A stretch of DNA of 64,000 bases from an uncultured Verrucomicrobiae bacterium (GTDB lineage: Bacteria; Verrucomicrobiota; Verrucomicrobiia; Limisphaerales; Palsa-1400), in the NCBI GenBank assembly GCA_963702845.1, contig OY969763.1:4736001-4800000 (forward strand), in the 5' to 3' direction. Numbering within the stretch: position 1 is the first letter of the stretch; each line of letters starts with the position of its first letter. A program made the translations under genes and the position numbers. Below the pieces are notes generated by a model. It did not search any database, was not told the DNA's origin, and was given only the letters and a program-made list of their open reading frames with translations. Positions 1 to 64,000 of this stretch are shown here, piece after piece.

Positions 1-3000
1 CTGGAACTACAACGGCCCCACCAACGGTGCAGGCTCCGGTGCCAGCGTCAAAACCGCCGCCATTTCCTACAGCGCCGACAATGTCACTTATACAACAAAC
101 CTTCCGAGTGCCAACTTCAACGCCGCGCCCCTTCTCTTCACCAACTTCGGCCAAACCATCGACATGGGAGGAGTCTCAGCCCGTTACGTTCGCTTGAACG
201 TCACCACCATTTACTCCACCACCACAACCAGCAACCGCGTCGGCCTCGCCAAAGTCCAATTCATTGACGACACCGTCCCACCGACGGTAATCCTCGCCAC
301 CCGCAATTTCTCCGCCAACCAGGTCACCGTGCAGTTCTCCGAATCCATCCTGCCCTCAACCGCAACCAACATCGCCAACTACGGCATCCAGTCCGGCGGA
401 ACAAGCGCAACCATCCAAAGCGCCACGATGGGCACCTACAGCGACACCGTCGTCCTCCAAACGTCGCTACTCGATACAAATCTCACCTACACCATCACCG
501 CCCAAAACATCCGCGACGCCGCCAACACTATCAGCATCGCCAGCACCAATTTAACCATTGGCTCCGAATTAGTCGCGTGGCTCCAAGCCGATAACGGTGT
601 CACCGCCGACGGCAGCGGCTTCGTCAGCCAATGGAACGACCAATCCGGCAACGCCAATAACGCAGTCAATGCCACCAACGCTACCCAACCCACCCTGTCC
701 AGCGGCGTAATCAACGGGCTTCCCGCCGTGCACTTCGACGGCACATCCCAACTTCTCGAAATCCCATTCAATTCCACCCTCGTGGCCAATCGCGATTTCA
801 CTTTCTACATCGTGATGAGCGCCGACAGCGCGGACCCGGGCGCCGTGCAGGGCCCCATCAGCCTCTGTTACACCAACGTCCCCGGCCACTTTGATTTCCA
901 AATCGCGCGCACTACAGGCAAACTCTCGTTCCTTCGCGGCAATCGCTATGGACTATCCTCATTCGCCGCCACTGCTGCGATTACTCCGGGCCAATATTAC
1001 CTCGTCTCCTTCGTCATGCGCGGCACCAACGCGACCGCTTACTTGAACGGAAGCTTCAACGGTCGCAGCGCATTTACCACTGGAACATTCACGGTAGGAA
1101 ACGCCGTCCGAATCGGCCTGCGACAAGACTTAGCCACGAAATTCCGTGGAAATATTGCTGAAGCCATGCTGTTTCGCGGTGCCGTTTCAGACACCGAACG
1201 TTTGAATCTCGACACCTACATCGCCAACAAATACGCCCTCCCCATCGTCACCCTCGCTATCACCCAACAACCGACCAGCATCACCCGCCTCGCCGGCCAA
1301 CGCGCATCATTCGGAGTTGTCGCAACCGCCGGTTCGCCGACCATAAACTATCAATGGCAAAAAGGCGGCGTGAATATTCCCAACGCAACCAACTCCACTT
1401 ATACAACGCCCGTTACACTAGCCGACACCGGCACGTCTTATCAGGTGATCGTTTCCGTTCCAGGCGGATCGACCGCGACGAGCACGGCCGCGACCCTCAC
1501 TGTCCAGGCAAACACCCAAGCCCCGACCCTCATGTCCGCCAGCCGAGTTGCCAACAGCGCCACCGATATTCTCCTGGCTTATTCCATTGCAATGAATCCT
1601 GCCAGCGCGACCAGCATAGCAAATTATTCGCTCAACAACGGCGCGACAATTTCGTCCGCAATTGCTGGCAGTGCACCCAATCAGGTCATATTGACAACTT
1701 CCGGCCTGACCTCATCCAACGCCTATTATCTCTCTGCCCAAAACGTAAAGGACACTTTCAACAACACCATGGTCCCGACTTCAACGCTCGTGGTGCCCGC
1801 CAATCTCTCGATCTGGCTCAAAGCCGATGCCGGTGTCATTACCGATATTCCAAGCTCTATCAACGAATGGGACGACCAAAGCGCCAACACCAATAACGCT
1901 CTCCAATTTTCCCAATCCGATCGAATGCCCACCTACGCTTCCGGTGCCATCAACGGTTTGCCCACGGCCCGCTTCGATGGACTCAGCAACTATCTCGAAG
2001 CCGCCTCTTCCCCGAGCCTCGCCTTCAACGGCGACATGACCATCTACGTCATTGCCAATTTCGCCGACTTCACCGGCCCTCGCGAAATCCTTGGCAAAAC
2101 CCTCGCCAATCAACCCGCGCCATTTGATTACTACGCCCAAAACGCAACCACCCTGCGCTTCTATCGCGGCAACGGCACCGTCAACAGTTCCGCCGTCGGT
2201 GCAAAAAATATTTCAGCCGGCTCGCCTCATCTCCTCTCCGTCACGATGCAAGGCACAAACGTCAGCCAATATCTCGACAGCGCCCTCAATGCCACCGGCG
2301 GACTTTCCATAACCATTGCCGACGCCGGCACGCCTCTCAAAATCGGCTCGCGCGACGATCTTTTCCAGTTCATGAAAGGCGACATCTCCGAAATTATCAT
2401 CTTCAACTCCTCGATCTCAGCGAATGACCGCGCCGCCATCGACGGCTATCTCGGTGCAAAATATTTCCCAATCTCCTTCACCCAACAACCATCCGATGCC
2501 GCCGTCATCGAAGGCGCCACCGTGTCCTTCAACACAGCCGTTTCCGGAGTCGGTGTCTCCTATCAATGGTACGACGTCACCGCCGGAGGTTCAGTCGCGC
2601 TTCCGGGCCAAACCAGCACCAACCTCGTCTTCACCGCGCAAGCCACCCAGGACCAACATCAATATGCAATGGTCGTCACGGCAGGATTAACTTCAGTGAC
2701 CAGCTCCATCGTCACCCTCACCGTCCAAAGCAGCGCTCCCGTCATCACCTCCGATCTCCCGGCCGAATTACTCGCCTACACCGGCTCCACCATCAAACTC
2801 GCCGTAACCGCCCTTGGCTCCGCGCCCATCGCCTATCATTGGCAAAAGAATGGCGCAAACTTATCCGACACCGCGCAGCTCACCGGCTCCCATAGCAACA
2901 TCCTCACCATCGCCAACGCCCAGGCAGGCGACGCTGGCAGTTACCAACTCCTTCTCTCCAATTCCGTCGGCCCCAACAACAGCGTCCTCGCAACACTCGT

Positions 3001-3823
3001 CGTCGAATCGCGCCCGACCTTCAACACGGACGGCAATGGTTGGAAACTCAATGGCGGCTCAGGCATCGCCAACAATGTGCTCACCCTCACCGACGGCGCC
3101 GCCAGCCAAGGCCGCAGCGCCTACTTCACCTATCCGCTCTACATCAGATCCTTCGGTGCCGCCTTCACCTATCAAGACGTCAACACCGCAGGCGCAGACG
3201 GCGCTACCTTCATCCTTCAAAACGCCCCCGCCGGCATCTCAGCACTTGGCTCTGTCGGTGCCGGTTTAGGCTACGGCGGCATCACGCCCAGCTTCGCCAT
3301 CGAGTTCAACATTTTCGCGAACAACACCGTCGGCATCGCACTCCGCACAAACGGCGTCACCGGCAAACCCTACACAGCAACCACCCCCGTCAACATCGCC
3401 AGCGGTGATCCCATCAACGTCACAATTCTCTACGCCAACGGCACCCTCCAACTGACCCTTCAGGACACCATCACAACCGGTTCCTTCTCCACCAACCTCA
3501 CCATCGATCTTCCGACCGCACTCGGGGCCGACACGGCCTACGTCGGATTCACCGGTGGCAGTGGCGCAACCACCTCAACCCAACAAATCAGCAACTTCGC
3601 ATACCTGCCCTACCCAACCCTTTCCGCCCAACTCAACGGCAGTGGCAAAATCCTCCTCTCCTGGCCCGCGTCCATCGGTGGATACAACCTCCAAACAAAA
3701 TCCGACCTCAGCGCTGGCACATGGCAAAACTCCGGCGCGCCCATCACCCTCACCAACGGCCAAAACCAACTCCAGATCACACCAGTTGGCAGCGCCAATT
3801 TCTACCAACTCATCCTGCCGTAG
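1..3823 (+). CDS. Large secreted multidomain protein (discoidin/F5-8-like, Ig-like, two LamG-like, L-type lectin domain, Verrucomicrobia-type C-terminal domain); 5'-truncated by window
   Basis: Frame is open from base 2 (WNYNGPTNG...) into ORF 164..3823. It has two repeated WLxADxGV...W.DQS LamG-like modules, ITQQP...YQW Ig repeats, a legume-lectin motif (GADGATF, AYVGFTGGSG) and a C-terminal LSWP..GYNLQ...L...W segment. Confidence 0.8.
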   Translation, partial: WNYNGPTNGAGSGASVKTAAISYSADNVTYTTNLPSANFNAAPLLFTNFGQTIDMGGVSARYVRLNVTTIYSTTTTSNRVGLAKVQFIDDTVPPTVILATRNFSANQVTVQFSESILPSTATNIANYGIQSGGTSATIQSATMGTYSDTVVLQTSLLDTNLTYTITAQNIRDAANTISIASTNLTIGSELVAWLQADNGVTADGSGFVSQWNDQSGNANNAVNATNATQPTLSSGVINGLPAVHFDGTSQLLEIPFNSTLVANRDFTFYIVMSADSADPGAVQGPISLCYTNVPGHFDFQIARTTGKLSFLRGNRYGLSSFAATAAITPGQYYLVSFVMRGTNATAYLNGSFNGRSAFTTGTFTVGNAVRIGLRQDLATKFRGNIAEAMLFRGAVSDTERLNLDTYIANKYALPIVTLAITQQPTSITRLAGQRASFGVVATAGSPTINYQWQKGGVNIPNATNSTYTTPVTLADTGTSYQVIVSVPGGSTATSTAATLTVQANTQAPTLMSASRVANSATDILLAYSIAMNPASATSIANYSLNNGATISSAIAGSAPNQVILTTSGLTSSNAYYLSAQNVKDTFNNTMVPTSTLVVPANLSIWLKADAGVITDIPSSINEWDDQSANTNNALQFSQSDRMPTYASGAINGLPTARFDGLSNYLEAASSPSLAFNGDMTIYVIANFADFTGPREILGKTLANQPAPFDYYAQNATTLRFYRGNGTVNSSAVGAKNISAGSPHLLSVTMQGTNVSQYLDSALNATGGLSITIADAGTPLKIGSRDDLFQFMKGDISEIIIFNSSISANDRAAIDGYLGAKYFPISFTQQPSDAAVIEGATVSFNTAVSGVGVSYQWYDVTAGGSVALPGQTSTNLVFTAQATQDQHQYAMVVTAGLTSVTSSIVTLTVQSSAPVITSDLPAELLAYTGSTIKLAVTALGSAPIAYHWQKNGANLSDTAQLTGSHSNILTIANAQAGDAGSYQLLLSNSVGPNNSVLATLVVESRPTFNTDGNGWKLNGGSGIANNVLTLTDGAASQGRSAYFTYPLYIRSFGAAFTYQDVNTAGADGATFILQNAPAGISALGSVGAGLGYGGITPSFAIEFNIFANNTVGIALRTNGVTGKPYTATTPVNIASGDPINVTILYANGTLQLTLQDTITTGSFSTNLTIDLPTALGADTAYVGFTGGSGATTSTQQISNFAYLPYPTLSAQLNGSGKILLSWPASIGGYNLQTKSDLSAGTWQNSGAPITLTNGQNQLQITPVGSANFYQLILP

Positions 3824-3889
3824 AAACCCGACTTCAATCTTTGGATCGGCCGACGTGCGCAGGCTCGTCGTCCGTCCAATTCGTACAAA

Positions 3890-3918
3890 CAAAAACGGCG
3901 AGGTTTTCACCTCGCCGT
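3890..3918 (-). terminator. Intrinsic terminator of rplU-rpmA (possibly bidirectional)
   Basis: Perfect 10-bp stem ACGGCGAGGT-TTTC-ACCTCGCCGT, followed by a T-run on the minus strand. Confidence 0.7.
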
Positions 3919-3941
3919 CTGAAAAATTTCGCTGTGCTTAA

Positions 3942-4208
3942 CTAGTTCGACTTCGCAGCTGCGGCTTCCGCCAACACATTCACACGACGGCTACCTTTAT
4001 CGAACAACACCTTGCCATCCGCCAGGGCGAACAACGTCCAATCGCGGCCGGTGCCCACATTCTTACCCGCGACAAACTTCGAGCCGCGTTGACGAACGAT
4101 GATACTGCCGGCGGTGACGAACTGGCCGCCAAATTCTTTTACGCCGAGACGTTTGCTAACGCTATCACGGCCGTTACGAACACTTCCTTGTCCTTTTTTA
4201 TGTGCCAT
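3942..4208 (-). CDS. rpmA: 50S ribosomal protein L27
   Basis: [16 protein letters not shown]...RLGVK...GSIIVRQRG signature. Confidence 0.98.
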
Positions 4209-4220
4209 AAAATTGTCCTG

Positions 4221-4532
4221 TTAAGGTTTGATCTCTTTAATTTTGACGATGCTCAGCTCCTGGCGATGGCCGATCTTCTTGTGATAACCTTTGCGGCGCT
4301 TCATTTTGAAGCTCACCTTTTTCTCGCCGCGGATATGCTCCACGACATCCGCCACCACCGTCGCCTTGGCGATCAATGGCGAGCCGATGGTAAATTTGCC
4401 CTCGCTGCCGACGAACAACACCTTATCAAAGGTATGCGGTTTGCCTGCCTCGGTGGCAACGTGTTCAATTTCAAGCGTGTCACCAGCGGTGACGCGATAT
4501 TGTCTGCTTCCAGTTTCGATAACTGCGTACAT
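4221..4532 (-). CDS. rplU: 50S ribosomal protein L21
   Basis: [12 protein letters not shown]...KRRKGY.KKIGHRQ; start set at ATG 4532; upstream of rpmA. Confidence 0.97.
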
Positions 4533-4680
4533 AAAAAATAGTCCGGTTCTAAAAGAGCGGTAAATTCGACCAGAACGGATAGTCCGTGTCAACCTTTTCC
4601 GAGCCGCTGAATATTGCCTAAAAACTGCCAGATGCAAGCCGTTTGTTCGCGATTCTGTCCAAAACAACGGTAATTTTCAA

Positions 4681-4750
4681 CCCTTCGACATTTTGACCTC
4701 CGCCTTTCAACTCTGGCCCCTCGACCTTCGACCCTCGACTCTCGACCTTT
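4681..4750. repeat. Degenerate heptamer tandem repeats (YTCGACY); similar tract at 4961-4986
   Basis: ctcgaccttcgaccctcgactctcgacc; the two tracts flank the tRNA. Confidence 0.6.
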
Positions 4751-4834
4751 CCACGTCCGCACGATTCATTTTGACAATTACTTCTATCCGGCTACATTTT
4801 CGATCGTGAACCACAGGGAAATGTGGTTTTGGAT

Positions 4835-4910
4835 GGGGTCGTAGCTCAGTTGGTAGAGCACCACAATGGCATTGTGGGGGTCATCGGTTCGAACCCGTTC
4901 GGCTCCACCA
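4835..4910 (+). tRNA. tRNA-Ala (GGC)
   Basis: 76-nt cloverleaf GGGGTCG...CGGCTCCA-CCA with G3:U70 Ala identity pair, anticodon loop ATGGCAT, TTCGAAC T-loop and encoded CCA. Confidence 0.97.
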
Positions 4911-5028
4911 TCCTTCCTTTTCAATCGCTTACGTTCTGTTTTCCGCACCCTTTTGCTTTCGCCCTCTCGACTTTCGACCTTCGACCAATCCCAACTGTCA
5001 CACTTTTCCATTCCAAGCCACTCCCTAG

Positions 5029-6654
5029 ATGACTATGCTTTCAAACATCATCTCGGCTGAACCCATATCGACCGACGCCCAATTAGTTGAATCCGTTTTG
5101 AACGGCGACCGCGACGCCTTTGCCCAGCTCGTCGCCAAATACCAAAACCCCATCGCCGCCTTCACTTACAGCGGCTGTGGTGACATCAGCCGGAGCGAGG
5201 ATCTTGCCCAGGAAACATTCATCATCGCCTGGCGCAAACTCCGCGACCTCAAAGAACCCGCCAAATTCAAAAGCTGGCTCTTCGGCATCGCCCGCAACCT
5301 CATCCACAACTCCGCGCGCCGCCAAACCCGCAACCCGCTCGCCACCTCCGACCCAATCGATGAAAATTTGACCAGCACCGCTCTTGCCGCCAACCCAACC
5401 GACCACGCCATCACCAAAGAAGAACAAGCCATCCTTTGGCAGGCCCTCGAACACATCCCGGAACCCTACCGCGAGCCGCTGGTCCTTTTCTACCGTGAAC
5501 ACCAATCCATCCAACGCGTCTCCCAAACCCTCGACCTCACCGAAGAAACCACGCGCCAACGCCTCTCGCGCGGCCGCAAACTCCTCCACGAACGCGTCAT
5601 CGCCTTCGTCGAAGGCGCACTCCAACAAACCGCGCCAGACCAAACCTTCACCGCCGGAGTCCTCGCGGCTCTGCCTACTGCTGCGGCAACCACAGCGACA
5701 TTGACCGCCTCATCCATCAAAGGCACCGCTGGCAAAACCGCCGCATCCATCGGCCTCAAAATCTTTCTTGTGCCATTCCTCTGGCTCCTCGGCGCGCTCG
5801 CGGCGACATGGTCGTCGATCTTCAAACTGACCAACTCGAAGCGCGAACGAAAATACGCCATCAAAGCCGCCATCGTTTTCTGGACCTACAACATCATTTG
5901 GGCCGCGTTCTGGATCGTGCTGCAAGCATATGGCGATTGGCGACATCACCACAAAGCGCTGACCCTGACCTTGGACATCTCGATGATTCCATACGCCATC
6001 GGTCTCTACGCCATGTTCTCCGTCAATAGGCGCACCCAACGTCGCATTCGCATCGAAGAATCCGGCATGACCACCGACCCCGGCCTTCTGGGCACCGGCC
6101 AGCCATTCGAATGGCGCAGCCGCCGCGAATTCCTGGGCGTCCCCCTCGTTCACGTCCGTTTCAACCCGGAGTTGAAAGACAAAACCGCTGCCAAAGGTTG
6201 GATCGCCATCGGCACGCGCGCTCACGGAATCGTTTTCGCCGCAGGCGGACTCGCCGTCGCGCCGATTGCCTGGGGTGCATTGGCGATCGGCATCGTGGGC
6301 CTCGGCGGCTTCGGCATTGGTGTGCTCGCCTTCGGCGGCATTGCTATTGGCTGCGCTGCAGTCGGCGGCGCCGCGATTGGCTACATGGCGTATGGCGGAA
6401 TGTCGCTGGCCTGGCTCGCTGCATATGGTGGCGCTCCCATCGCGCACGACTTCGCCATCGGTGGCCAAGGCCTTGCCGCGCACGTCAACGACGATGCCGC
6501 GCACGCATTCTTCGATCAAAGCCTCTTCTTCCGCTTCGCCGGCCCATTCACTGGTGTCATGGTCACGGTATCGTGGCTTTTCCCACTCGCGACCGTCTGG
6601 TTCAAAAAGCGGTTTGGGAAACGAACTGAAAACACTTTGAATCTCGCGAAATAA
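5029..6654 (+). CDS. ECF sigma-70 factor with C-terminal transmembrane and Gly-rich extension
   Basis: Region 2 (EDLAQETFIIAW...F.SWLFGIARN) and region 4 (YREPLVLFY...RQRLSRGRKLL), then hydrophobic helices and AKGWIAIG Gly-rich repeats. Confidence 0.85.
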   Translation: MTMLSNIISAEPISTDAQLVESVLNGDRDAFAQLVAKYQNPIAAFTYSGCGDISRSEDLAQETFIIAWRKLRDLKEPAKFKSWLFGIARNLIHNSARRQTRNPLATSDPIDENLTSTALAANPTDHAITKEEQAILWQALEHIPEPYREPLVLFYREHQSIQRVSQTLDLTEETTRQRLSRGRKLLHERVIAFVEGALQQTAPDQTFTAGVLAALPTAAATTATLTASSIKGTAGKTAASIGLKIFLVPFLWLLGALAATWSSIFKLTNSKRERKYAIKAAIVFWTYNIIWAAFWIVLQAYGDWRHHHKALTLTLDISMIPYAIGLYAMFSVNRRTQRRIRIEESGMTTDPGLLGTGQPFEWRSRREFLGVPLVHVRFNPELKDKTAAKGWIAIGTRAHGIVFAAGGLAVAPIAWGALAIGIVGLGGFGIGVLAFGGIAIGCAAVGGAAIGYMAYGGMSLAWLAAYGGAPIAHDFAIGGQGLAAHVNDDAAHAFFDQSLFFRFAGPFTGVMVTVSWLFPLATVWFKKRFGKRTENTLNLAK

Positions 6655-6679
6655 AAATCGTTCATTCCTAGCAGCCGAG

Positions 6680-6710
6680 GCCTGTCCCCCGTAGCCTTGG
6701 CGAAGGTGAA
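6680..6710 (+). repeat. Short dispersed palindromic repeat; related copy at 16978-17010
   Basis: GCCTGTCCCCCGTAGCCTTGGCGAAGGTGAA vs GCCTGTCCTCCATAGCTTCACGCGAAGGAGGAA. Confidence 0.55.
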
Positions 6711-6818
6711 TAACGAGGCTCTAACTTCCCTACGTGTGAATCCTGGTTACATTTGAGCCGGTCTCTCCCCCCATTCTATTGACGCGGAACTTTCCCGGCC
6801 CGATGCTGTTTACCTGGT

Positions 6819-8015
6819 ATGACGCTGCAAAACCTTATCGCCACCGCTCACGAAAACGGCGCAAGCGATTTGCATCTTGAAGCCGGCATGCCACCGGCTA
6901 TCCGCGTCCGTGGCGCGCTGCGACTTTTCAGCGATCCCATCGCTGCCGAAACCCTTCTCGCCGCCGCCAAAGAAATCATTGGCCAACACCATTGGCCCGC
7001 GTTTCTCGAACGTCGTTCTTACGACCTCTCGAAAACTATTTGCGGCGCGCGTTGTCGCATCAACATTCTCCAAACATCACGCGGCATCGGTTTTGCCATT
7101 CGATTACTGCCCGCGTTTCAAGCCACGCTCGACACCCTCAACCTGCATCCTGATCTAAAAAAACTCGTAGACCATTCCAACGGCCTCGTTCTCATTAGCG
7201 GTCCGACTGGTAGTGGCAAAACTTCGACCCTCGCCGCGCTTATCCAAACCATCAACCTCGGCGCGGAAGTTAAACACATCGTCACCGTTGAGAGCCCGAT
7301 CGAATATTCCTTTCGTCCGCGTCGCGCCTTCATCCGCCAGCGCGAAGTCGGCCGCGACACACCCAGCTTCGAGCAAGCGTTGCTCGACAGCTTGCGCGAA
7401 GATCCCGATGTCCTGATGGTCGGAGAAATGCGCGATCCCGAAACGATGCGCCTGACCCTCAACGCCGCCGAAACCGGCCATCTCGTTTTTGCTACCGTCC
7501 ATTCCTCGACTTGCGCTGAAGCCCTGCAACGCGTCGTCAGCGCGTTCCCTGCTGAAATCCAAAACAACGTCGCCGCGCAACTCGCCGATTGCCTCATCGG
7601 CGTTGTCTCCCAACGACTCCAATTCCGTCAGAGCCAAAACATCGTCGTGCCCGAATGTGAAATTCTCCTTTCGAGCCATCCGGTGAAAAACTTCATCCGC
7701 AACCGCGACTTTTTCAAAATCCAAACGGTTTTGGAAACCGGCGCAGAACACGGCATGTGGACCTTCGCGCGCTATCGCACATGGCTCGAGAAACGCACCA
7801 ATTTCCACGTCCCGACAGCCACCGTCGAACCCGAAGAACCCGAGGCAATCGAACCCGAAATCACGTTACCAAATATCCGCACCACAAAAACAAAACCCGA
7901 AGAACCCGAACGCGCGCCCGTGCCACAGAAGCCATCATCCGGAGCGCCGCCTTCGTCCGGCCGAATCGAAATCGAGCCCGACGAAGAATTCGAAAAAATC
8001 CTCAAAAAACCATAA
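6819..8015 (+). CDS. pilT: PilT/PilU family type IV pilus retraction ATPase
   Basis: ASDLHL, GPTGSGKTST, ESPIEY, QREVG.DT, LREDPDVLMVGEMRD.ET, AETGHLVFATVH motifs. Confidence 0.88.
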   Translation: MTLQNLIATAHENGASDLHLEAGMPPAIRVRGALRLFSDPIAAETLLAAAKEIIGQHHWPAFLERRSYDLSKTICGARCRINILQTSRGIGFAIRLLPAFQATLDTLNLHPDLKKLVDHSNGLVLISGPTGSGKTSTLAALIQTINLGAEVKHIVTVESPIEYSFRPRRAFIRQREVGRDTPSFEQALLDSLREDPDVLMVGEMRDPETMRLTLNAAETGHLVFATVHSSTCAEALQRVVSAFPAEIQNNVAAQLADCLIGVVSQRLQFRQSQNIVVPECEILLSSHPVKNFIRNRDFFKIQTVLETGAEHGMWTFARYRTWLEKRTNFHVPTATVEPEEPEAIEPEITLPNIRTTKTKPEEPERAPVPQKPSSGAPPSSGRIEIEPDEEFEKILKKP

Positions 8016-8149
8016 TTTTTCCCCTCTTCGCTTCCCGCAAAACTTACTTTTCAGCCTTTAGCCTTCAGCCTTTTCTGTCGCCCGCGGCGTTCTTTCCTCC
8101 CCGCCCTCGCCACCGTCTGATTCAAAAACGCTTTAGCAAACGCCTCGAT

Positions 8150-8803
8150 TCACTGCAAAAAGTAATCTATATGCACGAACGTGGGCGGCAGGTCATATGG
8201 CGAGAAGTCGGAATAGAGCAGCCAGAAATATTCGATGCCAACAACTTTGCTTATGATTTCCATGGCGTATCTATCCGTAGGATAGATTTTTCTGTGCTCT
8301 CCGGTCATTTTGGACCGCGGCACCGCCCACGTCGGACGACCTTTTTTCTTATTTCGCTGTATCTCTGCCCTTAATTCCTCCTCCGTCATTCTAAAATCAA
8401 CTGGTGTGGCAACTATTTTGGGCTCGAGCAGTGCCAGGACGCGATCCTTGTCAGGTTTGGTCGGGCATAAATCCAGAATTGCGCGGCGCACGAAAAGTAA
8501 ACCTTTGATTGCGGGACGTGGATGACTGTCCAGTGGCTGGCCGCCACGATACAGCCAGAAGCTGAACCCGTCTTCGCCCTGCAAAAACCCAAATACATAG
8601 GCGTCGCTTAATGCCAATGATAAGTCACGCGACAGCTCTGCTAACTTCGTGCCGCCGTGATCTTCGTTGCGTTTATCGTAAACGCCGACCCAATCGGCAC
8701 CGGAAATACCGACATAATAGTCGTACTGCTTAAGCAATCGCAGCGCGGCGGTGACCTGTTCCACCGACTGCATGCGCACGTGAATTGATCCAAACCATCC
8801 CAT
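8150..8803 (-). CDS. Hypothetical protein
   Basis: 217-aa ATG ORF filling the gap between flanking genes; globular composition. Confidence 0.6.
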   Translation of the reverse strand: MGWFGSIHVRMQSVEQVTAALRLLKQYDYYVGISGADWVGVYDKRNEDHGGTKLAELSRDLSLALSDAYVFGFLQGEDGFSFWLYRGGQPLDSHPRPAIKGLLFVRRAILDLCPTKPDKDRVLALLEPKIVATPVDFRMTEEELRAEIQRNKKKGRPTWAVPRSKMTGEHRKIYPTDRYAMEIISKVVGIEYFWLLYSDFSPYDLPPTFVHIDYFLQ

Positions 8804-8965
8804 ATATGGAAATTGCTGCGTACAATAGTCGCGTCAATTCCGAATTAAAACGCAAGAGTTTAGATCTGCATTCAAGCTCTCGCAACTTCCGCCGCGGAAC
8901 GTTGCAAAAAAATTTCTATGCTTCAGCTGAGACGCAATTTCCCTTAATTTTGTCGTTAATCGACT

Positions 8966-10129
8966 ATGCTGCACCGTTTTTCAAAATTAAGTGGCTGGAT
9001 TGGAATTGTTCTGTTGGCGTTTGCGGGTGAATCCGTTTGCGCTCGTCCGCAAGCACCCCACGAAATCAAATCCTACAATATTGATTTCAACTGGGGCCCT
9101 GGCGGCCCCAACGCCTTCCCCAATCCTGGCCTGTGGGCGGATGCTGACCCGGCGGCGCATGTCGCTTGGTATAAAAGCATCGGCTGCAACGTCATTCAGA
9201 CCTTCTGCGTCTCTTGCAACGGCTATGCCTGGTACAAGAAAGGCGTCGTGCCTGAACAACCTGGCCTGAAGCATGATTTCCTGCCCGAAATGGTCAAGCT
9301 GGCACACCGGCAAAACATGCTGGTCATGGGTTACTTCTGCGCTGGCTCCAACACTCGCTGGGGCCAAATGCATCCCGACCTGAGTTACGGTTTTCCTTCC
9401 GAACCGCACATTCCTTTCACCGACGAATACCTCGCCTATCTCGACAGCGCCATCCGTGACGCCGTGAAAAAGACCGGCATCGACGGTTTCATGATGGATT
9501 GGCTGCGCATGCCCACCAGCCGAAAGAGCAACCACGACCATTGGCTGGACTGCGAGAAAAAGCTTTATGCGCAACTGATGGGCACGGCCTTCCCCGGCGA
9601 GACCAACATCACCCAGGTCCAAATGACCGAATACGGACGCAAAGCCGTCGATCGTTGTTGGCAAACCATTCGCAAAGCCGCCAGGGAAACCAATCCTCGC
9701 TGTCTGGTCTGGCTGACCTGCTGCGACATCAACGATCCGGACATCGCCAACTCCCGAGCGCTGAAAGAGACCGACTGGCTGCTCAACGAAGCGGGCGACT
9801 CTGCGCGCACCGAGGCCGCACAGAAAATGATCGGTCCGCGCACGCGGCTTATCACCTGCCTTGCGTTGTGGAATAAACAGGATGCGAACCTCATCGTTCC
9901 GGCGGCGAGAAAAGCCGGCATCGGCCTGTTTGGCTTCACCAAACCCACCCAAGGCAATCTGAAACCGCCGGCTTCCTTCTATCTCCAAAAACCGACGCAG
10001 TCCTTTCAAGGTGACGACCTCAACATCGCCGTTCTGGCGCGCACCTATTTGGGACTGCCGCAGGATTTTGTCCAGCCAGCAACCGAAACCCCGGTGCCAA
10101 AGCCAAACCCAGGAGCCGATCCGCGATGA
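8966..10129 (+). CDS. Secreted putative glycoside hydrolase (TIM barrel, alpha-L-fucosidase GH29/GH151-like)
   Basis: Signal peptide; NGYAWY, PGLKHDFLPEMV.LAH and GIDGFMMDW motifs. Confidence 0.6.
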   Translation: MLHRFSKLSGWIGIVLLAFAGESVCARPQAPHEIKSYNIDFNWGPGGPNAFPNPGLWADADPAAHVAWYKSIGCNVIQTFCVSCNGYAWYKKGVVPEQPGLKHDFLPEMVKLAHRQNMLVMGYFCAGSNTRWGQMHPDLSYGFPSEPHIPFTDEYLAYLDSAIRDAVKKTGIDGFMMDWLRMPTSRKSNHDHWLDCEKKLYAQLMGTAFPGETNITQVQMTEYGRKAVDRCWQTIRKAARETNPRCLVWLTCCDINDPDIANSRALKETDWLLNEAGDSARTEAAQKMIGPRTRLITCLALWNKQDANLIVPAARKAGIGLFGFTKPTQGNLKPPASFYLQKPTQSFQGDDLNIAVLARTYLGLPQDFVQPATETPVPKPNPGADPR

Positions 10130-10157
10130 GGCGCATCGTTCCCCTGACATAGCTCGC

Positions 10158-10289
10158 CGTAGCGCAGGTTTCCAAACCTGCTGTATCGCCGACTTCCAAG
10201 TCGGCAGGCGTAACCGAACCCGTGCAGGTTTGGAAAGCCGAACGTCGGCCTCGCCGTGCGATACAGCAGACTTGGAAGTCTGCGCTACG
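10158..10289. repeat. GTAG-type REP-like inverted repeat pair
   Basis: CGTAGCGCAGGTTTCCAAACCTGCTGTATCGC ... GCGATACAGCAGACTTGGAAGTCTGCGCTACG; same family flanks argS. Confidence 0.85.
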
Positions 10290-10675
10290 AAAAAAAGCGG
10301 CAAAAAGTTACCGCGACTGGGTGTTACTGGGCGCGACTAGGCGTGACAAGTTGGAGTGCAGTCGCACCCCGGTCGCGGTAGCAGTCGCAGTCAGTCGCAC
10401 TCGCCTTTTTTGTGGCGGTCCATCGCCAGCTTGATTTGCTGGTGTGGAGGCTGAGTTACTATTTTCAGCACGATAACTACTATGGGGCGAACACCCCATA
10501 TCGCAGTTTGGATTTCTCCCTAGAGTTCTATGCGTAACCAAAAGCAATGACTCTGGACTGTCTAAACCGCCGCACGCCGCCGCCGCATCGCAATTGAGAC
10601 TGCAGTGCAATATTTCGGCGGCCGACGACGAAGCGAATGCAGTTCTGGAACAAAACAACAAATTGGAAAACCATT

Positions 10676-11500
10676 ATGCTGCATACTCAAAACATACTCA
10701 AAAAACATCTAAGGATAGTCTTTATCGTCGCCGGGGCGCTCTTTGCGCACCATAACGCGATTGCAATTCCGACTGTAGACCTTGGGTCCGCCTCTGGTTT
10801 TGCCGTCCTGGCTGGCTCTGCAATTACAATAGCTGGCCCTGTCAATTCGACCACCATAACTGGAGATATCGGTTCCTATCCAACCGCCTCCATCAGCGGC
10901 ACTGGAAACCTTGTCCTAAACGGGGTAAACCACGGAGGCGATGCGGTCACTCAGAACGCCAAAAACGATCTAACCGCTGCGTATGTCAATGCTGCCTCAC
11001 GGACGCCGACTACCACTTACGCTCCGATATTTGATCTCGGCGGATCAACACTATCATCCGGTATTTACTTCGACCCCTCGTCATTCGGGCTTACAGGGAT
11101 ATTGACGCTGGACGGCCACGGCGATGCTAATTCAGTGTTTATTTTCCAAACCGTTTCTGCTCTTACCACCGCTTCGAGCAGCCAGATCAATCTGATTAAT
11201 GGCGCGCAGTCCTGCCACGTTTTTTGGGCGATTGGCAGTTCGGCAACGCTCGGAACGGACTCTGCCTTTGTGGGAAATATCTTAGCTTTAACATCCATTA
11301 CCCTGGATACAGGTGCGACATTGGATGGCCGGGCGCTGGCGCAGAATGGTGCTGTCACCCTTGACAACAACGTTATTACAAAATCCGATTGTTTGGATAC
11401 TCCATCTACATCTGTGCCGGATACAGGAAGTACAGCGTTGCTGCTCGGTCTCGGAGTGGTGCCGCTGTTTGCTTTCAGGCGCTCGATACGTTCCGTGTGA
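10676..11500 (+). CDS. Ice-binding-like protein (DUF3494) with VPDxG-CTERM (PEP-CTERM-like) sorting signal
   Basis: VDLGSASGFAVLAGS.IT, AKNDLTAAY, GDANSVFIFQ, VFWAIGSSATLGT.S.FVGNILA and GRALAQNGAVTLDNN motifs; C-terminal VPDTGST-hydrophobic-RR. Confidence 0.9.
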   Translation: MLHTQNILKKHLRIVFIVAGALFAHHNAIAIPTVDLGSASGFAVLAGSAITIAGPVNSTTITGDIGSYPTASISGTGNLVLNGVNHGGDAVTQNAKNDLTAAYVNAASRTPTTTYAPIFDLGGSTLSSGIYFDPSSFGLTGILTLDGHGDANSVFIFQTVSALTTASSSQINLINGAQSCHVFWAIGSSATLGTDSAFVGNILALTSITLDTGATLDGRALAQNGAVTLDNNVITKSDCLDTPSTSVPDTGSTALLLGLGVVPLFAFRRSIRSV

Positions 11501-11515
11501 GTCCGTGCCGCCGTG

Positions 11516-12124
11516 CTAATCCGTGTGCGCCCTCCTCATCGAGGTGCGCACGCGGTACAGCCTCTCCGTAAATCCACCTTCTTTTTCAAAAGCACTCGCC
11601 TGCGCCTTCAGTTGTTTATCCAACAACCAGCAACACAGATTCAGCAAAGACAGGGCCCCATTCGCCGCCAACTCACACGAAGACACAGACACACACCGAC
11701 TCTCACGGACCTTCGCCGACGCAGACCGACGCCGCTCATCAGTGATCCACTCTCGAAACTGCTTCAACGTCGCACACCTTGTCGCCTTAAACCTTTTCAA
11801 GACTGGATCATCCACAGCCAGAATCTTAAATCCGCGTTGCCGCAAAAAATCTTCATAATCCAGCCGCAACTCTTCGAGACTTGCGCGCGCCACATTCGTG
11901 AGCCTCAGTTCCGTTTTCTTCGAAGTTCCCGAAGCTTGGCTACCCTCTGCAATATTCTGCACGCCGCTTCGCGCCGCCTGAACCATTTGGTCCCTCGTGC
12001 GACTTTTCAATTCCACATAACGTTCACAAAACCGCACCGTCACGTCATAAATGAGCTGCCCGAGTTGAAACGTTTTGAGCTTTCGATACCCGCCGTGTTC
12101 CGGAATCAATTCCTCACGATTCAT
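11516..12124 (-). CDS. Four-helix-bundle protein (23S rRNA-IVP/Avd-like family) with C-terminal suffix region
   Basis: HGGYRKLKTFQ, RTRDQMVQAARSGVQNIAEGS, LTNVARASLEELRLDYEDFLRQR and F.KEGGFTERLY motifs. Confidence 0.88.
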   Translation of the reverse strand: MNREELIPEHGGYRKLKTFQLGQLIYDVTVRFCERYVELKSRTRDQMVQAARSGVQNIAEGSQASGTSKKTELRLTNVARASLEELRLDYEDFLRQRGFKILAVDDPVLKRFKATRCATLKQFREWITDERRRSASAKVRESRCVSVSSCELAANGALSLLNLCCWLLDKQLKAQASAFEKEGGFTERLYRVRTSMRRAHTD

Positions 12125-12204
12125 CAACACCGATTAACAGCTATCCTGCGTCCTCCTGTCAACCACAGCATTTGAGCACAGCCGTCGTCCCTCTCTCATT
12201 TCGC

Positions 12205-12268
12205 GTTCGTCCATGGGTGTCCGTGCAGGTCTGTGTGAGTCCGTGTGAGTCCGTGAAAGTCCGTGTCC
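12205..12268. repeat. 10-bp-period tandem repeats (GTCCGTGTGA); also at ~11490-11530 and 12504-12549, and inverted at ~11675-11712
   Basis: gtccgtgcaggtctgtgtgagtccgtgtgagtccgtgaaagtccgtgtc. Confidence 0.8.
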
Positions 12269-12269
12269 C

Positions 12270-12360
12270 CATCGCATGCTCGGCCGTCGCAGCAACCCAG
12301 CCGCCCGCAACCTCGCCGTCATCGTCCGCACCATCGGCCACGATCTAAAACTAAAACCCC
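12270..12360 (+). pseudogene. 3' remnant of an HTH transcriptional regulator/addiction-module antidote
   Basis: Translates HRMLGRRSNPAARNLAVIVRTIGHDLKLK, resembling the HRML....NP...NL C-terminus of such regulators; the 5' part is replaced by the repeat array. Confidence 0.4.
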
Positions 12361-12652
12361 AAATCAAAACCTCCACCTCTCATTTACCCCGCGGTTTCAA
12401 CCCGGGGTAATGCGGCCAAACCCACAAACTACCCAACCGGTTCCAACGGTTTCCTCTGCCCTTTGTAATCTGCAATCTGTAATTTGTGATTTGCAGGCCT
12501 GTCGTCCGTGTGAGTCTGTGTTCGTCCGTGCAGGTCCGTGTGAGTCTGTTCTTCCCCGCCCCTGGCCCCCGATCGCTCCACCAAAAAAATCCTGAAAGGA
12601 TTAGAACCACTCAGCCCATGGTTGCGCGTTGCGCTACCCTGGGTAAAAACAT

Positions 12653-12692
12653 CCCAAACGAAGTTTCACGACAGCGCGACGACGGAGTTAAT
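12653..12692 (+). repeat. 40-bp direct repeat, copy 1
   Basis: CCCAAACGAAGTTTCACGACAGCGCGACGACGGAGTTAAT; 38/40 identical to 13817-13856. Confidence 0.9.
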
Positions 12693-12716
12693 GATTTTTT
12701 TCTCGGTCAATACGCC

Positions 12717-13633
12717 TCACTGGCGTGACGAAGTCGCATTGTGTCCGTCCTCTAGTTCATTGCCAGTAGTGAACTCGTCAAACCGTCCATTGCGATACAC
12801 GAAAAGCTTCCGGGTCAGACGATAAGACCCGCCAGTTGAAGCTTGTTTCACCATCAGCTTCATCTTCTCAATGCCCTGCGGATCCTGGCTTCCGGTCACC
12901 AACAATAAGTCACGAGTCGGAATGGCAACGACCCTGTCTCCTTTCACATCCATTTCAATGTTGGTCCAAACCGAATCGAGCACCAGCAGGCTGGCTTCGT
13001 AGTCTCCTCCCGCAGTAATTATGTAAAGACCGTTTGTCCCGTGGCGTTTAATCTCGGGAAGAAGGCGTTCAAGATTCGCGCAGGCAAGCGCTCTCAGATC
13101 GACCTCTCGATCTTCGCCAACTCCAAATCGCTCAATTCCAGATAACGAATGCTCTTCGGCGAATCCTGCACATAAAAAACCACGAGATCCGGGTTCAAGT
13201 CTTCGTAGACCCATTCTGGGGGCTTCTTTGCGCCGCGGCTGACAAATACCTGTCGAGTTTCCTCCAACCAGGCACGGTCTTTAATAACTGGCACAATCCG
13301 CGTGCGGTCCATTCCACCTCGGTTCGGATCGAAGCTCTCTAAGCCTGCCACGACGAATCGCTGTATCACGTCTGCCTTTGATTTGGGATCCTGCTTGTAC
13401 AGGTCATAAGCGTTGTTCAGGAACGACGTTGAGCCGTGCCCATCAGCAGACGTGACTCTGACTTCCAAGTCCCTTACGATGGCCAGCTTAAGTCCCGGGT
13501 TCGCTTTTCTGAGTGCATCGGCAAATTCGAGAGTGAACTGGTTTGGCATGATAATATCAGAGTGCGAGCAACCGGAAGATAATCCGAGCGCGGCAAGCAG
13601 GACCTGCACGATGCGTTTGATATATTTGCCCAA
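12717..13633 (-). pseudogene. DUF1444-like lipoprotein, frameshifted near 13100
   Basis: ORFs 13094..13750 and 12717..13214 join (..LAKIERS/DLRALACANL..GGDYEASLL..VVAIPTRDLLLVTG); lipobox-like LSSGC. One missing G restores the frame. Confidence 0.65.
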
Positions 13634-13816
13634 AATCTTTACCGAGAACTTTATGTTTCGTACCTCTGGTGTTGTTGTAAAAGCTATTTGGTCGGTTGTG
13701 CCCAAGCAACCGCAGAATATGCGCGAGTCCTTGCAAACACTCTGCCGCAACCATATTCCAAAATCCCGAAGGGATGACTGAAACTAGCCCGGCGTTTTAA
13801 CGCCGGCTACAAGTAA

Positions 13817-13856
13817 CCCAAACGAAGTTTCACGAAAGCGCGACGAAGGAGTTAAT
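13817..13856 (+). repeat. 40-bp direct repeat, copy 2
   Basis: CCCAAACGAAGTTTCACGAAAGCGCGACGAAGGAGTTAAT. Confidence 0.9.
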
Positions 13857-13934
13857 AAATTCTGGTCGTGTGAGAGCGTGCTGGTCCGCATTCCCAAATT
13901 GCGCATTACAACCAACACGATGTAGCCTTTCCCC

Positions 13935-14885
13935 ATGAAGCTACCGGTAGAGGGGACGCCATTGCTACCACCAGATATCGCCGCTCCTGAAAAACAACTG
14001 CTCACATATCGCTCGCACCCGCGTCTATTCGCGATTCCGCCAACCGCAACGGCAGCAGAAGGAGAATTCGAGGGGCTCTATTTATGCGAGCGTCACGTTC
14101 ATCGCCACGGCGCAAACCTTCCACCCTACATCGGCGATTACACAATTTCCATCGAAGGCGGCGTTGAAAGCTCCGGTCAACTACTCGAGGTGGGATCCAA
14201 GCTCGGAGCGATGACCGCTGATTTAGACCGATTCTTTGTCTACGCATGCGGAGAACCGCTGCTTCCAGTTGGTTTCTCGTTTTCGTTCGATTCAACACCG
14301 AACGGATGGCAGTCGAATCGCGACGATCTCAAAGATTACTTCTTGCAGCATTGCACGAAAACAATCGCAGTCGTTCGTGTTACAAACCAGAAATGGATCT
14401 CAATGCCATATTTTCCGTTGCGTCCTGCCCTAGAAGCGAGAGACAGATTTAAATCGGCGGATACAATAACGGCGGCATTGGTCGACCTTCACTACGGTGC
14501 GCTCAAAGTGCCGATCGGCGAAGGAAGACTGTTTTCTTTGGCTCGAGGACTCGAACTTGCGCGAAAGGTAATCCCTGGCAACGATGACGACGCAAAAGAA
14601 AAGAACCTTGCGTTGCCGGTGGGCGCTCTTAAGCGATCTCTGCACTGGCTGTTTGATGTAGGCAATAACCGGTACAATACGCGGCACGTGGTGAAGCGAG
14701 GTGCCCCAGCTGCCGTTCTGCACCCGCGCATGACAGGCGAAGAGTTGACTGACTACCAATCGGACGCCGATTACGTCCTTCGTAAGCTGATATGCGACAG
14801 GCTTAAGATATTGTGTCCGAATCTACAGCCGGCTGGTCCAAGTATGGAAACGCAGCAATCCCAACACACCGAAGGTGCGTCGTAA
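13935..14885 (+). CDS. Hypothetical protein with possible C-terminal HEPN domain
   Basis: 316-aa ORF; helical C-terminus with LFDVGNNRYNTRH (R-x4-H). Confidence 0.55.
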   Translation: MKLPVEGTPLLPPDIAAPEKQLLTYRSHPRLFAIPPTATAAEGEFEGLYLCERHVHRHGANLPPYIGDYTISIEGGVESSGQLLEVGSKLGAMTADLDRFFVYACGEPLLPVGFSFSFDSTPNGWQSNRDDLKDYFLQHCTKTIAVVRVTNQKWISMPYFPLRPALEARDRFKSADTITAALVDLHYGALKVPIGEGRLFSLARGLELARKVIPGNDDDAKEKNLALPVGALKRSLHWLFDVGNNRYNTRHVVKRGAPAAVLHPRMTGEELTDYQSDADYVLRKLICDRLKILCPNLQPAGPSMETQQSQHTEGAS

Positions 14886-15242
14886 TATTTCCATCGACAA
14901 TCCTATTAATGCCCGTTTGAGCTACCAATTTTCTGCGCTTCGGCCGGAATGATATAAACGGTCGTGAGAAGGTTCTCCACTACCTCGAACGCTGCGTATA
15001 ACCCATCCTCGGTATTCGCTTTGATTTCGTGGGCTGCTCCATTTCCTAGAACCCGTATTTGCTGCAAAATGTCGCGCCTTCGGCGGTGATGACACCTCGC
15101 TGTGTTAAGTCATTAATCCGTTGCTTGAGATCGTTGCAGGTTGGTGGCGCCATTAACTGGGCCGCGTCGGCCCGATGACTTCAGCGCCCTCACTTCGAAA
15201 TCACAAAATATTTGGCGTCAGTCCTTGATGAGCCGTAAACAC

Positions 15243-15983
15243 CTACCAATACAAATTAGTCCGACTAGGTGCCGGATAATCCGACGGATTATCCCCAAGC
15301 ACCGGTGGGAAAGCAAAATACGCAACATGCCCGTCGCCAAAGAGCATGTTGAAACGACGCTGGCCTTTGTCGTTGTGCCACCACGTGCTTGAGTCGGTGC
15401 CAACGTCGTTCGATGGGAGCTCCCAATCCCAATCACCTTGGATAATTTTATTGCCCGGACTAGTCGCAATTTCACTCGCTTTGATGGGCACGGCCCCATC
15501 GGCATAAGACGGGTCTGAGTCCGCAGTGACATGTTGAACCATCCAGTCGTCCACGTCGTGTTGCGGGCAGTAACTATTTCCATAAGACACGAAACAGTTA
15601 TCCACCTGGTACCTGGCTTCGCCCCTGTCCGAGGGACAGCGCCAGGCCGTCGCAGCGGGTACATATCGATTCAAAACCCGGTTGGCATAGTCGTTGGTAG
15701 TGCCGAAAGCAGCGGCGACACCCGAATCAAGAGTATCGGCGCCCCGTTGGCCTCCAGCCGAAGCCCAACCGCGAATGCGGGGGTACCAATCACTATTATC
15801 GCTGACGTACATCTGCCAGCCCAAGCCGATCTGATGCTGGTTGCTGGTGCACTGCGCCAGTTGGGCCTTCTTTTTGGCCCGGCTCAGCACTGGCAGCAGC
15901 AACGCGGCCAGGATCGCGATAATGGCGATGACCACCAGCAACTCTATCAGCGTGAATGCCCGCCTCATTTTCATGTCGTCCAC
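15243..15983 (-). CDS. Prepilin-type N-terminal cleavage/methylation protein with H-X9-DG C-terminal motif (DUF1559-like)
   Basis: [42 protein letters not shown]. Confidence 0.9.
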
Positions 15984-15986
15984 TCG

Positions 15987-16409
15987 TTATATGTGCGCCG
16001 ATTGGGCGCAAACGCCGTGCATTCGCCTCTTCAACTCTTCAGCAACCCCCCGCGCATCCTTCGGCGTGATAAAAATCGTTTCGCAAGCAATCCGTCCCCT
16101 GATCGTAATCGCCAACCACTCACCCACCAACCGACTTTTATAAGAATAAACAGCAGGTCCGTAACGCAATAATGGCAGCAGTAAAACCACCTTGTACCAC
16201 GGCCACACCTCCACCGATGTCACGTCATCATAGCTGACCTTCCGCTTTCCCATTGCCAATGGGTTAGGAATTTCAAATCCATCGACCAAAAACTGAATAC
16301 CATCATAAACCAACTTTTCCGCTCCAGAGCCCTGGGCGACTTTTCTGAAACCCTTCAACACGAGGACTCCGACAATTCCGAAAAATAAAAGGACCAGAAA
16401 AATTTCCAT
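15987..16409 (-). CDS. Hypothetical membrane-anchored protein
   Basis: N-terminal TM helix, GAGGAG RBS, co-oriented with the downstream prepilin-type gene. Confidence 0.6.
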   Translation of the reverse strand: MEIFLVLLFFGIVGVLVLKGFRKVAQGSGAEKLVYDGIQFLVDGFEIPNPLAMGKRKVSYDDVTSVEVWPWYKVVLLLPLLRYGPAVYSYKSRLVGEWLAITIRGRIACETIFITPKDARGVAEELKRRMHGVCAQSAHI

Positions 16410-17109
16410 GGCGTCTCCTCACTCAGTGCATCCGACGAATCTCGTGTGGATCGTTGGCCTTCATTTGCCGATGTTGCCTCTCCGAAGAACGCCACGCAAG
16501 TCCTCGCAAATCACTTTCCTAGTAAAAGCTTATTTCCGCTAAGAAGGTTGCCCCACCAAAACCCATAAACTCCTTCGATGATTGAGCCAGTAAAATCGGC
16601 AGCAATCCCTTCCCATCTGCGAAATCCCGTGATTCCTCTCTTTGTGCTCTCTGCGATCTTTGCGGTTAAATATTCTTCAACTTGCCGCAGCCGCGCGTTG
16701 GACGTTGGCCATTCGCCTCTCAAGTTTTGAGTTTTAAGTTTCCTCTCTGCGCCTTTGCTTCTTTGCGCCTTCGCGTTGAAAACCTCCTTCAACTTCCATG
16801 CCAACCACCTAAAAACGCACGATTTCGTCATAAAAAAGTGCTGTTTCTTTCCCTGATTTCCCTCCTTTCCCTACATTTTTTGACCAGTCGCTACTTCCTG
16901 CCATAATTCACCTACGCGGGTCGCTGGGACCGAATGGCCCCACGCGCAAGCGTGCCGCTGAGCAATAACGCTCGTCGGCCTGTCCTCCATAGCTTCACGC
17001 GAAGGAGGAAACATTAAAATGTACACTTATGCACAACGCTCGCACTTGTCATCACACCTTGGCGTCCTTCGCGCCCTTCGCGAGACAAGAAGGGAACCGG
17101 AACTTCCGG

Positions 17110-17159
17110 CCGAACCATTCCGAACCAAACCGAAGTAATCCGAACCATTCCGAAGATAA
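17110..17159 (+). repeat. Five 10-bp tandem units (CCGAA-N5) directly upstream of the terminase small subunit
   Basis: CCGAACCATT CCGAACCAAA CCGAAGTAAT CCGAACCATT CCGAAGATAA. Confidence 0.8.
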
Positions 17160-17164
17160 AAATT

Positions 17165-17881
17165 ATGAACACTGAAACCAGCACCCACCGCCGTAAAGGC
17201 CACATCGCCCGATTGCCGAAGGCCCTTCGCGACAAGGTCAACTCCATGCTCGATGATGGCGCGACCTACGGCGCGATCATCGAGGAACTAAACAAATCCA
17301 CCAACCCTCCCCTGCCCCATCCCGTCACCGAAGACAACGTGGGCACATGGAAAGAAGGCGGCTACCAGGATTATTTGCGCAACCAACAATACCTCGACGA
17401 AATTCGTCTGCGCCAATATCCATCCGAAGACTTCGCCCAGAACTTCGACGCCACATCCGTCGGCAACGCCACCATTCAACTCGGCATGCTCCACGTCTTC
17501 GAATCATTGCGCGCCCTCGGCTCAGGCAAACTCGACCTCAGCAACGATCCCATGGCCTTTGCCCGCGTCATGAACTCCGTCGCGCGCGCCAGCCGCGAAC
17601 TCATGCTCCTGCAAAAATATCAGGATGCCAACGCCCTCGCGCGGCTGAAACTCCAACCCCTTCTCGATCCAGAGCGCGAACTCACCGACAGCGAAACCAA
17701 AGCCATCGTCAGCCAGGTCGACAAAATCCTCGGCTTATCCGGCCCCTTACCTGACCTCGTTTCAATTGGTAGGGACGATCGCGCGGTTCGCGGAGCGAAC
17801 AACAAAACAATTTGTTCTAATGTCACGTCGTCCGTTCCGCCGTCGTCCGCTCTCAACACTCAACCATCAACCAACAACTAA
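17165..17881 (+). CDS. Mu gp27-like (DUF3486) protein, putative terminase small subunit
   Basis: N-terminal RKGHIARLPKALRDKVNSML..G.TY..II..L HTH-like motif; 2 bp upstream of terL. Confidence 0.65.
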   Translation: MNTETSTHRRKGHIARLPKALRDKVNSMLDDGATYGAIIEELNKSTNPPLPHPVTEDNVGTWKEGGYQDYLRNQQYLDEIRLRQYPSEDFAQNFDATSVGNATIQLGMLHVFESLRALGSGKLDLSNDPMAFARVMNSVARASRELMLLQKYQDANALARLKLQPLLDPERELTDSETKAIVSQVDKILGLSGPLPDLVSIGRDDRAVRGANNKTICSNVTSSVPPSSALNTQPSTNN

Positions 17882-17883
17882 TT

Positions 17884-19668
17884 ATGACCATCGACAACGA
17901 AAACCATATCAACCGCCACTTCATGCCGCATCAAATCCTCTGGATTCGCGGCGAAGAACCGATCCACGCCATCGGCAAACAAGCCGTCGCCCTCGCCGAA
18001 AAATCCGTCCGCATCGGCTGGACCTACGCCGACGGCTTTAAAAACGTGCGCAAACGGATCCTCCACAAAAACCGCGATTACCTTTTCGCCACCAAAGATT
18101 ATGCCAGCGCGCTCGAGTACATCAAACAATGCTACCAATTCGCCGAAATCTTCAACGTCACCCGCAGCATCAAATCACACGGCGAAGAAATCCTCAGCGT
18201 GAACCGTCTCGACGACAAAGGTCGTCCATCTGCCTTCACCGAAGACGTCAAAGTCGGCGTGATCAAATTCGACAACGGCTCGCGCATCATCGCCTTCAGC
18301 GCCAACCCACAAGCCATGGCCGTCTACGGCGGCGACGTCGGCCTCGACGAATTCGCCAAACATCCCAATGCCCGTCTCCTCTGGGAGACCGCCCAGGGCC
18401 GCGTCACCTGGGGTTATGATTTGGCCGTGTGGTCGAGTCACGATGGCGAAGACACATTGTTCAACGAATTCGCACAGGAAGCACGGGTGAGTGTAAGAAA
18501 ACCGATTGACGTAATTGAACGCGACAGCGTCTTGGACTGCGGCAGTCCTCTGCCGCTTTTGGGGTTCGACGGAGTCGCGGGTTCAAATCCGAAAGCGCCA
18601 GAGGGGCCGAACGTCGGCCTCGCGGAGCGCAGTCCAAAAGCTTCGCCAGTCCGAACGCCCGAGACGACTCCGAACATCCCTTGGAACCTTTATTACAAGG
18701 TCACCATCCAGGACGGCATCAACAACGGCCTCGTCGAAGTCATCAACAAATCGCGCGGGACTAAGTTTACCGCGGACCAATTCCTGGCCGATTGCAAAGC
18801 ACGCGCGCGGGATGAGGAAGTTTTCCAACAAGCGTATATGTGCAATCCGCTCGGTGCGGCCACCAATCACATCGTGGAATGGAGCGCGATCGAACGTTGC
18901 CGTCACGATTACAAGATCGAGCGTGTCCATCTCGAAGCGGACGAAGTCCAACAACAATTCGGTGCGTTCAATCCGTCGAGTGCGCGCGAACGGGAAAACA
19001 ACATCGAAGCGTTCCTATGCAAAAAGTTTCCATCGCTGGATTTCAATCCCATCCACAGCACGCCCACGTTCCGGCTCGGCTTCGACGTCGCCGCCAGTGG
19101 CACGGGTGATCTGGCCGTCATTTACATCGACGAGAAAAAGGGGGACGAACATTGGCTTCGTGCCTTGTTCACCTGTCGCACCGAAGACTGGCACTTTCTC
19201 AAGACGGTCCTGTTCTATTTCATGAACACGACCGGTTCGCTCAAAGGCGCCGGCGACGAAACCGGTCTGGGCCGCCAGATCTGTTGGGAAGCGGCGCAGA
19301 AATTCGGGTCGCGCTGGAAATCGGTGAACTTCGCCAGCAAGAAGCACGACCTTGGTTTCAACCTGATGAACCAGTTGAGCGTCGCGCAAAAGCGTTTCCC
19401 GAGCAGCGAACACGACATCGCAGGCGACTACTATGCGCTCAAGAAAATGTTCAACGGCAACAAATGGAATTTCGCCGAAGGCAAAAACGCGCTCAACCCG
19501 GCGAGCCATTGCGACATCGCCTGGGCCGGCGCATTGGCCAGCGAAGCGCCCAAGAGCGGCGGCGGCATCGGCATTTCCGTGCTGATGGAGGGCGGCACGT
19601 GGTCGACGTATCACACTGACGATCCGATTCCCAAGCCGACGCCGTATCCGGGTAAGGCGGTTTGGTAG
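17884..19668 (+). CDS. Mu-like (gp28) terminase large subunit
   Basis: Walker A EKSVRIGWT, Walker B DVGLDEFA, coupling motif SSH, F.Q.YMCNP, and RNase H-like nuclease motifs GFDVA, DETGLG, HCDIAWAGALA. Confidence 0.85.
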   Translation: MTIDNENHINRHFMPHQILWIRGEEPIHAIGKQAVALAEKSVRIGWTYADGFKNVRKRILHKNRDYLFATKDYASALEYIKQCYQFAEIFNVTRSIKSHGEEILSVNRLDDKGRPSAFTEDVKVGVIKFDNGSRIIAFSANPQAMAVYGGDVGLDEFAKHPNARLLWETAQGRVTWGYDLAVWSSHDGEDTLFNEFAQEARVSVRKPIDVIERDSVLDCGSPLPLLGFDGVAGSNPKAPEGPNVGLAERSPKASPVRTPETTPNIPWNLYYKVTIQDGINNGLVEVINKSRGTKFTADQFLADCKARARDEEVFQQAYMCNPLGAATNHIVEWSAIERCRHDYKIERVHLEADEVQQQFGAFNPSSARERENNIEAFLCKKFPSLDFNPIHSTPTFRLGFDVAASGTGDLAVIYIDEKKGDEHWLRALFTCRTEDWHFLKTVLFYFMNTTGSLKGAGDETGLGRQICWEAAQKFGSRWKSVNFASKKHDLGFNLMNQLSVAQKRFPSSEHDIAGDYYALKKMFNGNKWNFAEGKNALNPASHCDIAWAGALASEAPKSGGGIGISVLMEGGTWSTYHTDDPIPKPTPYPGKAVW

Positions 19669-19800
19669 GGCGAGGCTCCCGCCGAGCTGGGTTCGCGCAA
19701 CGTGCGGAAAGGCTCAGCAGGAGCTTCGCCCTACCGAGTTTTCGAAAGAACGGCCGCGCGCGGAGCCGGAAGGTCCGGTTCGCAAACGCGCCCTACCAAC
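19664..19800. repeat. GTAG-type REP-like palindrome
   Basis: GGTAGGGCGAGGCTCCCGCCGAGC ... GCTCAGCAGGAGCTTCGCCCTACC, plus a further CGCGCCCTACC end. Confidence 0.75.
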
Positions 19801-19834
19801 GCGGAAATTCGTACGCGCGTGAACATGGTTACGT

Positions 19835-19884
19835 CTGCCGATTTGGAAATCGGCGATACGGCAGGCTCGGAGGCCTGCGATACG
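19835..19884 (+). repeat. REP-like double hairpin downstream of argS
   Basis: CTGCCGATTTGGAAATCGGCGATACGGCAGGCTCGGAGGCCTGCGATACG; direct copy at 21660-21709. Confidence 0.85.
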
Positions 19885-19887
19885 CAG

Positions 19888-21618
19888 CTACATCGTCTCG
19901 GTGACTTCGATGCCGAGGACTTCCAAGCCTTGCTTGAGGACTTTGGCGGTCACTTCGCACAAGGCGAGGCGAGCGGCGCGTTGGGGACCTTCGGCTTTGA
20001 GCACGGGGCAATTCTCGTAGAAGCGCGCGAAGTGGCCGGACAAATCGTAGAGATATGTGCAGAGAAAATTCGGGCGGTAATCCTCGGCGACGGCTTCGAG
20101 GACCAGGCCGAAGTTCAACAGGTGTTTGGCCAAAGTGAGTTCTTCGGGAGCGCCGAGCGGGATTTCGCCGCCGCCACCGGCGTTATCGAGATCGCCTTTG
20201 CGGAAAATACTGCGGACGCGGGTGTAGGAGTATTGCAGATACGGCGCGGTGTTGCCCTGGAGCGACAGCATCTTGTCCCAACTGAAGACGTAATCGCTCT
20301 GGCGATTTTGGGAGAGGTCGGCGTATTTGATGGAGCCGAGGCCGACGACCCGCGCGATTTCGAGGCGCGCTTCTTTGGTCATGTCGGCGTTTTTTTCGCT
20401 GACGACTTTGAAGGCGCGTTCTTCGGCTTCGTCGAGCAGGTCCTCGAGTTTGACGGTGTCGCCCGAGCGGGTTTTGAACGGTTTGCCGTCTTCACCGAGG
20501 ATCGAGCCGAACCAGACGTGGGCCAGTTTGACGCCGGTTTCCGAATGCCATTTGCGGAAAGCGGTGAAGATCTGGCGAAAGTGCAATTGCTGGCGACCGT
20601 CGGTGACGTAAATGATTTCGTCCGGCTTCGCGCCCCACGTGCCGCCTTCCATGCGGAATTGCAAGGTGGCGAGGTCGGTCGTGGTGTAATTGAAACCGGC
20701 GTCGCTCTTTTGCACGAGCGCGGGATGTTCTTTCAAATCGGGAACATCATCAAACGGGACGATGAGCGCGCCTTCGCTCTCGCGGGCGAGACCGCTTTTT
20801 TTCAGGTCTTCGATGACGTTTTTGAGGCGTGGATTGTAATAGCTCTCGCCGTAGGTGTAATCGAATTTGACGCCGAGCCGGTTATAGACGCGTTCGAATT
20901 GCGTTTCGGAGAGCGCGATCATATCGCGCCAAATTTGCAGGTTCTCCTCGTCGCCGCTCTGGAGCTTGACGAGTTCCTGGCGCGCTTCGTCGAGCACGGC
21001 CGGATTTTGTTCGCAGGCGGCGTTGACCAATTTATAGAGGCGCTCCATTTCGCCGATGGGGTCCTTTTCGAGCGCGGCTTTGTCGAGGTGCTGTTTCCAG
21101 CCGACGAGCAATTTGCCGAACTGCGTGCCCCAATCGCCGATGTGGTTGTCGGTCACGACGCGATGGCCGAGCAGACGCAGGACGCGCGCGAGGGAATCGC
21201 CAAGAATGGTCGAGCGAATGTGACCGACGTGCATCGGCTTGGCGACATTGGGCGAACTGAAATCGATCACGACCGTGCGCGGCTTGGTCGTCTTTTGGAA
21301 AAACAGGTGTTCGCCGCGAAGCGCGCCAACGAGTGTTTTGCCGATGGCGGATGGTTTGAGGGTGAAATTGAGAAAGCCGGCGCCGGCGATCTCGACTTTG
21401 TCGCACCACTCGGAGACGTCGAGCTTGGCTTTGACGTCGGTGGCCAACTGGCGCGGGTTCATCTTGCGCTCTTTGGCGAGCGACATGAGAGCGTTGCTTT
21501 GGTAATCGCCGAACTTGGAGTCCGTTGCAGGGCGCACGAGAACGCGGGAGACATCCGCGTCCGGGAGAATGGCGCGAACGGCTTCCTGCAATTTTTGTTC
21601 GAGAAAGATGTGTAGCAC
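19888..21618 (-). CDS. argS: Arginine--tRNA ligase
   Basis: FGDYQSN, DFSSPNVAKPMHVGHIRS (HIGH-like), NHIGDWGTQFG, FKTRSG, GNTAPYLQY motifs. Confidence 0.98.
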   Translation of the reverse strand: MLHIFLEQKLQEAVRAILPDADVSRVLVRPATDSKFGDYQSNALMSLAKERKMNPRQLATDVKAKLDVSEWCDKVEIAGAGFLNFTLKPSAIGKTLVGALRGEHLFFQKTTKPRTVVIDFSSPNVAKPMHVGHIRSTILGDSLARVLRLLGHRVVTDNHIGDWGTQFGKLLVGWKQHLDKAALEKDPIGEMERLYKLVNAACEQNPAVLDEARQELVKLQSGDEENLQIWRDMIALSETQFERVYNRLGVKFDYTYGESYYNPRLKNVIEDLKKSGLARESEGALIVPFDDVPDLKEHPALVQKSDAGFNYTTTDLATLQFRMEGGTWGAKPDEIIYVTDGRQQLHFRQIFTAFRKWHSETGVKLAHVWFGSILGEDGKPFKTRSGDTVKLEDLLDEAEERAFKVVSEKNADMTKEARLEIARVVGLGSIKYADLSQNRQSDYVFSWDKMLSLQGNTAPYLQYSYTRVRSIFRKGDLDNAGGGGEIPLGAPEELTLAKHLLNFGLVLEAVAEDYRPNFLCTYLYDLSGHFARFYENCPVLKAEGPQRAARLALCEVTAKVLKQGLEVLGIEVTETM

Positions 21619-21659
21619 AGCTATCGGTTAAATCTGGCGCTGCTTTGTGTCTCTGACAC

Positions 21660-21709
21660 CTGCCGATTTGGAAATCGGCGACACAGCAGGTTTGGAAACC
21701 TGCGATACG
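21660..21709 (+). repeat. REP-like double hairpin upstream of argS
   Basis: CTGCCGATTTGGAAATCGGCGACACAGCAGGTTTGGAAACCTGCGATACG. Confidence 0.85.
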
Positions 21710-21720
21710 GCGCGACTCCT

Positions 21721-22188
21721 TTATTTCGGCGTAGAGAATTTTTTGATCACCTCGAACATGGCGGCGGCGTCCGGGGCTTGTTCCAGTTCCAGGCGAAAAT
21801 CTTTCATGTGCAGCAATTTTGCGATGCTGGCCAAGGTATGAAGATGTTTCTGGAACTGGCCTTGCGGGACGAGGAACAACATGACGAGGTTGACCGGCTG
21901 ATTGTCGAGCGCGTCGAAATTGACGCCGGTCTTGGAACGGCCGAGCGCGCCGACGACTTCGGTGATGAGATCGGTCGAGGCGTGCGGGATGCCAATGCCA
22001 AAGCCGATCCCGGTGCTCATGGAGGTTTCGCGCTTCTTCACGACAGCGGCGATGGCCTCCCGATTTTCGGGCCGGATCTTTTTGGTGGCGACCAGATTTT
22101 CGATCAGTTCATCGATTGCATCCCAACGATTGGCAGCTTTGAGCTGGGGGAGCAAATTTTCCGGACCTAAAATATCGCCTAAATTCAT
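21721..22188 (-). CDS. PTS IIA component (fructose/nitrogen-regulatory, PtsN-like)
   Basis: RETSMSTGIGFGIGIPHA with the phospho-His, and F.ALDNQPV; start set at ATG 22188. Confidence 0.9.
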   Translation of the reverse strand: MNLGDILGPENLLPQLKAANRWDAIDELIENLVATKKIRPENREAIAAVVKKRETSMSTGIGFGIGIPHASTDLITEVVGALGRSKTGVNFDALDNQPVNLVMLFLVPQGQFQKHLHTLASIAKLLHMKDFRLELEQAPDAAAMFEVIKKFSTPK

Positions 22189-22413
22189 ACGAAACGCTTG
22201 TTCATTTCGCCTGAAGCGCAACCGCAATTCAAGAGGAATGTTCGCCGAACGTCGGCCTCGCACGAGGAAGAGACCAAGAAGAAACGCAAAACGAAGAATT
22301 AAGATGCGCTCGTCCGCAAAAAAAACTATTCTGTAGTATTGCGTAAGCGCCGCATTTCGTTAAAAAATAGCAAAATTTTATATTCGACCACAACGGGTCG
22401 GTGACTGTCAGAG

Positions 22414-25400
22414 ATGAGTTCGCGAAAAAACCACAACATTTTATCAGGGCCACCGCCTAAACAAGGGCTTTACGATCCGCAATTTGAGCACGACGCATGC
22501 GGCGTAGGTTTCGTCGTTAACGTCGCTGGGGCAAAATCGCACAAGATCATTTCTGACGCGCTGACGATCCTGATGAATTTGGATCACCGCGGCGCGTGCG
22601 GATGCGAAGTGAACACTGGTGACGGCGCAGGCATTCTGATGCAGATGCCGCACAAGTTCCTCGAACAGGCGTGTGCGGAAGCGAAAATTAAATTACCGGC
22701 GGCCGGTCAATACGGCGCTGGAATGGTTTTTCTGCCGCGCAATGCGACGGCTCGTAAAACGTGCGAAAAGCAGTTTGAGCAAATTGTCGCTGAAGAAGGA
22801 CAGACATTTTTGGGTTGGCGCACGGTGCCTTGCGATAATTCTTCCCTGGGCAACACGGCGCAGGCTTCGGAGCCGTTTATTCGGCAGGTATTTATTGGTC
22901 GGTCGGCGGATTTAACCGATGACATGGCGTTTGAGCGGAAGCTTTACGTTATTCGCAAACGCGCGGAACGGGCACTTCGCTACGGCGAAATCAAAGGCGC
23001 GCACGTTTTTTACGTCTGCTCGCTGTCCTGCAAGACGATGGTTTATAAGGGCATGTTGCTGACGAAGCAGATGGACGCGTATTTCCCGGACTTGAAAAAT
23101 CCGGCGATGGAAAGCGCGCTGGCGCTGGTTCACTCACGGTTCAGCACGAACACGTTCCCAAGCTGGGATCGCGCGCATCCGTATCGTTACATCGCGCACA
23201 ACGGCGAAATCAACACGCTCCGCGGCAACATCAATTGGATGCACGCGCGCCAGGCGATGTTTGAATCGAAGTTGTTCGGGGACGATCTGAAGAAACTTTT
23301 GCCCATTATTAATACGGATGGGTCTGACTCGGGGATGTTCGATAACTGCCTGGAGTTGCTCGTGCTCTCGGGACGTTCATTGCCGCATGCGATGATGATG
23401 ATGATTCCGGAGCCGTGGTCGAATCACGAGACCATGAGCGACGAGAAGAAGGCATTCTATGAATATCATAGCTGCCTGATGGAGCCTTGGGATGGTCCGG
23501 CGGCGGTGGCGTTTACGGACGGCAAACTAATTGGCGCGTGCCTGGATCGTAATGGTCTGCGACCGTCGCGTTATTACGTGACCAAGGATGGCTTTGTCAT
23601 CATGGCGTCGGAAGTGGGAGTGCTCGATATCGCGCCGGAAAACATTTTGCAGAAAGGGCGCTTGCAGCCCGGTCGCATGTTCCTTGTCGATACGGAGGAG
23701 GGCCGCATCGTTGCCGACGAAGAGATCAAACAGGAAATCGCGACGGAACATCCGTATCGCCAATGGCTCGATAAATATATGCTCGAGCTGGCGCGCGTTC
23801 CGGAAGCAGAACATCTCGCTGAGCCTTCGCACGAAACGGTGATGCAACGGCAGCAGGCGTTCGGTTATACGTTCGAAGATTTGCGCATCATCATGGCGCC
23901 GATGGCGCGCGATGGCGTGGAAGCGATTGGCTCGATGGGCACGGACACGCCACTGGCGGTTTTGTCCGATAAACCGCAGCTGCTCTATAACTATTTCAAG
24001 CAATTGTTCGCGCAGGTCACGAATCCGCCGATCGATTGTATTCGCGAAGAATTGGTCACCTCGGCTGAAACGACTATCGGCACAGAAGGCAATTTGCTCG
24101 AACCGAAGCCTGAGAGTTGCCATTTGATCGAGCTGAAGACGCCGATTCTGACGAACGAAGAATTTGCGAAGCTCAAGCACATTAATCAGCCTGGATTTAA
24201 ATCCAAGACGCTTTCAATTTTGTTCAAGGCGTCGGATGGCGAAGAGGGTTTGGCGAGCGCGATGCAGAATTTGTATGAACAGGCCAGTCGCGCGATTGAG
24301 CAAGGCGTTAATATTCTGATTTTGTCGGACCGCGGAGTTAGTAAGGATCTTGCGCCGATTCCGGCGTTGCTGGCGGTTTCGGGCATGCATCATCATTTGA
24401 TTCGCGAAGGCACGCGCACACGCGTGGGCCTGGTGCTCGAATCGGGCGAACCGCGGGAAGTGCATCATTTCTCGTTGTTGATCGGTTACGGCGCAGGAGC
24501 GATCAATCCGTATGTGGCGTTCGAGACGCTTGACGACATGATTCGTCAGGGCTTGCTCGTGAAAGTCGACCACAAGACGGCGTGCAAGAATTTTGTTAAG
24601 GCGGCGGTCAAAGGCGTGGTGAAGGTCATTTCGAAGATGGGCATCTCCACGATCCAGAGCTATCGCGGCGCGCAGATTTTCGAAGCGATTGGTCTGCATC
24701 CGCACGTTGTTGAAAAATATTTTACGGGCACGGCTTCGCGCGTTGGTGGCATTGGCCTGGATGTGATCGCGACTGAAGCGCAAAAGCGACATCAACACGC
24801 GTTCCCGGATCGCCAGGTGAACGGCCACACGTTGGATGTGGGCGGTCAATATCAATGGCGTCAGGACGGCGAGCATCACCTGTTCAATCCGCAGACGATT
24901 CACAAGCTACAGAAGGCTTGCCGCACGGGTGATTACAAAACTTTCAAGGAATACTCCGAGTTGGTTAACGACCAGTCGAAGAAACACGCGACGTTGCGTG
25001 GTTTGTTGGAGATTAAGTTTCCGAAAAAACCGATTTCGGTTTATGAAGTTGAATCGGTTGAGTCAATTTTGACGCGCTTCAAATCGGGCGCGATGTCTTA
25101 CGGTTCCATCAGCAAGGAAGCGCACGAAGCGCTGGCCATCGCGATGAACCGCATCGGCGGCAAGAGCAACACGGGCGAAGGTGGCGAAGATCCCGCGCGT
25201 TACAAACTTGAGGCGAATGGGGATTCGAAGAACAGTGCGATTAAGCAGGTTGCCTCTGGCCGTTTCGGCGTAACGAGCGAATACCTCGTGATGGCGCAGG
25301 AACTGCAAATCAAGATGGCGCAGGGCGCAAAGCCGGGTGAAGGCGGGCAGCTTCCAGGAGCGAAAGTTTTCCCATGGATTGCGAAAGTTCGCTATTCCAC

Positions 25401-27033
25401 TCCGGGTGTCGGTCTCATTTCACCGCCGCCGCACCATGACATTTACTCGATCGAAGATTTGGCTGAGTTGATCCACGACCTGAAAAACGCGAACACGAAA
25501 GCGCGTATCAGCGTGAAGCTCGTAGCTGAAGTTGGTGTGGGCACGATTGCGGCGGGCGTCGCGAAGGCGCACGCGGACGTAGTCCTGATCAGCGGCTACG
25601 ACGGCGGCACGGGTGCTTCGCCGATCACCAGCATTAAGCACGCGGGTATCCCGTGGGAGCTCGGTCTTGCCGAAGCGCACCAGACGCTGGTGCTGAATAA
25701 TCTGCGCAGCCGAATCGCGGTTGAAACGGATGGTCAGTTGAAGACTGGTCGTGACGTGATCGTTGCGGCGTTGCTCGGTGCTGAAGAATTTGGTTTTGCG
25801 ACCGCGCCACTCGTGACGCTGGGTTGCATTATGATGCGCGTTTGCCACTTGAACACGTGCCCGGTTGGCGTTGCCACTCAAGACGCGGAATTGCGCAAGC
25901 GGTTTACCGGGGATCCGGCGCACACGGTTAATTTCATGCGCATGATTGCGCAGGAAGTTCGTGAGCTGATGGCGCAACTTGGCGCGCGCAACGTCACCGA
26001 CCTCGTCGGCCGCACTGACTTGCTCGAACCGCGCAAAGCTATCGACCATTGGAAAGCGCGCGGGCTGGATTTCTCGAACATTTTGTATCAGCCGAAAGTG
26101 GCGAAGGACGTCGGTCGCTTCAAACAGATGGAACAGGACCACGGGCTGACCGAAGCGCTCGATAACACGCAGCTTTTAAAAATCTGCGAACCGGCGCTGG
26201 CGAAGGGCCACAAAGTCGAAGCGAAAATTCAAATCCGCAACGTCAATCGCGTTGTCGGGACGATCCTCGGTAGCGAACTGACTCGTCGCCATGGCGCGAA
26301 AGGGTTGCCGGACGATACGATCAAAATTCATTTCACCGGTTCGGCCGGTCAGAGCTTTGGCGCTTTCATGCCGCGTGGTATCACGTGGACGCTGGAAGGC
26401 GACGCGAACGATTACGTCGGCAAAGGTCTTTCTGGTGGCAAGATCATCGTTTATCCGCCGAAGGGTTCGACCTTCGCTGCGGAAGACAACATGATCACCG
26501 GCAACGTGGCGTTTTACGGCGCGACGTCGGGCGAAGCCTACGTCAGCGGTATGGCCGGCGAACGGTTCTGTGTTCGTAACAGCGGATTGCATGCTGTTGT
26601 TGAAGCGGTGGGCGATCATGGTTGTGAATATATGACCGGCGGCCGCGTGGTTGTTCTCGGCGCGACTGGCCGTAACTTTGCCGCGGGTATGTCCGGCGGC
26701 GTGGCCTACGTGCTGGATGAAGTCGGCGATTTCAAGAGCCGTTGCAATCAGCAGATGGTCGGCCTGGAAAAATTTGAAGGCGCTGAAGAACTCGAACAGA
26801 TCCGCCAGATGATCGTGCGGCATGCCGAGTTGACTCACAGCAAACGTGCCGCGAAAATTCTCGCCGCCTGGAGCGAGATATCCGGCAAGTTTGTGAAAGT
26901 TATTCCGAAGGACTACAAACGAATGCTCGCCTGCATGAAAAAGGCAGAGCAATCGGGCTTGAGCGGCGAAGAAGCTGTGATGGCCGCCTTTGAAGAAAAC
27001 GCCCGCGACGTGTCCCGTGTTGGGGGTAGCTAA
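22414..27033 (+). CDS. gltB: Glutamate synthase large subunit
   Basis: HDACGVGF N-terminal Cys, [44 protein letters not shown]-terminal domain. Confidence 0.98.
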
Positions 27034-27063
27034 ACAATTTGAAATTTAACAGATAAACCAGAA

Positions 27064-28542
27064 ATGGGTAAACCCACAGGTTTCATAGAATATTTACGCG
27101 AGCTGCCGCTAGACCGGGCAGCGCTCGAGCGCATTAACGACTGGAACGAGTTCCACCTTCATATGAAGGAGGACAAGATGCGCGAACAAGCCGCGCGCTG
27201 CATGGATTGCGGCATTCCGTTCTGCCACACGGGCACGCTTATCAGCGGCATGGCTTCGGGTTGCCCGATCAACAATCTCATTCCGGAATGGAATGATCTG
27301 GTTTATCGCGGGCTTTGGAAGGAAGCACTCGACCGTCTCCATAAGACGAACAATTTTCCTGATTTCACCGGTCGCGTCTGCCCTGCTCCTTGCGAAGGAT
27401 CATGCGTGCTCGGCATCAATGCTCCGCCGGTCACGATTAAGACGATCGAAGCGGCGATTGCGGATAAAGGTTGGGATTCGGGCTGGATTGTTCCTGAACC
27501 ACCGCAAAAACGCACCGGCAAGAAAGTTGCCGTGATTGGTTCTGGTCCTGCGGGGCTTTGCGCTGCGGCACAGTTGAACAAGGCTGGTCATAATGTCAGC
27601 GTTTTCGAACGGGACGATCGGCCCGGCGGGTTGCTCATGTATGGCATCCCAAACATGAAGCTCGATAAGCAATTGGTGTTACGTCGTATCGACCAGATGG
27701 CGAAGGAGGGCATTCAGTTCGTCAATAACACCGAGGTCGGAAAGAATTATTCCGCTGAAAAATTGCGCAAGGAATTTGATGCGGTCGTCATCTGCACCGG
27801 CGCGACGAAAGGCCGCGACCTGCCGATCGAAGGACGGCAGCTTGGTGGGATCCATTTCGCGATGGAATTTCTACGCGGCAATACGAAGAGCATTTTGGAT
27901 AAGAGCAAAAACGGCAACTTGATCTCGGCGTGTGGAAAAGATGTTGTCGTGATCGGCGGCGGTGACACTGGAACGGATTGTGTGGGCACGTCGTTGCGCC
28001 ACGGCTGCAAGAGCCTCGTTCAGGTTGAAATTTTGCCACGTTCTCCGATGGAGCGTGCCAAGGACAATCCGTGGCCGGAATGGCCGAAGATTTATCGTCT
28101 CGATTACGGCCAGGAAGAAGCGGCCGCGAAGTTTGGCGCTGACCCGCGAGTGTATCTCACGACGGCGATGAAGTTCGAAGGTGATGAGAACGGGAACGTC
28201 AAAGCCGTGCACACGGTTGAAGTGAAGTGGGAGAAAACTGAAAAAGGATTTACGCCAGTGCCTGTTGCCGGGACGGAAAAAGTTCGTCCTACACAACTTG
28301 TGTTGTTGGCGATGGGATTCCTCGGGCCGGAACAGCCGTTGCTCGAACAGCTCAATGTTGAACGCGATGCGCGTTCCAACGCGAAAGCTGATTTCAATAA
28401 GTACACGACCAACGTCAAAGGCGTGTTCGCCGCTGGCGATGCGCGTCGTGGACAGAGCCTTGTCGTCTGGGCCTTCAACGAAGGTCGTGGTGCGGCGCGT
28501 GAATGCGATCGCTATTTAATGGGCTCGACGGATTTGCCGTAG
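27064..28542 (+). CDS. gltD: Glutamate synthase small subunit
   Basis: [45 protein letters not shown] motifs. Confidence 0.98.
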
Positions 28543-28564
28543 TCAAGCAGACTTCGGCATACGC

Positions 28565-29332
28565 ATGAGAACCCAACGCTCCGGCGCAAACATTTCATTT
28601 GTTGCCTTCACATTAATTGAATTGCTGGTGGTTATCGCCATCATCGCCATTCTGGCGAGCATGCTTTTGCCGGCGCTCGCGAAAGCAAAAGACAAATCCC
28701 GCCGCATTGTTTGCATAGGGAACCTGAAGCAACTCGGGCTCGGGAGCGTCATGTACGCGGGCGATTGGAATGGGCTCTATACCGGCAACGTCAGCTATTA
28801 CGACGACAATGATAACTGGATGTATGGCGATTACGTGAAGAACACGAAATCGTTCGTTTGCCCGAGCACGCAAAATACGGTTCGAAATTTGAAGGTGAAA
28901 AATGCGCTGGGGCTGACGGAGTATGTCGATCTGCAATACTTTGCCACGAATCAGAATTCGCCCTTCGGCTACACGTATGAAAATTTTGCGTGGTGGGCCG
29001 GATTTACCGACAGCCCAAAAGCCGGACCAGCGGGTTCGAGCCAGGAAAAAAAGAGTGAACGCAAAGTTGTTGCCCGTGCGCATGCCGGGAACAACCTAAA
29101 CCTTCAAGGAATTATTCCCGGCCCGACGCGCACGTTTCTGATCGTGCATGCGGACAATTATTACAACAAAACGAATCCCGGAGCGATTTACGATTGGCCG
29201 GACAAGACCGATGGGCATGGCGATCTCGGTTTTCAAGCGACATACGCCGATGGGCACGCACAACTAATCCTGTTGCGCGATTGGCTTATAGCACGCGAGC
29301 TGTCCTGCGACACGTGGCGCACGAGCCCGTAA
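28565..29332 (+). CDS. Prepilin-type N-terminal cleavage/methylation protein (H-X9-DG type)
   Basis: [40 protein letters not shown]. Confidence 0.9.
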
Positions 29333-29380
29333 TCACCTCTTTACTTGTCAGTTGTTCGTTTTGGCGGAACACTAGTTTGT

Positions 29381-31528
29381 ATGCCAAATATGGAGGAGGA
29401 CCACGCCGCTTCGCAGTTGGTTCCAGGATTTTTGGTCGGGGGTGGGCGCTTTGCGTTGGTTCACCAGATCGGCGCAGGTGGGATGGGGACTATTTGGCTC
29501 GCTCAGGACGAACGACTGAACGAACGTGTTGCGCTAAAATTTCTTTCCGCAGCATTTCGCGACGATGCAGCCGCCCTTGCCAATCTTCGCAAGGAGACAC
29601 AAAAAAGCCGGAAGCTCACGCATCCGAATATCATCCGCATCCACGACCTTTACGAAGCGCCGGATGAATTGGCATTCATCTCGATGGAGTTCGTCGATGG
29701 AATAGACCTCGCGCAATTAAAGGCAAAGCAGCCGCACTGTATTTTCACGTGGGAATTCTTGCAGCCGATCGTGAAACAACTCTGTGAGGCGCTCGGCTAT
29801 GCGCACGGCGAAGATGTCATTCACCGTGATCTGAAGCCGGCAAACATGATATTGGACGCGAAGGGGCGACTGAAACTCGCTGACTTTGGCTTGGCGGCGT
29901 TGATATGTGAACCGTATTCGAGCGCGCAACCTAAAGGATCCTGGGCGGGCGGCACAATCAATTACATGAGTCCGCAGCAACTCTACGGGTTCGCTGCTGG
30001 AATTCCGGACGACATCTATGCGCTGGGTGTGATTCTCTACGAATTACTCACCAGCCGAACGCCTTTTTACGTCGGGGACATTGCGGAACAGACGCGAACT
30101 GTTGACGCAATTCCGATTACAGACCGCCTCGAAGAGTTTGAGTTGAAGAATGAAATCCCGCGTGACGTGCGCGCGATGATCATGGCGTGTTTGTCGAAAG
30201 ACCCGGATACACGCCCGCCGTCGGCGCGCGCGGTAGCGGAATGGATTGGACTGACGGCGACAAGTGCGCCGAAAAAGCCAATCGGGGAACCCACTCCCGA
30301 ACCGGCGGTTGCCGAAGAGCCCGTCGAGATTGTGGAAGCGGCTCCTCGCCGTGGAACTCGGCGCGTTGCAGTGGCGATCATTGCGGCGGCAATCGTTGCG
30401 GTCCTGGGCGCGTTCGCCGCGTATAAATTCGGATCAGAAGCATCACAGCATCCAAGCGCCGGCGAGCACAAATCGTATCGAACGATTGACACTTCCTTCA
30501 ATCCGGGGACCGGCGCCAATGTGGAAGTTCGCGCGCTCGCAGTGCAGAAGGATGGCAAGGTCATTGTGGGGGGCAGGTTCACGTTATTTAACGAGGACAG
30601 ACATGTGGGCTTTGCGCGACTAAACCGGGATGGCAGCATCGATCCGAAAAGCGTCGTGCAAACGGATGGCACAGTTTGGTCGCTGGCGTTGCAGCCCGAT
30701 GAGAAGATTTTGCTCGCCGGTGATTTCAGCAATGTAAATGGGGACAAACATGCGACGATCGTCCGTCTCAACCAGGATCTCGCCATCGACAACACGTTCG
30801 ATTGCCAGAGCGGAAAGAAATGTGACATCCGGGCAATTCTGGCCGGGAATGGAAAAATATTCGTGGGCGGACCGCCGATGCAGTTTCACGGTGTGAAGTT
30901 CGATCGCATCGCGCAGTTGGATATGAGTGGCAATCCGCTTGAGGGGATTGCGCATGCGAATGGAAATGTTTGGACGTTTGCCATGCAGACCAATGGGCAA
31001 TTGGTAGTCGGCGGCGAATTCAATCACACGACCGGCGGAAAACGAAATCATCTGTTGCGGTTGACTTCTGACGGTGAGGTCGACAAGGACTTTACGCCAA
31101 ATCCAAATCAACGCGTATTCGCAGTGGCGGTGCAACCAGATCAAAAAATTATCGCAGGCGGTTCCTTCGACCGAATTGCTGGAACGCAGATGCATTGTAT
31201 CGCGCGTCTAGAAGCAGACGGCAACATCGATAAGACCTTCAATCCGGGCTTAGGCGCGGACAGCAGTGTTCAGGCGCTGGCATTGCAGGCGGACGGAAAA
31301 ATCCTGATCGGCGGAACGTTCCACCAAGTTGATGGTGTTTCGCGCGACTGCATCGCGCGGCTGAATCGCGATGGAACCGTCGACCAGAGTTTTGGCCCTG
31401 AAGGTATTTCAGTTGTTGTGCGTGCGCTGGCAGTTGCGCCCGACGGAAGTATTCTGGTCGGGGGTGGATTTACGAACGTAGACGGAGTAGAGCGCCGCAA
31501 CCTCGCGCGGCTAAAAGTGAAACCTTGA
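29381..31528 (+). CDS. Membrane Ser/Thr protein kinase with extracytoplasmic delta-60 repeat (beta-propeller) domain
   Basis: GAGGMG, VALK, HRDLKPAN, DFG, TM helix, then repeated VRALAVQ.DGKI..GG.F...RLN.DG.ID..F units. Confidence 0.88.
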   Translation: MPNMEEDHAASQLVPGFLVGGGRFALVHQIGAGGMGTIWLAQDERLNERVALKFLSAAFRDDAAALANLRKETQKSRKLTHPNIIRIHDLYEAPDELAFISMEFVDGIDLAQLKAKQPHCIFTWEFLQPIVKQLCEALGYAHGEDVIHRDLKPANMILDAKGRLKLADFGLAALICEPYSSAQPKGSWAGGTINYMSPQQLYGFAAGIPDDIYALGVILYELLTSRTPFYVGDIAEQTRTVDAIPITDRLEEFELKNEIPRDVRAMIMACLSKDPDTRPPSARAVAEWIGLTATSAPKKPIGEPTPEPAVAEEPVEIVEAAPRRGTRRVAVAIIAAAIVAVLGAFAAYKFGSEASQHPSAGEHKSYRTIDTSFNPGTGANVEVRALAVQKDGKVIVGGRFTLFNEDRHVGFARLNRDGSIDPKSVVQTDGTVWSLALQPDEKILLAGDFSNVNGDKHATIVRLNQDLAIDNTFDCQSGKKCDIRAILAGNGKIFVGGPPMQFHGVKFDRIAQLDMSGNPLEGIAHANGNVWTFAMQTNGQLVVGGEFNHTTGGKRNHLLRLTSDGEVDKDFTPNPNQRVFAVAVQPDQKIIAGGSFDRIAGTQMHCIARLEADGNIDKTFNPGLGADSSVQALALQADGKILIGGTFHQVDGVSRDCIARLNRDGTVDQSFGPEGISVVVRALAVAPDGSILVGGGFTNVDGVERRNLARLKVKP

Positions 31529-31610
31529 GCCAGATTTCGCGCCGGTTCCCCCACGGGTTTTTGCGGCAATCTCCCCATGGACTTGACCCACTCGGTGAGT
31601 GAAGTTGCTG

Positions 31611-31770
31611 CGGGAACGGAAAAAGGGAAACGGGAAAAAGCAGGGTATCAAAAGGGGACAGAATCAGGGATAGGGATTTAGGGGAAAAGGGAGAATTGCG
31701 CTCTCAGATAGTTGCCGACGGGTCTTGAAAGAGGCTAACTGGGTTTCGGCCAATCTGAGGGCGTTTTTCT
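31611..31770 (+). ncRNA. Candidate small RNA: GGA/GGG-rich tract followed by a multi-branched stem with U-tail
   Basis: Nine GGA motifs in 31611-31693; stem GCGCTCTCAGAT/ATCTGAGGGCGT encloses GAAA- and TTCG-capped hairpins, then a T-run. Confidence 0.45.
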
Positions 31771-31883
31771 GTACTTCTCAAACCGCTTTTTAGCCACCGA
31801 TGCCTGCATCTAAAGCTCACCTGTGTTTCAGGAGTGGCTAAACACGCTTGTTACTGAGGAAATCAGCAGTCTAGAATCGGCGC

Positions 31884-32969
31884 GTGCATACGGTCAAAGT
31901 TGATTTGGGCGCGCGGAGTTATGCGATTGAGATTGGCGGCAAGCTCCTTTCCACGCTCGGCAAACACTGCGCTGATTTTAAACTCGGTGAACGTTGCGCT
32001 GTTATCACCGACCGCCGCGTCGGGCCGATTTATGCAAAAGCCGCCGTGGCCTCGCTCACCAAAGCCGGATTCGAGGTCAGCGTCATTACCGTCGATTCCG
32101 GTGAACAGGCGAAAAGCCTGAAGGTTGTCGGGCAATGTTATGACAAACTCGCCGCGCATCGACTCGAACGGAAATCGTTTATCGTTGCGTTGGGCGGTGG
32201 TGTGGTGGGTGACCTCTCGGGATTTGTCGCAGCGACTTATTTGCGCGGCATTCCGTTTGTGCAGGTGCCGACGACGTTGCTCGCGCAGGTAGATAGTTCC
32301 GTTGGCGGGAAAACCGGCGTAAATCTCAAAGCGGGAAAGAATCTGGTTGGCGCGTTTTATCAACCGCGGGTTGTGCTTTGTGATTTGGATACGCTGCGCA
32401 CGTTGCCTGTGCGCGAGTATCGCGCGGGTTTGGCTGAGGTCATCAAGTACGGAATTATTTACGACGCTGCGCTGTTCGCTCGCATCGAACGTGACCTTCC
32501 AAAACTGTTGAAAAAACATCCGCGCACACTGGCTGAGGTCGTGGCGCGTTGTTGTGAAATTAAGGCGGATGTGGTCGGACAGGACGAGACGGAAAGCGGG
32601 TTACGGGCAATTCTAAATTTTGGACACACGATCGGGCACGCCATAGAAGCAATCTCCGGCTACGGCACATATTTACACGGAGAGGCGATATCGATTGGCC
32701 AGATTGCGGCGGCGAAGATTTCGGCCGAACAATTTGGATTATCAGAAGGCGAAGTGGCGCGAATCACCCAACTCTTCAAGCGCGCCGGGTTGCCGACGAC
32801 GATTAAACTATCCGCAACGCAACGGGCAAAACTCTTTGGTGCGATGAAGGTGGATAAGAAGGTCAGCGCTGGGGAAATCAAGTTCGTGCTGGCCCGCAAA
32901 ATTGGCGCGGTAGAATTTGGGCAGAAGGTAACGGCGGAAACCATCAACCGAGCGATCGACGCGAAATAG
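31884..32969 (+). CDS. aroB: 3-dehydroquinate synthase
   Basis: GGGVVGDLSGF, PTTLLAQVDSSVGGKTG, LNFGHTIGHAIE motifs. Confidence 0.97.
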   Translation: MHTVKVDLGARSYAIEIGGKLLSTLGKHCADFKLGERCAVITDRRVGPIYAKAAVASLTKAGFEVSVITVDSGEQAKSLKVVGQCYDKLAAHRLERKSFIVALGGGVVGDLSGFVAATYLRGIPFVQVPTTLLAQVDSSVGGKTGVNLKAGKNLVGAFYQPRVVLCDLDTLRTLPVREYRAGLAEVIKYGIIYDAALFARIERDLPKLLKKHPRTLAEVVARCCEIKADVVGQDETESGLRAILNFGHTIGHAIEAISGYGTYLHGEAISIGQIAAAKISAEQFGLSEGEVARITQLFKRAGLPTTIKLSATQRAKLFGAMKVDKKVSAGEIKFVLARKIGAVEFGQKVTAETINRAIDAK

Positions 32970-32970
32970 C

Positions 32971-33603
32971 ATGGCTGCCGTGAACCAGGACATCGTGCGT
33001 GAGTATTTCGAGATGCACGGTTTTCTCGTGTGGCAGGATCGCAAATACATCATGCGCGGGAAGACCGAGGATGACGGCATCGATTTTCTGGTTTGGAATC
33101 CGAAGAAGCACGAGCGGGCGGGTGAACTGCCGTTTGTTTTGAAGTCCGAGGACATGGAACGCGTCGAGCGTGCGCTGGTGGTTGTGCGCGGCTGGCATAC
33201 GGAGGTATTCAGTGCGGCGGTTCTGGAAAATTCACCGGAAATATTTCGATTTGTGACACCGGCAGTTTTGAAACAGGCGGTGAAGTCGTTTGGACTGGAT
33301 TCAGAGCCGATGAAGATTTTGGTCGTGCCGTCGTTACCGACCGGTGCGCAGGCGAAAGAGGACAGCATCAAAACGCTTCGTGCAAAAGGGATCGACGCTG
33401 TGATCCCGTTTCGAACCGTTTTGGCCGACTTGATTGCGCGGATCGAGACGAACCGCAATTACGACAAGTCTGACGTGCTGCAGGTCATTCGCGTCTTGAA
33501 GATTCACAAGTTTTTCAAGGAGCCGCAACTGGAACTGTTCCGCACCACGAAAACACCCCGGAAAAAGAAGCAGTCGCCTGAGCCGGAAACCAACTTGGAA
33601 TAA
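32971..33603 (+). CDS. Conserved hypothetical protein, possible PD-(D/E)XK-like fold
   Basis: 210-aa ORF coupled to aroB; IVREYFE..GF.V...IDFLV pattern. Confidence 0.65.
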   Translation: MAAVNQDIVREYFEMHGFLVWQDRKYIMRGKTEDDGIDFLVWNPKKHERAGELPFVLKSEDMERVERALVVVRGWHTEVFSAAVLENSPEIFRFVTPAVLKQAVKSFGLDSEPMKILVVPSLPTGAQAKEDSIKTLRAKGIDAVIPFRTVLADLIARIETNRNYDKSDVLQVIRVLKIHKFFKEPQLELFRTTKTPRKKKQSPEPETNLE

Positions 33604-33633
33604 TTGCGAATTCCATTAAGCTTATCGCCGCGC

Positions 33634-34203
33634 ATGATCCTGGTCATCGACAACTACGATTCGTTTACCTACAACCTCGTCCAGTATTTGGGCGAGATGA
33701 AGGTGGAGTTGCAGGTGCATCGCAATGACGAGATTTCGCTGGAGAAAATTCGTGAGTTGAATCCCGAGCGCATTCTTGTATCACCCGGCCCCTGCTCGCC
33801 GCGTGAATCGGGTTTGTCGAATGATGTCATTCGAACCTTCGGGAAACATATTCCGGTGTTTGGCGTTTGCCTTGGGCATCAATGTATCGGGCACACGTTC
33901 GGCGCGGATGTCGTGGTGAATTACCGAATGATGCATGGCAAGACGTCGTTGATTAAACACAACGGCAAAGATTTATTTAAGGACATGCCGAATCCGTTCG
34001 CGGCGACGCGTTATCACTCACTTGTCATTAAGCGCGATACGGTTCCGGACTGCCTTGAAATCACTGCGGAAACGGAAGAGGGCGAGATCATGGGCGTGAA
34101 ACACAAAGAGCTTCCGATTTGGGGCGTGCAGTTTCATCCGGAAAGTATTCTGACGGAAAGCGGGCGGACGATTATGAAAAACTTTCTGACGCTCCAGGCG
34201 TAG
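33634..34203 (+). CDS. trpG: Anthranilate/aminodeoxychorismate synthase component II (glutamine amidotransferase; TrpG/PabA)
   Basis: [36 protein letters not shown] motifs. Confidence 0.9.
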
Positions 34204-34232
34204 CTTTCTGCTCCGTTTTCTTACGTCGGCAG

Positions 34233-36236
34233 CTACTTCGGGTTTTGCTTCTCAAATCGATCGAGTGCGTTTGCGGCGGTGTTGTTCGCATCGACATGAG
34301 CGCGGTGATTGATGTCTACCGCGCGCTGAAATAGATCCACGGCTTCTTGTTTATTTTCTTTCGGCAATAAGGTCGCAATCTGATGGCAGGCCCAATAGGC
34401 GGCGAGGTCGTTGGGATAAAGTGCGAGGACCTTGCGAAATTCGGCTATCGCGTCGGCGCTGAGTCCGCGGCGTTCGTAGGCGAGCGCAAGGTTGTAATGC
34501 GAATCGGAGCGGGTCGGGTCAAACTGAATGGCGAGCCGTAAATGTTTGATGGCATTGTCGAGATCGCCTTTTTGCAGGTAAGCAGCACCCAGGTTGCCCT
34601 CGATCAGTGAATCGTGCGGTTTGTATTTCAGCGCCTGTTCTTCTTCGGCAATGGCTTTATTGAGATCGCCCAACGCCATGTAGGCAACGCCAAGCGAAGT
34701 GTGCGCGGCCGGTAAAGTCGGCATCAGTTTTAAGGTCGCGCTCAAGTGCTCGATGGCTTCTTTGTTTTTCGCTTCGGCTTCGGGGAACTTGTGTTGGGCT
34801 CGGAGCAATTCAGCCTCGCTGTTGAGGACGGAGCCCATGCCGTTGTGAACGAACCAATTGTTTCTAGTGACGGTCAGCGTGTGACGATACAAGGTTTCGC
34901 TGTCATGCCAGTAGCTAACTTGTTGGCAGGCCGGTGGAATGAGCGCGGCAGTCACTCCAGCAGTGGCGAGCGCCAACGCCGGCTGGGCTATCTTGCGGAA
35001 GAATAGCGAAAACAAATCCGCGAGACCAAAGGCGACAATGATACAGATGCCGATCGACGGAATGTAGGTGTAGCGATCCGCGCGGGCTTGAGCGCCGACC
35101 TGAAGCAATCCAATAACTGGAATCAGAGTGATGACATACCAGCACCAACCGACGATGAAGTAGGGACGCGAACGGGCGAGACGGATGGCAATATAAGTAA
35201 TCGTGATGAGCAGTAAGGAACTTCCGATGACTTGCCATGCGTTCCAATGCACGCCTTCGTGCGGATAGTAGTGCGCGAGGTTTCGCGGGCAGAGCAGGTC
35301 GACGATGTAAACGATGTAGGTGACGATCGCGTTGCTGATGCGAACCAGCGGCGGGACACGTCCGGCGGTGGCAATGGCACCACCTTCCTTTTGCGAGATA
35401 ATCAGAAGAATTCCGGCGAGCAGCGCCATTGCGAAAAGCGGGAGTTTTTCGAGCACCAATCGGTTGAGTCCAGCGCCAAGGCGGTTCAATGGCCAATAAT
35501 CCATGAGCAGAAGCAGGAGCGGAACCGTCACAAGCATCTGTTTGGACATCAGGCCGAGCGCGAATGCGATGAGCATCAAAATGTATTTTATCGATGACGA
35601 GCTTTGCGCAAAACCGACATAGGCCCACAACGTCAGCATCATGAAGAATGCGCTGAGGACGTCCTTGCGTTCAGCAACCCACGCAATCGATTCTGCATGC
35701 AATGGGTGAATTGCGAAAACAACCGCGACTAAAATGCTGGGCCAGAGTTTGGCGGTCAGGCGATTGAGAAGACCGAACAGGAGCAGCACACTGGCGACGT
35801 GAAAGAGGACGTTGGTGAAATGGTGACCGCCGGTGCCTTTCAATTGGCCGGGAAGCATGCCCCAGAACTGGCAATCGAACATGTGCGTGAGCCAGGTGAC
35901 GGGGTGCCAGTTGGCGGCGTTGCCCAAATGAAATGCCCACCGAAAATTTTCCCAGGTCAAACCGCCGCGAACGTGGTTGTTGTTGATGATGTAATCCGGG
36001 TCATCAACGTTGGTCAGTTCGAAATGAGTCGTTTGCCAATAAACAGCGAGAGTGACAGCCGCGAGCGCGAGGCACACGACAAGAATAGCCCAAGCGGGTG
36101 TCTGTGAGGCCGGCTGCACATACGTGACCGGCCGCGATCTGCGATTGGCTCCCTCGCGCCTCGGTCGGATGCGCCCGATTAATGCTGACTCGCTTGCCCA
36201 TTGCGATGTTATCGCTGGAATGGGCGGCGAGTTCAA
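34233..36236 (-). CDS. TMTC-like membrane glycosyltransferase with C-terminal TPR repeats
   Basis: DDPDYI, NWHPVTWL, HPLHAESIAWVAERKDVL, ADRYTYIP motifs; TPR tail. Confidence 0.85.
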   Translation of the reverse strand: MNSPPIPAITSQWASESALIGRIRPRREGANRRSRPVTYVQPASQTPAWAILVVCLALAAVTLAVYWQTTHFELTNVDDPDYIINNNHVRGGLTWENFRWAFHLGNAANWHPVTWLTHMFDCQFWGMLPGQLKGTGGHHFTNVLFHVASVLLLFGLLNRLTAKLWPSILVAVVFAIHPLHAESIAWVAERKDVLSAFFMMLTLWAYVGFAQSSSSIKYILMLIAFALGLMSKQMLVTVPLLLLLMDYWPLNRLGAGLNRLVLEKLPLFAMALLAGILLIISQKEGGAIATAGRVPPLVRISNAIVTYIVYIVDLLCPRNLAHYYPHEGVHWNAWQVIGSSLLLITITYIAIRLARSRPYFIVGWCWYVITLIPVIGLLQVGAQARADRYTYIPSIGICIIVAFGLADLFSLFFRKIAQPALALATAGVTAALIPPACQQVSYWHDSETLYRHTLTVTRNNWFVHNGMGSVLNSEAELLRAQHKFPEAEAKNKEAIEHLSATLKLMPTLPAAHTSLGVAYMALGDLNKAIAEEEQALKYKPHDSLIEGNLGAAYLQKGDLDNAIKHLRLAIQFDPTRSDSHYNLALAYERRGLSADAIAEFRKVLALYPNDLAAYWACHQIATLLPKENKQEAVDLFQRAVDINHRAHVDANNTAANALDRFEKQNPK

Positions 36237-36257
36237 GAATGCGATGACGGCGATTGG

Positions 36258-36591
36258 CTAGGCTTCTGCCGTTACGTGCCGCGCCTGGAATAGCTGCGTC
36301 ACCTTTGCGCGCGGTCGTGAAAAACGGCGGACGAACCTTTTCAATTTCGTCGCGGATTTTTTGGAATCGTTGTTGCGATTCGGTGGCGCGTTCAAGTTGG
36401 CGTTTCCATTGCTCCATTTTGGTGCGCGCGGTTTGCATGGGCACCTGACGGGCTGCCGCAATTAACCGTTTGAACTTTTCGCGCTCGAAGCCGGCACGTT
36501 CTATTCCGTATACGATAGGGTCGGTGCAATCTCCGTGGAACTTTTCGCTCTCAATTTCGATCCGAATTTTCTCAAACTCTTTGCGTGTCAT
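36258..36591 (-). CDS. Small hypothetical coiled-coil protein, probably frameshifted near 36330
   Basis: MTRKEFEKIR...RDEIEKVR continues in another frame as RRFSRPRAKVTQLFQARHVTAEA-stop if one extra base is removed. Confidence 0.35.
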
Positions 36592-36686
36592 AGTAGTAAT
36601 TCTCCCGCGGTTGGACTCGGCTAAAACCGTGGATGGAGTATGTACGCGACGCATCCCGAATCTGACTATGGGCAAAACTTGTGAAC

Positions 36687-38090
36687 CTATTGTGACAGAA
36701 ACCCTGTAGCCGTATTTTGCCATGCCTCGTTCGGCTCCATCATTTGCGCACCGGTAGCACGACGCCACATGTCGAGCTCGCCTTCCAGTTCGAGCGCTTT
36801 TTGAGGCATTGCCTCGGTGAGATTATGTTCTTCGCCGATGTCGTCTTTTAGATTGTAGAGTTCAAGACTGCCGTCTTCATAATTTTCGATCAGCTTGAAA
36901 TCGCCCATGCGAATTGCGCCACCGGGTTTGCCGCCCTGATTACTGTAGTGCGGATAATGCCAGAAGAGCGCATCGCGTTGAATGGCGCCGGTGTGTTTGA
37001 GAAGAGGAACGATGTTTACCCCGTCGACATTTGGATCAATGTCACCCGGAATGTGAGCGATGTCTTTAAACGTCGGAAAGAAATCGACGCTGCAAACCGG
37101 TGTATCACAAACGCTGCCCGCCTTAATCACGCGCGGCCACACGACGATGAGTGGTTCGCGAATGCCGCCTTCATGCAGATAACCTTTACCCTCGCGAAAG
37201 GGCGCGTTGGAAGTTGCGGGCGTGTGTTGACCTTCGTGCACACTCAACCCACCGTTGTCAGAGAAGAAGATCACGATGGTGTTGTTCTCAAGCTTCAGCG
37301 ATTTCAACGTATTGATCAGGTGACCGACGCAGTTGTCCATGCTTTCGATCATGCCGGCGTAGATGGCATTTGTGTGCACGCGGCCGGGAGGTAGGGCTTT
37401 GTATTTTTCGACCAGTTCGTGGCGAACATTGAGCGGAATGTGGACGCTGTTATATGCGACGTATGCGAAGAATGGTTTCGATTTGTTTGCACGAATGAAA
37501 TCTGTTGCGGCGGTCGTGATCTCGTATTCGCCTTTGCCGGGATCTTTGGAATCGGGATCGCCGCCGCTTTTATCGCCGGCGAAGTAAATATCAAAGCCCT
37601 GTTGTTGCGGCAAAAATCCAGGGCCACCGAGATGCCATTTCCCAAACGCGCCAGTCGCGTATCCTGCTTTCTTGAGCATCTCAGCGACGGTGACTTCTTC
37701 CAAAGCCAGATGCTGAAAAATCGTGGGTTGCTTCAGCATCTGGTCCGGGCGGTCGCTTCGGCCAGGCAGATAAGTGGTTAGATGCAGGCGCGCGGGATAT
37801 TTGCCGGTCATGATGCTGGCGCGAGTCGGCGAGCAAACGGAACAGGCTGCATAGGCCTGGGTGAATTTCATGCCACGCGCGGCGAGAATGTCGATGTTCG
37901 GCGACTTATAGAAATCGCTGCCATAACAACTGAGATCGCGCGCGCCGAGGTCGTCGGCGAGAATGAAAACGATGTTTGGTGGCTGGGCAGCGGTGGAGGA
38001 GAAAGCTCCAAGCACCAATATCCAAGCTCCAGAGAATATGGAAGCTCCAAGTTTCAGGAGCAGTGGGCAGTTAGTTTTTTTAGCGGACAT
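36687..38090 (-). CDS. Sulfatase (formylglycine-dependent)
   Basis: PNIVFILADDLG, CSPTRASIMTGKYP, GKWHLG, SDNGG, EGGIREP motifs. Confidence 0.95.
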   Translation of the reverse strand: MSAKKTNCPLLLKLGASIFSGAWILVLGAFSSTAAQPPNIVFILADDLGARDLSCYGSDFYKSPNIDILAARGMKFTQAYAACSVCSPTRASIMTGKYPARLHLTTYLPGRSDRPDQMLKQPTIFQHLALEEVTVAEMLKKAGYATGAFGKWHLGGPGFLPQQQGFDIYFAGDKSGGDPDSKDPGKGEYEITTAATDFIRANKSKPFFAYVAYNSVHIPLNVRHELVEKYKALPPGRVHTNAIYAGMIESMDNCVGHLINTLKSLKLENNTIVIFFSDNGGLSVHEGQHTPATSNAPFREGKGYLHEGGIREPLIVVWPRVIKAGSVCDTPVCSVDFFPTFKDIAHIPGDIDPNVDGVNIVPLLKHTGAIQRDALFWHYPHYSNQGGKPGGAIRMGDFKLIENYEDGSLELYNLKDDIGEEHNLTEAMPQKALELEGELDMWRRATGAQMMEPNEAWQNTATGFLSQ

Positions 38091-39528
38091 AATCTTTGAT
38101 TCCGACAGTGGGTTTTTCGGGCGCGAACTTGCGCTCGGGTGTATGCGCTTCCGCGAGAATTTTTTTCATTTTGTTCATGATTTCGGGATGCGCGTCAGCG
38201 ATGTCGTGTTGTTCGGTGGGATCGGTTTTCAAGTTGTATAATTCAAGCTTCGCATTGTCGGCGGGTTTCGTTTTGACCAACTTCCAATCAGCCATGCGCA
38301 CGGCACCGGTCCGATGGTCGCCTTTGACGGTTGGCATCTCGAAATAAAGATACTCGTGTTCCTTTTGCTTTTTGCCGAGCAACGTTGGTACAAAAGAAAT
38401 GCCATCAACATCGGCCGGCGGTTTGATGCCAGCGAGATCGGCGGCCGTGGGGAGAAAATCGTAGAACGCGCAAAGGCGATCGGAGACGGAACCGGGTTTT
38501 ATTTTGCCAGGCCAGCGCGCAATCAGAGGGACGCGAATGCCGCCTTCATAGAAATCGGATTTGTAACCACGCAGGCCACCAGCGCCGTTGAAGAAATCAG
38601 CGACGCGTTGCCAATGGCCGGCTTGTGGGCCGTTGTCGCCGCTGAAAAAAACAATCGTGTTGTCGTCAATGTTGAGGTCCTTCAGTAGTGCCATGATTTC
38701 GCCGACACTGCCATCAAGGCGATCAACCATCGCGGCGAAGGTCGCGTAAGGTTCTTCAGCACCGAGATAACCAGCCCGGTTGTCCGGCAGGGGTGTCTCG
38801 GGCGCAAATTTGCCGCGATATTTCTTGAGCGAATCTTCGGGCACGGTCAGCTCGACGTGCGGCACCGTGTAGGGAACGTAGCAGAAGAATTTTTTGTCTT
38901 TGTTGCGCCGGATGAAATCGAGGGCGTGCTTTTGGAGTTCGTCGTGCGAATAACGCGCGTGCTTGCCGCCTTCGTTTTCGGGGAAAAACACTTTGGTATC
39001 AGTGCCCCACATCCAATAGGGATAATAAAAGTGTGCGTGGACCTGATGGAGGTAACCGAAGAATTCGTCGAAGCCTTGTTTCCACGGAGCGCCCGACGTG
39101 GTTTCAACGCCCAGGCCCCACTTGCCGAACATGCCGTTAACGTAACCGCCTTGTTTGAGAACTTCCGCGACGGTGACGTCTTTGTCGGAAAGAAATTTGC
39201 CACCACCGTTATTGCGAACGGGCGTGTGGCCGGTGTGAAGGCCGGTCATTAAGGTGGAACGAGAGGGTGCACACACCGTCGATCCAGCGTAGGCCTGTGT
39301 AAATTTTATGCCTTCGGCGGCGAGGCGATCGATGTTCGGTGTCTGGTACTTCTTTTCTCCGTAACAACTAAGCTGACCGTACCCAAGATCATCAGCGAGA
39401 ATGAAAATGATATTCGGCGTATTAGCCGCGCGCGAGCTCACCGGCATCAACGCGGCCGAAATAAGGAAAAGTCCAAGGATTAGCGTTCCAGAGAAGCGCG
39501 GTGCAGAGAGGAAGCGTTTGTGATTCAC
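38080..39528 (-). CDS. Arylsulfatase
   Basis: PNIIFILADDLGYG, CAPSRSTLMTGLH, GKWGLG, GDNGP, YEGGIRVP motifs; start approximate. Confidence 0.93.
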   Translation of the reverse strand: MNHKRFLSAPRFSGTLILGLFLISAALMPVSSRAANTPNIIFILADDLGYGQLSCYGEKKYQTPNIDRLAAEGIKFTQAYAGSTVCAPSRSTLMTGLHTGHTPVRNNGGGKFLSDKDVTVAEVLKQGGYVNGMFGKWGLGVETTSGAPWKQGFDEFFGYLHQVHAHFYYPYWMWGTDTKVFFPENEGGKHARYSHDELQKHALDFIRRNKDKKFFCYVPYTVPHVELTVPEDSLKKYRGKFAPETPLPDNRAGYLGAEEPYATFAAMVDRLDGSVGEIMALLKDLNIDDNTIVFFSGDNGPQAGHWQRVADFFNGAGGLRGYKSDFYEGGIRVPLIARWPGKIKPGSVSDRLCAFYDFLPTAADLAGIKPPADVDGISFVPTLLGKKQKEHEYLYFEMPTVKGDHRTGAVRMADWKLVKTKPADNAKLELYNLKTDPTEQHDIADAHPEIMNKMKKILAEAHTPERKFAPEKPTVGIKDYVR

Positions 39529-39586
39529 AACTGCCGATTGTGGCAGGAAAAACTTTCCTGTCAAAATCTCTACCAAAGCAGCCGGC

Positions 39587-39832
39587 TCACTTCTCGCTCT
39601 TGCTGCTGCCACGTTTGCCGCCACCAGCCATGACGATTGTGCCAGCGAGGAAGCCGACGCCGAAGAAGCCGAAATACATCAACGCAGCAGGCTGTTTCAC
39701 GATGGTCGGCCACTCCGGTTTCACGTGGGGCAAATGGAGTTCGATGCTGTTCGGGTTGTTCAAGCCCATCAGAACCAACAGCGACAACACGGCGATGACG
39801 AAGAGGGTTTTGAAAATGAGCTTAAAATTCAT
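39587..39832 (-). CDS. Small two-TM membrane protein (LapA/DUF1049-like)
   Basis: Two hydrophobic helices separated by N.x.x.x.I.L, with a basic tail. Confidence 0.6.
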   Translation of the reverse strand: MNFKLIFKTLFVIAVLSLLVLMGLNNPNSIELHLPHVKPEWPTIVKQPAALMYFGFFGVGFLAGTIVMAGGGKRGSSKSEK

Positions 39833-39893
39833 AACGGCGCGACAATAAGGAATTCCCCGATAAGCGTCAACGGAAAGGCAAAATGAAGAACGC

Positions 39894-40664
39894 TCAGGCG
39901 TGGACCTTTTGTCCACGAATATGGCCGTTGATATACAGCTTCCCCTGCTCCACCGCACCTGGAAGCGTTTTGCCGTGAGCCAGTCCCGCGGTGATGGCGG
40001 CAGAGTAGGTACAACCAGTGCCGTGGAGGCGTGCGCCTCGAACGAACGGCGCCGAGAAGATCCATTCGCGTTTGCCGTCCCAAAGGAGGTCAGATGCCTG
40101 ACGCGCGCCAGGAAGGTGACCGCCCTTTATCAACGTCGCGCAGTGGTAATACTTCTGAATCAGCTTCGCGACCGCACGCATGTCGTCGAAAGTTTTGATC
40201 TTCGTTCCAGACAAGGCTTCGGCTTCGGGGACGTTAGGAGTGACCAGCGTTGCCATGGGAAGCAGGAACCGCTTCATCTCACTAAACGCTGGCGGTTGCA
40301 ACAGCACCCGACCACTGGTGGAAATGATCACAGGATCGACCACGAGCGCGATGTTCTTGTGGCGGCGTAGAAACCGCACCACTTCACGCACCACCAGCTG
40401 CGAGTACAACATGCCCGTTTTTACCGCGACTGGTGCGTGCTCTTCGAAGACGGCTTCGAGTTGCGCGTGGACCATAGCGGGCGTGCATGGAAAAATCCTC
40501 GCCACGTGCTTGCGGTTTTGCGCGGTGATGCAGGTGATTGCCGAGGTGCCATGGACGCCGAGCGCCGCGAAGGTTTTCAGATCCGCTTGAATGCCAGCTT
40601 CGCCGCCGCTGTCGGAGCCCGCGATCGTCAGGGCGATCGGCATGAGATGTTTGTGCGCAGGCAT
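39894..40664 (-). CDS. thiD: Hydroxymethylpyrimidine/phosphomethylpyrimidine kinase
   Basis: ALTIAGSDSGG.AGIQADLKTF, VKTGML, TPNVPEA, HGTGCT motifs. Confidence 0.95.
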   Translation of the reverse strand: MPAHKHLMPIALTIAGSDSGGEAGIQADLKTFAALGVHGTSAITCITAQNRKHVARIFPCTPAMVHAQLEAVFEEHAPVAVKTGMLYSQLVVREVVRFLRRHKNIALVVDPVIISTSGRVLLQPPAFSEMKRFLLPMATLVTPNVPEAEALSGTKIKTFDDMRAVAKLIQKYYHCATLIKGGHLPGARQASDLLWDGKREWIFSAPFVRGARLHGTGCTYSAAITAGLAHGKTLPGAVEQGKLYINGHIRGQKVHA

Positions 40665-40828
40665 TCACGGATACATTACAACAACTTTTTGCTTGGGAAG
40701 AAAAAAGAGGTCGGTTGTTGGCGCACGTCGCGAGCGGCATGGATTGCGTTCAGGCGCGCTCTAGTGCGTTAGTGACAAGCCGACAATTCTTGCTTTAGCA
40801 GAGCGCCATTACTCTTTAGCTTTGCCGG

Positions 40829-41395
40829 ATGACAAGTGAAGAGGCCGTGCAGATTTTTCGAGAGACCGGCGCGTTACTCGAAGGCCATTTCGTTTTGCGG
40901 AGCGGTTTGCATAGCCGGCAGTTCTTCCAATGCGCGCTGGCGCTACAGCAAATGCCGATTGTTGAAAAGTTCGGCAAGGCGCTGGCCGATAAGGTGCGAG
41001 GACTCGGAGCCGTCACGGTGATTGCGCCGGCGATGGGCGGTTTGGTGATTGGCCAGGAAGTCGCGCGGCAGCTTGGCCTTCGTTTTATTTTTGTGGAAAA
41101 GGAAGAAGGCAGGCTCGTGTTACGCAGAGGGTTCAAAATCAATCCCGCGGAAAAAATTCTCGTCGTCGAAGATGTCGTGACCAAAGGCGGGCGCGTCCAG
41201 GAAACGAACGACATTGTGCGGACGAACGGTGGCAATGTTCTGGGCGTCGCAATGATTGTCGATCGGTCGAATGGCACGGTTGATTTGGGTGTGCCGATGT
41301 TTAGTCTCATTTCGTTGAAAGTGGAAGCGTACCCACCCGACAATTTACCCACCGACCTCCAAAAAATTCCCGCATCCAAACCGGGGAGTAAATAA
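40829..41395 (+). CDS. pyrE: Orotate phosphoribosyltransferase
   Basis: GALLEGHF.LRSG.HS and the PRPP-binding motif LVVEDVVTKGG. Confidence 0.95.
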   Translation: MTSEEAVQIFRETGALLEGHFVLRSGLHSRQFFQCALALQQMPIVEKFGKALADKVRGLGAVTVIAPAMGGLVIGQEVARQLGLRFIFVEKEEGRLVLRRGFKINPAEKILVVEDVVTKGGRVQETNDIVRTNGGNVLGVAMIVDRSNGTVDLGVPMFSLISLKVEAYPPDNLPTDLQKIPASKPGSK

Positions 41396-41396
41396 T

Positions 41397-42893
41397 ATGG
41401 CCTTCGATTCGTTTGCAGAATTCGTTCACGCGCTGGAAAAGGCCGGAGAGCTCAAGCGCATCTCCGAACCGCTGGCGACGGAATTGGAAATTACTGAACT
41501 CGCCGATCGCGAGATGAAGTCGGCCAATGGCGGCAAGGCCTTATTGATCGAACGGCCAACCGTGAACGGCAAGGTATCTTCGTTTCCTCTTGCGATTAAC
41601 ACGATGGGTTCCGAGAAGCGGATGGCTATGAGCATGGGGGCGAACTCCGTTGCTGAAGTCGCCGCGGAATTGGGATCGTTGATGAAGGCGAAACCGCCGG
41701 CGAGTTTTCGGGAAGCGCTCAGTTTCCTCGGCACCGCCCTGGAGTTGCGTCATGCACGACCCAAAATGGTGGGACGTGGAGCTTGCCAGCAAGTCGTGCA
41801 TCGGTTCAATCCGTCAAAGGTCGAAGGGGCGAAGACCGGGCAAAGTGATCCGACGCTTTTGGATATCCCTATTCTCAAGTGCTGGCCGATGGACGCTGGC
41901 CGTTTCATCACCCTGCCCTGCGTCGTTACGAAAGATCCAGACACCGGAGAGCGCAATATCGGCATGTATCGAATCCAGGTGTATGACGACCAGACCACCG
42001 GCATGCACTGGCAGTTGCAGAAGGTGGCAGCGCGCCACGGGCGGCGTTATTACGAAACCGGCGAACGCATGCCGGTGAGTATTTTCCTCGGGGGCGATCC
42101 GGTGTTTACATTTTGTGCGACGGCGCCATTGCCTGATGGCGTGGACGAATTTCTCCTTGCCGGATATCTGCGCAAGAAATCCGTCGAATTGGTAAAATGT
42201 TTGACGAACGACCTCGAAGTTCCAGCCGACGCAGATTTCGTTATCGAAGGTTACATCGATCCCAAAGAGCCGTTGCGGATGGAAGGTCCGTTTGGTGACC
42301 ACACTGGATATTACTCGTTAGCCGATCTTTATCCGGCGTTCCACATCACCGCGATCACTCACCGCAAAGACGCAGTGTATCCCGCCACGATCGTCGGTAT
42401 TCCGCCGATGGAAGATTTTTACATTGGCACGGCGAGCGTGAAGTTGTTCATGCCGATTTTAAAAATGAGTTTTCCCGAAATCGTAGACATCGCGCTGCCC
42501 GCCGAAGGCGTTTTTCATAACATGGTCTTCGTCAGCATCAAGAAGAGCTACCCGATGCAGGCGTTTAAAATCATGCACGGGCTGTGGGGCATGGGCCAAA
42601 TGATGTTTACCAAATATATAGTGGTCGTTGATGCCGATGTGAACGTGCACAACACCAGCGAAGTCTTGTTCCGGCTCTGCGCCAACACCGATCCACAGCG
42701 CGATGCGATTTTTACGAAGGGTCCTGCGGACGTGTTGGATCACGCCACTGCAGAGCTCGCCATCGGCACGAAGATGGGTATCGACGCGACAAAAAAGCTC
42801 GCAGGCGAAGGTTTCAAACGCGAATGGCCGCCGCTCATCACAATGCCTGCCGACGTGAAACAAAAAATCGATCAATTGTTCGGCTCACATTAA
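41397..42893 (+). CDS. UbiD-family prFMN-dependent decarboxylase (menaquinone futalosine-pathway type)
   Basis: RNIGMYR.Q, EGPFGDHTGYY, PATIVG.PPMED, GMGQMMFTK, KMGIDAT motifs. Confidence 0.9.
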   Translation: MAFDSFAEFVHALEKAGELKRISEPLATELEITELADREMKSANGGKALLIERPTVNGKVSSFPLAINTMGSEKRMAMSMGANSVAEVAAELGSLMKAKPPASFREALSFLGTALELRHARPKMVGRGACQQVVHRFNPSKVEGAKTGQSDPTLLDIPILKCWPMDAGRFITLPCVVTKDPDTGERNIGMYRIQVYDDQTTGMHWQLQKVAARHGRRYYETGERMPVSIFLGGDPVFTFCATAPLPDGVDEFLLAGYLRKKSVELVKCLTNDLEVPADADFVIEGYIDPKEPLRMEGPFGDHTGYYSLADLYPAFHITAITHRKDAVYPATIVGIPPMEDFYIGTASVKLFMPILKMSFPEIVDIALPAEGVFHNMVFVSIKKSYPMQAFKIMHGLWGMGQMMFTKYIVVVDADVNVHNTSEVLFRLCANTDPQRDAIFTKGPADVLDHATAELAIGTKMGIDATKKLAGEGFKREWPPLITMPADVKQKIDQLFGSH

Positions 42894-42941
42894 CTTGAGT
42901 TTTTGGCAAGATTTGAAACATTAGTGGCCGCCAAAGGCCTG

Positions 42942-44267
42942 ATGAAAACTGTCTTGCTCATCGACGATAATCGCGAGTTCCGAGGGGTCGTCTCCGAATG
43001 GCTCAAAGAGCACGATTGGAATGTGCTCGAAGCCGACGACGGGGAAGTCGGCCTGCAACTGGCGTTACGCCATCATCCTCAGGCCATCCTGTGTGATTTG
43101 TTGATGCCGCGCTGCAACGGTTTTCAGTTTTGCCGCACCTTCCGCTCCCAGGAAGACCACGCCACTGGCACTGCGATCATCGTCACGACCGGCAGCGGTT
43201 ATGCGACCGATCGCATGAACGCGCTCGAAGCCGGTGCGGATGACTACATCGTTAAGCCGATTAATTTCACTAATCTCGCACGCGTGCTGGATCGTTTTAC
43301 GGACGGTGTTTCCACCGCCCGTCCTACACCCATTGTTGCGACTGATACACGAACGAAACTAAAGTTCTGGGGCGTTCGCGGATCCATCGCCGCTCCCGGA
43401 CCGAACACGGTTTTCTACGGCGGCAACACTTCCTGCATCGAACTTCGGGTTAACAATAATATTATCATTTTAGATGCCGGGACTGGAATACGTCCGCTCG
43501 GCCTCGCGTTGGATCGGGAGTTCAAAAGTCAGCCGATCGACATCAACATTCTGATCACCCACACCCATTGGGATCACATCCAGGGTTTTCCGTTCTTTCC
43601 GCCGGCTTATAACGCGCAAAATCGCATCACCTTTTACGGCTTCGAAGGCGCACGGCGCGGATTGCAGGCTACGTTGTCGAGCCAGATGGAAAGTCCGTAT
43701 TTTCCAATCTCGATGCAACAGATGCCCGGCCACGTTACGATTGAAGAACTGCGCGACCTGGAATTTAAGATCAACTCAGTGCCCGTGCGTGCCCATTTCC
43801 TCAATCACCCTGGCGTTTGCATGGGTTATCGCGTGCATACCGATGCCGGTGACATTTGTTACCTGCCCGACGTTGAGCTTTTCCAAAGGCTCCGCGCCGA
43901 AATGGAGAAAGAATCGCGCGTCGTTTCGAAAGAAGATCGCGAGTTCGCCCATGACCAAGACGCGAAGTTGCTCGATTTTATCACAGATTGCGAAGTGCTA
44001 ATTTTGGATTCGCAATACGATGCTACGGAATACCCGTCGCACGTCGGCTGGGGCCACAGTTGCATGGAAGACAGCGTCGCTTTCGCCATTAAAGCCAAAG
44101 CCAAACGTTTGTTCCTGTTCCATCATGACCCGGATCACACCGACGATCACATTTCGCGCATGGTTGCGCGTGCTCGTCAAATGGTGGCGCAACATCAATC
44201 ATCGCTCGTCGTCGAGGCGGCGCGAGAGGGGTGCGAGGTCGTTTTGGATAAACTCGTCACCGCCTAG
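42942..44267 (+). CDS. Response regulator receiver fused to an MBL-fold metallohydrolase
   Basis: N-terminal REC (IDDN...DLLMP...KP); FWGVRGS, GGNTSC, DAGTG, THTHWDHIQG, GWGHS, FHHDP motifs. Confidence 0.9.
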   Translation: MKTVLLIDDNREFRGVVSEWLKEHDWNVLEADDGEVGLQLALRHHPQAILCDLLMPRCNGFQFCRTFRSQEDHATGTAIIVTTGSGYATDRMNALEAGADDYIVKPINFTNLARVLDRFTDGVSTARPTPIVATDTRTKLKFWGVRGSIAAPGPNTVFYGGNTSCIELRVNNNIIILDAGTGIRPLGLALDREFKSQPIDINILITHTHWDHIQGFPFFPPAYNAQNRITFYGFEGARRGLQATLSSQMESPYFPISMQQMPGHVTIEELRDLEFKINSVPVRAHFLNHPGVCMGYRVHTDAGDICYLPDVELFQRLRAEMEKESRVVSKEDREFAHDQDAKLLDFITDCEVLILDSQYDATEYPSHVGWGHSCMEDSVAFAIKAKAKRLFLFHHDPDHTDDHISRMVARARQMVAQHQSSLVVEAAREGCEVVLDKLVTA

Positions 44268-44277
44268 CCGAGCGGAC

Positions 44278-44850
44278 TTAAGCTGTCTTGTCTTTTGCCT
44301 TTTGGGCTGCAATCGCTTCGGTAAACCAAAGAATTTCATCCAAAAACCCGGCGCATCGCTTTTCGTACGTTGGATCATTCGGAGTTCCGTCGTCTTTGAA
44401 TGAGTCCTGAACGCGCGAGACCGATAGATTTTCGGGAATCGGCAACGCGCCCATGCCCAGGCAGACGAGGCGAAGCTGGGCGAGGCAATTGATCCCGCCG
44501 AAGCCGCCTGCTGAAACCGTCACGATACCAACCGGTTTGCGTTCGTATTCGGGAAGCAAATAATCGAGCGCATTCTTCAACACGCCGGGATAGCCATTAT
44601 TATATTCAGGTGTGACAATGATGAACGAATCGGCATGATCGATCTTTTGGCCAAATTCGCGCAAGCCCGGCGGCGGATCATCACGACGATGCAGTCGTTC
44701 TTCCATGATAGGGAAGTTGTATTCCAATAGGTCCAACAGTTCGGTCGAGACATTCGGGCGTTGCTGGAGACGGGCGAGGACAAACCGAGCGACTTTGATC
44801 GAATGACGGTCGCGTCGGGTGCTTCCGCAGATGATTGGAATCGAAAACAT
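44278..44850 (-). CDS. NADPH-dependent FMN reductase
   Basis: GSTRRDR.S and TPEYNNGYPGVLKNALD motifs. Confidence 0.9.
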   Translation of the reverse strand: MFSIPIICGSTRRDRHSIKVARFVLARLQQRPNVSTELLDLLEYNFPIMEERLHRRDDPPPGLREFGQKIDHADSFIIVTPEYNNGYPGVLKNALDYLLPEYERKPVGIVTVSAGGFGGINCLAQLRLVCLGMGALPIPENLSVSRVQDSFKDDGTPNDPTYEKRCAGFLDEILWFTEAIAAQKAKDKTA

Positions 44851-45283
44851 GGGCCGAGAATGTCTTTGCGCGGGCTCGGAATCAACCTGCAAACGAGCGC
44901 GGCGTGATTTCACTTAATCGAGCCAAAGACAGGAAGCGCCATTTCATTCAAATTAAGCCTAAGCCATTGAGCGAGTTTTGGATTGCATCCAACTGTATCG
45001 TTAACGCACAGCTTCCTACGTCTTTGACTCGACCATATCTATATGATATTCGATTTTTCCGGTAACCTGAAGCGATACGGACAAGCTGTTCGACTTGGTT
45101 TTTTATGGGACCAAAACAGCGAGTTTAGCCATTTTTTGCGTGTACAGGTCACGCATTATGCGTGGAAATTTTGCGCACGCGATGTTTTTGAGGTTTTGAG
45201 CCCAAAATTCTCCCTCGTAGACCATAGCGGAGCCCGGATTTTGGGCAATGGCATCGTTAGTGCTAAGATTCGGTCAAATCGAG

Positions 45284-45313
45284 TTGACACTGCAGAACGT
45301 GAATCTTTACAGT
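45284..45313 (+). promoter_or_regulatory. Putative sigma-70 promoter
   Basis: TTGACA-18 bp-TACAGT, 35 bp upstream of ATG 45348. Confidence 0.5.
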
Positions 45314-45347
45314 GCGCGCTCATTTCACAAATAACCACAGTATAGAT

Positions 45348-46124
45348 ATGAAAAATAAATGGACCAAGAAGCTTGCAGCTTTCACTTTGATTGAGCTGCT
45401 GGTTGTCATCGCGATTATTGCCATTCTGGCGAGCATGCTTTTGCCCGCTTTGGCGCGCGCGAAACAAAAAGCGCAACGTATTCAATGCGTTAACAACCAG
45501 AAACAACACGGAACCGGCTACCGCATTTGGGCTGGTGACAATCAAGACCGTTATCCGCAGCAATCCTCGAAGGCCAACGGCGGCTGGTCGGACATTGCGG
45601 CTGCCGGTTCTTGCGGTCCTTACGGTTGGACGAACTGGGTGATTATGCAAAACGAATTGGGCCAATCCCCCAAGATCCTGAATTGCCCGTCAGACGACCG
45701 CACCCCAGCGACCGATTTCAAATACCCCGGTGGCGCGCCTGCCGGCACGTTCGGCAATCTGAATGTGTCGTATTTCATTGGCATGGGCGCGAATGAAAAC
45801 TATCCGTTATCCATCCTCGGCGGCGACCGAAACCTCGGTTCCAGCTCGACTGACGCGAACTACGGTTATTCTCCTGTTGCTCCTTCTGTCGCCGGTAGTG
45901 ATCAATATCAAACTCCCAGTGTGCTCGCCACGAACCAAAGGACTGCGGCGTGGTCGATGAAGTTGCACTCCGCTGGTAACCAGGTTGGTGCCGGCAACAT
46001 CCTGATGGGTGACGGTTCGGTGCAGCAATGCTCCTCGGCTCGTTTCGTCAGCGACTACTTGACCAATGCGTTTGACACCGGCAACGGCGCGGTTGCTCCG
46101 TACATCCGTGTTGTGTTCCCTTGA
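45348..46124 (+). CDS. Prepilin-type N-terminal cleavage/methylation protein (H-X9-DG-like)
   Basis: [27 protein letters not shown]...[10 protein letters not shown]. Confidence 0.9.
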
Positions 46125-46151
46125 TTTAACAACCAATTAACTGACAGTCAC

Positions 46152-46184
46152 AAAGGCACCCGAAAGGGTGCCTTTTTTCTTTTT
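46152..46184 (+). terminator. Intrinsic terminator
   Basis: AAAGGCACCC-GAAA-GGGTGCCTTT followed by a T-run. Confidence 0.85.
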
Positions 46185-46306
46185 TCATAGACGCTGGGCT
46201 ACCGAGGCGGGCATTGCGTGGCCGTGTTGTTCTGAAGTCCAGTCTTCCAATAGAACCGAGGCGAGTTCTCGTTGACATCCCGCTGGACTGCATCCATATC
46301 CATGCG

Positions 46307-47559
46307 GTGAAATTGTGGCGTAGTGGCATTTTTATTTCCGCACTTGGCTTCATTGGAGGCCTCGGGAACTTTTGGTTTCAGGGCATTATTTATCGCCAGA
46401 TGTCGGATGCCGAATGTGGCTATACCAACAGTGCATTAAAGCTCATCGAGCTTCTCGGGTTGCCCCTCGCCATCATCGGCTATTCTCTGGTGCATTACAT
46501 CGCCCATTTTCGCGCCAAAGACGACGATGCTCGCCTTCAGGGTTTAATTTCCGGTTATCAAAATTTTCTGCTGCGTGTCACGATTGGGGGCTCAATCGTC
46601 GCCGCCGTGCTTGCGCCTCCGCTGACGTGGTACTTTGGTTTCCCACGCTGGACGATCAGCGTTGCAGCGCTCACATGCGTGCTGACTGGCATGTGGTCCG
46701 GATATGCGGTGGCACTTTGCCAGGGAATGGCCTGGTTCAAACGCCTGGCGATCATTGGGCTGGTCGCTGTCGCAATGCGCGTCGCCTTCGGCTGGGCGAT
46801 GACAAAAAGATTTTCCGCGGCGGAAGTCGCAGTCTCAGCGACGACATTTTCGCTATTGGCCAACCTCGTTTTGTTTTACTGGCGAAAAGACATCTTCAAA
46901 AGAGGCCAACAGGTCTCTCCCTGGGACAAGGAGTTTCGCACGTTCATGATCGTGGCTGCATGCGTGATCGGTGGAACCTTTTTCTTTCAAGCCGACCAGT
47001 TGATCGCGCAAAAGTACTTCACCGGCGAACAAACTGGCGCCTACGCCGCCGCAGGCAGGTTAAGCCAGGCACTCATCATGGTCGTTGCCCCGCTGCTGAC
47101 CGTTCTTTATACGTCGCGCTCCGGCCACAAGACCGGCAACGCACTGACCGACCAAAAGATATTGCTGGCTTTGTATGGCGTCGGCCTGATCGTGGCGCGG
47201 CTGGCATTTTGTTTCTGCGCGACCTCTTCATCCGGCTGCTGATGAATAAGGCTAATGCGAACGTGTCGATCATGATGGTTCCTTACACCGTCGCGATGGT
47301 GTTTTTCGGATTAAGCCAGGCGATTGGAATGTGGAGCCTGGCTAGCCGATGGTTCAAAGTGGCCATCCTTTACGGAGGTCTAGGATTGGTCTACTGGCTG
47401 GTGCTACTTGCGATCGGCAAAACACCGGAACAGTTATTGAAGGTGATGCCCTACGCGTCAGCGATTTGTTTCGTGATCTTATGTATCGGCTGGTTGATGC
47501 AGCTACGGAGCGGAAATAACAGATCGCCGAATGTAGCGGAAACGCCGGTTGTCGTCTAA
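46307..47559 (+). CDS. Polysaccharide flippase-like (Wzx/MOP superfamily) membrane protein, frameshifted near 47195
   Basis: About 12 hydrophobic helices across ORFs 46214..47242 and 46372..47559; DQLIAQKYF...GAYAAA motif. Confidence 0.65.
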
Positions 47560-47568
47560 AATTTTGCG

Positions 47569-48075
47569 ATGCGAACAGATCTCAAAACTGCTGAGAAGCT
47601 TTGCCTCTCCTGCGGGCTGTGTTGCAACGGTGTGATTTTTGCCGACGTGCAACTGCAGCGCGGTGATAACGCCGCGCGGCTCCGGAAATTAGGGATGTTG
47701 AAACCTAATGCCACGAAATTTCCACAGCCCTGTTCGATGCACGATGGCTGCCGCTGCGCGATTTATGCCGAGCGCCCGAAATATTGTCAGCAGTTCGAAT
47801 GTCTGTTGCTGAAAAACGCGCAAGAAGGACGCGTGACCGAATCAGAGGCGTTGCGCGTTATCAAAGATGGCCGGGAAAAAGCCGCGCGAGTCCAGGAACT
47901 TTTGGCCCAACTCGGCGATAACGAAACAACCATCGCCCTCAGCAAACGCTTTCAGTCGATGAGACGGAAGATGGAGAACGGGCCAACCGACCCGGAACAC
48001 ATCGATATTTTTGGGCTCCTCACCGTGGCCGTGCACGAACTCAACGTGCTTTTGAGCGAGCGTTTTTATCGCTAA
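47569..48075 (+). CDS. YkgJ-family cysteine-cluster protein
   Basis: C..CGLCC and C.IY.ERP..C..FEC motifs. Confidence 0.85.
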   Translation: MRTDLKTAEKLCLSCGLCCNGVIFADVQLQRGDNAARLRKLGMLKPNATKFPQPCSMHDGCRCAIYAERPKYCQQFECLLLKNAQEGRVTESEALRVIKDGREKAARVQELLAQLGDNETTIALSKRFQSMRRKMENGPTDPEHIDIFGLLTVAVHELNVLLSERFYR

Positions 48076-48161
48076 AGTCGTGCCTCTAATCGTTTCCCTC
48101 ACAGTGCGAGCAGGACTCGCCTGAATGACTTTTACGTCGATGTCTCGTAATCTCTTTCCGG

Positions 48162-48710
48162 ATGCCATTGGAAGAGCATAATGCCCAGTTACGCGCTGTT
48201 ATTGAACAAAATCAGCGCACGCTCGAACGCATGCAGCAGTTATTGGCCGCACTCGAAAAATCCATTACCTCGAATCCCGCGCACGACAATGCGTCAGATA
48301 ATAAGGTAATCCTCATCGTCGATGATAATCCGCATGACGCTCGCCGACTGGAACGCAGCGTGCAACGTTGCCGGTTGCTCACGCGCTTGCAAATTGTTGC
48401 CACTGGAGCAGAAGCCATCGCCTATATCAGAGGTGATGATCAGTATCATGATCGCGCGAGATTTCCCGAACCGCTTCTGTTGTTCCTGGATTTGAAAATG
48501 CCAAGTGTTGACGGTCTCGACGTCCTCGACTTTCTCAAGCAACACCCGCAATTTGCAAACTTCCCTGTTGTCGTGATGAGCGCACTCGGCGAGTCCAAAC
48601 AGGTCAATCGCGCCTATCATCTCGGCGCGCGTTCCTTCCTGGCCAAGCCGATCGATCCGGAAGAAGTCAAAGCAACGCTTCAAAAGTTGCACATTCCTGT
48701 CTTGGCCTGA
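48162..48710 (+). CDS. Response regulator (single receiver domain, N-terminal coiled coil)
   Basis: LIVDDN, FLDLKMP.VDG, AYHLGA.SFLAKP motifs. Confidence 0.9.
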   Translation: MPLEEHNAQLRAVIEQNQRTLERMQQLLAALEKSITSNPAHDNASDNKVILIVDDNPHDARRLERSVQRCRLLTRLQIVATGAEAIAYIRGDDQYHDRARFPEPLLLFLDLKMPSVDGLDVLDFLKQHPQFANFPVVVMSALGESKQVNRAYHLGARSFLAKPIDPEEVKATLQKLHIPVLA

Positions 48711-48780
48711 CCGATTGGCGGCGAAACCAGGATCCTGAAAATTCTACCCACTTAGCGGGATTACGTTTAAGTTGGAATCG

Positions 48781-49548
48781 ATGTTTCGGCCCTGCATTGA
48801 TCTGCACCAAGGCAAAGTCAAACAAATCGTCGGCAGCACGCTGAGCGATGACCCATCGACTTTGCGGACCAACTTTGTCTCGGAACGGCCCGGGTCATGG
48901 TTCGCCGAACTCTATAAACGCGACGGTGTGCGCGGCGCGCACGTGATCATGCTCGGCAAAGGAAACGAGAGCGCGGCGCAAGAAACTTTGGCGGCATATC
49001 GCGGCGGTCTGCAAATTGGCGGCGGCATTTCCGTCGACAATGCGCGCGTTTGGCTCGATGCAGGTGCATCGCATGTGATCGTGACATCATGGCTTTTTCC
49101 CGACGGTCAATTAAGTTGGGATCGATTGAAGTTGCTCGCAGCCACCATCGGCAAAGACCAGCTCGTCATCGACCTCAGTTGCAAGAGCACCGGCGATGGT
49201 TACATGGTCATGACCGACCGCTGGCAAAAACCGACTGGCTACCGAATTGAAAAGGAAAGTCTTCACAGGTTGGCCCAGTATTGCGACGAGTTCCTCGTCC
49301 ATGCGGTCGACGTGGAAGGCATGTGCAAAGGTGTGGATTTGGATCTCGTCAAAATGCTCGCTAACTGGTCGCCAATTCCCGTGACCTACGCGGGCGGCGC
49401 AAGATCGATTGAAGATCTCGAAACCGTCACAAGCGCCAGCGATGGCAAAGTCGATCTGACCATCGGTTCAGCGCTCGATATTTTTGGCGGGACCGGAGTG
49501 AAATACGCCGACGCCGTTGCATTCAACAAAAAGGTTTCGGCGGCTTGA
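48781..49548 (+). CDS. hisA: ProFAR isomerase, eukaryote-type (HIS6-like)
   Basis: FRPCIDLHQGKVKQIVG.TL, GLQIGGGI, ASHVIVTS, EFLVHAVDVEG, DLTIGSALDIFGG motifs. Confidence 0.93.
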   Translation: MFRPCIDLHQGKVKQIVGSTLSDDPSTLRTNFVSERPGSWFAELYKRDGVRGAHVIMLGKGNESAAQETLAAYRGGLQIGGGISVDNARVWLDAGASHVIVTSWLFPDGQLSWDRLKLLAATIGKDQLVIDLSCKSTGDGYMVMTDRWQKPTGYRIEKESLHRLAQYCDEFLVHAVDVEGMCKGVDLDLVKMLANWSPIPVTYAGGARSIEDLETVTSASDGKVDLTIGSALDIFGGTGVKYADAVAFNKKVSAA

Positions 49549-50534
49549 GCACTGCAAATGAACCAATCATTTCCGTGCGCGGCTTAACCAAGGCGTTCCG
49601 CACTTACAAAAAAGCGCCGGGAATTCTTGGCGCTGTGCGCGGATTGGTGCATCGCAAATACGAACAAACCGTCGCGGTCGACAACGTTAACTTTGAAGTG
49701 GAAGAAGGCGAGTTGGTTGGTTTCCTCGGCCCGAATGGCGCCGGAAAAACTACGACGCTCAAGATGCTTTCGGGATTGTTGTATCCGACTTCAGGGACGG
49801 CCCGCGTCCTCGGATACACGCCGTGGGAACGGGAAGACGGATATCGTCGACAATTCGCTTTGCTCCTCGGTCAAAAGAACCAGCTTTGGTGGGATTTACC
49901 GGCGCGCGAATCCCTTGAGTTGAACGCCAAAATATACGGCATCCCGCCCGCACAATTTTCCCGCACTGTTTCAGAACTGACGGAATTATTGCAGATCGGC
50001 GAGAAGCTGGATGTGATGGTGCGCGAACTTTCGCTCGGCGAGCGCATGAAGATGGAACTGATCGCTTCCCTGCTTCACAAACCGCGCGTCCTTTTTCTCG
50101 ATGAGCCCACGATTGGCCTGGATGTGGTCTCGCAAAAAATCGTCCGTGATTTTCTGCGCGAATATAACGCGAAGGAAAAGACGACGATTCTGCTGACGAG
50201 CCATTACATGCAGGACATTCAGGAGCTGTGCCGTCGCGTCGTCATTATCGATCACGGGAAGATTTTCTTCGACGGCCAACTGAGCGAAATTATCGATCGT
50301 TTTGCCGACGTAAAGATCGTCACAATCGCGTGGCAGACCGGTGCGAAACCACCGGCTGATTTGGCGAAATATGGCGAAGTGGTCAGGCAGGACAGCCAAC
50401 GCATCGAATTCAAGATTAAGCGCGACCAGGTCATCGCCGTCTGCAAACAACTGCTGGACGAGCTACCTGTCAGCGATATCGATATCCAAGACTTGCCGAT
50501 TGAGGACGTGATTCGACAAATCTTCGCGCGGTAA
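49545..50534 (+). CDS. ABC transporter ATP-binding protein (ABC-2 type)
   Basis: GPNGAGKTT, LSLGERMK, FLDEPTIGLD, TSHYM motifs. Confidence 0.93.
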   Translation: MSTANEPIISVRGLTKAFRTYKKAPGILGAVRGLVHRKYEQTVAVDNVNFEVEEGELVGFLGPNGAGKTTTLKMLSGLLYPTSGTARVLGYTPWEREDGYRRQFALLLGQKNQLWWDLPARESLELNAKIYGIPPAQFSRTVSELTELLQIGEKLDVMVRELSLGERMKMELIASLLHKPRVLFLDEPTIGLDVVSQKIVRDFLREYNAKEKTTILLTSHYMQDIQELCRRVVIIDHGKIFFDGQLSEIIDRFADVKIVTIAWQTGAKPPADLAKYGEVVRQDSQRIEFKIKRDQVIAVCKQLLDELPVSDIDIQDLPIEDVIRQIFAR

Positions 50535-50601
50535 CGTTGAGCGTTGACGATGGTAGCCGCAAACCGATACGTTCCGCACAAACGATTGAGCAAACCTGAA
50601 T

Positions 50602-52260
50602 ATGAAAACTCCATCTTCTTTCCTGGCCGGACTTGGCATTGTCTTTTGTGCTCTTAGCCACACGCCACTGCAAGCTGCCGAGGCAACCGCGCGACCACAG
50701 GACAAACTCAATATCGTTTTCTTTCTCGTCGATGATTTGGGCTGGGCTGACCTCGGCTATGAAGGAAGCACGCTTTATCACACTCCAAATATCGACTCGT
50801 TCGCAAAACACGGTGTGCGCTTTTCGTCTGCCTATTCCACCTGTCCGGTTTGTTCTCCCAGCCGTGCCAGTATTTTGACGGGAGAATATCCCGCTCGACT
50901 TCATTTGACCGACTGGCTGCCCGGCCGAAAAAATTTCCCGTTTCAAAAACTAAAGAACGCCGGAACTGTCCAGCACTTGCCTTACGATCAACCAACGTTG
51001 CCGCAAGTGCTCAAGGAAAACGGCTACCGCACTGCCATCTTCGGTAAATGGCATCTCGGCGAGGAAAAAGATTCCACCCAACGCCAGGGATTCGATTTGC
51101 ATATTCCCGATTGGAACAGAGGTTGGCCCAACGAAACTTATTTTTCGCCTTACGGCATGAAAGGATTGGAAGGCGGCCCGAATGGCGAATATCTGACCGA
51201 CCGTCTCACAACCGAAGCGTTGAAATGGGTTGAAACGAACAAAGACCAGCCGTTCTTTCTCTACCTCGCCCATTTCGCTGTACACGATCCCATCATGGGT
51301 CGCGGCGATCTCGTGGCAAAATACGAACATGAGCTGAATCACGTCCCGCATCCGAGCGGACCGCCTTACATTCTCGAAGGAAATCCCGATGATAAAAATC
51401 CGCTGTCGCCGGAAAAACTGAAGTCATTGCTACAAGAGGACAAGCGCTACGACGCGTTCGGATTGCTCCCGCAGCGCACGGTAAAAATCAAAGAGCGGCA
51501 GGACAACCCGCAATTCGCTGCCATGGTCGAAAGCATGGATGAAAGCCTCGGCCGCGTTCGCGCCAAGCTCAAGGAATTGAATCTCGACGACAAAACAATC
51601 GTCATCTTTTTCTCCGATAACGGTGGCATGTCTGCCGCGAATTTGGGCAATCCGCAGAAAAGCATTCCACCGTCCAAATTGGACAAGCAGTTTTCCACTT
51701 CCAATCTTCCGTTACGCGGTGGGAAAGGCTGGCTTTATGAAGGCGGCATTCGTGAACCGCTTATTATCTATTGGCCGCACGCCGCGAACAACGGAACGGT
51801 TTGTGATGCGCCGGTCATCGGCACGGATTTTTATTCGACCATCCTGGATATGCTTCGACTCCAACCCAAACGAGCCGCTGACGACGGCACGGACGGCGTC
51901 AGTCTTGTGCCGTTGCTGAAGGCGGAGAAAGAAACAACCGATAAAATGGCAACGCGCGCCATCTACTGGCATTGGCCGCACTACAGCAATCACGGCGCGC
52001 AAAGTCCCGGTGGCGCGGTTCGCGTTGGCAATTACAAATTGATCGAATATTACGAAAACAACACCGTGCAATTGTTCGACCTGCAGAATGATCCGAGCGA
52101 ACAGCACGACATCTCTCATACCGTACCGGATAAAGCGCAGGAACTTACCGCCATACTCCACGCATGGAGAAAAAGCGTGAACGCGGAAATGCCGGTTCCG
52201 AATCCTGATTATGATCCGGCGAAAAAATGGCCGGTTAGTAAGCTCAGAGACGAACCTTAA
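50602..52260 (+). CDS. Sulfatase
   Basis: Signal peptide; NIVFFLVDDLG, CSPSRASILTG.YP, GKWHLG, SDNGG motifs. Confidence 0.95.
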   Translation: MKTPSSFLAGLGIVFCALSHTPLQAAEATARPQDKLNIVFFLVDDLGWADLGYEGSTLYHTPNIDSFAKHGVRFSSAYSTCPVCSPSRASILTGEYPARLHLTDWLPGRKNFPFQKLKNAGTVQHLPYDQPTLPQVLKENGYRTAIFGKWHLGEEKDSTQRQGFDLHIPDWNRGWPNETYFSPYGMKGLEGGPNGEYLTDRLTTEALKWVETNKDQPFFLYLAHFAVHDPIMGRGDLVAKYEHELNHVPHPSGPPYILEGNPDDKNPLSPEKLKSLLQEDKRYDAFGLLPQRTVKIKERQDNPQFAAMVESMDESLGRVRAKLKELNLDDKTIVIFFSDNGGMSAANLGNPQKSIPPSKLDKQFSTSNLPLRGGKGWLYEGGIREPLIIYWPHAANNGTVCDAPVIGTDFYSTILDMLRLQPKRAADDGTDGVSLVPLLKAEKETTDKMATRAIYWHWPHYSNHGAQSPGGAVRVGNYKLIEYYENNTVQLFDLQNDPSEQHDISHTVPDKAQELTAILHAWRKSVNAEMPVPNPDYDPAKKWPVSKLRDEP

Positions 52261-53739
52261 TTAAAAGTCGTCCGTGCGAAAGGGCGACGCCGGCAATCCG
52301 GCTTCGTTCCACAAGTTCACCACGGGATAATCGGCCCAGCCGTACCGAACCGCGACCGGTTTTTGCACAGCAGGACTGCTCACGACAATTTCGTTTTTGC
52401 CTTCGATCTCCGCGAGAGCCCAAACAAATTTGTGATCTGGCCCGCAAATCGCAAAACCTTTTAACGCACCCCCCTGCGACACCAAACCGCCATCAACATT
52501 GTCAAATGTCAGAATGATTTTGTCGCCCTTAACGCGCATGCCGCTATAAGTCGGTCCGGAATAATCAATGCCTTCGCTATAAGCGATTTTGCGCGCAGCG
52601 AGTTCGAGCCGTTGTCCGACCGGCTGCTTCCTCGTCGGATGAATATCATGTTCTGAGCCGACATCCGTGATCACCGCCATCCCCACCTTCGGCAGGGCAT
52701 GTGTCAGGAATGATTGTGATTCGCGCAACATCGCCCAATCGCTGTCCTGGGGCTGATGTTGGATATCTTTGAAAGGCGCAAGTTGAACGATCAGGAACGG
52801 AAAATCATGACCGAATTCCATCCGCCATTTCGTGATCATGGTTGCAAGCAACAGGCGATATTCTTTGGCTTTTTGACCATGCGCATTGGCTTCACCTTGA
52901 TACCAAATGGCACCGCGAAACGCGAAAGGCACCAGAGGCGCAATCATGCCGTTATAAAGTTCGCCTGGACGCCAAGCTTTGCGCTGTTTGCCGAGATTGG
53001 TAGGCGCCTTGTCGCCGCCCTTCATGTATTCGTCGATGTAATGCGCTTTTAAAGTCGGGCTTGCCGCCAGCGTGATCCACGGCGTCCACGCCTCCGCCGG
53101 AGTGCCGCCCCAGTCCGATTCAATGATCCCCACCGGAACATGACGATCCCGGTGCAACGCGCGCGCGAAGTAGTAAGCGACAGCTGAAATGTTCGCAGCG
53201 CTCTCCGGTGTGCACGTCGTCCAGGTAGCTTGGATGTTGTTCGCTGGAGAATCCAAACGCGTATTAGGAACGTCTATGAACCGAATATTAACATCGGTGG
53301 CGGTCGCGATGTCCTGTTCAGCCTGGAACGAGCGCTTCAGTTTGAACTCCATGTTCGACTGGCCACTGGCCAACCAGACTTCGCCAACGACAACATTTTT
53401 GAACTGGATGGTTTTGCCATTGCCTGAGGCAATGGTGAGTGTATTCGCTTCGTCTCCGCCTTGCAGGTAGTGGAAGTTCACCATCCACCGGCCATTCTTC
53501 ACCCGCGACTTCGCGCTATGTTTGCCGTAAGTGACGGTGACAACTTCTCCTTCCGGTCCCCAACCCCAAATCGGAACGGCCATTCCCTGTTGTAGCACCA
53601 TGTTATCTGAAAAAATATTGGGCACCCCCACCTCGCTATATTTCGAGGGATGCGCGTATTGCAGTCGCTGTGGGCTTTGACAAGCAGTGAGTGCGACGAC
53701 CGCAACCGCAAGAACGAGCTGTAATTTTCTCAGAATCAT
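52261..53739 (-). CDS. Sialate O-acetylesterase (SASA) family lipoprotein
   Basis: FSDNMVLQ, GEVWLASGQSNM, WGGT.AEAW, WYQGEAN, DIHP, LPASPFRTD motifs; lipobox LTAC. Confidence 0.9.
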   Translation of the reverse strand: MILRKLQLVLAVAVVALTACQSPQRLQYAHPSKYSEVGVPNIFSDNMVLQQGMAVPIWGWGPEGEVVTVTYGKHSAKSRVKNGRWMVNFHYLQGGDEANTLTIASGNGKTIQFKNVVVGEVWLASGQSNMEFKLKRSFQAEQDIATATDVNIRFIDVPNTRLDSPANNIQATWTTCTPESAANISAVAYYFARALHRDRHVPVGIIESDWGGTPAEAWTPWITLAASPTLKAHYIDEYMKGGDKAPTNLGKQRKAWRPGELYNGMIAPLVPFAFRGAIWYQGEANAHGQKAKEYRLLLATMITKWRMEFGHDFPFLIVQLAPFKDIQHQPQDSDWAMLRESQSFLTHALPKVGMAVITDVGSEHDIHPTRKQPVGQRLELAARKIAYSEGIDYSGPTYSGMRVKGDKIILTFDNVDGGLVSQGGALKGFAICGPDHKFVWALAEIEGKNEIVVSSPAVQKPVAVRYGWADYPVVNLWNEAGLPASPFRTDDF

Positions 53740-53903
53740 GTGCTGAGCGTGCCATGAAGAAAGTTTTCGCATCAAGCGGTTTGTAGTTCCGGCTTTAACC
53801 GGTTCTGTGATGGGGGCCAACCCGCAGTCCCTTGAGACCATCGATCAATGTGCTTTTGACACCCTCACGACACGTGAGATAATCCGCAGGGCAAAATCCA
53901 AAT

Positions 53904-56850
53904 ATGCAACTAAGGACAATTCTTTGCGCACTGGCGGTGTGCATTTCATTCACGGTCTTTGCAGACAACGTCACACTGATCGACCTGAAACCATTCGTCG
54001 GCCGCTCCCCTTTCGACATCATCAAAGCGAATTGGTTGTTACCGCGCGGCAATCACGTATTCGACGGCGTGCCATGGAAAATTGACGGTATGATTTTACT
54101 CTACGGGACCAACCCGGTGCAGAAAAGCAAACCAGCGCGCACAAACATCAACGACATCCCAGTCGGTCGAAAGTTCGAAGTGCTACATTTGCTCGCCGCC
54201 GCCCAGCAGACATCGACTGACGGGACTGTTATTGCTAAAGTCCACCTCAACTACGCCGACGGCACCGAGACGACCCTCGACATCCGCTACGGAAATCAGG
54301 TGCTCAATTACATCGGCCCGTGGCACAGAGCCGAGAAGCCCCTGAAAGACAAAACGGTTCACCAGGCATGGCACGCGCAATTCGGCCCATCAGCAAATCA
54401 CGACGAGTATTTGCGATTGTTCCATGTGCCGCTGATCAATCCACACCCCGACAAAGACGTTCGCGCCATTTCGTTGCAATCGACAAAAAAAGCCGCGGCG
54501 CTGATCGTTGCAGCAATCAGCGTCGGTTCATCGAATCAACAATCACTACCCAACGAAGACCTGGGCAAAGCGCCCTTTCCGGATTTGCGTCCGCGTTCTG
54601 GTGAATTAGCTACCGGGGAAGGTTTTGTTTATACGCCAGATGGAAAACCAATTAGCGGCGCGCTAGCGAAAGTTGTTGCGGCGCGGAATTACAGCAGCGG
54701 AACACTAACGGAAAATGAAAACGACGCAGAAACGACAACCGACAGCAATGGACATTTTACACTGCACAATTTGCCAGACGACAATGCGTATCGGGTGTTA
54801 ATCGCAGCGGCCGGTTTTCAACCTTACGTGTACCACGGGATCGATGCCAAATCAGATCCGGTTCAAGTGCGACTGGAGAACGCTACCAACCACATCGGAA
54901 CGTTTGCCGCGCGCGCGCGCATCGTTGACCTCAACGGAAAACCCATTCCTCATGCCATGGTAGAACGTGACGGCGTTGGCTATGGCACCGGCAGCACGAG
55001 TTGGGGAGAACAAGACGTTCCTGAGTACGTCCGTGGCAGACACGAATGGGGAATTCGTTTTATCGCGCGACAAGGCGTTCAACCGTGTGCAGGTGAAAAT
55101 CCGCGTTCCAGGGCTTGCGCCGTTGCACGATTGGATTTCAGTAACGAACAAGGCCACAGTGCTGGAGATGGGCGCAGGCGCGACCCTTCGTGGACGAGTC
55201 TTTGATTTCGATGGCAAACCTCTCGGCAACGTTAAGCTCGGAATCACCGGGGTCGATCGAAACTCGGAACTCTTCGCCGGCTCTTATAACACCATGGCCG
55301 ATGCAGACGGCACCTTTGAATTCAAGCACGTCATGCCCCGAATCTCATGGAATTTATACGGCACCGTCACTTCGTTCAAAAAATACGGCGCTCTGCCCGC
55401 GCGGAAAATTATGTCCGGCGCGCACGGCACCGTGAGCGAATTGGGCAACTTGCAGGTCGTCACAGCGTTGCGTCTGGCTGGTCAGGTCAAAACCAGGAGC
55501 GGCGGATCACTCCCAAAAAATCTTACGCTACGTCTCGGCATCGCCAGCGAAGCCGACGGCGAAACTGCCACAGTCGACAAAAATGGGAATTTCGATTTCC
55601 CCGGTCTGTATGCCGCCTCCCTTGACATTTATCTCAACAACGACGGTTGGAAATTGTCTGGAATCAATCGCAGTTTGTCTTTTTGGAACCCCTGGGAGCT
55701 CGTCGGAAAGCTGGAGAAAACTAAAACCGATATGGTGATCAAGATCGAGAAAGGCAGCCGCGATTACGAATATGATAACGACAACGGGAACATGCCCGAC
55801 ACGGATAATCCGTCGAACAGGGAGATTGGTGGTGTGGAAAATCTCGAAGCTAGCGCGATCATCCTCGCTGGTTCCGTGATTGACGAAAAAACAGGCACGC
55901 CGCTCGCCAATTGCAAGATTGTGCCCGGATACAAACCATCCGCTGCAGCCTGGGGGATGGCAGGCACGAGCGCCCCGGAAAAGAACGTCTTCCAAAAGCT
56001 GTTGGAGCCGCTGAAAAAAAAGCAGGATAACTGGTGGGAAAAACCGTATTGGATGCCAGCACGCGCCGAGCACCTCACAAACGGAACCTTTTCGATCCCT
56101 TTCGTTCCGTTGCAAAGCAAGCCCATGTTGCGAGTCGAGGCCGATGGATACGAACCGTTCATTTCAGAACCGGCCCCAACTAGCACGAATATAACCATCC
56201 GGATGAGTCGTGGCCATGGTCCGACCGGAACCGTACTATTGCCCGACGGCAAGCCGGCCACGAAGGCGCAAGTGCTCTATGCCGCCGGATCCGAACAATT
56301 TGGATTGTCCGGTCGGAAATTAGATTTATACGGTTCTCACACGAACGCGTTGGTCCGAACAGCGGCTGATGGAACGTTCACATTCATGGCCCGCGCCAAC
56401 GGCAACCGCTTGTATTTTTCACACCCAACAGGATACGCAGAACAACCTGTGCGCGAAAAAAACCAAAAAGTCGAAGTGCAATTAAAACCTTGGGCGGCAC
56501 TGTCCGGCACGCTCATACAGAGCAACGGTCTGGCCGCCACCGGTGTCCCGTTAGGCCTCACTTTCTACAATGGGACCGACTACGATGGCTCACAACCACT
56601 GCTCCATTACAACGACGGCGAGTGCACCACCGATAGCAAAGGCCACTTCTTTTTCACGAATGTTCCGCCTCGTCGCGTGCAGATTGAACGCATCGTCCGA
56701 AGTGGACGAGGCGGAGGATGGAGTTCGGTGCTGCAAACGTGGACGGAAGTTGAACCCGGCGTGACGAATGACTTGGGCAAAATTACCTACGACCAACCGC
56801 CGGCCAAACCGGTCTTGGAGCAGTTAAAGGAGAAGATGGGGCTGCAGTAA
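53904..56850 (+). CDS. Large secreted protein with carboxypeptidase-regulatory-like (beta-sandwich) repeats, frameshifted near 55030
   Basis: Signal peptide; repeated G.V...DGKP...A.V / T.D.NG.F motifs. ORFs 53904..55205 and 54967..56850 join on removing one base (..VPEYV/VADTNGEF). Confidence 0.7.
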
Positions 56851-56892
56851 ATTCAAAACAACGACACGTAACACCTGCGAACCGAACGCGTT

Positions 56893-59800
56893 TTATTTTA
56901 ACTTCTGCCCAACTTCTTCCACCCAAACCGTAGGCGGCAACGCATACGGGCGGAACGTCTCGAGTTGCCCCTCTTGCTCGTTATAGAACAACGCGCGGTG
57001 CAAGCCGAGGCTGCCCGCTTTCGGATTATCAATTAGGCTCGCCGAATCACTGGCGCTCATCTGGAACAGCACGCGCATTTCAAATTCCGTCAGGGCTTTG
57101 CGGCTGAGGAACCGGTTCACGTTGTTGTAAGTGTCGCAAGTGACGATCACGTGAATGCCCACGCTCGGACCCTCGTTGATTAATTGATTGAGCAGCGCCG
57201 ACGGTGCCGCAGCTGTTTCCGCGCTGCTCGAAAAGGAAAAATCTTCTTCGTAACGCAATTTGCCGAACCGCTGAACGTCGCGGATGAAGATAAACATCGA
57301 AGGCGCATCGGCGGGATTTGGAGACTCCGCGCGACTACGCATTTCAGCGACAACCTTCGCGAACGTTTCACCAATGTCGTGCGGCGTCAATCGAGTCACC
57401 TCATGCGGAATCGCCGCAACCACGCGATTGACCAGGTCCGCCTGATTCGAATCCGGCGGCGAACTGTCGAGAACCATAAACCGCACCGCATCTTTCGGAA
57501 ACTGCGCCGCCAATGAAATCATTCCAGTCGTGACGATGCTCAGCACCGCCTCTTCGCGTTGGCCCACGATCAATAAATTGTTGCCGCTTTGCCGGCGGAA
57601 CACCGCTTCCGTCGGGCCTTTGATCGAGTTTGGCGCACCCAGCCACATGTGGGCGAGGTCCGGTTTCTTAGTGGGTGGCGATTGCAGCAGTTGAGCAAAC
57701 GCGACATTGTCGCGGACGTCCGCCGGGGCGTCGCCTTCGTAAACAAGCGGCGCAGGAAACCGTTTACCGCTTTGTGCCGCTTGCTTGTCGCACGCGTTCC
57801 AGATAAGTGTCGCGTTCCTCATCCGAAAGCCACACCGCCTGAAACGGACTGTTCGCTTCGAGCGCGCCGGCGCTGTCGTTATAAATACCTTCGCCGGGTC
57901 GCGTCAGCATGCGCGGCGCGGGATTGCTATCATCCATGATCAGGTAGGCATCGGCTTCGTTACATTGCAGCGCGATGCGAATGACCATCTGCCCAAGCGT
58001 CGTGCGCGCGACCGTGTAAGCGCCGCCCAACGTCTGCGAACCAAGGATGACGTGAATACCGAACGCGCGACCCTGCCGGACAATGCGGTCCAACAACACG
58101 GAAGCACTTTGGAAAATCTTATCGTCCTCAGTGAAAAATTCCTGGAATTCGTCGATCAGCAGCAAGGTCCGCGGCATCGGTTGTCCGGTTGCTTTACGAT
58201 AACCCGGAAGGTCCTGAACGTTATGTTCGCGGAACAATTCACCACGCCGCTTCAATTCCGCGTCGAGTCGCTGGAGCACGCTCAAACCAAATTCGCGATC
58301 GCTTTCAATCGCGACAACACGCGCGTGCGGCAATTGGTGCGTGGCGTAACTCTTAAATTCCACACCCTTCTTGAAATCGATCAAATAAAATTCAACCTGC
58401 TCCGGACTGCACCACAAAGCCAGGTTCGTGATCATCACGTGGAACAGCGTCGATTTGCCCGAACCGGTTTTACCCGCGATCAGCGCATGTTGCCGCGTGC
58501 CTTTGCCAATCGCCAGATACTGGAACTTCGTTGCGCCGGTGCGACCAATCGGCACTCGCAATTCGTTGCCCGTGTCGAGCGACCACAGTTCTCCGTCATG
58601 CGGCGCGACGTGCTCGAATGGAACTTCAACGCGGTTCGAATCACGACTGCTTCGCCCGACTTTGTGAATCAATTCAGTCGCCAGTTCCGCAGTCGGCGGC
58701 TCGTCCAATGTAACATTCACACCCGGCAACGATTCTCCTTCGATCAGGTAATTCGTCAGCGTTTCGCGCGGCACAGGTTTGCTGACGATATGCGCCCCGC
58801 TCTTGCGCAAATCCTCCGCCACCGCCGGGTCCAGACGCTGCCGCGTGTCCCAATGAATCAACGTATACACCCCACAACGCGCTCCGCTCGTCGCGATGCT
58901 CATCAGCCGTCGAATCGCGACCTCGCTGAAGTTGTGTGGAAAATCGGCCACGACCAAGAAATGATATTTCTCAGCGATGTTGCCCGCCTGCTCGTTATAT
59001 TCGACGATCGTGCTGTATTCATTGCGCAAATACATCTGGATGACTTTTTCCATGTGCGCGTTGAGTTCGCCCAGCTTTTGATCAATTTGCTCCGCTTGCG
59101 TCCATATCCGGCTGTTGATGAGATGCTCCTCGTGATCGGCGAGGTGCATGAAGCTGGCAAAATTTTGTCCAAGTTCAACAGGATCGATAATAGTGAAACT
59201 CAAACGTCCCGGCGGCGCCGCCGCGAGCAGGCGCAATACGATGTTGTTCAATGAACCAATCATCTGCTCGCGCCCGACGTCGCCTTCAAATAAAATCGAG
59301 CCTTGTTCCGGATACTGTCAGCAATAGCGGGACCTGAAGTTGCGACGGCCCGGGCAACTGCAACTTGCGAGTCCTTCCTGCGGGTCGCGACCAGCTTATC
59401 GACATCGACGTCCATCGAACCAAACCGCGCCACATGCTCGAATTTCGCCGGGGCAGTCCAACCCTCCACCAAATCACGACTCCACGGCGGAAACATTTTC
59501 TGAGACAACGCCGCGCTCTCCTTCAACTCGCGATAAATCGGCTCCAGCCGATTGTTCCATTCCGCGGTAATCGCGCGCATTTCATTTTCAAACGCCGCGT
59601 TATGTTTTGATTCCTGCTGCTGATAACGGTCCGTCGCCTCTTTTTTGCGCGATTCAATTTCAGCGTTGATGCGGCCCAACTCTTCATTCCGTTCGCGGGC
59701 AATCCGTTCCAGCCGCGCCTTATGCATCGCCTCGTGCCGCGCCACAACGCGCTTCCCTTTCTCTTCCACCAGAGGCTCGGAATCTATCTTATATTGCTGC

Positions 59801-60780
59801 GCTCCGTTCAGCGTCTCGCTCCACTCCTGTTGAATCCGTTCCGTTGTCGCCTGAAAATCCGATTCAATCTGCGCCAATGTCCGAACGCGCCGCGTGTCGG
59901 CCTTCTCCAAACAAATTGCGTGAAGATTACGCGCTTTGCCGAGCGCATCAGAAATTTCCTTCGCCAGCGCTCGCCCTTGCCGCGCCCCAATCTGGTGAAA
60001 TGTCCCGGCCAATACAACCAGCGCACCCGCAATTGCCGCCTGCGACCCCAGTCGTCACGGTCTGAACGCTGAGCTGGTGCAAAATCGGAACCATCGCAAA
60101 AAGCCCAGCCGCAATAATCACCCACGCGACAAAATATTTGAAAACTTTCGTGATGAGCAACCGATTGAAACGCGCAATGTTTTCATCTGCCTTCGAACGC
60201 AACTTTTGCAACTCAGTTAGTAAATCGTGTTCGTTCCCCTCGCGCTGCAAACGGCGTCGCCTGCGCCTTCGTCAACATGCGGGAAAATCTCCGGATACCC
60301 GCTGAACGAATCCTTCGCCGCAGCTTCAGACCGAAATAATGCCTCGTTCTCTTCAGCCAAATGCCGTTTGAAATCTTCACACGCGCGCTCTGTCGCGGCG
60401 ATGTCCGTTTCGCGTTTGCGTTGCGACTGCAGCGTCTCGCGTTGCAGTTTATATTTACGCGACCCCTCAATGTGTTCGATGCGTTCGATCGCCTGTTTCT
60501 TCGCGACCTTATGCGCCTTCGCAATAACGCCGCGCCGCTTCTCGTGCCGAGACTGTTCGTTTACGCCCAGCTTCTTGAACGCAACCTCTGCTTCATCCCT
60601 GCGGGCTGCCAACGTCAACGCCAACTCCTCCAAAGCCGCATCGCGATGCTTCTGATCACGCGTCAGCTTCACCTTCAATTCCTGGCCGGCCTTCTCTTCG
60701 CGCGCGGAAAGATCCGCGATGGCGCTGCGAAGTGCCTGCACCAGGTCGCGAACTTTGGAAACTCCGAGCGCGTTACTCAC
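56893..60780 (-). CDS. FtsK/SpoIIIE-family (EccC/EssC-like) membrane ATPase, ~1290 aa, split by six apparent +1 frameshifts
   Basis: Consecutive ORF fragments give a coiled coil, TM hairpin, coiled coil, a degenerate FtsK-like domain, an intact domain (HALIAGKTGSGKST, IDFKKGVEF, LLLIDEFQ, RQGRAFGIHVILGSQ) and a degenerate C-terminal domain (NEGPSVGIHVIV). Confidence 0.85.
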
Positions 60781-60985
60781 AATCTTTTTTTATTTTCGCG
60801 ATTATCTTGTCGAGTTGATCGATCACACCCGACGCGGCATTCACACTCGCGTTCAATTCTTCCATATAAAGCCGCTCGAACTCGATCGCTTTGTTATCGC
60901 GCCAATACTGCTGCGTTTCACGCCAACGATTGAACAGTTCCTGCGTCACCGAGGTCAACCGGGTTTTGTTCGCCGCAAGACTCAT
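60773..60985 (-). CDS. Small WXG100-like helical protein (W-R-D)
   Basis: 70 aa, QYWRDNKAIEF; translationally coupled on both sides. Confidence 0.7.
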   Translation of the reverse strand: MSLAANKTRLTSVTQELFNRWRETQQYWRDNKAIEFERLYMEELNASVNAASGVIDQLDKIIAKIKKDCE

Positions 60986-61548
60986 GAAGCCTCCTTCTCG
61001 TCTGTCGTTCCGGCTTCAGCAGGCGTCTCGGTCGGCTCGGCAACCGTCGTCGCAGCTCGACCAGCACTTGGCACCGTCACATTCGCGTAAGCTTCCAATG
61101 CCCGAATCGATTGCGCCAGATGCGCATGCGCCTTCGGCAATCCACTTGAAAGGAACGATTGCAAACGCTCGAGCTGCTTGGCCAGCGGCGACACTCGACT
61201 CTCAAAATCGCTGATCCATTTCTTCACGTGCGCCAGTTTCATTTCTGCGTCGGCCAGGTCCCGCTGCGCCTTCGTCACCGCCGTCCGCTCCCCCGACGTC
61301 GATTCGCGCAAGCGCGACATCTCCGCGCTGAACACCGCCTGTTTGGCCTCCTCCAACTTCAACGCGCATCGGCGCACCTGCTTTTCCCAATACATCCGCC
61401 GATCGCTCTCCAGCCACACCCGCAGGCGCACGACCTCCGAATTAATTTCATCCAACGTCGGCCGCGCCTTGTTCAAGTACAACACCAACGCCGCGCGAAA
61501 TGCGTCCAGCGCCTCGATTGACGTAATGTTTGCGCCTTGTTGGGCCAT
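60982..61548 (-). CDS. Helical coiled-coil protein, putative WXG100 partner/substrate
   Basis: 188 aa, all-helical, located between the two WXG100-like genes. Confidence 0.7.
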   Translation of the reverse strand: MAQQGANITSIEALDAFRAALVLYLNKARPTLDEINSEVVRLRVWLESDRRMYWEKQVRRCALKLEEAKQAVFSAEMSRLRESTSGERTAVTKAQRDLADAEMKLAHVKKWISDFESRVSPLAKQLERLQSFLSSGLPKAHAHLAQSIRALEAYANVTVPSAGRAATTVAEPTETPAEAGTTDEKEAS

Positions 61549-61549
61549 C

Positions 61550-61822
61550 TCAGTGCTGCTTCAAATATTCCTCAATCCGCTGCGCCTTGCGCAGCAGATA
61601 AGGCCCGTGCTGGTTCGAAAGCTCCATGAAATTGTTCAGCGTTTTTATCGTTTGCTTGAACTCCTCCGCGAATTTCACGTGCTCCTGATCCTGCCACGTG
61701 TCGCTTAACTGCGCAAAGCGCGCCTGAAGTGCCGACATTCGCGTTTGCAGGTCGGCATTGAATCGCTTGAGCTCTTCGGCAAATCGCCGCACTTGTTCGG
61801 GATCCATGATCGCCTGGGCCAT
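61550..61822 (-). CDS. WXG100-family type VII secretion target (W-Q-D variant)
   Basis: 90 aa: MAQAIMDPEQVRRFAEELKRF...LSDTWQDQEHVKF...LRKAQRIEEYL, a helix-turn-helix with central Trp. Confidence 0.85.
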   Translation of the reverse strand: MAQAIMDPEQVRRFAEELKRFNADLQTRMSALQARFAQLSDTWQDQEHVKFAEEFKQTIKTLNNFMELSNQHGPYLLRKAQRIEEYLKQH

Positions 61823-62033
61823 AAAAACTTCTTTCTCTTTTTCGTTTTGTAGTTCCGGCTGGGCCGGCGGTTTCGACATGCTCCCGCGCGCCAACGCCGC
61901 CCATTGGATATCAGCTACTAACCTCTACCTCACTAACTTTAGTGTACCAGCCTTTCCACTACACGACGAACAATTTTGTTGCGATGCCGCGCTCGGGTTT
62001 CGAAAACGTTCCCACGCGCTACCTTGGCAACGT

Positions 62034-62309
62034 ATGAAGAAATTACTATTGATTGTGGGTGCAGCGGCTTTAGCGGCTTGCACGAATCAAGGGAATAATT
62101 GCGGAACAACAATGAACGAACCGGCAGGCGCCGCCATCGGCACTAGCTCAATGTCCATGTCGGCTCGCGATATGAATCAACAACCTTATCCGGGCGCGAG
62201 CGGTCTGAATCAACAACGCGGCACCGGCTCCGCGAGCAACAGCGGCTTGCAGGGAGGCAGTATCAGCCCCATCGGCATCTCCACTGGCCCCGGCAGCCTA
62301 AATCCGTAA
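62034..62309 (+). CDS. Small low-complexity lipoprotein
   Basis: MKKLLLIVGAAALAAC lipobox; Gly/Ser/Asn-rich. Confidence 0.7.
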   Translation: MKKLLLIVGAAALAACTNQGNNCGTTMNEPAGAAIGTSSMSMSARDMNQQPYPGASGLNQQRGTGSASNSGLQGGSISPIGISTGPGSLNP

Positions 62310-62512
62310 TCTTCAGTTAACCACCTACCGTCATGCGAGTTGGCTTCGCATAAAGGGGGCAATTCGCTTTTTTGCGAATCGCCCGTCAGCAGCATTGACC
62401 TTTCAATCAATGAGTTGCATGTGTTTCCACAAATTCCAAGGTTGGCGAGGGATTTGCTATAAATGCATGTATCAGTCCTGCAAAAGAGCGTCTTTTGCAT
62501 CTCTGGTTAAAC

Positions 62513-62890
62513 GTGAATCTACTATCAAAAAAGACTACTCGGTTCGCTGGCTTTACGCTGGTGGAAATCATGATTGTCGTCGCCATCATCGGATTGCTCG
62601 CCGCCATCGCTGTCCCCGGTTTCTTGGGCGCGCGCGCTCGTGCCCAGGAGAGTACCTGTCTTGACCACCTGCGCCTGATCGACGGTGCCAAACAGCAATG
62701 GGCACTCGAAAACCATGCTGATTCCACTATGACCCCGACTGGCCCGCAACTTCGGCCTTATCTTGGCCGTGCGTCTGGTGTTTTGCCTATTTGCCCTGCC
62801 GATCCGGCTCAAACGTTTGCGACGAGCTATAACATCAACGACATGTCGACTACTCCGACTTGCCAGGTTCTGCCCACGCACTTGCCGTAA
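62513..62890 (+). CDS. Short pilin-like prepilin protein
   Basis: GFTLVEIMIVVAIIGLLAAIAVP, C...LR.IDGAKQQWALE and C-terminal Cys pair; start approximate. Confidence 0.85.
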   Translation: MNLLSKKTTRFAGFTLVEIMIVVAIIGLLAAIAVPGFLGARARAQESTCLDHLRLIDGAKQQWALENHADSTMTPTGPQLRPYLGRASGVLPICPADPAQTFATSYNINDMSTTPTCQVLPTHLP

Positions 62891-62976
62891 GTTTTTTCTT
62901 GGACCGGGCATTCGTCTCAACCCAGCGCAGATCCATCTGTAGAATTACTCCCTGTCCTCCTTCGTTTTATACTAAT

Positions 62977-63369
62977 TCAAGCCGCATCGCCTGACATCAG
63001 CTCACCAATGGCGCTGTGCAATATTGAGGGTGAGTAGGGCTTCGGCAAAAACCGATTTACTTTCGTAGGGTCGTTGAAGATTGAGTTTGGCTCGACCGTT
63101 CCGCTGACCATGATCGTTTTCAGATTTGGCTGCAGGCGTCGACATTCACGAATCAACTCCAGCCCATTCATCTGCGGCATATCAAAATCCGTCATCAAAA
63201 TATCGGGAATTGGTGCGCCCAGTTCAATCGCGGCGATCACATCAAGTGGATTATTAAACCCGCGCACAGCATAGCCGGCGGCCTCAAGACCGAGCTTGGC
63301 GAGGTCGACCAACGCGGGTTTGTCGTCGACCACGTATACTAAGCATTTTGTCCCGGGCGTCTGTCCCAT
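62977..63369 (-). CDS. Single-domain response regulator
   Basis: VVDDK, TDFDMPQMNG, SG, LPKPY motifs. Confidence 0.88.
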   Translation of the reverse strand: MGQTPGTKCLVYVVDDKPALVDLAKLGLEAAGYAVRGFNNPLDVIAAIELGAPIPDILMTDFDMPQMNGLELIRECRRLQPNLKTIMVSGTVEPNSIFNDPTKVNRFLPKPYSPSILHSAIGELMSGDAA

Positions 63370-63678
63370 CGGGCCGATTAAACCCCGACTGTCAATTATA
63401 ATCAACAATTCAATTCGAACTCTTTTTGACCCCAGGTTCAGCACAAAAAGTCGGCGACGGTCGGAAAAAAACACTTTTTATCTGACGTGATAAAAAAAGC
63501 GAAAAACAACCCATCCGCCCCCATCCATTTTCAGTTACCACCCTTATTTTACGGCCCTTTTGCACGTTTTTCATGCACCTCAACAAAGCCATCGGCATTA
63601 CAATTTCACCCATCCCGAGACATCTCGTGCCAAGAATTACTTTTCAACCACTCGAAAGTGGGGTTAATTTCTTTTCCA

Positions 63679-64000
63679 ATGACAGACTTGGGAGAACGCG
63701 TCCTGAAAGGCATCCCTGTCTCTGCCGGGGTGTGCCACGGGAAGGTCTTTGTCTTGAGGAAAACCGAACTCGCCATTCCCCAGACGCCTATTCCCGAATC
63801 CGACATCCCCCACCAGATCCATCGCTTTGAGCAGGCGTTAGTGGCAACGCGACAGGAAATTCTCGACGTCCAAAAACAGGTCAACACCGCCCTCGGAGCC
63901 AAAGACGCCAGTATTTTCGAAGCCCACCTCCTGGTCCTCGAAGACCCGACACTAATCGAATCGGTCACTAATTTAATCCAGCAAAAGAAGATCGCAGCAG
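63679..64000 (+). CDS. ptsI: Phosphoenolpyruvate-protein phosphotransferase (PTS enzyme I), 3'-truncated by window
   Basis: Not in the ORF track; translates MTDLGERVLKGIPVSAGVCHGK...RFEQAL...ASIFEAHLLVLEDPTL. Confidence 0.9.
   Translation, partial: MTDLGERVLKGIPVSAGVCHGKVFVLRKTELAIPQTPIPESDIPHQIHRFEQALVATRQEILDVQKQVNTALGAKDASIFEAHLLVLEDPTLIESVTNLIQQKKIAA

Follow-up and report, generated by a model that had tools for sequence, protein, structure and literature searches.

How does an identical 18-nt hairpin sequence come to lie at several places of one bacterial locus, in unrelated surroundings and in part inside other palindromic repeats? The question is raised by the window analysed here, a stretch of 64,000 nucleotides from an uncultured Verrucomicrobiae bacterium, for which a preliminary description had reported three identical same-strand copies of GCCGAACGTCGGCCTCGC, each with a hairpin. 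The three exact copies were confirmed at 10237-10254, 18606-18623 and 22244-22261 (plus strand), the 5-bp hairpin folded when computed, and none of 100 shuffles of the window gave three matches, the mean number of matches in shuffled sequence with up to 3 mismatches being 0.23. All three are exact, and a fourth member of the family had been overlooked, a CCGGA-stem variant with one loop change at 19766..19783 (+). The genome holding the window (G000; one contig of 6.03 Mb, 89.8% complete) contains 22 exact copies (8 forward and 14 reverse) and 31 with up to one mismatch, and the reversed 18-mer, taken as a control, had no match in it. With five variants and up to two mismatches the family there comprises 73 copies, i.e. 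about 70, some two-mismatch members within coding DNA being probably due to chance. Flanks are diverse on both sides of the copies, and Rfam returned no match to the 18-mer. We show that the 18-mer is an 18-nt, non-coding, SDR-like insertion unit that was placed many separate times, and very probably it is a real mobile unit of the SDR type. The earlier proposal of a tiny mobile unit was thus borne out by copies on both strands throughout the genome, filled and empty alleles, different sites in the congener and self-nesting.

The family consensus consists of a 5-bp stem (NNNGA / TCN'N'N'), a 3-nt loop (ACG) and an NTCGC tail, with TCGC (GCGA on the other strand) present in about 90% of family copies. 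When the pattern was searched without forced pairing, perfect stems were found in 41/42 matches in G000 and 13/13 in G002, a genome of the same genus, and 4 different stem sequences were in use from the 8 possible perfect ones among 64, these tallies counting copies and not independent events. On this comparison the stem appears plainly to be kept despite sequence change. The clustering of copies at hairpins could point to a sequencing or assembly artefact (an adapter, a barcode or a base-calling error at hairpins), and a match to an adapter or barcode had been raised beforehand as the finding that would speak against a biological unit. However, six other assemblies and numerous metagenome contigs carry the unit at different sites, and it shows compensatory stem variants, decayed copies and diverged in-frame copies inside a gene, so that we regard the chance of an artefact as negligible.

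G002 carries 7 exact copies and 6 variants. No exact copy was found in 28 family members from other genera, in which the loose pattern had at most 3 matches each, one of them with a perfect stem. When 251 genomes from the order and 401 from the class were searched, in draws that did not contain G002 or G061-G065, several copies per genome were found in G000 alone. In a scan of genomes of all species, Verrucomicrobia-labelled records were among the matches listed, and the five genomes followed up contain 42 (G061), 12 (G062), 7 (G065), 5 (G064) and 3 (G063) matches. Most exact matches in non-Verrucomicrobia genomes were set aside as chance-like and in GC-rich coding DNA, a judgement made by eye. 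A metagenome scan yielded 117 loci with 131 distinct sites, some of which repeat sites known elsewhere, so that not all are independent. Annotated phages gave just short chance-like matches, and viral contigs gave 4, 10 and 5 single matches, mostly coding-like. The pattern of a sister family had 1-3 matches in 20/151 genomes, near control level.

Inside the window, the copy at 10237..10254 interrupts a GTAG-type REP hairpin in its right arm, at an AA|C bond, and lies within a host doublet (GTAG...CTAC) at 10159..10288; a copy of the same repeat adjoins a Y1 gene elsewhere in G000. Sequence comparison identified the empty allele of this hairpin at 21686..21703 (+), so the interruption and its empty counterpart had been recognized correctly, except that the counterpart begins at 21686 and not at 21687. 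The copy at 18606..18623 sits at GG|C, where loop and stem meet in a repeat of a second REP family; the doublet concerned (18532..18637) is itself an in-frame insertion within the linker of the terminase large subunit gene (terL, 17884..19668, +, assigned with Pfam). As had been stated, it lies in a repeat inside terL and keeps the frame, reading PNVGLA. The same linker has a different doublet in a paralogue and no doublet in a homologue from G021. The fourth member, at AG|C, occupies a third REP family, its host being a GTAG-type REP at 19752..19797. Finally, the copy at 22244..22261 lies between the PTS IIA gene and gltB, and its location in that intergenic region agrees with the preliminary description provided that the ATG at 22188 is the start codon of PTS IIA. 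The diverged orthologous segment of G002 lacks this copy, whose 3' flank in G000 seems to resemble, apart from a C-to-A scar, the right arm of hairpins from a fourth family.

Alignment of these sites with their empty relatives revealed changes immediately 3' of the unit. Positions 10255..10258 (+) read CGTG, the empty sites having CCTG (23/29) or CCGG (4/29); positions 18624..18626 (+) read GGA, with CTG in 15/15 aligned empty sites; and after the fourth member AA replaces CG at 19784-19785 (+) when aligned to empty REP sites. The nesting at 10237 and 18606 described earlier therefore stands, but neither site is a pure insertion, CCTG having become CGTG and CTGG having become GGAG.

Across G000, a repeated flank accompanies 30/53 copies versus 9/60 random non-ORF positions. 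The host sequences are unrelated to each other and include several REP-type hairpins, 7-11-base tandem repeats and the 18-mer's own copies, with at least six unrelated host families in addition to coding DNA. The targeting of hairpins proposed earlier holds in that the unit lands in hairpin repeats, but insertions also occur in short tandem repeats and at one ordinary coding site. Within a host family the insertion bond is constant, and orientation is fixed relative to each host repeat; the bond falls on the loop/stem boundary in two families, within the stem but close to the loop in two others, and on the other loop edge in family C. Empty sites of four repeat families start with C (15/15, 28/29, 28/30 and 11/11), and position -1 is a purine in 46/53 G000 copies. 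The usual target is mostly purine-purine|C (RR|C), with no target duplication; exceptions are the family C hairpins and the G061 tandem repeats, the latter being ambiguous as to filled and empty sites. No conserved target tetranucleotide was found among the 18-mer sites, and no leading/lagging strand bias was detected in G000 (24:29). Net gain was exactly 18 in 9/15 resolvable sites and ranged from 14 to 23 overall. Five orthologous comparisons between G000 and G002 revealed no shared position, the intergenic DNA of these genomes having diverged and the junction being well displayed in one of the five. The unit also nests in itself, both as tandems, including a 5-copy array in G000, and by insertion into the loops of sister units.

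These host repeats open another route to high copy number, namely a few old insertions followed by passive spread of most copies through amplification or conversion of the repeats that carry them. Long flanks common to the G000 repeat family at 184599, 742728, 3772622 and 4212258, three identical CAA scars, and composites in G061 and G065 fit this idea, and slippage could contribute to the 5-copy array. As an account of most copies it is nevertheless very unlikely given the number of unrelated host families and the coding sites, the differing scars found at one bond, and the presence of the same 18-mer in other host repeats in other genomes. Passive spread lowers the event count and accounts for some copies, and it cannot replace insertion.

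The 5' junction of the unit is clean, and the first 1-3 target bases 3' of it are usually replaced, mostly by A. In 12 aligned filled sites, non-consensus bases were found at 18/36 positions from +1 to +3 versus 1/36 from -1 to -3, with 57/519 at +1..+3 in 173 empty sites as control; three of the 12 sites share the scar CAA and possibly go back to a single event, and one site had been assigned to the wrong family, so that the p-values obtained for this set are too strong. Right-side changes in this set were to A in 13/19 cases. A stricter automated run with 9 sites pointed the same way, with 14 changes at +1..+3 and 2 at -1..-3, but its control was noisy. The +1 base is A in 39/53 G000 copies and in 54/66 copies over five other genomes (G061 27/30, G062 9/11, G064 5/5, G065 6/6, G002 7/14), many of the latter sharing flanks. 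In tandems, the downstream (older, 3') copy begins with A in 7/7 G062 cases and once in the G000 array. In 17 cases from metagenome contigs a unit has entered a sister 18-mer at its loop, and two bases there are replaced; these cases came from a scan fixing A and then A/T after the unit and were left out of the A-bias counts. Within one host family, different scars occur at the same bond (GGA, ATT and ATG in one case, CGTG and CATA in another). The scar was probably made during insertion, because 12/12 aligned sites carry a change.

Target-primed synthesis typically gives a clean primed junction and a sloppy second junction. A 5' junction that is clean and falls at a constant bond, combined with a sloppy 3' junction, suggests nick-primed synthesis, and the mechanism that we propose from the junctions, with confidence falling somewhat short of even, is that a nick primes the copying of a short template and that the second junction is made imprecisely. 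The target strand would be nicked immediately 5' of the C, and the free 3'-OH would prime copying of a short complementary template ending in the hairpin, thus producing the clean 5' junction. The second junction would then be closed sloppily, with 1-3 target bases replaced, mostly with A, and a net gain of usually 18. The putative enzyme would act in trans. Against primed copying, no enzyme or template locus was found for the 18-mer, and clustering of gene neighbours in G000, at the loci of other genomes and at 117 metagenome loci revealed no enzyme family enriched beside it. Two candidates for parts of such a reaction were rejected: the LigD polymerase, present in 19/36 genomes and missing from 4/5 of G061-G065, does not track the 18-mer, and the DUF559 nicking endonuclease, present in 25/36 genomes, is absent from G000.

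A related possibility is RNA-mediated insertion, in which a reverse transcriptase supplied in trans, now or formerly, for example by an intron, a phage or a plasmid, would copy a small hairpin RNA into the nick. Both the polar junction and the added A fit the behaviour of reverse transcriptases, an RNA route was reportedly proposed for SDRs, and G061, with its 42 copies, carries 8 RVT_1 matches. However, RVT_1 had no match in G000, G002, G062, G064 or G065 (the last four being fragmented or small assemblies), insertions show no bias with respect to transcription direction (12:12), and a conserved single source locus was not seen, which makes this route quite unlikely. A reverse transcriptase encoded by the host was rejected as mover on the absence of RVT_1 from G000 and 4/5 other carriers, although a very divergent or past enzyme may have acted.

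The preliminary description had instead invoked an HUH/RAYT-type transposase acting in trans. On its other strand the unit reads as a mini-REP, in which a GCGA foot is followed, after one base, by a 5-bp stem-loop; in an HUH (RAYT/TnpA-REP-like) strand transfer on single-stranded DNA its 3' end would join the phosphotyrosine-linked target precisely, a 5' cut upstream of the foot bringing along 1-3 donor bases that replace target bases. Its anatomy recalls the Marinomonas group 3 REPs, which have 5-bp perfect stems 2 bases from the tetranucleotide in the passages available from PMC8266576; moreover, G000 has 7 Y1 matches and three Y1 types, REPs make up many of the targets, and one of the targeted families adjoins a Y1 gene. 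Nevertheless, the foot is neither GTAG nor CGTC, and GCGA is absent from the accessible part of PMC3733652. On the mini-REP strand the target is mostly G|Y, whereas the cuts described in those passages of PMC8266576 are C|T and C|A, and the guide rule given there, when applied here, would predict other dinucleotides. None of the 7 Y1 genes in G000 is bordered by the 18-mer, the nearest copy lying 1.2 kb from one of them, and Y1 genes occur in 36/36 genomes with or without the 18-mer, the multi-copy elements being confined to few. HUH joining by itself removes no target bases, and the 3' scar is unlike a precise HUH transfer. In view of these data the earlier attribution was not upheld, and we consider HUH strand transfer the main, if unlikely, competitor of primed copying.

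The exact ends of the 18-mer could also mean that it is the footprint or the end of a larger, excised transposon, and the right ends of IS200/IS605 elements likewise combine a hairpin with a terminal tetranucleotide. An excision footprint had been suggested for this locus, and a role as the end of an IS or as a flank of RAYT/IS200/IS110 genes had been named as a point to check. However, no copy adjoins a transposase in G000, where the 4 IS110 copies, rejected as mover, are as free of bordering 18-mers as the Y1 genes; around the 7 Y1 and 4 IS110 genes the best match to the 18-mer had 4-6 mismatches and the longest exact piece was 7-10 nt. Beside the G000 and metagenome copies no larger element with the 18-mer as its end was detected, no enzyme family was enriched at the 117 metagenome loci, and nested and tandem copies are hard to produce by excision, so this origin appears highly improbable. 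An integron-type G|TT crossover was likewise discarded, as the joined ends of the 18-mer would contain no GTT.

G000 harbours a second, unrelated 18-nt hairpin-plus-tail family of 30 copies, with a purine left flank as in the main family, C or G at +1 in 26/30, and a loss of 1-6 target bases at resolvable sites. Because the +1 base differs in this second family, the scar is specific to the unit, and a generic rule of A addition fails to cover both families. A unit-specific scar favours read-through of a template or donor base over simple untemplated A; +1 bases specific to each 18-nt family also fit the donor carry-over expected from HUH transfer. Extending the primed-copying mechanism, one undescribed system might write several unrelated 18-nt hairpin-plus-tail units (the main one, a TGGC-tailed sister and a GGCCAC-tailed one) into nicked DNA from short oligonucleotide templates, and would need no reverse transcriptase or classical transposase to do so. 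We regard such a single system as rather doubtful; if true, it would amount to natural insertion in the manner of prime editing and would explain SDRs across phyla as well.

Terminase genes deserve separate consideration. Of 69 18-mer sites, 7 are no more than 1 kb away from one of 8 terL loci (lone terS-terL pairs), with 0.3 expected; among the target REP families, two are similarly close to terL (2/14 and 2/29) and five others are not (0). The terL family of the window was rejected as mover, since two target repeats are similarly near and the family was not found in G061-G065 with this query, although terminases may yet play some part as movers. Of the loci of a second terminase family, four in G000 lack the 18-mer, a further one in G000 has 2 diverged copies, and two other records have a single copy each; the insertions (+15 and +33) share one site and keep the frame. 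The unit thus adds 5-6 residues in frame to proteins, stepwise within one terminase family. It survives in genes because its length is divisible by three and it lacks stop codons, none being present in any frame of four variants tested.

Among known systems, REPs and their RAYTs (REPtrons Mb and Sm) share with the 18-mer a tetranucleotide beside a short perfect stem-loop and a dispersed, mostly extragenic distribution that sometimes extends in frame into genes, as far as the available passages of PMC8266576 and PMC3733652 describe them. In contrast with what those passages report, the foot of the 18-mer is GCGA and not GTAG or CGTC, no tnpA-REP flanks it (0/7 Y1 loci in G000), it forms no inverted doublets, it enters REPs and it leaves a scar. 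IS200/IS605 elements resemble it in the hairpin plus terminal tetranucleotide, the lack of target duplication and the strand-specific anatomy (the mechanism in the accessible part of PMC8266576, the rest from general knowledge). They differ from the 18-mer, which has one hairpin instead of two ends, no conserved target tetranucleotide, an imprecise 3' junction, no adjacent tnpA and no ends shared with an autonomous G000 element. Unlike a MITE, which has terminal inverted repeats and a target-site duplication, the 18-mer is an asymmetric hairpin plus tail, with no target duplication at aligned sites.

The closest kind appears to be the SDR of Nostocaceae, the likeness being judged by behaviour and description. 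Elhai and colleagues are said to have described in 2008 SDR families of 21-27 nt with conserved structure, nested in tandem repeats and in themselves, and reportedly noted raised mutation near SDR insertions; we know of no enzyme for SDRs. As SDRs reportedly do, the 18-mer keeps its structure through sequence change and nests in other repeats and in itself. In the accessible literature, which mostly leaves out subscription papers, we found no description of the 18-mer or of an SDR enzyme, and a review of small repeats held no passage on SDRs. SDR5 of Nostocaceae, of 21 nt, inserts between the third and fourth base of HIP1 according to the available passages of PMC5861425, PMC4390886, PMC13756078, PMC2884548 and PMC3116915; its function is given as unknown in the accessible part of a 2026 paper, and among HIP1-rich cyanobacteria it was not found outside Nostocaceae in the passages available from PMC5861425. 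As SDRs are portrayed in such passages, the 18-mer, although shorter than the 21-nt SDR5, is likewise dispersed, sharply bounded, close to 20 nt long and set in unrelated flanks, having filled and empty alleles at a precise position and no target duplication. It differs in occurring in Verrucomicrobia-labelled genomes, whereas SDRs are restricted to Nostocaceae in the part of PMC5861425 available, and in a target that is mostly RR|C in many hosts and not HIP1. Its scar is limited to 1-3 bases on one side and biased to A, a difference drawn against SDRs as they appear in citing passages alone.

As a class the 18-mer is less striking, because SDRs are already known. Going by the accessible parts of the papers, the movement of units of about 20 bases is still unexplained, and the 18-mer offers a handle on it, in that its targets obey a short rule, its 5' junction is clean, an A-biased scar of 1-3 bases is confined to the 3' side, and G000 has a second family. 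Any candidate enzyme must reproduce this junction signature, and the question thereby becomes testable in vitro. To the SDR kind the 18-mer adds the one-sided scar and a second family with a different scar.

The 18-nt hairpin element, hereafter the main unit, was found in a five-copy head-to-tail array at positions 4439397–4439486 of the window's own genome (locus L228:7398–7487), in which copy 2 carries an A-rich scar and copies 3–5 are exact. At C1 3497603–3497659 of the single contig of this genome, a hairpin hosting the main unit was observed in which the left arm of the hairpin now mirrors the tail of the unit, suggesting that fold-back correction took place after insertion. A sister 18-mer with an ACC loop and a TGGC tail was also observed in metagenome loci (e.g. 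L240, L246, L256 and L293), where its loop is an insertion site for the main unit. This sister was multi-copy in none of 151 genomes of the order.

The same genome holds another 18-nt hairpin-plus-tail family, GYGTT[A/T]GCACRCGGCCAC, unrelated to the main unit and also present in a congener (G002) and in a further genome, G022. Its 30 copies, with stem variants that stay paired, include clusters at C1 127851–143701, 1720147–1738353, 4282519–4297671 and 4825000–4839163, with one common orientation inside each island. Copies are flanked on the left by a purine and at +1 by C or G, and target bases are lost at the insertions.

Two terL paralogues, 86% identical, carry in-frame doublets of dispersed palindromic repeats (REPs) at one linker position (window 18490–18670; L227:4314–5798). 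The doublets differ from each other, and a homologue in genome G021 has none. Eight terS-terL-like pairs were detected in the window's genome (window 17165–19668 and seven other loci), most of them repeat-rich and amid housekeeping genes, with another conserved ORF following in two cases.

A short match to the Y1 transposase domain (model positions 37–121) at C1 3663650–3663994, possibly a split RAYT gene, is followed by the REP family whose member at window 10237 is filled. Imperfect 10-base tandem repeat arrays lie at window 12197–12264 and 12492–12559. Finally, above-threshold matches to the Rfam Acido-Lenti-1 motif (window 13762–13807 and L228:3154–3200, both on the minus strand) fall within a dispersed REP-like repeat, which at position 4433726 of the genome appears to hold a member of the main-unit family.

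Follow-up and report, generated by a model that had tools for sequence, protein, structure and literature searches.

No enzyme is, to our knowledge, more virus-specific than the terminase, which serves as a hallmark for the calling of prophages. Chromosomal terminase genes also occur in phage satellites (PICI/SaPI TerS, capsid-forming PICIs), which draw capsids or capsid genes from elsewhere; a satellite (PICI, cf-PICI, or P4-like) is a discrete island with an integrase, a replication/primase module, and a regulatory module. In phage-type loci of the Verrucomicrobiota, the large terminase genes (TerL, 40–67% identical to the one described here) are directly followed either by PF06074 (Mu portal) and PF10123 (protease I) or by a PF04860 portal, an S78 protease, and an HK97 capsid. 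Among gene transfer agents (GTAs), RcGTA has a multilocus genome (PMC5026251), and its small terminase (TerS) is described in PMC6854486 as devoid of the N-terminal DNA-binding domain, a feature proposed there as defining the GTA-type TerS. In phage SPP1, the pac site is reported in PMC4737164 to consist of direct repeats spanning promoters and the start of terS.

The window considered here (the whole stretch of DNA analyzed, 64 kb long) contains a TerS–TerL pair, the features of which are collected in Table 1. The pair shares with Mu-like and related Verrucomicrobiota phages the TerL family (PF03237/PF17289), probably the TerS family (PF11985), the gene order, the motifs, and the tight coupling, the TerS stop being separated from the TerL start by 2 nt.

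Table 1. Features of the terminase locus, numbered from the first nucleotide of the window
Feature	Position	Strand	Remarks
Dispersed promoter-bearing repeat	16789–16912	+	ATG of TerS ~258 nt downstream
10-bp-phased array CCGAACCAWT	17110–17154		4.5 copies; 11 nt from its end to the start codon of TerS
TerS gene, Mu gp27/DUF3486-like	17165–17881	+	238 aa; conserved part, residues 8–198
TerS C-terminal tail repeat	17767–17837		dispersed host repeat read in frame
TerL gene, FluMu gp28-like	17884–19668	+	594 aa
TerL linker insert, in frame	18490–18678	+	residues 203–265; repeats 18512–18562 and 18585–18650
TerL–argS intergenic region	19669–19887		hairpin 19664–19735; dispersed repeats 19755–19797 and 19804–19885
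argS	19888–21618	−	convergent neighbor of TerS–TerL

TerS matches PHROG 426 ("terminase small subunit") with an E-value of 5e-8, while its score against Pfam PF11985 (Mu gp27) is 18.5 bits (E 0.0028) for a cut-off of 28 bits; a TerS paralogue at 2.18 Mb of the same genome reaches 29.7 bits. Positions 1–133 of the gp27 profile align to TerS from its residue 14, and the N-terminal 60 residues are the stretch best conserved relative to the in-genome paralogue. TerL passes the threshold of PF03237, the N-terminal ATPase domain (26.0 bits, curated cut-off 22), and matches PHROG 2 (7e-13) and, with residues 382–552, PHROG 5909 (5e-12). PF17289 does not match the window TerL but does match its in-genome paralogues. 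The TerL relatives carry the JGI label "phage FluMu gp28-like protein", and a PDB sequence search with the TerL alignment profile returned nothing at E ≤ 0.01.

In a comparison with 33 relatives, prophage-borne TerLs included, TerL retains every invariant column. The ATPase residues K40 (in AEKSVRIGWT) and D155/E156 (in LDEF) are kept and, like the WSS coupling motif, are conserved in both orphan and prophage-borne TerLs, while D401, D458, and D544 of the C-terminal RNase H-like nuclease are invariant, H542/D544 also being among the family-invariant residues kept. We take the K40 motif to be a deviant Walker A of the lambda gpA type (Mitchell & Rao 2004). The pair is intact and likely still encodes a functional DNA-packaging enzyme. 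The sequence-only reading, which had claimed a gp27-like and gp28-like pair with ATPase and nuclease motifs intact, was thus accurate, its coordinates being exact and all family-invariant TerL residues being present.

The same reading had described the pair as an orphan with no other phage gene in 64 kb, and the profile scans agree. Portal, capsid, tail, transposase, and integrase families are absent from the 66 ORFs of the window according to Pfam and from the vicinity of the pair according to a PHROG scan of 16 window ORFs, and a whole-genome profile scan likewise found no other phage gene within the window. An Rfam search of positions 15000–22500 gave nothing at E ≤ 0.1. The pair accordingly differs from Mu-like phages in having no flanking portal, protease, capsid, tail, transposase, or repressor, and also in having a host-type promoter repeat upstream and six intact copies among housekeeping genes.

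The repeats read in frame in both genes, pointed out by the sequence-only reading as host-type, are indeed so: the segments in the TerS tail and in TerL (18512–18650) match the dispersed short repeats of this genome. The match of the window TerL to the second in-genome copy stops at 18490 and is resumed at 18670, within the linker between ATPase and nuclease, which is hypervariable throughout the family; a relative with 81–82% identity (P0004) has the same insert. Such insertions in both genes would be in line with ordinary prophage erosion, in which the pair is the functionless remainder of a Mu-like or HK97-like prophage that stayed intact by chance or recency. However, they occur nowhere but in the variable TerL linker and at the TerS C-terminus, and they leave the frame undisturbed. 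Moreover, unlike in a cryptic prophage remnant, the frames are intact, and no phage gene, integrase, or transposase adjoins the pair in the 64 kb; no decayed remnant, which the earlier note had named as a sign of erosion that would refute its idea, was found next to it with Pfam or PHROG either.

The substitution rates argue in the same direction. With NG86, which is a crude estimator, and with saturation close wherever dS exceeds 1, the comparison of the window TerL with its in-genome paralogue gives an ω of 0.06 (dS 1.46) for the N-terminal half and 0.05 (dS 0.27) for the C-terminal half, and the comparison with close relatives gives 0.11–0.16. The median ω is 0.25 in the orphan clade (77 of 91 pairs usable) versus 0.276 for prophage-borne TerLs (116 of 276). 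The pair is under strong purifying selection, with dN/dS (0.05–0.25 instead of the neutral ratio named beforehand as adverse) as low as in the prophage-borne relatives, though some of the constraint could stem from an earlier phage-borne life.

Eight TerL loci, six of them intact, and 14 TerS-like loci were counted in the genome, and every terminase pair is located among housekeeping genes. The two broken TerL copies have an in-frame TAG at 5.25 Mb, in the TerL belonging to the head set discussed below, and a frameshift at 5.84 Mb. The window TerL is 88–90% identical to the 5.84-Mb TerL, the corresponding TerS only 30%. The six intact TerLs split into two very distant clades (26–37% identity), so that it is doubtful whether all could dock on one portal, a point against packaging in trans.

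The relatives of the window TerL include true phage genes: among 108 full-length TerLs, 19 are linked to a Mu portal/protease and 14 to PF04860 portal/HK97 genes. The clade of the window TerL itself (SH-aLRT 100) consists of 17 orphans and two head-linked rows from soil Verrucomicrobiota, so that homologues are not restricted to complete prophages, and the 80 metagenome loci closest to the window TerL contain no Mu portal and one PF04860-type portal. The orphan label changes 8 times on the TerL tree, at least 5 of the changes being forced by starred branches; on this tree, the orphan state arose in more than one event. Conserved orphan status, which the sequence-only reading had proposed to test, applies to most of the closest relatives and to the clade of 17 lone pairs; close orthologues of the pair are patchy (4 of 40 relatives), and the label changes at least 5–8 times. 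In the literature outside subscription journals, we found no account of stand-alone terminase cassettes in Verrucomicrobiota.

The presence of the same TerL family in real head modules, the two broken copies, and the scarcity of close orthologues are what prophage erosion would lead one to expect. Incomplete prophages normally lose terminase and portal genes preferentially (PMC7744054), and six intact pairs among housekeeping genes are therefore not predicted by erosion. Considering also the ω values, the clade of orphans, the host-type promoter, and the clean surroundings of the pair, we regard erosion as quite unlikely.

The profile search of the genome for structural genes located two portals, one capsid (PF05065), one protease, and one adaptor. 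They form a single tail-less head set of protease, capsid, adaptor, and portal at 5.24 Mb, and an extra portal besides; the set is of the PF04860 portal/S78 protease/HK97 capsid type. No Mu-type portal (PF06074) or protease was found in this genome; matches to PF06074 do occur in an Akkermansia MAG, as well as in G041, a second, complete genome. The Mu transposase profile PF02914 had no match in this genome, and the control matched nowhere either. Among the tail families searched, tape measure and sheath gave no hit, and neither tail nor lysis genes turned up in the genome, so that packaging in trans does not account for release and delivery. The search for isolated structural loci called for by the sequence-only reading therefore yielded an HK97-type head set and nothing of the Mu portal, tape measure, or sheath. 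Its idea of a dispersed, Mu-derived system stands as far as several scattered pairs and a separate, tail-less head set are concerned, but not as regards the Mu portal and protease. A comparable separation is seen in G041, where TerS–TerL lies ~220 kb from a portal–protease–capsid-like set that has no adjoining terminase or tail clusters.

The promoter-bearing repeat upstream of the pair contains a sigma-70-like site, TTGACC (16880–16885), a 16-nt spacer, and TG-CATAAT (16902–16907), with 10 of 12 hexamer matches plus the TG extension. The repeat has 33 copies in the genome, and it is enriched at phage-derived units, being upstream of phage-derived genes in 7 of the 33 cases, including the protease–capsid and adaptor–portal genes. 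Nonetheless, it was ruled out as a sign of a dedicated regulon shared with the head set: in a Pfam-based classification that leaves some ORFs without a match, the remaining 26 copies stand in front of different and mostly ordinary genes (among them parB, aconitase, atpD/C, RF, acs, and dnaB), and only 3 of the 7 TerS–TerL pairs of the genome have the repeat (4 do not), so that it lends no support to co-regulation with the head set.

Between this promoter and TerS lies the CCGAACCAWT array, the period of which equals one helical turn. Only two other CCGAA-phased arrays are present in the 6.03-Mb genome, and similar arrays are found at 24 of 66 TerS 5′ ends of relatives, compared to 14 of 600 control upstream regions. 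The spelling varies between loci, TerS relatives with 46–51% identity having other spellings, and other parts of the chromosome have stacks of array copies in cassettes that contain no genes. The array is probably a TerS binding site, pac-like or operator. The pac region of SPP1/SF6 (PMC4737164) likewise has direct repeats between its promoter(s) and the point where the small terminase gene begins. The differences are the strict 10-bp phasing of a single 10-mer, the locus-specific spelling, the array copies in gene-less cassettes, and the lack of an attached phage genome. A caveat comes from PMC4737164 itself, where the isolated DNA-binding domain of SF6/SPP1 TerS has little preference for the repeats; repeats near terS need therefore not be the recognition element.

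The comparison with GTAs is mixed. As in RcGTA, phage-derived packaging genes are chromosomal and under selection, structural genes are at other loci, and the particle has no way of carrying the whole system. Unlike the RcGTA TerS, the window TerS retains an N-terminal region of the gp27 type, and it probably has a cognate array. RcGTA further has one terminase and a head–tail cluster, while the present genome has six pairs and one head set, a search for tape measure and sheath families having revealed no tail genes, and the conserved synteny of GTAs is missing for the window pair. The label "GTA-like" given by the sequence-only reading is thus not borne out, because TerS has lost neither its N-terminal region nor, probably, a cognate site.

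The position of the pair in the chromosome is variable. All 6 relatives for which the flank is available have EIIA next to argS, and the pair is beside argS in 0 of 7. Within the TerL–argS intergenic region, synteny with another genome of the genus breaks off at an inversion, that genome joining argS to DNA located 108 kb away in the present one. Close relatives hold the pair in a third context, the matching site here being occupied by arrays only. Vertical inheritance at this locus, envisaged in the earlier note, is therefore not supported. A search for terminal repeats of a mobile unit gave one 17-nt pair (17094–17110/19765–19781, 94% complementary), not taken as an element end; chance alone would, by a rough estimate, produce ~0.16 pairs of this kind, and both arms are themselves palindromic. 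At the locus, which is 1.35 Mb from dnaA, no DnaA-box cluster indicative of a replication origin was seen; as a separate observation, the global GC-skew minimum of the genome falls there.

That the pair sits exactly at a breakpoint, that it has a third context in close relatives, with only arrays at that site here, and that arrays are stacked in gene-less cassettes could indicate DNA processing outside packaging. TerS would then bind the arrays as a regulator or targeting factor, and TerL would be an ATP-driven nuclease making site-directed breaks at the arrays, which would drive recombination or rearrangement. However, the ATPase (translocation) motifs of TerL are conserved as fully as the nuclease motifs, pointing to a retained motor function, dispersed intergenic repeats could equally cause the breakpoints, and no precedent is known to us. 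We consider this scenario very unlikely.

The explanation that we tentatively prefer, while giving it slightly less than an even chance, is that of an intact, selected promoter–array–TerS–TerL operon without a virus that likely still works in DNA packaging, the capsids being supplied in trans. TerS would bind its own array and probably also the two other chromosomal CCGAA arrays, and TerL, recruited by TerS, would cut at the array and pump the adjoining chromosomal DNA into procapsids provided by the head set at 5.24 Mb or by an infecting phage. Since the cassette adjoins its own site, it would itself be among the first DNA packed, which would explain the spread of the pair to new sites without an integrase. 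It is conceivable, but rather doubtful, that these pairs represent a genetic element of a new kind, virus-less and self-addressed cassettes among the core genes of Verrucomicrobiota, each composed of a private one-helical-turn array, a TerS reading this array, and the TerL motor. Such cassettes would pack themselves and neighboring host DNA into capsids from other loci or infecting phages and would spread by recombination via the flanking conserved genes rather than by an integrase. The term "domesticated" is plausible for the pair.

The packaging of non-phage DNA by chromosomal terminase genes into the capsids of others would be analogous to the packaging modules of satellites. Unlike satellites, the pair has no integrase, replication module, repressor, or att site that could be found next to it (no integrase, replication/primase, or regulatory family in the 64 kb with Pfam), and the terminase copies are old and divergent instead of forming a discrete excising island.

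A different outcome of the same activities would be interference with phages, the lone pairs competing for procapsids or cutting or mis-packaging DNA and thus aborting or diluting phage production, much like the packaging-redirection modules of satellites minus the rest of the satellite. Such a role could account for a TerL that is strongly constrained next to a TerS that diverges very fast, for the many divergent specificities in each genome, and for the patchy distribution and shifting context, in a phylum with many related prophages that carry this TerL family. On the other hand, the pairs lie outside recognizable defense islands, the literature searches gave no precedent for stand-alone TerS–TerL defense, and the gene-less array copies would be left unexplained, so that we find interference unlikely.

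Should packaging in trans be correct, it would constitute a new route of chromosomal DNA mobilization in a soil phylum that is both abundant and poorly cultured, site-directed in contrast to GTAs. It would also offer a natural matched set of TerS proteins and recognition arrays for studying how small terminases choose their DNA, a question not settled even for SPP1 and SF6. Lone terminase pairs, if they persist under selection, would in addition be a source of false prophage calls. The array–TerS–TerL architecture recurs in many Verrucomicrobiota.

The lone terminase pair noticed in the sequence-only reading is confirmed as an adjacent TerS and TerL next to argS, with the coordinates given in the table. 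TerS matches PHROG 426 ("terminase small subunit", E 5e-8) and, weakly, Pfam PF11985 (Mu gp27; 18.5 bits, cut-off 28), and TerL matches PF03237 at 26 bits, over the cut-off of 22, as well as PHROGs 2 and 5909 ("terminase large subunit"). The pair was also said to be without other phage genes in the 64 kb, and indeed no portal, capsid, tail, integrase or transposase gene was found in the window by the Pfam (66 ORFs) and PHROG (16 ORFs) scans. The motifs are intact, as claimed: in an alignment with 32 relatives, and in another with prophage-borne and paralogous TerLs, the window TerL keeps every invariant column. The ATPase contains K40 in AEKSVRIGWT, which we take to resemble the Walker A of lambda gpA, deviant in having its lysine first, together with LDEF as Walker B (D155, E156) and a WSS coupling motif, and the nuclease has three acidic residues, D401, D458, and D544. 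Dispersed host repeats lie in frame in both genes, again as first read. In TerL the repeat is located in an insert of the ATPase–nuclease linker, which is low-complexity and hypervariable throughout the family; the same insert is present in a protein of 81–82% identity from a 176-kb contig.

Features of the terminase region and of associated loci (window coordinates unless a genome or locus is named)
Feature	Position	Strand	Remarks
Secreted-type protein	164-3823	+	1219 aa; Laminin_G_3, Ig, lectin domains
Sigma-70-like site	16880-16907		TTGACC, 16 nt, TG-CATAAT
CCGAACCAWT array	17110-17154		4.5 copies, 10-bp-phased; directly 5' of TerS ATG
TerS	17165-17881	+	238-aa ORF
Host repeat, TerS tail	17767-17837		in frame
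TerL	17884-19668	+	594-aa ORF; starts 2 nt past TerS stop
Minimum of cumulative GC skew	18000-19000		genome 4,754,000-4,755,000
TerL linker insert	18490-18678		62 residues
Host repeat, TerL linker	18512-18650		in frame
TerL–argS spacer	19669-19887
argS	19888-21618	-	convergent with TerL
Stretch around FtsK/SpoIIIE-family gene	56896-60250	-	three flanking ORFs without Pfam match
FtsK/SpoIIIE-family gene	57767-59263	-
Head gene locus (L010)	genome 5,238,501-5,258,500
Mu-type portal of a related prophage	L035:2734-4866	-	C-terminal PBECR1 domain
308–375-aa family	L009:14187-15293	-	no Pfam or PHROG match
308–375-aa family	L041:2098-3024
308–375-aa family	L040:17-946
308–375-aa family	L053:1-1041

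The sigma-70-like site before TerS sits inside a 124-nt element with 33 genome copies, four of them before TerS units, three before parts of the head gene locus, and 26 before other, mostly ordinary genes (parB, aconitase, atpD/C, release factor, acs, dnaB), some ORFs behind these having no Pfam match. The location of the copies indicates that the pair uses a host-type, non-dedicated repeat as its predicted promoter, enriched at phage-derived units but marking no dedicated regulon.

CCGAA arrays of at least four copies in 10-bp phase, such as the one at the TerS start, occur at two further genome sites and no others, both within gene-less stacks of differing 10-bp arrays, the chance expectation being about 1e-4 as estimated from 20,987 CCGAA occurrences. 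An array with a period of 10, 11, or 20–22 bp is found at the 5' end of 24 of the 66 TerS genes with enough flank and just past the 3' end of 9/66, duplicates or kin being among these loci, compared to 14 of 600 control upstream regions; its spelling varies by locus. The CCGAACCAWT array is probably the cognate site of the window TerS. It is similar in placement to the pac site of SPP1, described in PMC4737164 as direct repeats across promoters and the start of terS, for which the same paper states that the isolated DNA-binding domain had little preference for the repeats.

A six-frame profile scan of the genome (6.03 Mb, one contig) gave 14 TerS-like and eight TerL loci. Besides the window copy, the latter comprise a copy at 5.84 Mb (88–90% identical, with a frameshift near residue 112), five full-length distant paralogues (26–37% identity), and one with an in-frame TAG inside the sole head gene locus. 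Housekeeping genes directly surround every pair (rluB-like and folD, purH, dnaK, bioB-like, miaA, hom-thrC-lysC). The suggestion that separate head loci lie elsewhere in the genome holds in part: two PF04860-type portals, one HK97 capsid, one S78 protease, and one adaptor were detected, and neither a Mu portal nor a Mu protease was found by the scan. Family searches concur, with one PF05065 capsid, no tape measure or sheath, and no PF06074 in the genome, though that family was detected in other Verrucomicrobiota. The only head gene set has the order S78 protease, HK97 capsid, GH32-like host gene, adaptor, portal, TerL carrying a single in-frame TAG, gcvH; in G001, a genome of the same genus, the orthologue of this TerL (contig C585) is free of stops.

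The window TerL has more than 756 protein matches at E ≤ 1e-10; the best 120 of these all have E < 1e-212, and many are called "phage FluMu gp28-like". One match is labeled Chthoniobacterales. Close orthologues occur in 4 of 40 related genomes: in G021 a Mu portal and protease I come after TerL, constituting a real Mu-like head module, in G034 a lone TerS–TerL pair is found again, and in G037 a lone TerL with a stop adjoins hisF. The Mu-type portal of the related prophage in G021 carries a C-terminal Barnase-EndoU-ColicinE5/D-RelE-like nuclease domain. We gathered 133 further loci and classed their neighbors by iterated profiles and clustering. Among 108 full-length TerLs, 19 precede a Mu portal and protease, 14 precede a PF04860 portal with HK97 head genes, 26 lack a head gene although 3 kb or more of flank lies downstream, and 49 lie on contigs too short for classing; three pairs of orphan rows are one assembly each, present in two collections. 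Of the metagenome loci, the 80 with TerLs closest to that of the window (47–86% identity) include none with a Mu portal and one with a PF04860-type portal. The 308–375-aa family recurs near lone pairs, in one case with a member directly before TerL, in the TerS position.

In a quick IQ-TREE analysis of 59 rows, with the 49 short ones omitted, the window TerL falls in a clade of 17 orphans and two head-linked rows (SH-aLRT 100), one of these two being basal and equipped with a complete HK97-type head module. Its sister clade consists of Mu- and HK97-linked prophage TerLs, and the five distant paralogues form a separate group beside a prophage TerL from a genome of the same family. Eight changes of the orphan label are required, at least five of them forced by starred branches, so the orphan state is clustered yet has more than one origin. 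In G041 (loci L219 and L221), a complete 5.8-Mb Verrucomicrobiae chromosome, the one TerS–TerL pair is at 2.14 Mb; at 2.37 Mb lie a Mu portal, protease I, and a capsid-like gene, with no terminase or tail-side clusters alongside. G041 is a second case of such splitting, its head type differing from that of the window genome.

The reading frame was thought to have been maintained, and the NG86 dN/dS values of 0.05–0.25 for the window TerL comparisons and the orphan clade, many dS values being close to saturation, bear out such constraint. Against the 5.84-Mb copy dN/dS is 0.06 (dS 1.46) for the ATPase half and 0.05 (dS 0.27) for the nuclease half, and this five-fold difference in dS reveals a mosaic history. 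Values of 0.11–0.16 were obtained against the three closest relatives, and the medians are 0.25 for orphan clade TerLs (77 of 91 pairs with 0 < dS < 2) and 0.276 for prophage-borne ones (116/276 pairs). The TerSs of the window and of the 5.84-Mb copy are 30% identical, with near-identical TerLs; among relatives elsewhere the best identity is at most 51% for TerS and 86% for TerL. That ordinary erosion of a prophage left the lone pairs is unlikely, because six pairs are intact, constrained, and promoter-equipped, without phage debris alongside.

Vertical inheritance, put forward earlier as a check, does not hold at the locus. EIIA-argS is kept in 6/6 relatives with flank, as is gltB within the genus, but the pair adjoins argS in none of seven relatives, and close relatives have other contexts; its position is not inherited. 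The DNA that follows argS in one same-genus genome is homologous to genome 4,863,978-4,865,438, here 108 kb distant, implying an inversion that has one of its breakpoints in the TerL–argS spacer. A further genome of the genus and one metagenome contig carry the window TerL type beside a gene found here at 0.94 Mb; in this genome the corresponding site (939,900-940,290) has nothing but stacked 10-11-bp arrays, of the GTCGC and TGCAA types, ahead of that gene. Over the whole chromosome, cumulative GC skew reaches its global minimum inside TerL and its maximum at 2.22 Mb; dnaA is at 3.40 Mb, 1.35 Mb from TerL, and no DnaA-box cluster was seen at window 14-24 kb.

We tentatively propose, giving it a little under an even chance, that the array, TerS, and TerL form an active, self-contained cassette. 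Packaging by TerS–TerL would begin at the cassette's own array, and the capsids would be supplied in trans. Rivals to this proposal include variants in which the cassette serves the host, itself, or anti-phage defence, and a role of TerL as a nuclease outside packaging. The GTA-like membership first suggested is not supported. According to PMC6854486, the RcGTA TerS is without the N-terminal DNA-binding domain, an absence that its authors consider the defining trait, whereas the window TerS retains its N-terminal region and probably has a cognate site beside it; furthermore, no tail genes were found in the genome by the tape measure and sheath searches, and the locus is not conserved. No description of such stand-alone cassettes was found in the literature searched.

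Elsewhere in the window, the stretch around the FtsK/SpoIIIE-family gene possibly belongs to a small mobile or DNA-transfer unit. The GC skew around the gene for the large secreted-type protein is unusually negative, about -0.3.

Follow-up and report, generated by a model that had tools for sequence, protein, structure and literature searches.

Layout and conservation of the cassette

On the minus strand of the window (the whole 64,000-nucleotide stretch of DNA analysed), the sequence and its list of open reading frames (ORFs) place four tightly coupled genes in the order wxgA, p188, wxgB, ATPase:

61550-61822, minus strand: wxgA, 90 aa, WXG100 family, T-W-Q-D motif with W43-Q-D45 at the predicted turn, no signal peptide
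60982-61548, minus strand: p188, 188-aa ORF, modelled as a long helical hairpin, predicted carrier or substrate
60773-60985, minus strand: wxgB, 70-aa ORF, Y-W-R-D motif, probably a shortened WXG100-like hairpin
56893-60780, minus strand: gene for an EccC/EssC-like FtsK-family ATPase, about 1295 codons across six +1 frame breaks

A 1-bp gap (TGA-G-ATG) separates wxgA from p188, p188 and wxgB share an ATGA overlap, and wxgB overlaps the ATPase gene by 8 bp (GTGAGTAA), with the ATPase GTG start at 60780. Once coordinates and junctions were re-read, the initial annotation's account of this arrangement held, as did its proposal of a Verrucomicrobiota-like host, since the relatives are Verrucomicrobiota.

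The cassette is present in hundreds of Verrucomicrobia genomes, with carriers making up 12 of 40 relatives and 13 of 400 sampled genomes of the phylum. The linkage of the small genes with the ATPase is strongly conserved: the four-gene order was kept in all 10 fetched relatives of the order, and wxgA-p188 (about 188 aa)-wxgB-ATPase recurred in 64 of the 69 named Verrucomicrobiota loci that had at least 1300 nt upstream. The exceptions were two loci without wxgA, one with wxgB alone and two with none of the small genes, while one genome (G012, locus L024) holds the same components together in a different order. Across 80 loci, no conserved flanking gene was found beyond the four, the commonest other flanking family occurring in 8. 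Further, EccB, EssB/YukC, YukD and EssA (PF05108, PF10140, PF08817, PF10661) gave no matches in the whole source genome, in a search limited to these four families whose controls matched in C. glutamicum and/or B. subtilis; for EccB, EssA/B and EccD-type components, the absence stated earlier for the window extends genome-wide. The host has a diderm envelope, and no part of the cassette looks like a conduit through the outer membrane, both points against an exporter.

The three small proteins

The 90-aa product of wxgA, the only PF06013 match in the source genome, scored 41.3 bits against this Pfam WXG100 model (gathering threshold 27.3) and 29.8 bits, below the cut-off, against TIGR03930. Its closest solved relative is Helicobacter pylori HP0062, to which it aligns end to end with W-R-D in register (profile E 2e-12), so that its earlier assignment to the WXG100 fold stands. 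All 75 aligned sequences have W43 and D45, and the C-terminus is strongly conserved (…LLRKAQRIEEYL…). The replacement of the canonical Gly by Asp, reported earlier for two paralogues, was confirmed (W-Q-D in wxgA, W-R-D in wxgB); Asp takes the place of the W-x-G Gly in all sequences compared, which counts against reading the cassette as a type VII-like exporter. JGI labels the protein 'YukE'.

For wxgB, the ORF and its Y-W-R-D motif were verified, while the WXG100 likeness claimed for it amounts to weak profile similarity, a further point against an exporter. Specifically, W21, W28-x-D30 and a C-terminal D-C-E characterize the protein, the tryptophans and D30 being invariant; the profile search matched it to no Pfam family; and an hhalign comparison with wxgA gave a probability of 12-18% with W-x-D aligned. 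Its own HMM scores 19.5-21.9 bits on proteins of variant cassettes that are themselves PF06013-positive. Relatives fall into 1686 representative clusters at E<=1e-3, and of the 150 listed nearly all are 68-72 aa long; in P0363, a database protein, wxgB is fused to the ATPase. On these comparisons, wxgB is probably a shortened WXG100-like hairpin.

The third protein, p188, matched no Pfam or NCBIfam family in the profile search. Its AlphaFold2 model (pLDDT 87.4) is one long helical hairpin, with helices at 8-78 and 81-157 and a disordered tail rich in Pro, Ala, Thr and Glu, in agreement with the helical protein described initially; Foldseek returned generic coiled-coil matches only. Profile alignment for wxgA and modelling for p188 thus point to helical hairpins. 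In related cassettes, the N-terminal domain of p188 occupies the same slot with varying C-terminal domains. An Imm33-like fusion (33.5-37.8 bits, gathering threshold 27) lies between wxgA and wxgB in four loci from metagenomes (L115-L118); a fifth locus (L119) shows no wxgA, its contig beginning within the fusion. The ATPase follows in four of these five loci, the L118 contig stopping before it. In G012, the fusion is PI3/4-kinase-like, at 25.3 bits just below the gathering threshold of 27.1. Such variability is as expected of a predicted cargo carrier, although the Imm33-like domain, whose name comes from an immunity family, would be odd cargo for a secreted protein and argues against export.

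Architecture of the ATPase and its frame breaks

From its N-terminus, the ATPase comprises about 200 aa of cytoplasmic, helical sequence, a transmembrane (TM) hairpin, about 200 aa of helical stalk and then three FtsK-like domains in tandem, with a Walker A motif in the middle one alone:

59990-60145, minus strand: TM hairpin; TM1 in the 59948-60250 ORF piece, TM2 across the frame break near 60035 (three-frame reading)
58544-59263, minus strand: degenerate FtsK-like domain D0, preceding D1; first of three alpha/beta domains in the AlphaFold2 model of an orthologue
57767-58543, minus strand: active ATPase domain D1, Walker A GKTGSGKS at 58451-58474
57786, minus strand: best-located surplus base, at the break between D1 and D2, from DNA alignments with same-genus orthologues
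56893-57760, minus strand: degenerate C-terminal FtsK-like domain D2, with LLIVGQREEA in place of the P-loop; third alpha/beta domain in the model

The Walker A pattern GxxGxGK[ST] was looked for in D0 and is absent. By a simple hydropathy threshold, 7 of 10 aligned orthologues have two hydrophobic segments at about residues 205-290, and the other three (L021, L023, L024) have a single segment at the threshold used.

Kinship was assessed by family models, solved structures and predicted fold. D1 scored 116.5 bits against PF01580 (FtsK_SpoIIIE), 115.8 against TIGR03924 (EccCa), 97.2 against EssC and 91.9 against EccCb, as opposed to 28.8 against FtsK (NF007615); D2 reached 16.5 bits with PF01580 and 22.7 with TIGR03925 (EccCb), both below cut-off. 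The best PDB sequence match was EccC 4NH0 (E 3.7e-38), ahead of EccC5 (2e-29), YukB (3e-22) and FtsK (about 2e-9). An AlphaFold2 model of an orthologue's C-terminal 839 aa (pLDDT 86.6, pTM 0.79) matched the three-domain EccC cytoplasmic region of 4NH0 over 910 columns (E 1.4e-28), then the D2-D3 domains of EccC and EssC, and the FtsK motor at only 2e-11. Sequence and modelled fold hence support grouping the ATPase with EccC/EssC, not with FtsK or conjugative coupling proteins, and D2 is predicted, by analogy with the last EccC domain, to be the substrate-docking domain. Two observations on the ATPase count against an exporter: none of the NCBIfam T7SS models comes near its cut-off (the 115.8 bits above, for instance, compare with a cut-off of 509), and there is one Walker A motif versus three nucleotide-binding domains in EccC/EssC.

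The gene had been read as a single ORF of about 1290 aa with a TM hairpin; the hairpin stands, the single ORF does not. Five ORF pieces (60217-60780, 59948-60250, 59260-60012, 57764-59263 and 56893-57822) cover it, and a three-frame reading against same-genus orthologues runs through frames 0>1>2>0>1>2>0, that is, six +1 changes or surplus bases, at about 60293, 60240-60260, 60035, 59369, 59316 and 57786. As the six net to zero modulo three, start and stop share one frame, which explains the earlier reading. Soil contigs from related strains (about 92% identical) have one base fewer at 57786 and 59316. Full-length orthologues are encoded by one unbroken ORF of about 1270-1380 aa in every case seen except L040, where the ATPase is split 1085+246; the 79 that were aligned had been picked at 1270-1390 aa. 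Matches in more than one frame also occur in 18 of 138 other source-genome genes with good relatives, and because rpoC, dnaE, ctaD and mutS, all among them, are broken alike, we judge the six breaks most likely to be insertion-type assembly errors, not gene decay, on this comparison of sequences, although they could still be real.

Possible functions and comparison with known systems

We favor, with moderate confidence, the prediction that this self-contained four-gene Verrucomicrobiota cassette exports proteins across the inner membrane as a stripped-down type VII-like system. The same reading in the initial annotation is supported, and we infer export itself from sequence and models; no RNA run contains the stretch, a point against the prediction. 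The ATPase would oligomerize in the inner membrane, as EccC/EssC do, with its nucleotide-free C-terminal domain docking the conserved wxgA C-terminus; wxgA may travel as a homodimer, as HP0062, or paired with the 70-aa wxgB; and the long hairpin of p188 could be co-exported as a carrier whose variable C-terminal part is cargo, the products possibly ending in the periplasm. The novelty initially claimed was overstated, as HP0062, with its W-R-D, is described beside an FtsK/SpoIIIE gene (PMC3397514), and the part of a 2023 review drawn on here already notes WXG100 together with FtsK/SpoIIIE, without functional confirmation, in some Gram-negatives (PMC10765036).

A secondary and rather unlikely alternative is that nothing is exported and that, within the cytoplasm, the hairpins serve a membrane-anchored FtsK-like ATPase as adaptors, regulators or chaperones, for example, in envelope or developmental signalling. 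A chaperone or adaptor role is proposed for HP0062 in the text consulted (PMC3397514), and the single active P-loop, the fusion of the p188 module to an Imm33-like domain and the lack of any outer-membrane component or other membrane partner (in the flanks, and for four accessory families genome-wide) fit such a role. However, the ATPase is collinear over three domains with the secretion ATPase EccC and is anchored by the same kind of TM hairpin; a WXG100 fold linked to such an ATPase is, in the sections consulted, the signature that defines T7SS variants (PMC11217815); and a conserved helical N-terminal module with variable C-terminal domains resembles LXG-type substrates, as their architecture is outlined in PMC9600955. 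We consider it extremely improbable that the ATPase translocates DNA or acts as a conjugative coupling protein, as FtsK, TraB or TcpA do: it has a PF01580 domain, with FtsK and TcpA among its weaker matches, but EccC/EssC match 10-25 orders of magnitude better, a separate FtsK-like gene, of about 890 aa, is present in the source genome (contig C1, near 2672104), and no conserved mobile-element gene adjoins the cassette.

We give a low probability to a decaying pseudogene cluster in which the six breaks are real mutations. They do lie within 3.9 kb and, in the DNA alignments, outside homopolymers, long neighbors are intact (for example, a 1539-aa ORF at 22414-27033), and the family is patchy and therefore dispensable. 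Against decay, the same assembly breaks the essential single-copy genes rpoC and dnaE; 29 of 33 breaks in other source-genome genes are +1, the sign shared by all six in the ATPase, an indication of systematic insertion error; following the ATPase frames revealed no in-frame nonsense substitutions; D1 retains 91-94% protein identity to same-genus orthologues; and wxgA, p188 and wxgB are intact. Just as improbable, in our view, is a conflict system, whether anti-phage defence or a toxin/immunity module, built on an FtsK/HerA-type ATPase and not dedicated to secretion. Patchy distribution in variable genomic contexts, the Imm33-like and kinase-like domains of the p188 slot and vWA proteins adjoining a divergent cassette variant are compatible with it, and in PADLOC D1 matches the FtsK-like domain of SspH (88.7 bits) and mad8 (67.9 bits). 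Those matches, however, cover the generic P-loop domain only and score below the EccC models, the small proteins match no PADLOC defence family bar one chance-level 14-bit match, and the idea overlaps with secretion, given that T7SSb delivers antibacterial toxins, according to the portion of PMC10765036 used here.

As an exporter, the cassette would differ from the T7SSb of Bacillota (EssC/EsxA; YukB/YukE) in that no EssA, EssB/YukC or YukD/EsaB was found in its genome, its ATPase has one Walker A versus three nucleotide-binding domains and a helical versus an FHA N-terminus, its motif is W-x-D versus W-x-G, and its host is diderm. Like T7SSb, it has an FtsK-family ATPase in the membrane whose two TM helices follow a cytoplasmic N-terminal domain, and EssC and YukB rank among the top matches by sequence and fold. 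Also shared are a monocistronic, sagEsxA-like WXG100 gene and an LXG-like logic, in which helical carrier domains at the N-terminus are combined with C-terminal domains that vary. With T7SSa/ESX of Actinomycetota (EccC with EsxA/EsxB), whose EccC is the best family-model and fold match, it shares two small hairpin genes per operon and an envelope with a second membrane, whereas a 188-aa gene lies between its small genes, which in ESX form a bicistronic pair, and neither EccB nor an EccD-type ubiquitin-like domain was found in the source genome. The proposed T7SSc-j variants likewise combine an EssC/EccC-like ATPase, WXG100-like small proteins and lineage-specific partners (Garrett et al. 2024, PMC11217815); that survey concerns Gram-positives only, and its text does not contain the words Verrucomicrobiota or Planctomycetota. 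H. pylori belongs to another phylum than the cassette host, but its HP0062 (PDB 3FX7, 2GTS), a dimer, is like wxgA a small helical hairpin without a signal peptide in a diderm host, and is clustered with an FtsK/SpoIIIE protein as wxgA is with the ATPase, the H. pylori locus being compared here by its description in PMC3397514.

A four-gene cassette and its small proteins

Reading the ORF list together with the sequence revealed that wxgA, p188 and wxgB are all intact on the minus strand of 56893-61822, with junctions exactly as claimed in the initial annotation: wxgA and p188 are separated by a single base (stop-G-ATG), p188 and wxgB share an ATGA, and wxgB overlaps the ATPase gene by 8 bp (GTGAGTAA). 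That annotation is thus partly confirmed overall, as the small genes and junctions stand, while the ATPase as one open frame does not.

61550-61822, minus strand: wxgA, 90 aa (…DTWQDQEH…)
60982-61548, minus strand: p188, 188 aa
60773-60985, minus strand: wxgB, 70 aa (…QYWRDNK…), C-terminal end DCE
60780 (GTG start) to 56893 (stop), minus strand: EccC/EssC-like FtsK-family ATPase gene, reading frame broken

No signal-like hydrophobic N-terminal stretch was seen in wxgA, p188 or wxgB by direct reading of the sequences. A sigma-70 scan, uninformative for a Verrucomicrobium, gave no sigma-70-like promoters in 56600-62300, where 2.3 would be expected, and the region behind the ATPase gene showed no terminator. 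Elsewhere in the window, a prepilin-type N-terminal methylation motif, which marks an abundant gene class in PVC bacteria, begins the ORFs at 62495-62890 (plus strand), 15243-15983 (minus strand), 28565-29332 (plus strand) and 45312-46124 (plus strand), the first of them lying just upstream of the cassette on the opposite strand.

The claimed membership of wxgA in the WXG100 family holds: the protein scores 41.3 bits against Pfam PF06013 (gathering threshold 27.3), its 90 aa fall within the family length of ~100 aa, and it is the only PF06013 match in the source genome assembly (GCA_963702845.1); against NCBIfam TIGR03930 it scores 29.8 bits, under the 44.85 cut-off. Its predicted turn reads W43-Q-D45 and thus lacks Trp-x-Gly, which the PF06013 model accepts nonetheless. 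The proposed substitution of Asp for Gly is fixed, as Trp43 and Asp45 are unchanged in 75 of 75 aligned sequences, and it recurs in HP0062, a Helicobacter pylori hairpin protein (3FX7, 2GTS) whose W-R-D lies in register with W43-Q-D45. In a profile search built on the 75 orthologues, HP0062 ranked first among solved structures, aligning end to end with wxgA (residues 1-89, E 2e-12), with EsxB and EsxA behind it. The C-terminus is nearly invariant (L76, Y86 and L87 are invariant), and relatives of wxgA span 5146 protein clusters.

For wxgB, no family was found in Pfam or NCBIfam, and W21, W28, D30 and C69 are unchanged across 132 sequences. Aligned to wxgA by hhalign, it gives a weak probability of 12-18% with the W-x-D in register, and its HMM matches the PF06013-positive proteins of two divergent loci (L113 and L114) at 21.9 and 19.5 bits over most of the hairpin; together, these profile comparisons suggest a weak but consistent relation to WXG100. 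One protein from a representative library (P0363, 1149 aa) carries wxgB at residues 1-67, continuous with an ATPase 49% identical to the orthologue in a related genome (G007), and is either a natural wxgB-ATPase fusion or the result of reading through those 8 overlapping bp.

No family was found for p188 either, and PDB profile searches gave neither it nor wxgB a solved relative below E 0.01. In its AF2 model, built from a 75-sequence alignment (pLDDT 87.4), two helices (8-78 and 81-157) form one long hairpin and the tail is disordered; Foldseek returned only generic coiled coils for this model, and no match at E<=1e-3. The part that follows the hairpin is exchanged elsewhere. In a same-family relative (G012, locus L024), the ATPase gene comes first, then two W-x-D WXG100 genes, and after them the gene of a 396-aa protein and a wxgB-like gene of 71 aa; the 396-aa protein matches the p188 profile at its N-terminus (E 3e-7) and scores 25.3 bits against PI3_PI4_kinase at its C-terminus, just under the gathering threshold of 27.1. 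Further, in three database proteins a p188-like N-terminus is followed by an Imm33-like domain (PF24719, 33.5-37.8 bits, gathering threshold 27); in one of these, P0241, the N-terminus matches p188 with an hhalign probability of 99.2%. Four metagenome loci (L115-L118) have such an Imm33-like fusion in the position between wxgA and wxgB; that of L119 is truncated by the start of its contig, which puts any upstream wxgA out of view. The ATPase follows in four of the five, the contig of L118 ending before that point. Immunity-type domains are an odd cargo for a predicted export substrate.

L024:6467-7657, minus strand: 396-aa p188-like/kinase-like fusion inside a rearranged cassette
L115:1855-2997: Imm33-like fusion in the p188 slot
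L116:4332-5474: Imm33-like fusion in the p188 slot
L117:8001-9107: Imm33-like fusion in the p188 slot
L118:2335-3519: Imm33-like fusion in the p188 slot
L119:3-905: Imm33-like fusion in the p188 slot

The broken reading frame of the ATPase gene

Where a single ~1290-aa ATPase ORF had been claimed, we found five ORF pieces. Three-frame reading against same-genus orthologues traced a coding path through frames 0>1>2>0>1>2>0, and DNA alignments placed one surplus base at each switch (~60293, 60240-60260, 60035, 59369, 59316 and 57786). Because the six +1 shifts cancel, the GTG at 60780 and the stop codon at 56893 share a frame, hence the count of ~1290 codons.

These breaks could be mutations in the organism or errors in its assembly. 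The source strain's own sequence across the breaks was found in none of four soil/rhizosphere DNA runs, which match only 5-9% of the words sampled from the stretch, and no RNA run containing it is listed. Contigs covering the breaks at 57786 and 59316 derive from strains ~92% identical and lack the surplus base, which does not settle error against mutation; some short pieces from the soil runs are ~99% identical to the window, all of them away from the break sites. The background was therefore measured in the same assembly, a single 6.03-Mb contig of 89.8% completeness. It was searched by tblastn with 896 ORFs (>=300 aa) taken from the loci of relatives, and genes with a relative at >=45% identity and >=60% coverage were counted (n=140). 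Matches fell in more than one frame in 20 of the 140, or in 18 of 138 without the two ATPase entries, and 29 of the 33 frame switches in those 18 genes are +1, the sign shared by all six in the ATPase gene. The broken genes include four outside the window:

C1:3742551-3745569: rpoC, frame-broken
C1:70907-74547: dnaE, frame-broken, at least five switches
C1:2044835-2046395: ctaD (cytochrome oxidase subunit I), frame-broken
C1:4028408-4030819: mutS, frame-broken

For rpoC, no other intact copy turned up in this assembly, and the sole further copy of dnaE is a 29%-identical paralogue. As essential genes cannot all be pseudogenes, the breaks are attributable to a systematic insertion-type assembly error, and the ATPase gene is very probably intact in the organism itself. 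The breaks in the ATPase gene, rpoC and dnaE thus reflect assembly quality; the error will split gene calls throughout this genome, where gene calling needs frame-aware handling. A further frameshift was suspected, and left uncounted, in two plus-strand ORFs overlapping by 239 nt, 53904-55205 (433 aa) and 54967-56850 (627 aa). The only relative found for them is a 687-aa ORF matching the 627-aa part alone, and the overlap is probably an over-extended start rather than a frame break.

ATPase kinship, synteny and distribution

The full-length ATPase orthologues seen are single ORFs in all but one case (L040, split 1085+246), with the 79 that were aligned having been chosen at 1270-1390 aa. The claimed TM hairpin is present in the window's ATPase, where it spans a frame break, and two hydrophobic segments occur at ~aa 205-290 in seven of 10 orthologues (one segment in the other three at the threshold used); only the single intact frame claimed with it is lost. 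Behind the hairpin lie three FtsK-like domains, D0, D1 and D2. Exactly one GxxGxGK[ST] per protein was found in 10 of 10 orthologues, the Walker A GKTGSGKS of D1, and the first and third domains lack a P-loop.

That this protein is nearer to type VII secretion (T7SS) ATPases than to DNA translocases is borne out by both family models (EccCa 115.8, EssC 97.2 and EccCb 91.9 bits, against 28.8 for FtsK) and PDB sequence searches (EccC 3.7e-38 against ~2e-9 for FtsK). The structural comparison agrees: a model of the C-terminal 839 aa of the G007 orthologue forms three tandem alpha/beta domains (pLDDT 86.6, pTM 0.79), and Foldseek ranks T. curvata EccC first, through its cytoplasmic region of three domains (4NH0, E 1.4e-28, 910 columns), followed by EccC D2-D3 and EssC D2-D3, and then by FtsK motors (2e-11) and TcpA (~1e-9). 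The equivalog cut-offs are missed widely by the 499-aa piece scored (TIGR03924 115.8/509, TIGR03925 91.9/347 and TIGR03928 97.2/778 bits) and two domains lack a P-loop; the ATPase is therefore EccC-like and not an EccC. A PADLOC defence search gave generic P-loop matches only.

The module is accessory and patchy: 12 of 40 relatives have an ATPase orthologue, and a search of 400 genomes sampled evenly across the phylum found one in 13 (E<=1e-60). When species-representative genomes were scanned by pattern, at least 600 stretches were returned, at least 570 of them confirmed; the best 80 share 66-76% identity over D1 and, by their record titles, are nearly all from Verrucomicrobiota (Pedosphaera, Limisphaerales, Chthoniobacterales, Verrucomicrobiales, Akkermansiaceae and Spartobacteria). 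Synteny was counted in 69 of these best 80 loci, those whose ATPase N-terminus is complete and whose upstream sequence reaches at least 1300 nt; the other 11 start too near a contig end. The order wxgA-p188-wxgB-ATPase is kept in 64 of the 69, so the claimed linkage of small genes and ATPase extends to other genomes; the exceptions lack wxgA (two), have wxgB alone (one) or carry unrelated upstream genes (two). Clustering of all flanking ORFs yielded no further conserved neighbor, the next family occurring in eight of the 80 loci. The ESM Atlas also places p188-like and wxgB-like clusters in Planctomycetota, a lead from a language model only, and the named matches are all Verrucomicrobiota.

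ATPases 68-76% identical to those of Verrucomicrobiota were also seen on contigs titled Klebsiella, Bifidobacterium, Haliangiales, Bacteroidetes, Acidoferrum, Aquilonibacter, Acidiferrales or Omnitrophota (L036, L079, L066, L096, L030, L082, L100 and L054), with the full cassette upstream except in L054, which begins at a contig edge, and L082, which has no small genes upstream. These are probably mislabeled or misbinned MAG contigs and give no evidence of spread to those phyla. A divergent variant, found in two further genomes (G200 and G300), pairs a shorter ATPase (D1 identity 33-38%) with one W-Q-D WXG100, a ~440-aa helical protein, two small genes and upstream vWA genes, two in L113 (one Pfam-checked) and one in L114.

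L113:4713-11462: divergent variant, ATPase ~1060 aa
L114:5272-11375: divergent variant, ATPase ~1060 aa

A putative minimal exporter and known type VII systems

What is known of T7SS comes from Actinomycetota and Bacillota, whose systems need at least five membrane components. The initial annotation had proposed a stripped-down exporter with no recognisable partners in the window, and for the partners covered by our search the whole source assembly agrees: EccB (PF05108), YukD/EccD N-domain (PF08817), EssB/YukC (PF10140) and EssA (PF10661) each gave zero matches, with positive control genomes (B. subtilis among them for the last three). At the level of families and synteny, the evidence supports reading the cassette as a type VII-like exporter, with export itself predicted. 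In such an exporter, the ATPase would be an inner-membrane protein whose two termini face the cytoplasm, and it would form an oligomer like EccC/EssC, with translocation powered by D1 alone. The P-loop-less C-terminal domain would dock the C-terminus of wxgA, which would be carried across as a dimer or together with wxgB as a pair, and p188 may ride along, carrying its C-terminal part.

Taken further, the cassette could be a T7SS variant of LPS-diderm bacteria, widespread in Verrucomicrobiota (with the language-model lead to Planctomycetota), in which one EccC-like protein with one active ATPase domain is the whole inner-membrane machine, needs no further dedicated partner in the membrane and exports W-x-D hairpins plus a long-hairpin carrier with swappable cargo (disordered tail, Imm33-like or PI3/4-kinase-like). 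We hold this fuller reading only tentatively and consider it rather unlikely in its entirety; if true, the cassette would be the smallest natural T7SS.

Parts of this picture have precedents. By 2009-2012, HP0062 had been described both for its W-R-D and for lying in a cluster with an FtsK/SpoIIIE gene (PMC3397514). A 2023 review (PMC10765036) notes limited WXG100 sequences beside an FtsK/SpoIIIE protein in some Gram-negatives as functionally unconfirmed, calls these pairs intriguing and cites Sutcliffe 2011 and Unnikrishnan 2017. The T7SS variants c-j of Garrett et al. 2024 (PMC11217815) are from Gram-positives only. NCBI already labels such proteins 'WXG100 family type VII secretion target [Verrucomicrobia bacterium]'. 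Our literature searches led to unrelated papers or to studies of Gram-positives, and we found no account of the module with its four genes, of how widely Verrucomicrobiota carry it, of its ATPase with a single P-loop or of the p188 slot as modular. In Verrucomicrobiota, then, the WXG100/FtsK pair belongs to a fixed, portable four-gene module with no other conserved partner found. This makes it a compact, clonable test case for whether an EccC-like ATPase alone can translocate hairpin proteins, and it allows one to ask what the W-x-D turn does and how, or whether, the predicted substrates cross the LPS outer membrane, of which the cassette gives no indication.

Set against known systems, the module differs from T7SSa (ESX), whose EccB and EccD N-domain (PF08817) were not found in the source assembly and have no counterpart as a conserved cassette neighbor, and from T7SSb, whose EssA, EssB/YukC and EsaB/YukD were likewise not found there. 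EccC/EssC reportedly carry three nucleotide-binding domains with P-loops, whereas the cassette ATPase has one Walker A. In the p188 slot, a conserved helical N-terminus with swappable C-termini, always beside the ATPase, would fit the pattern of T7SS cargo such as the LXG proteins.
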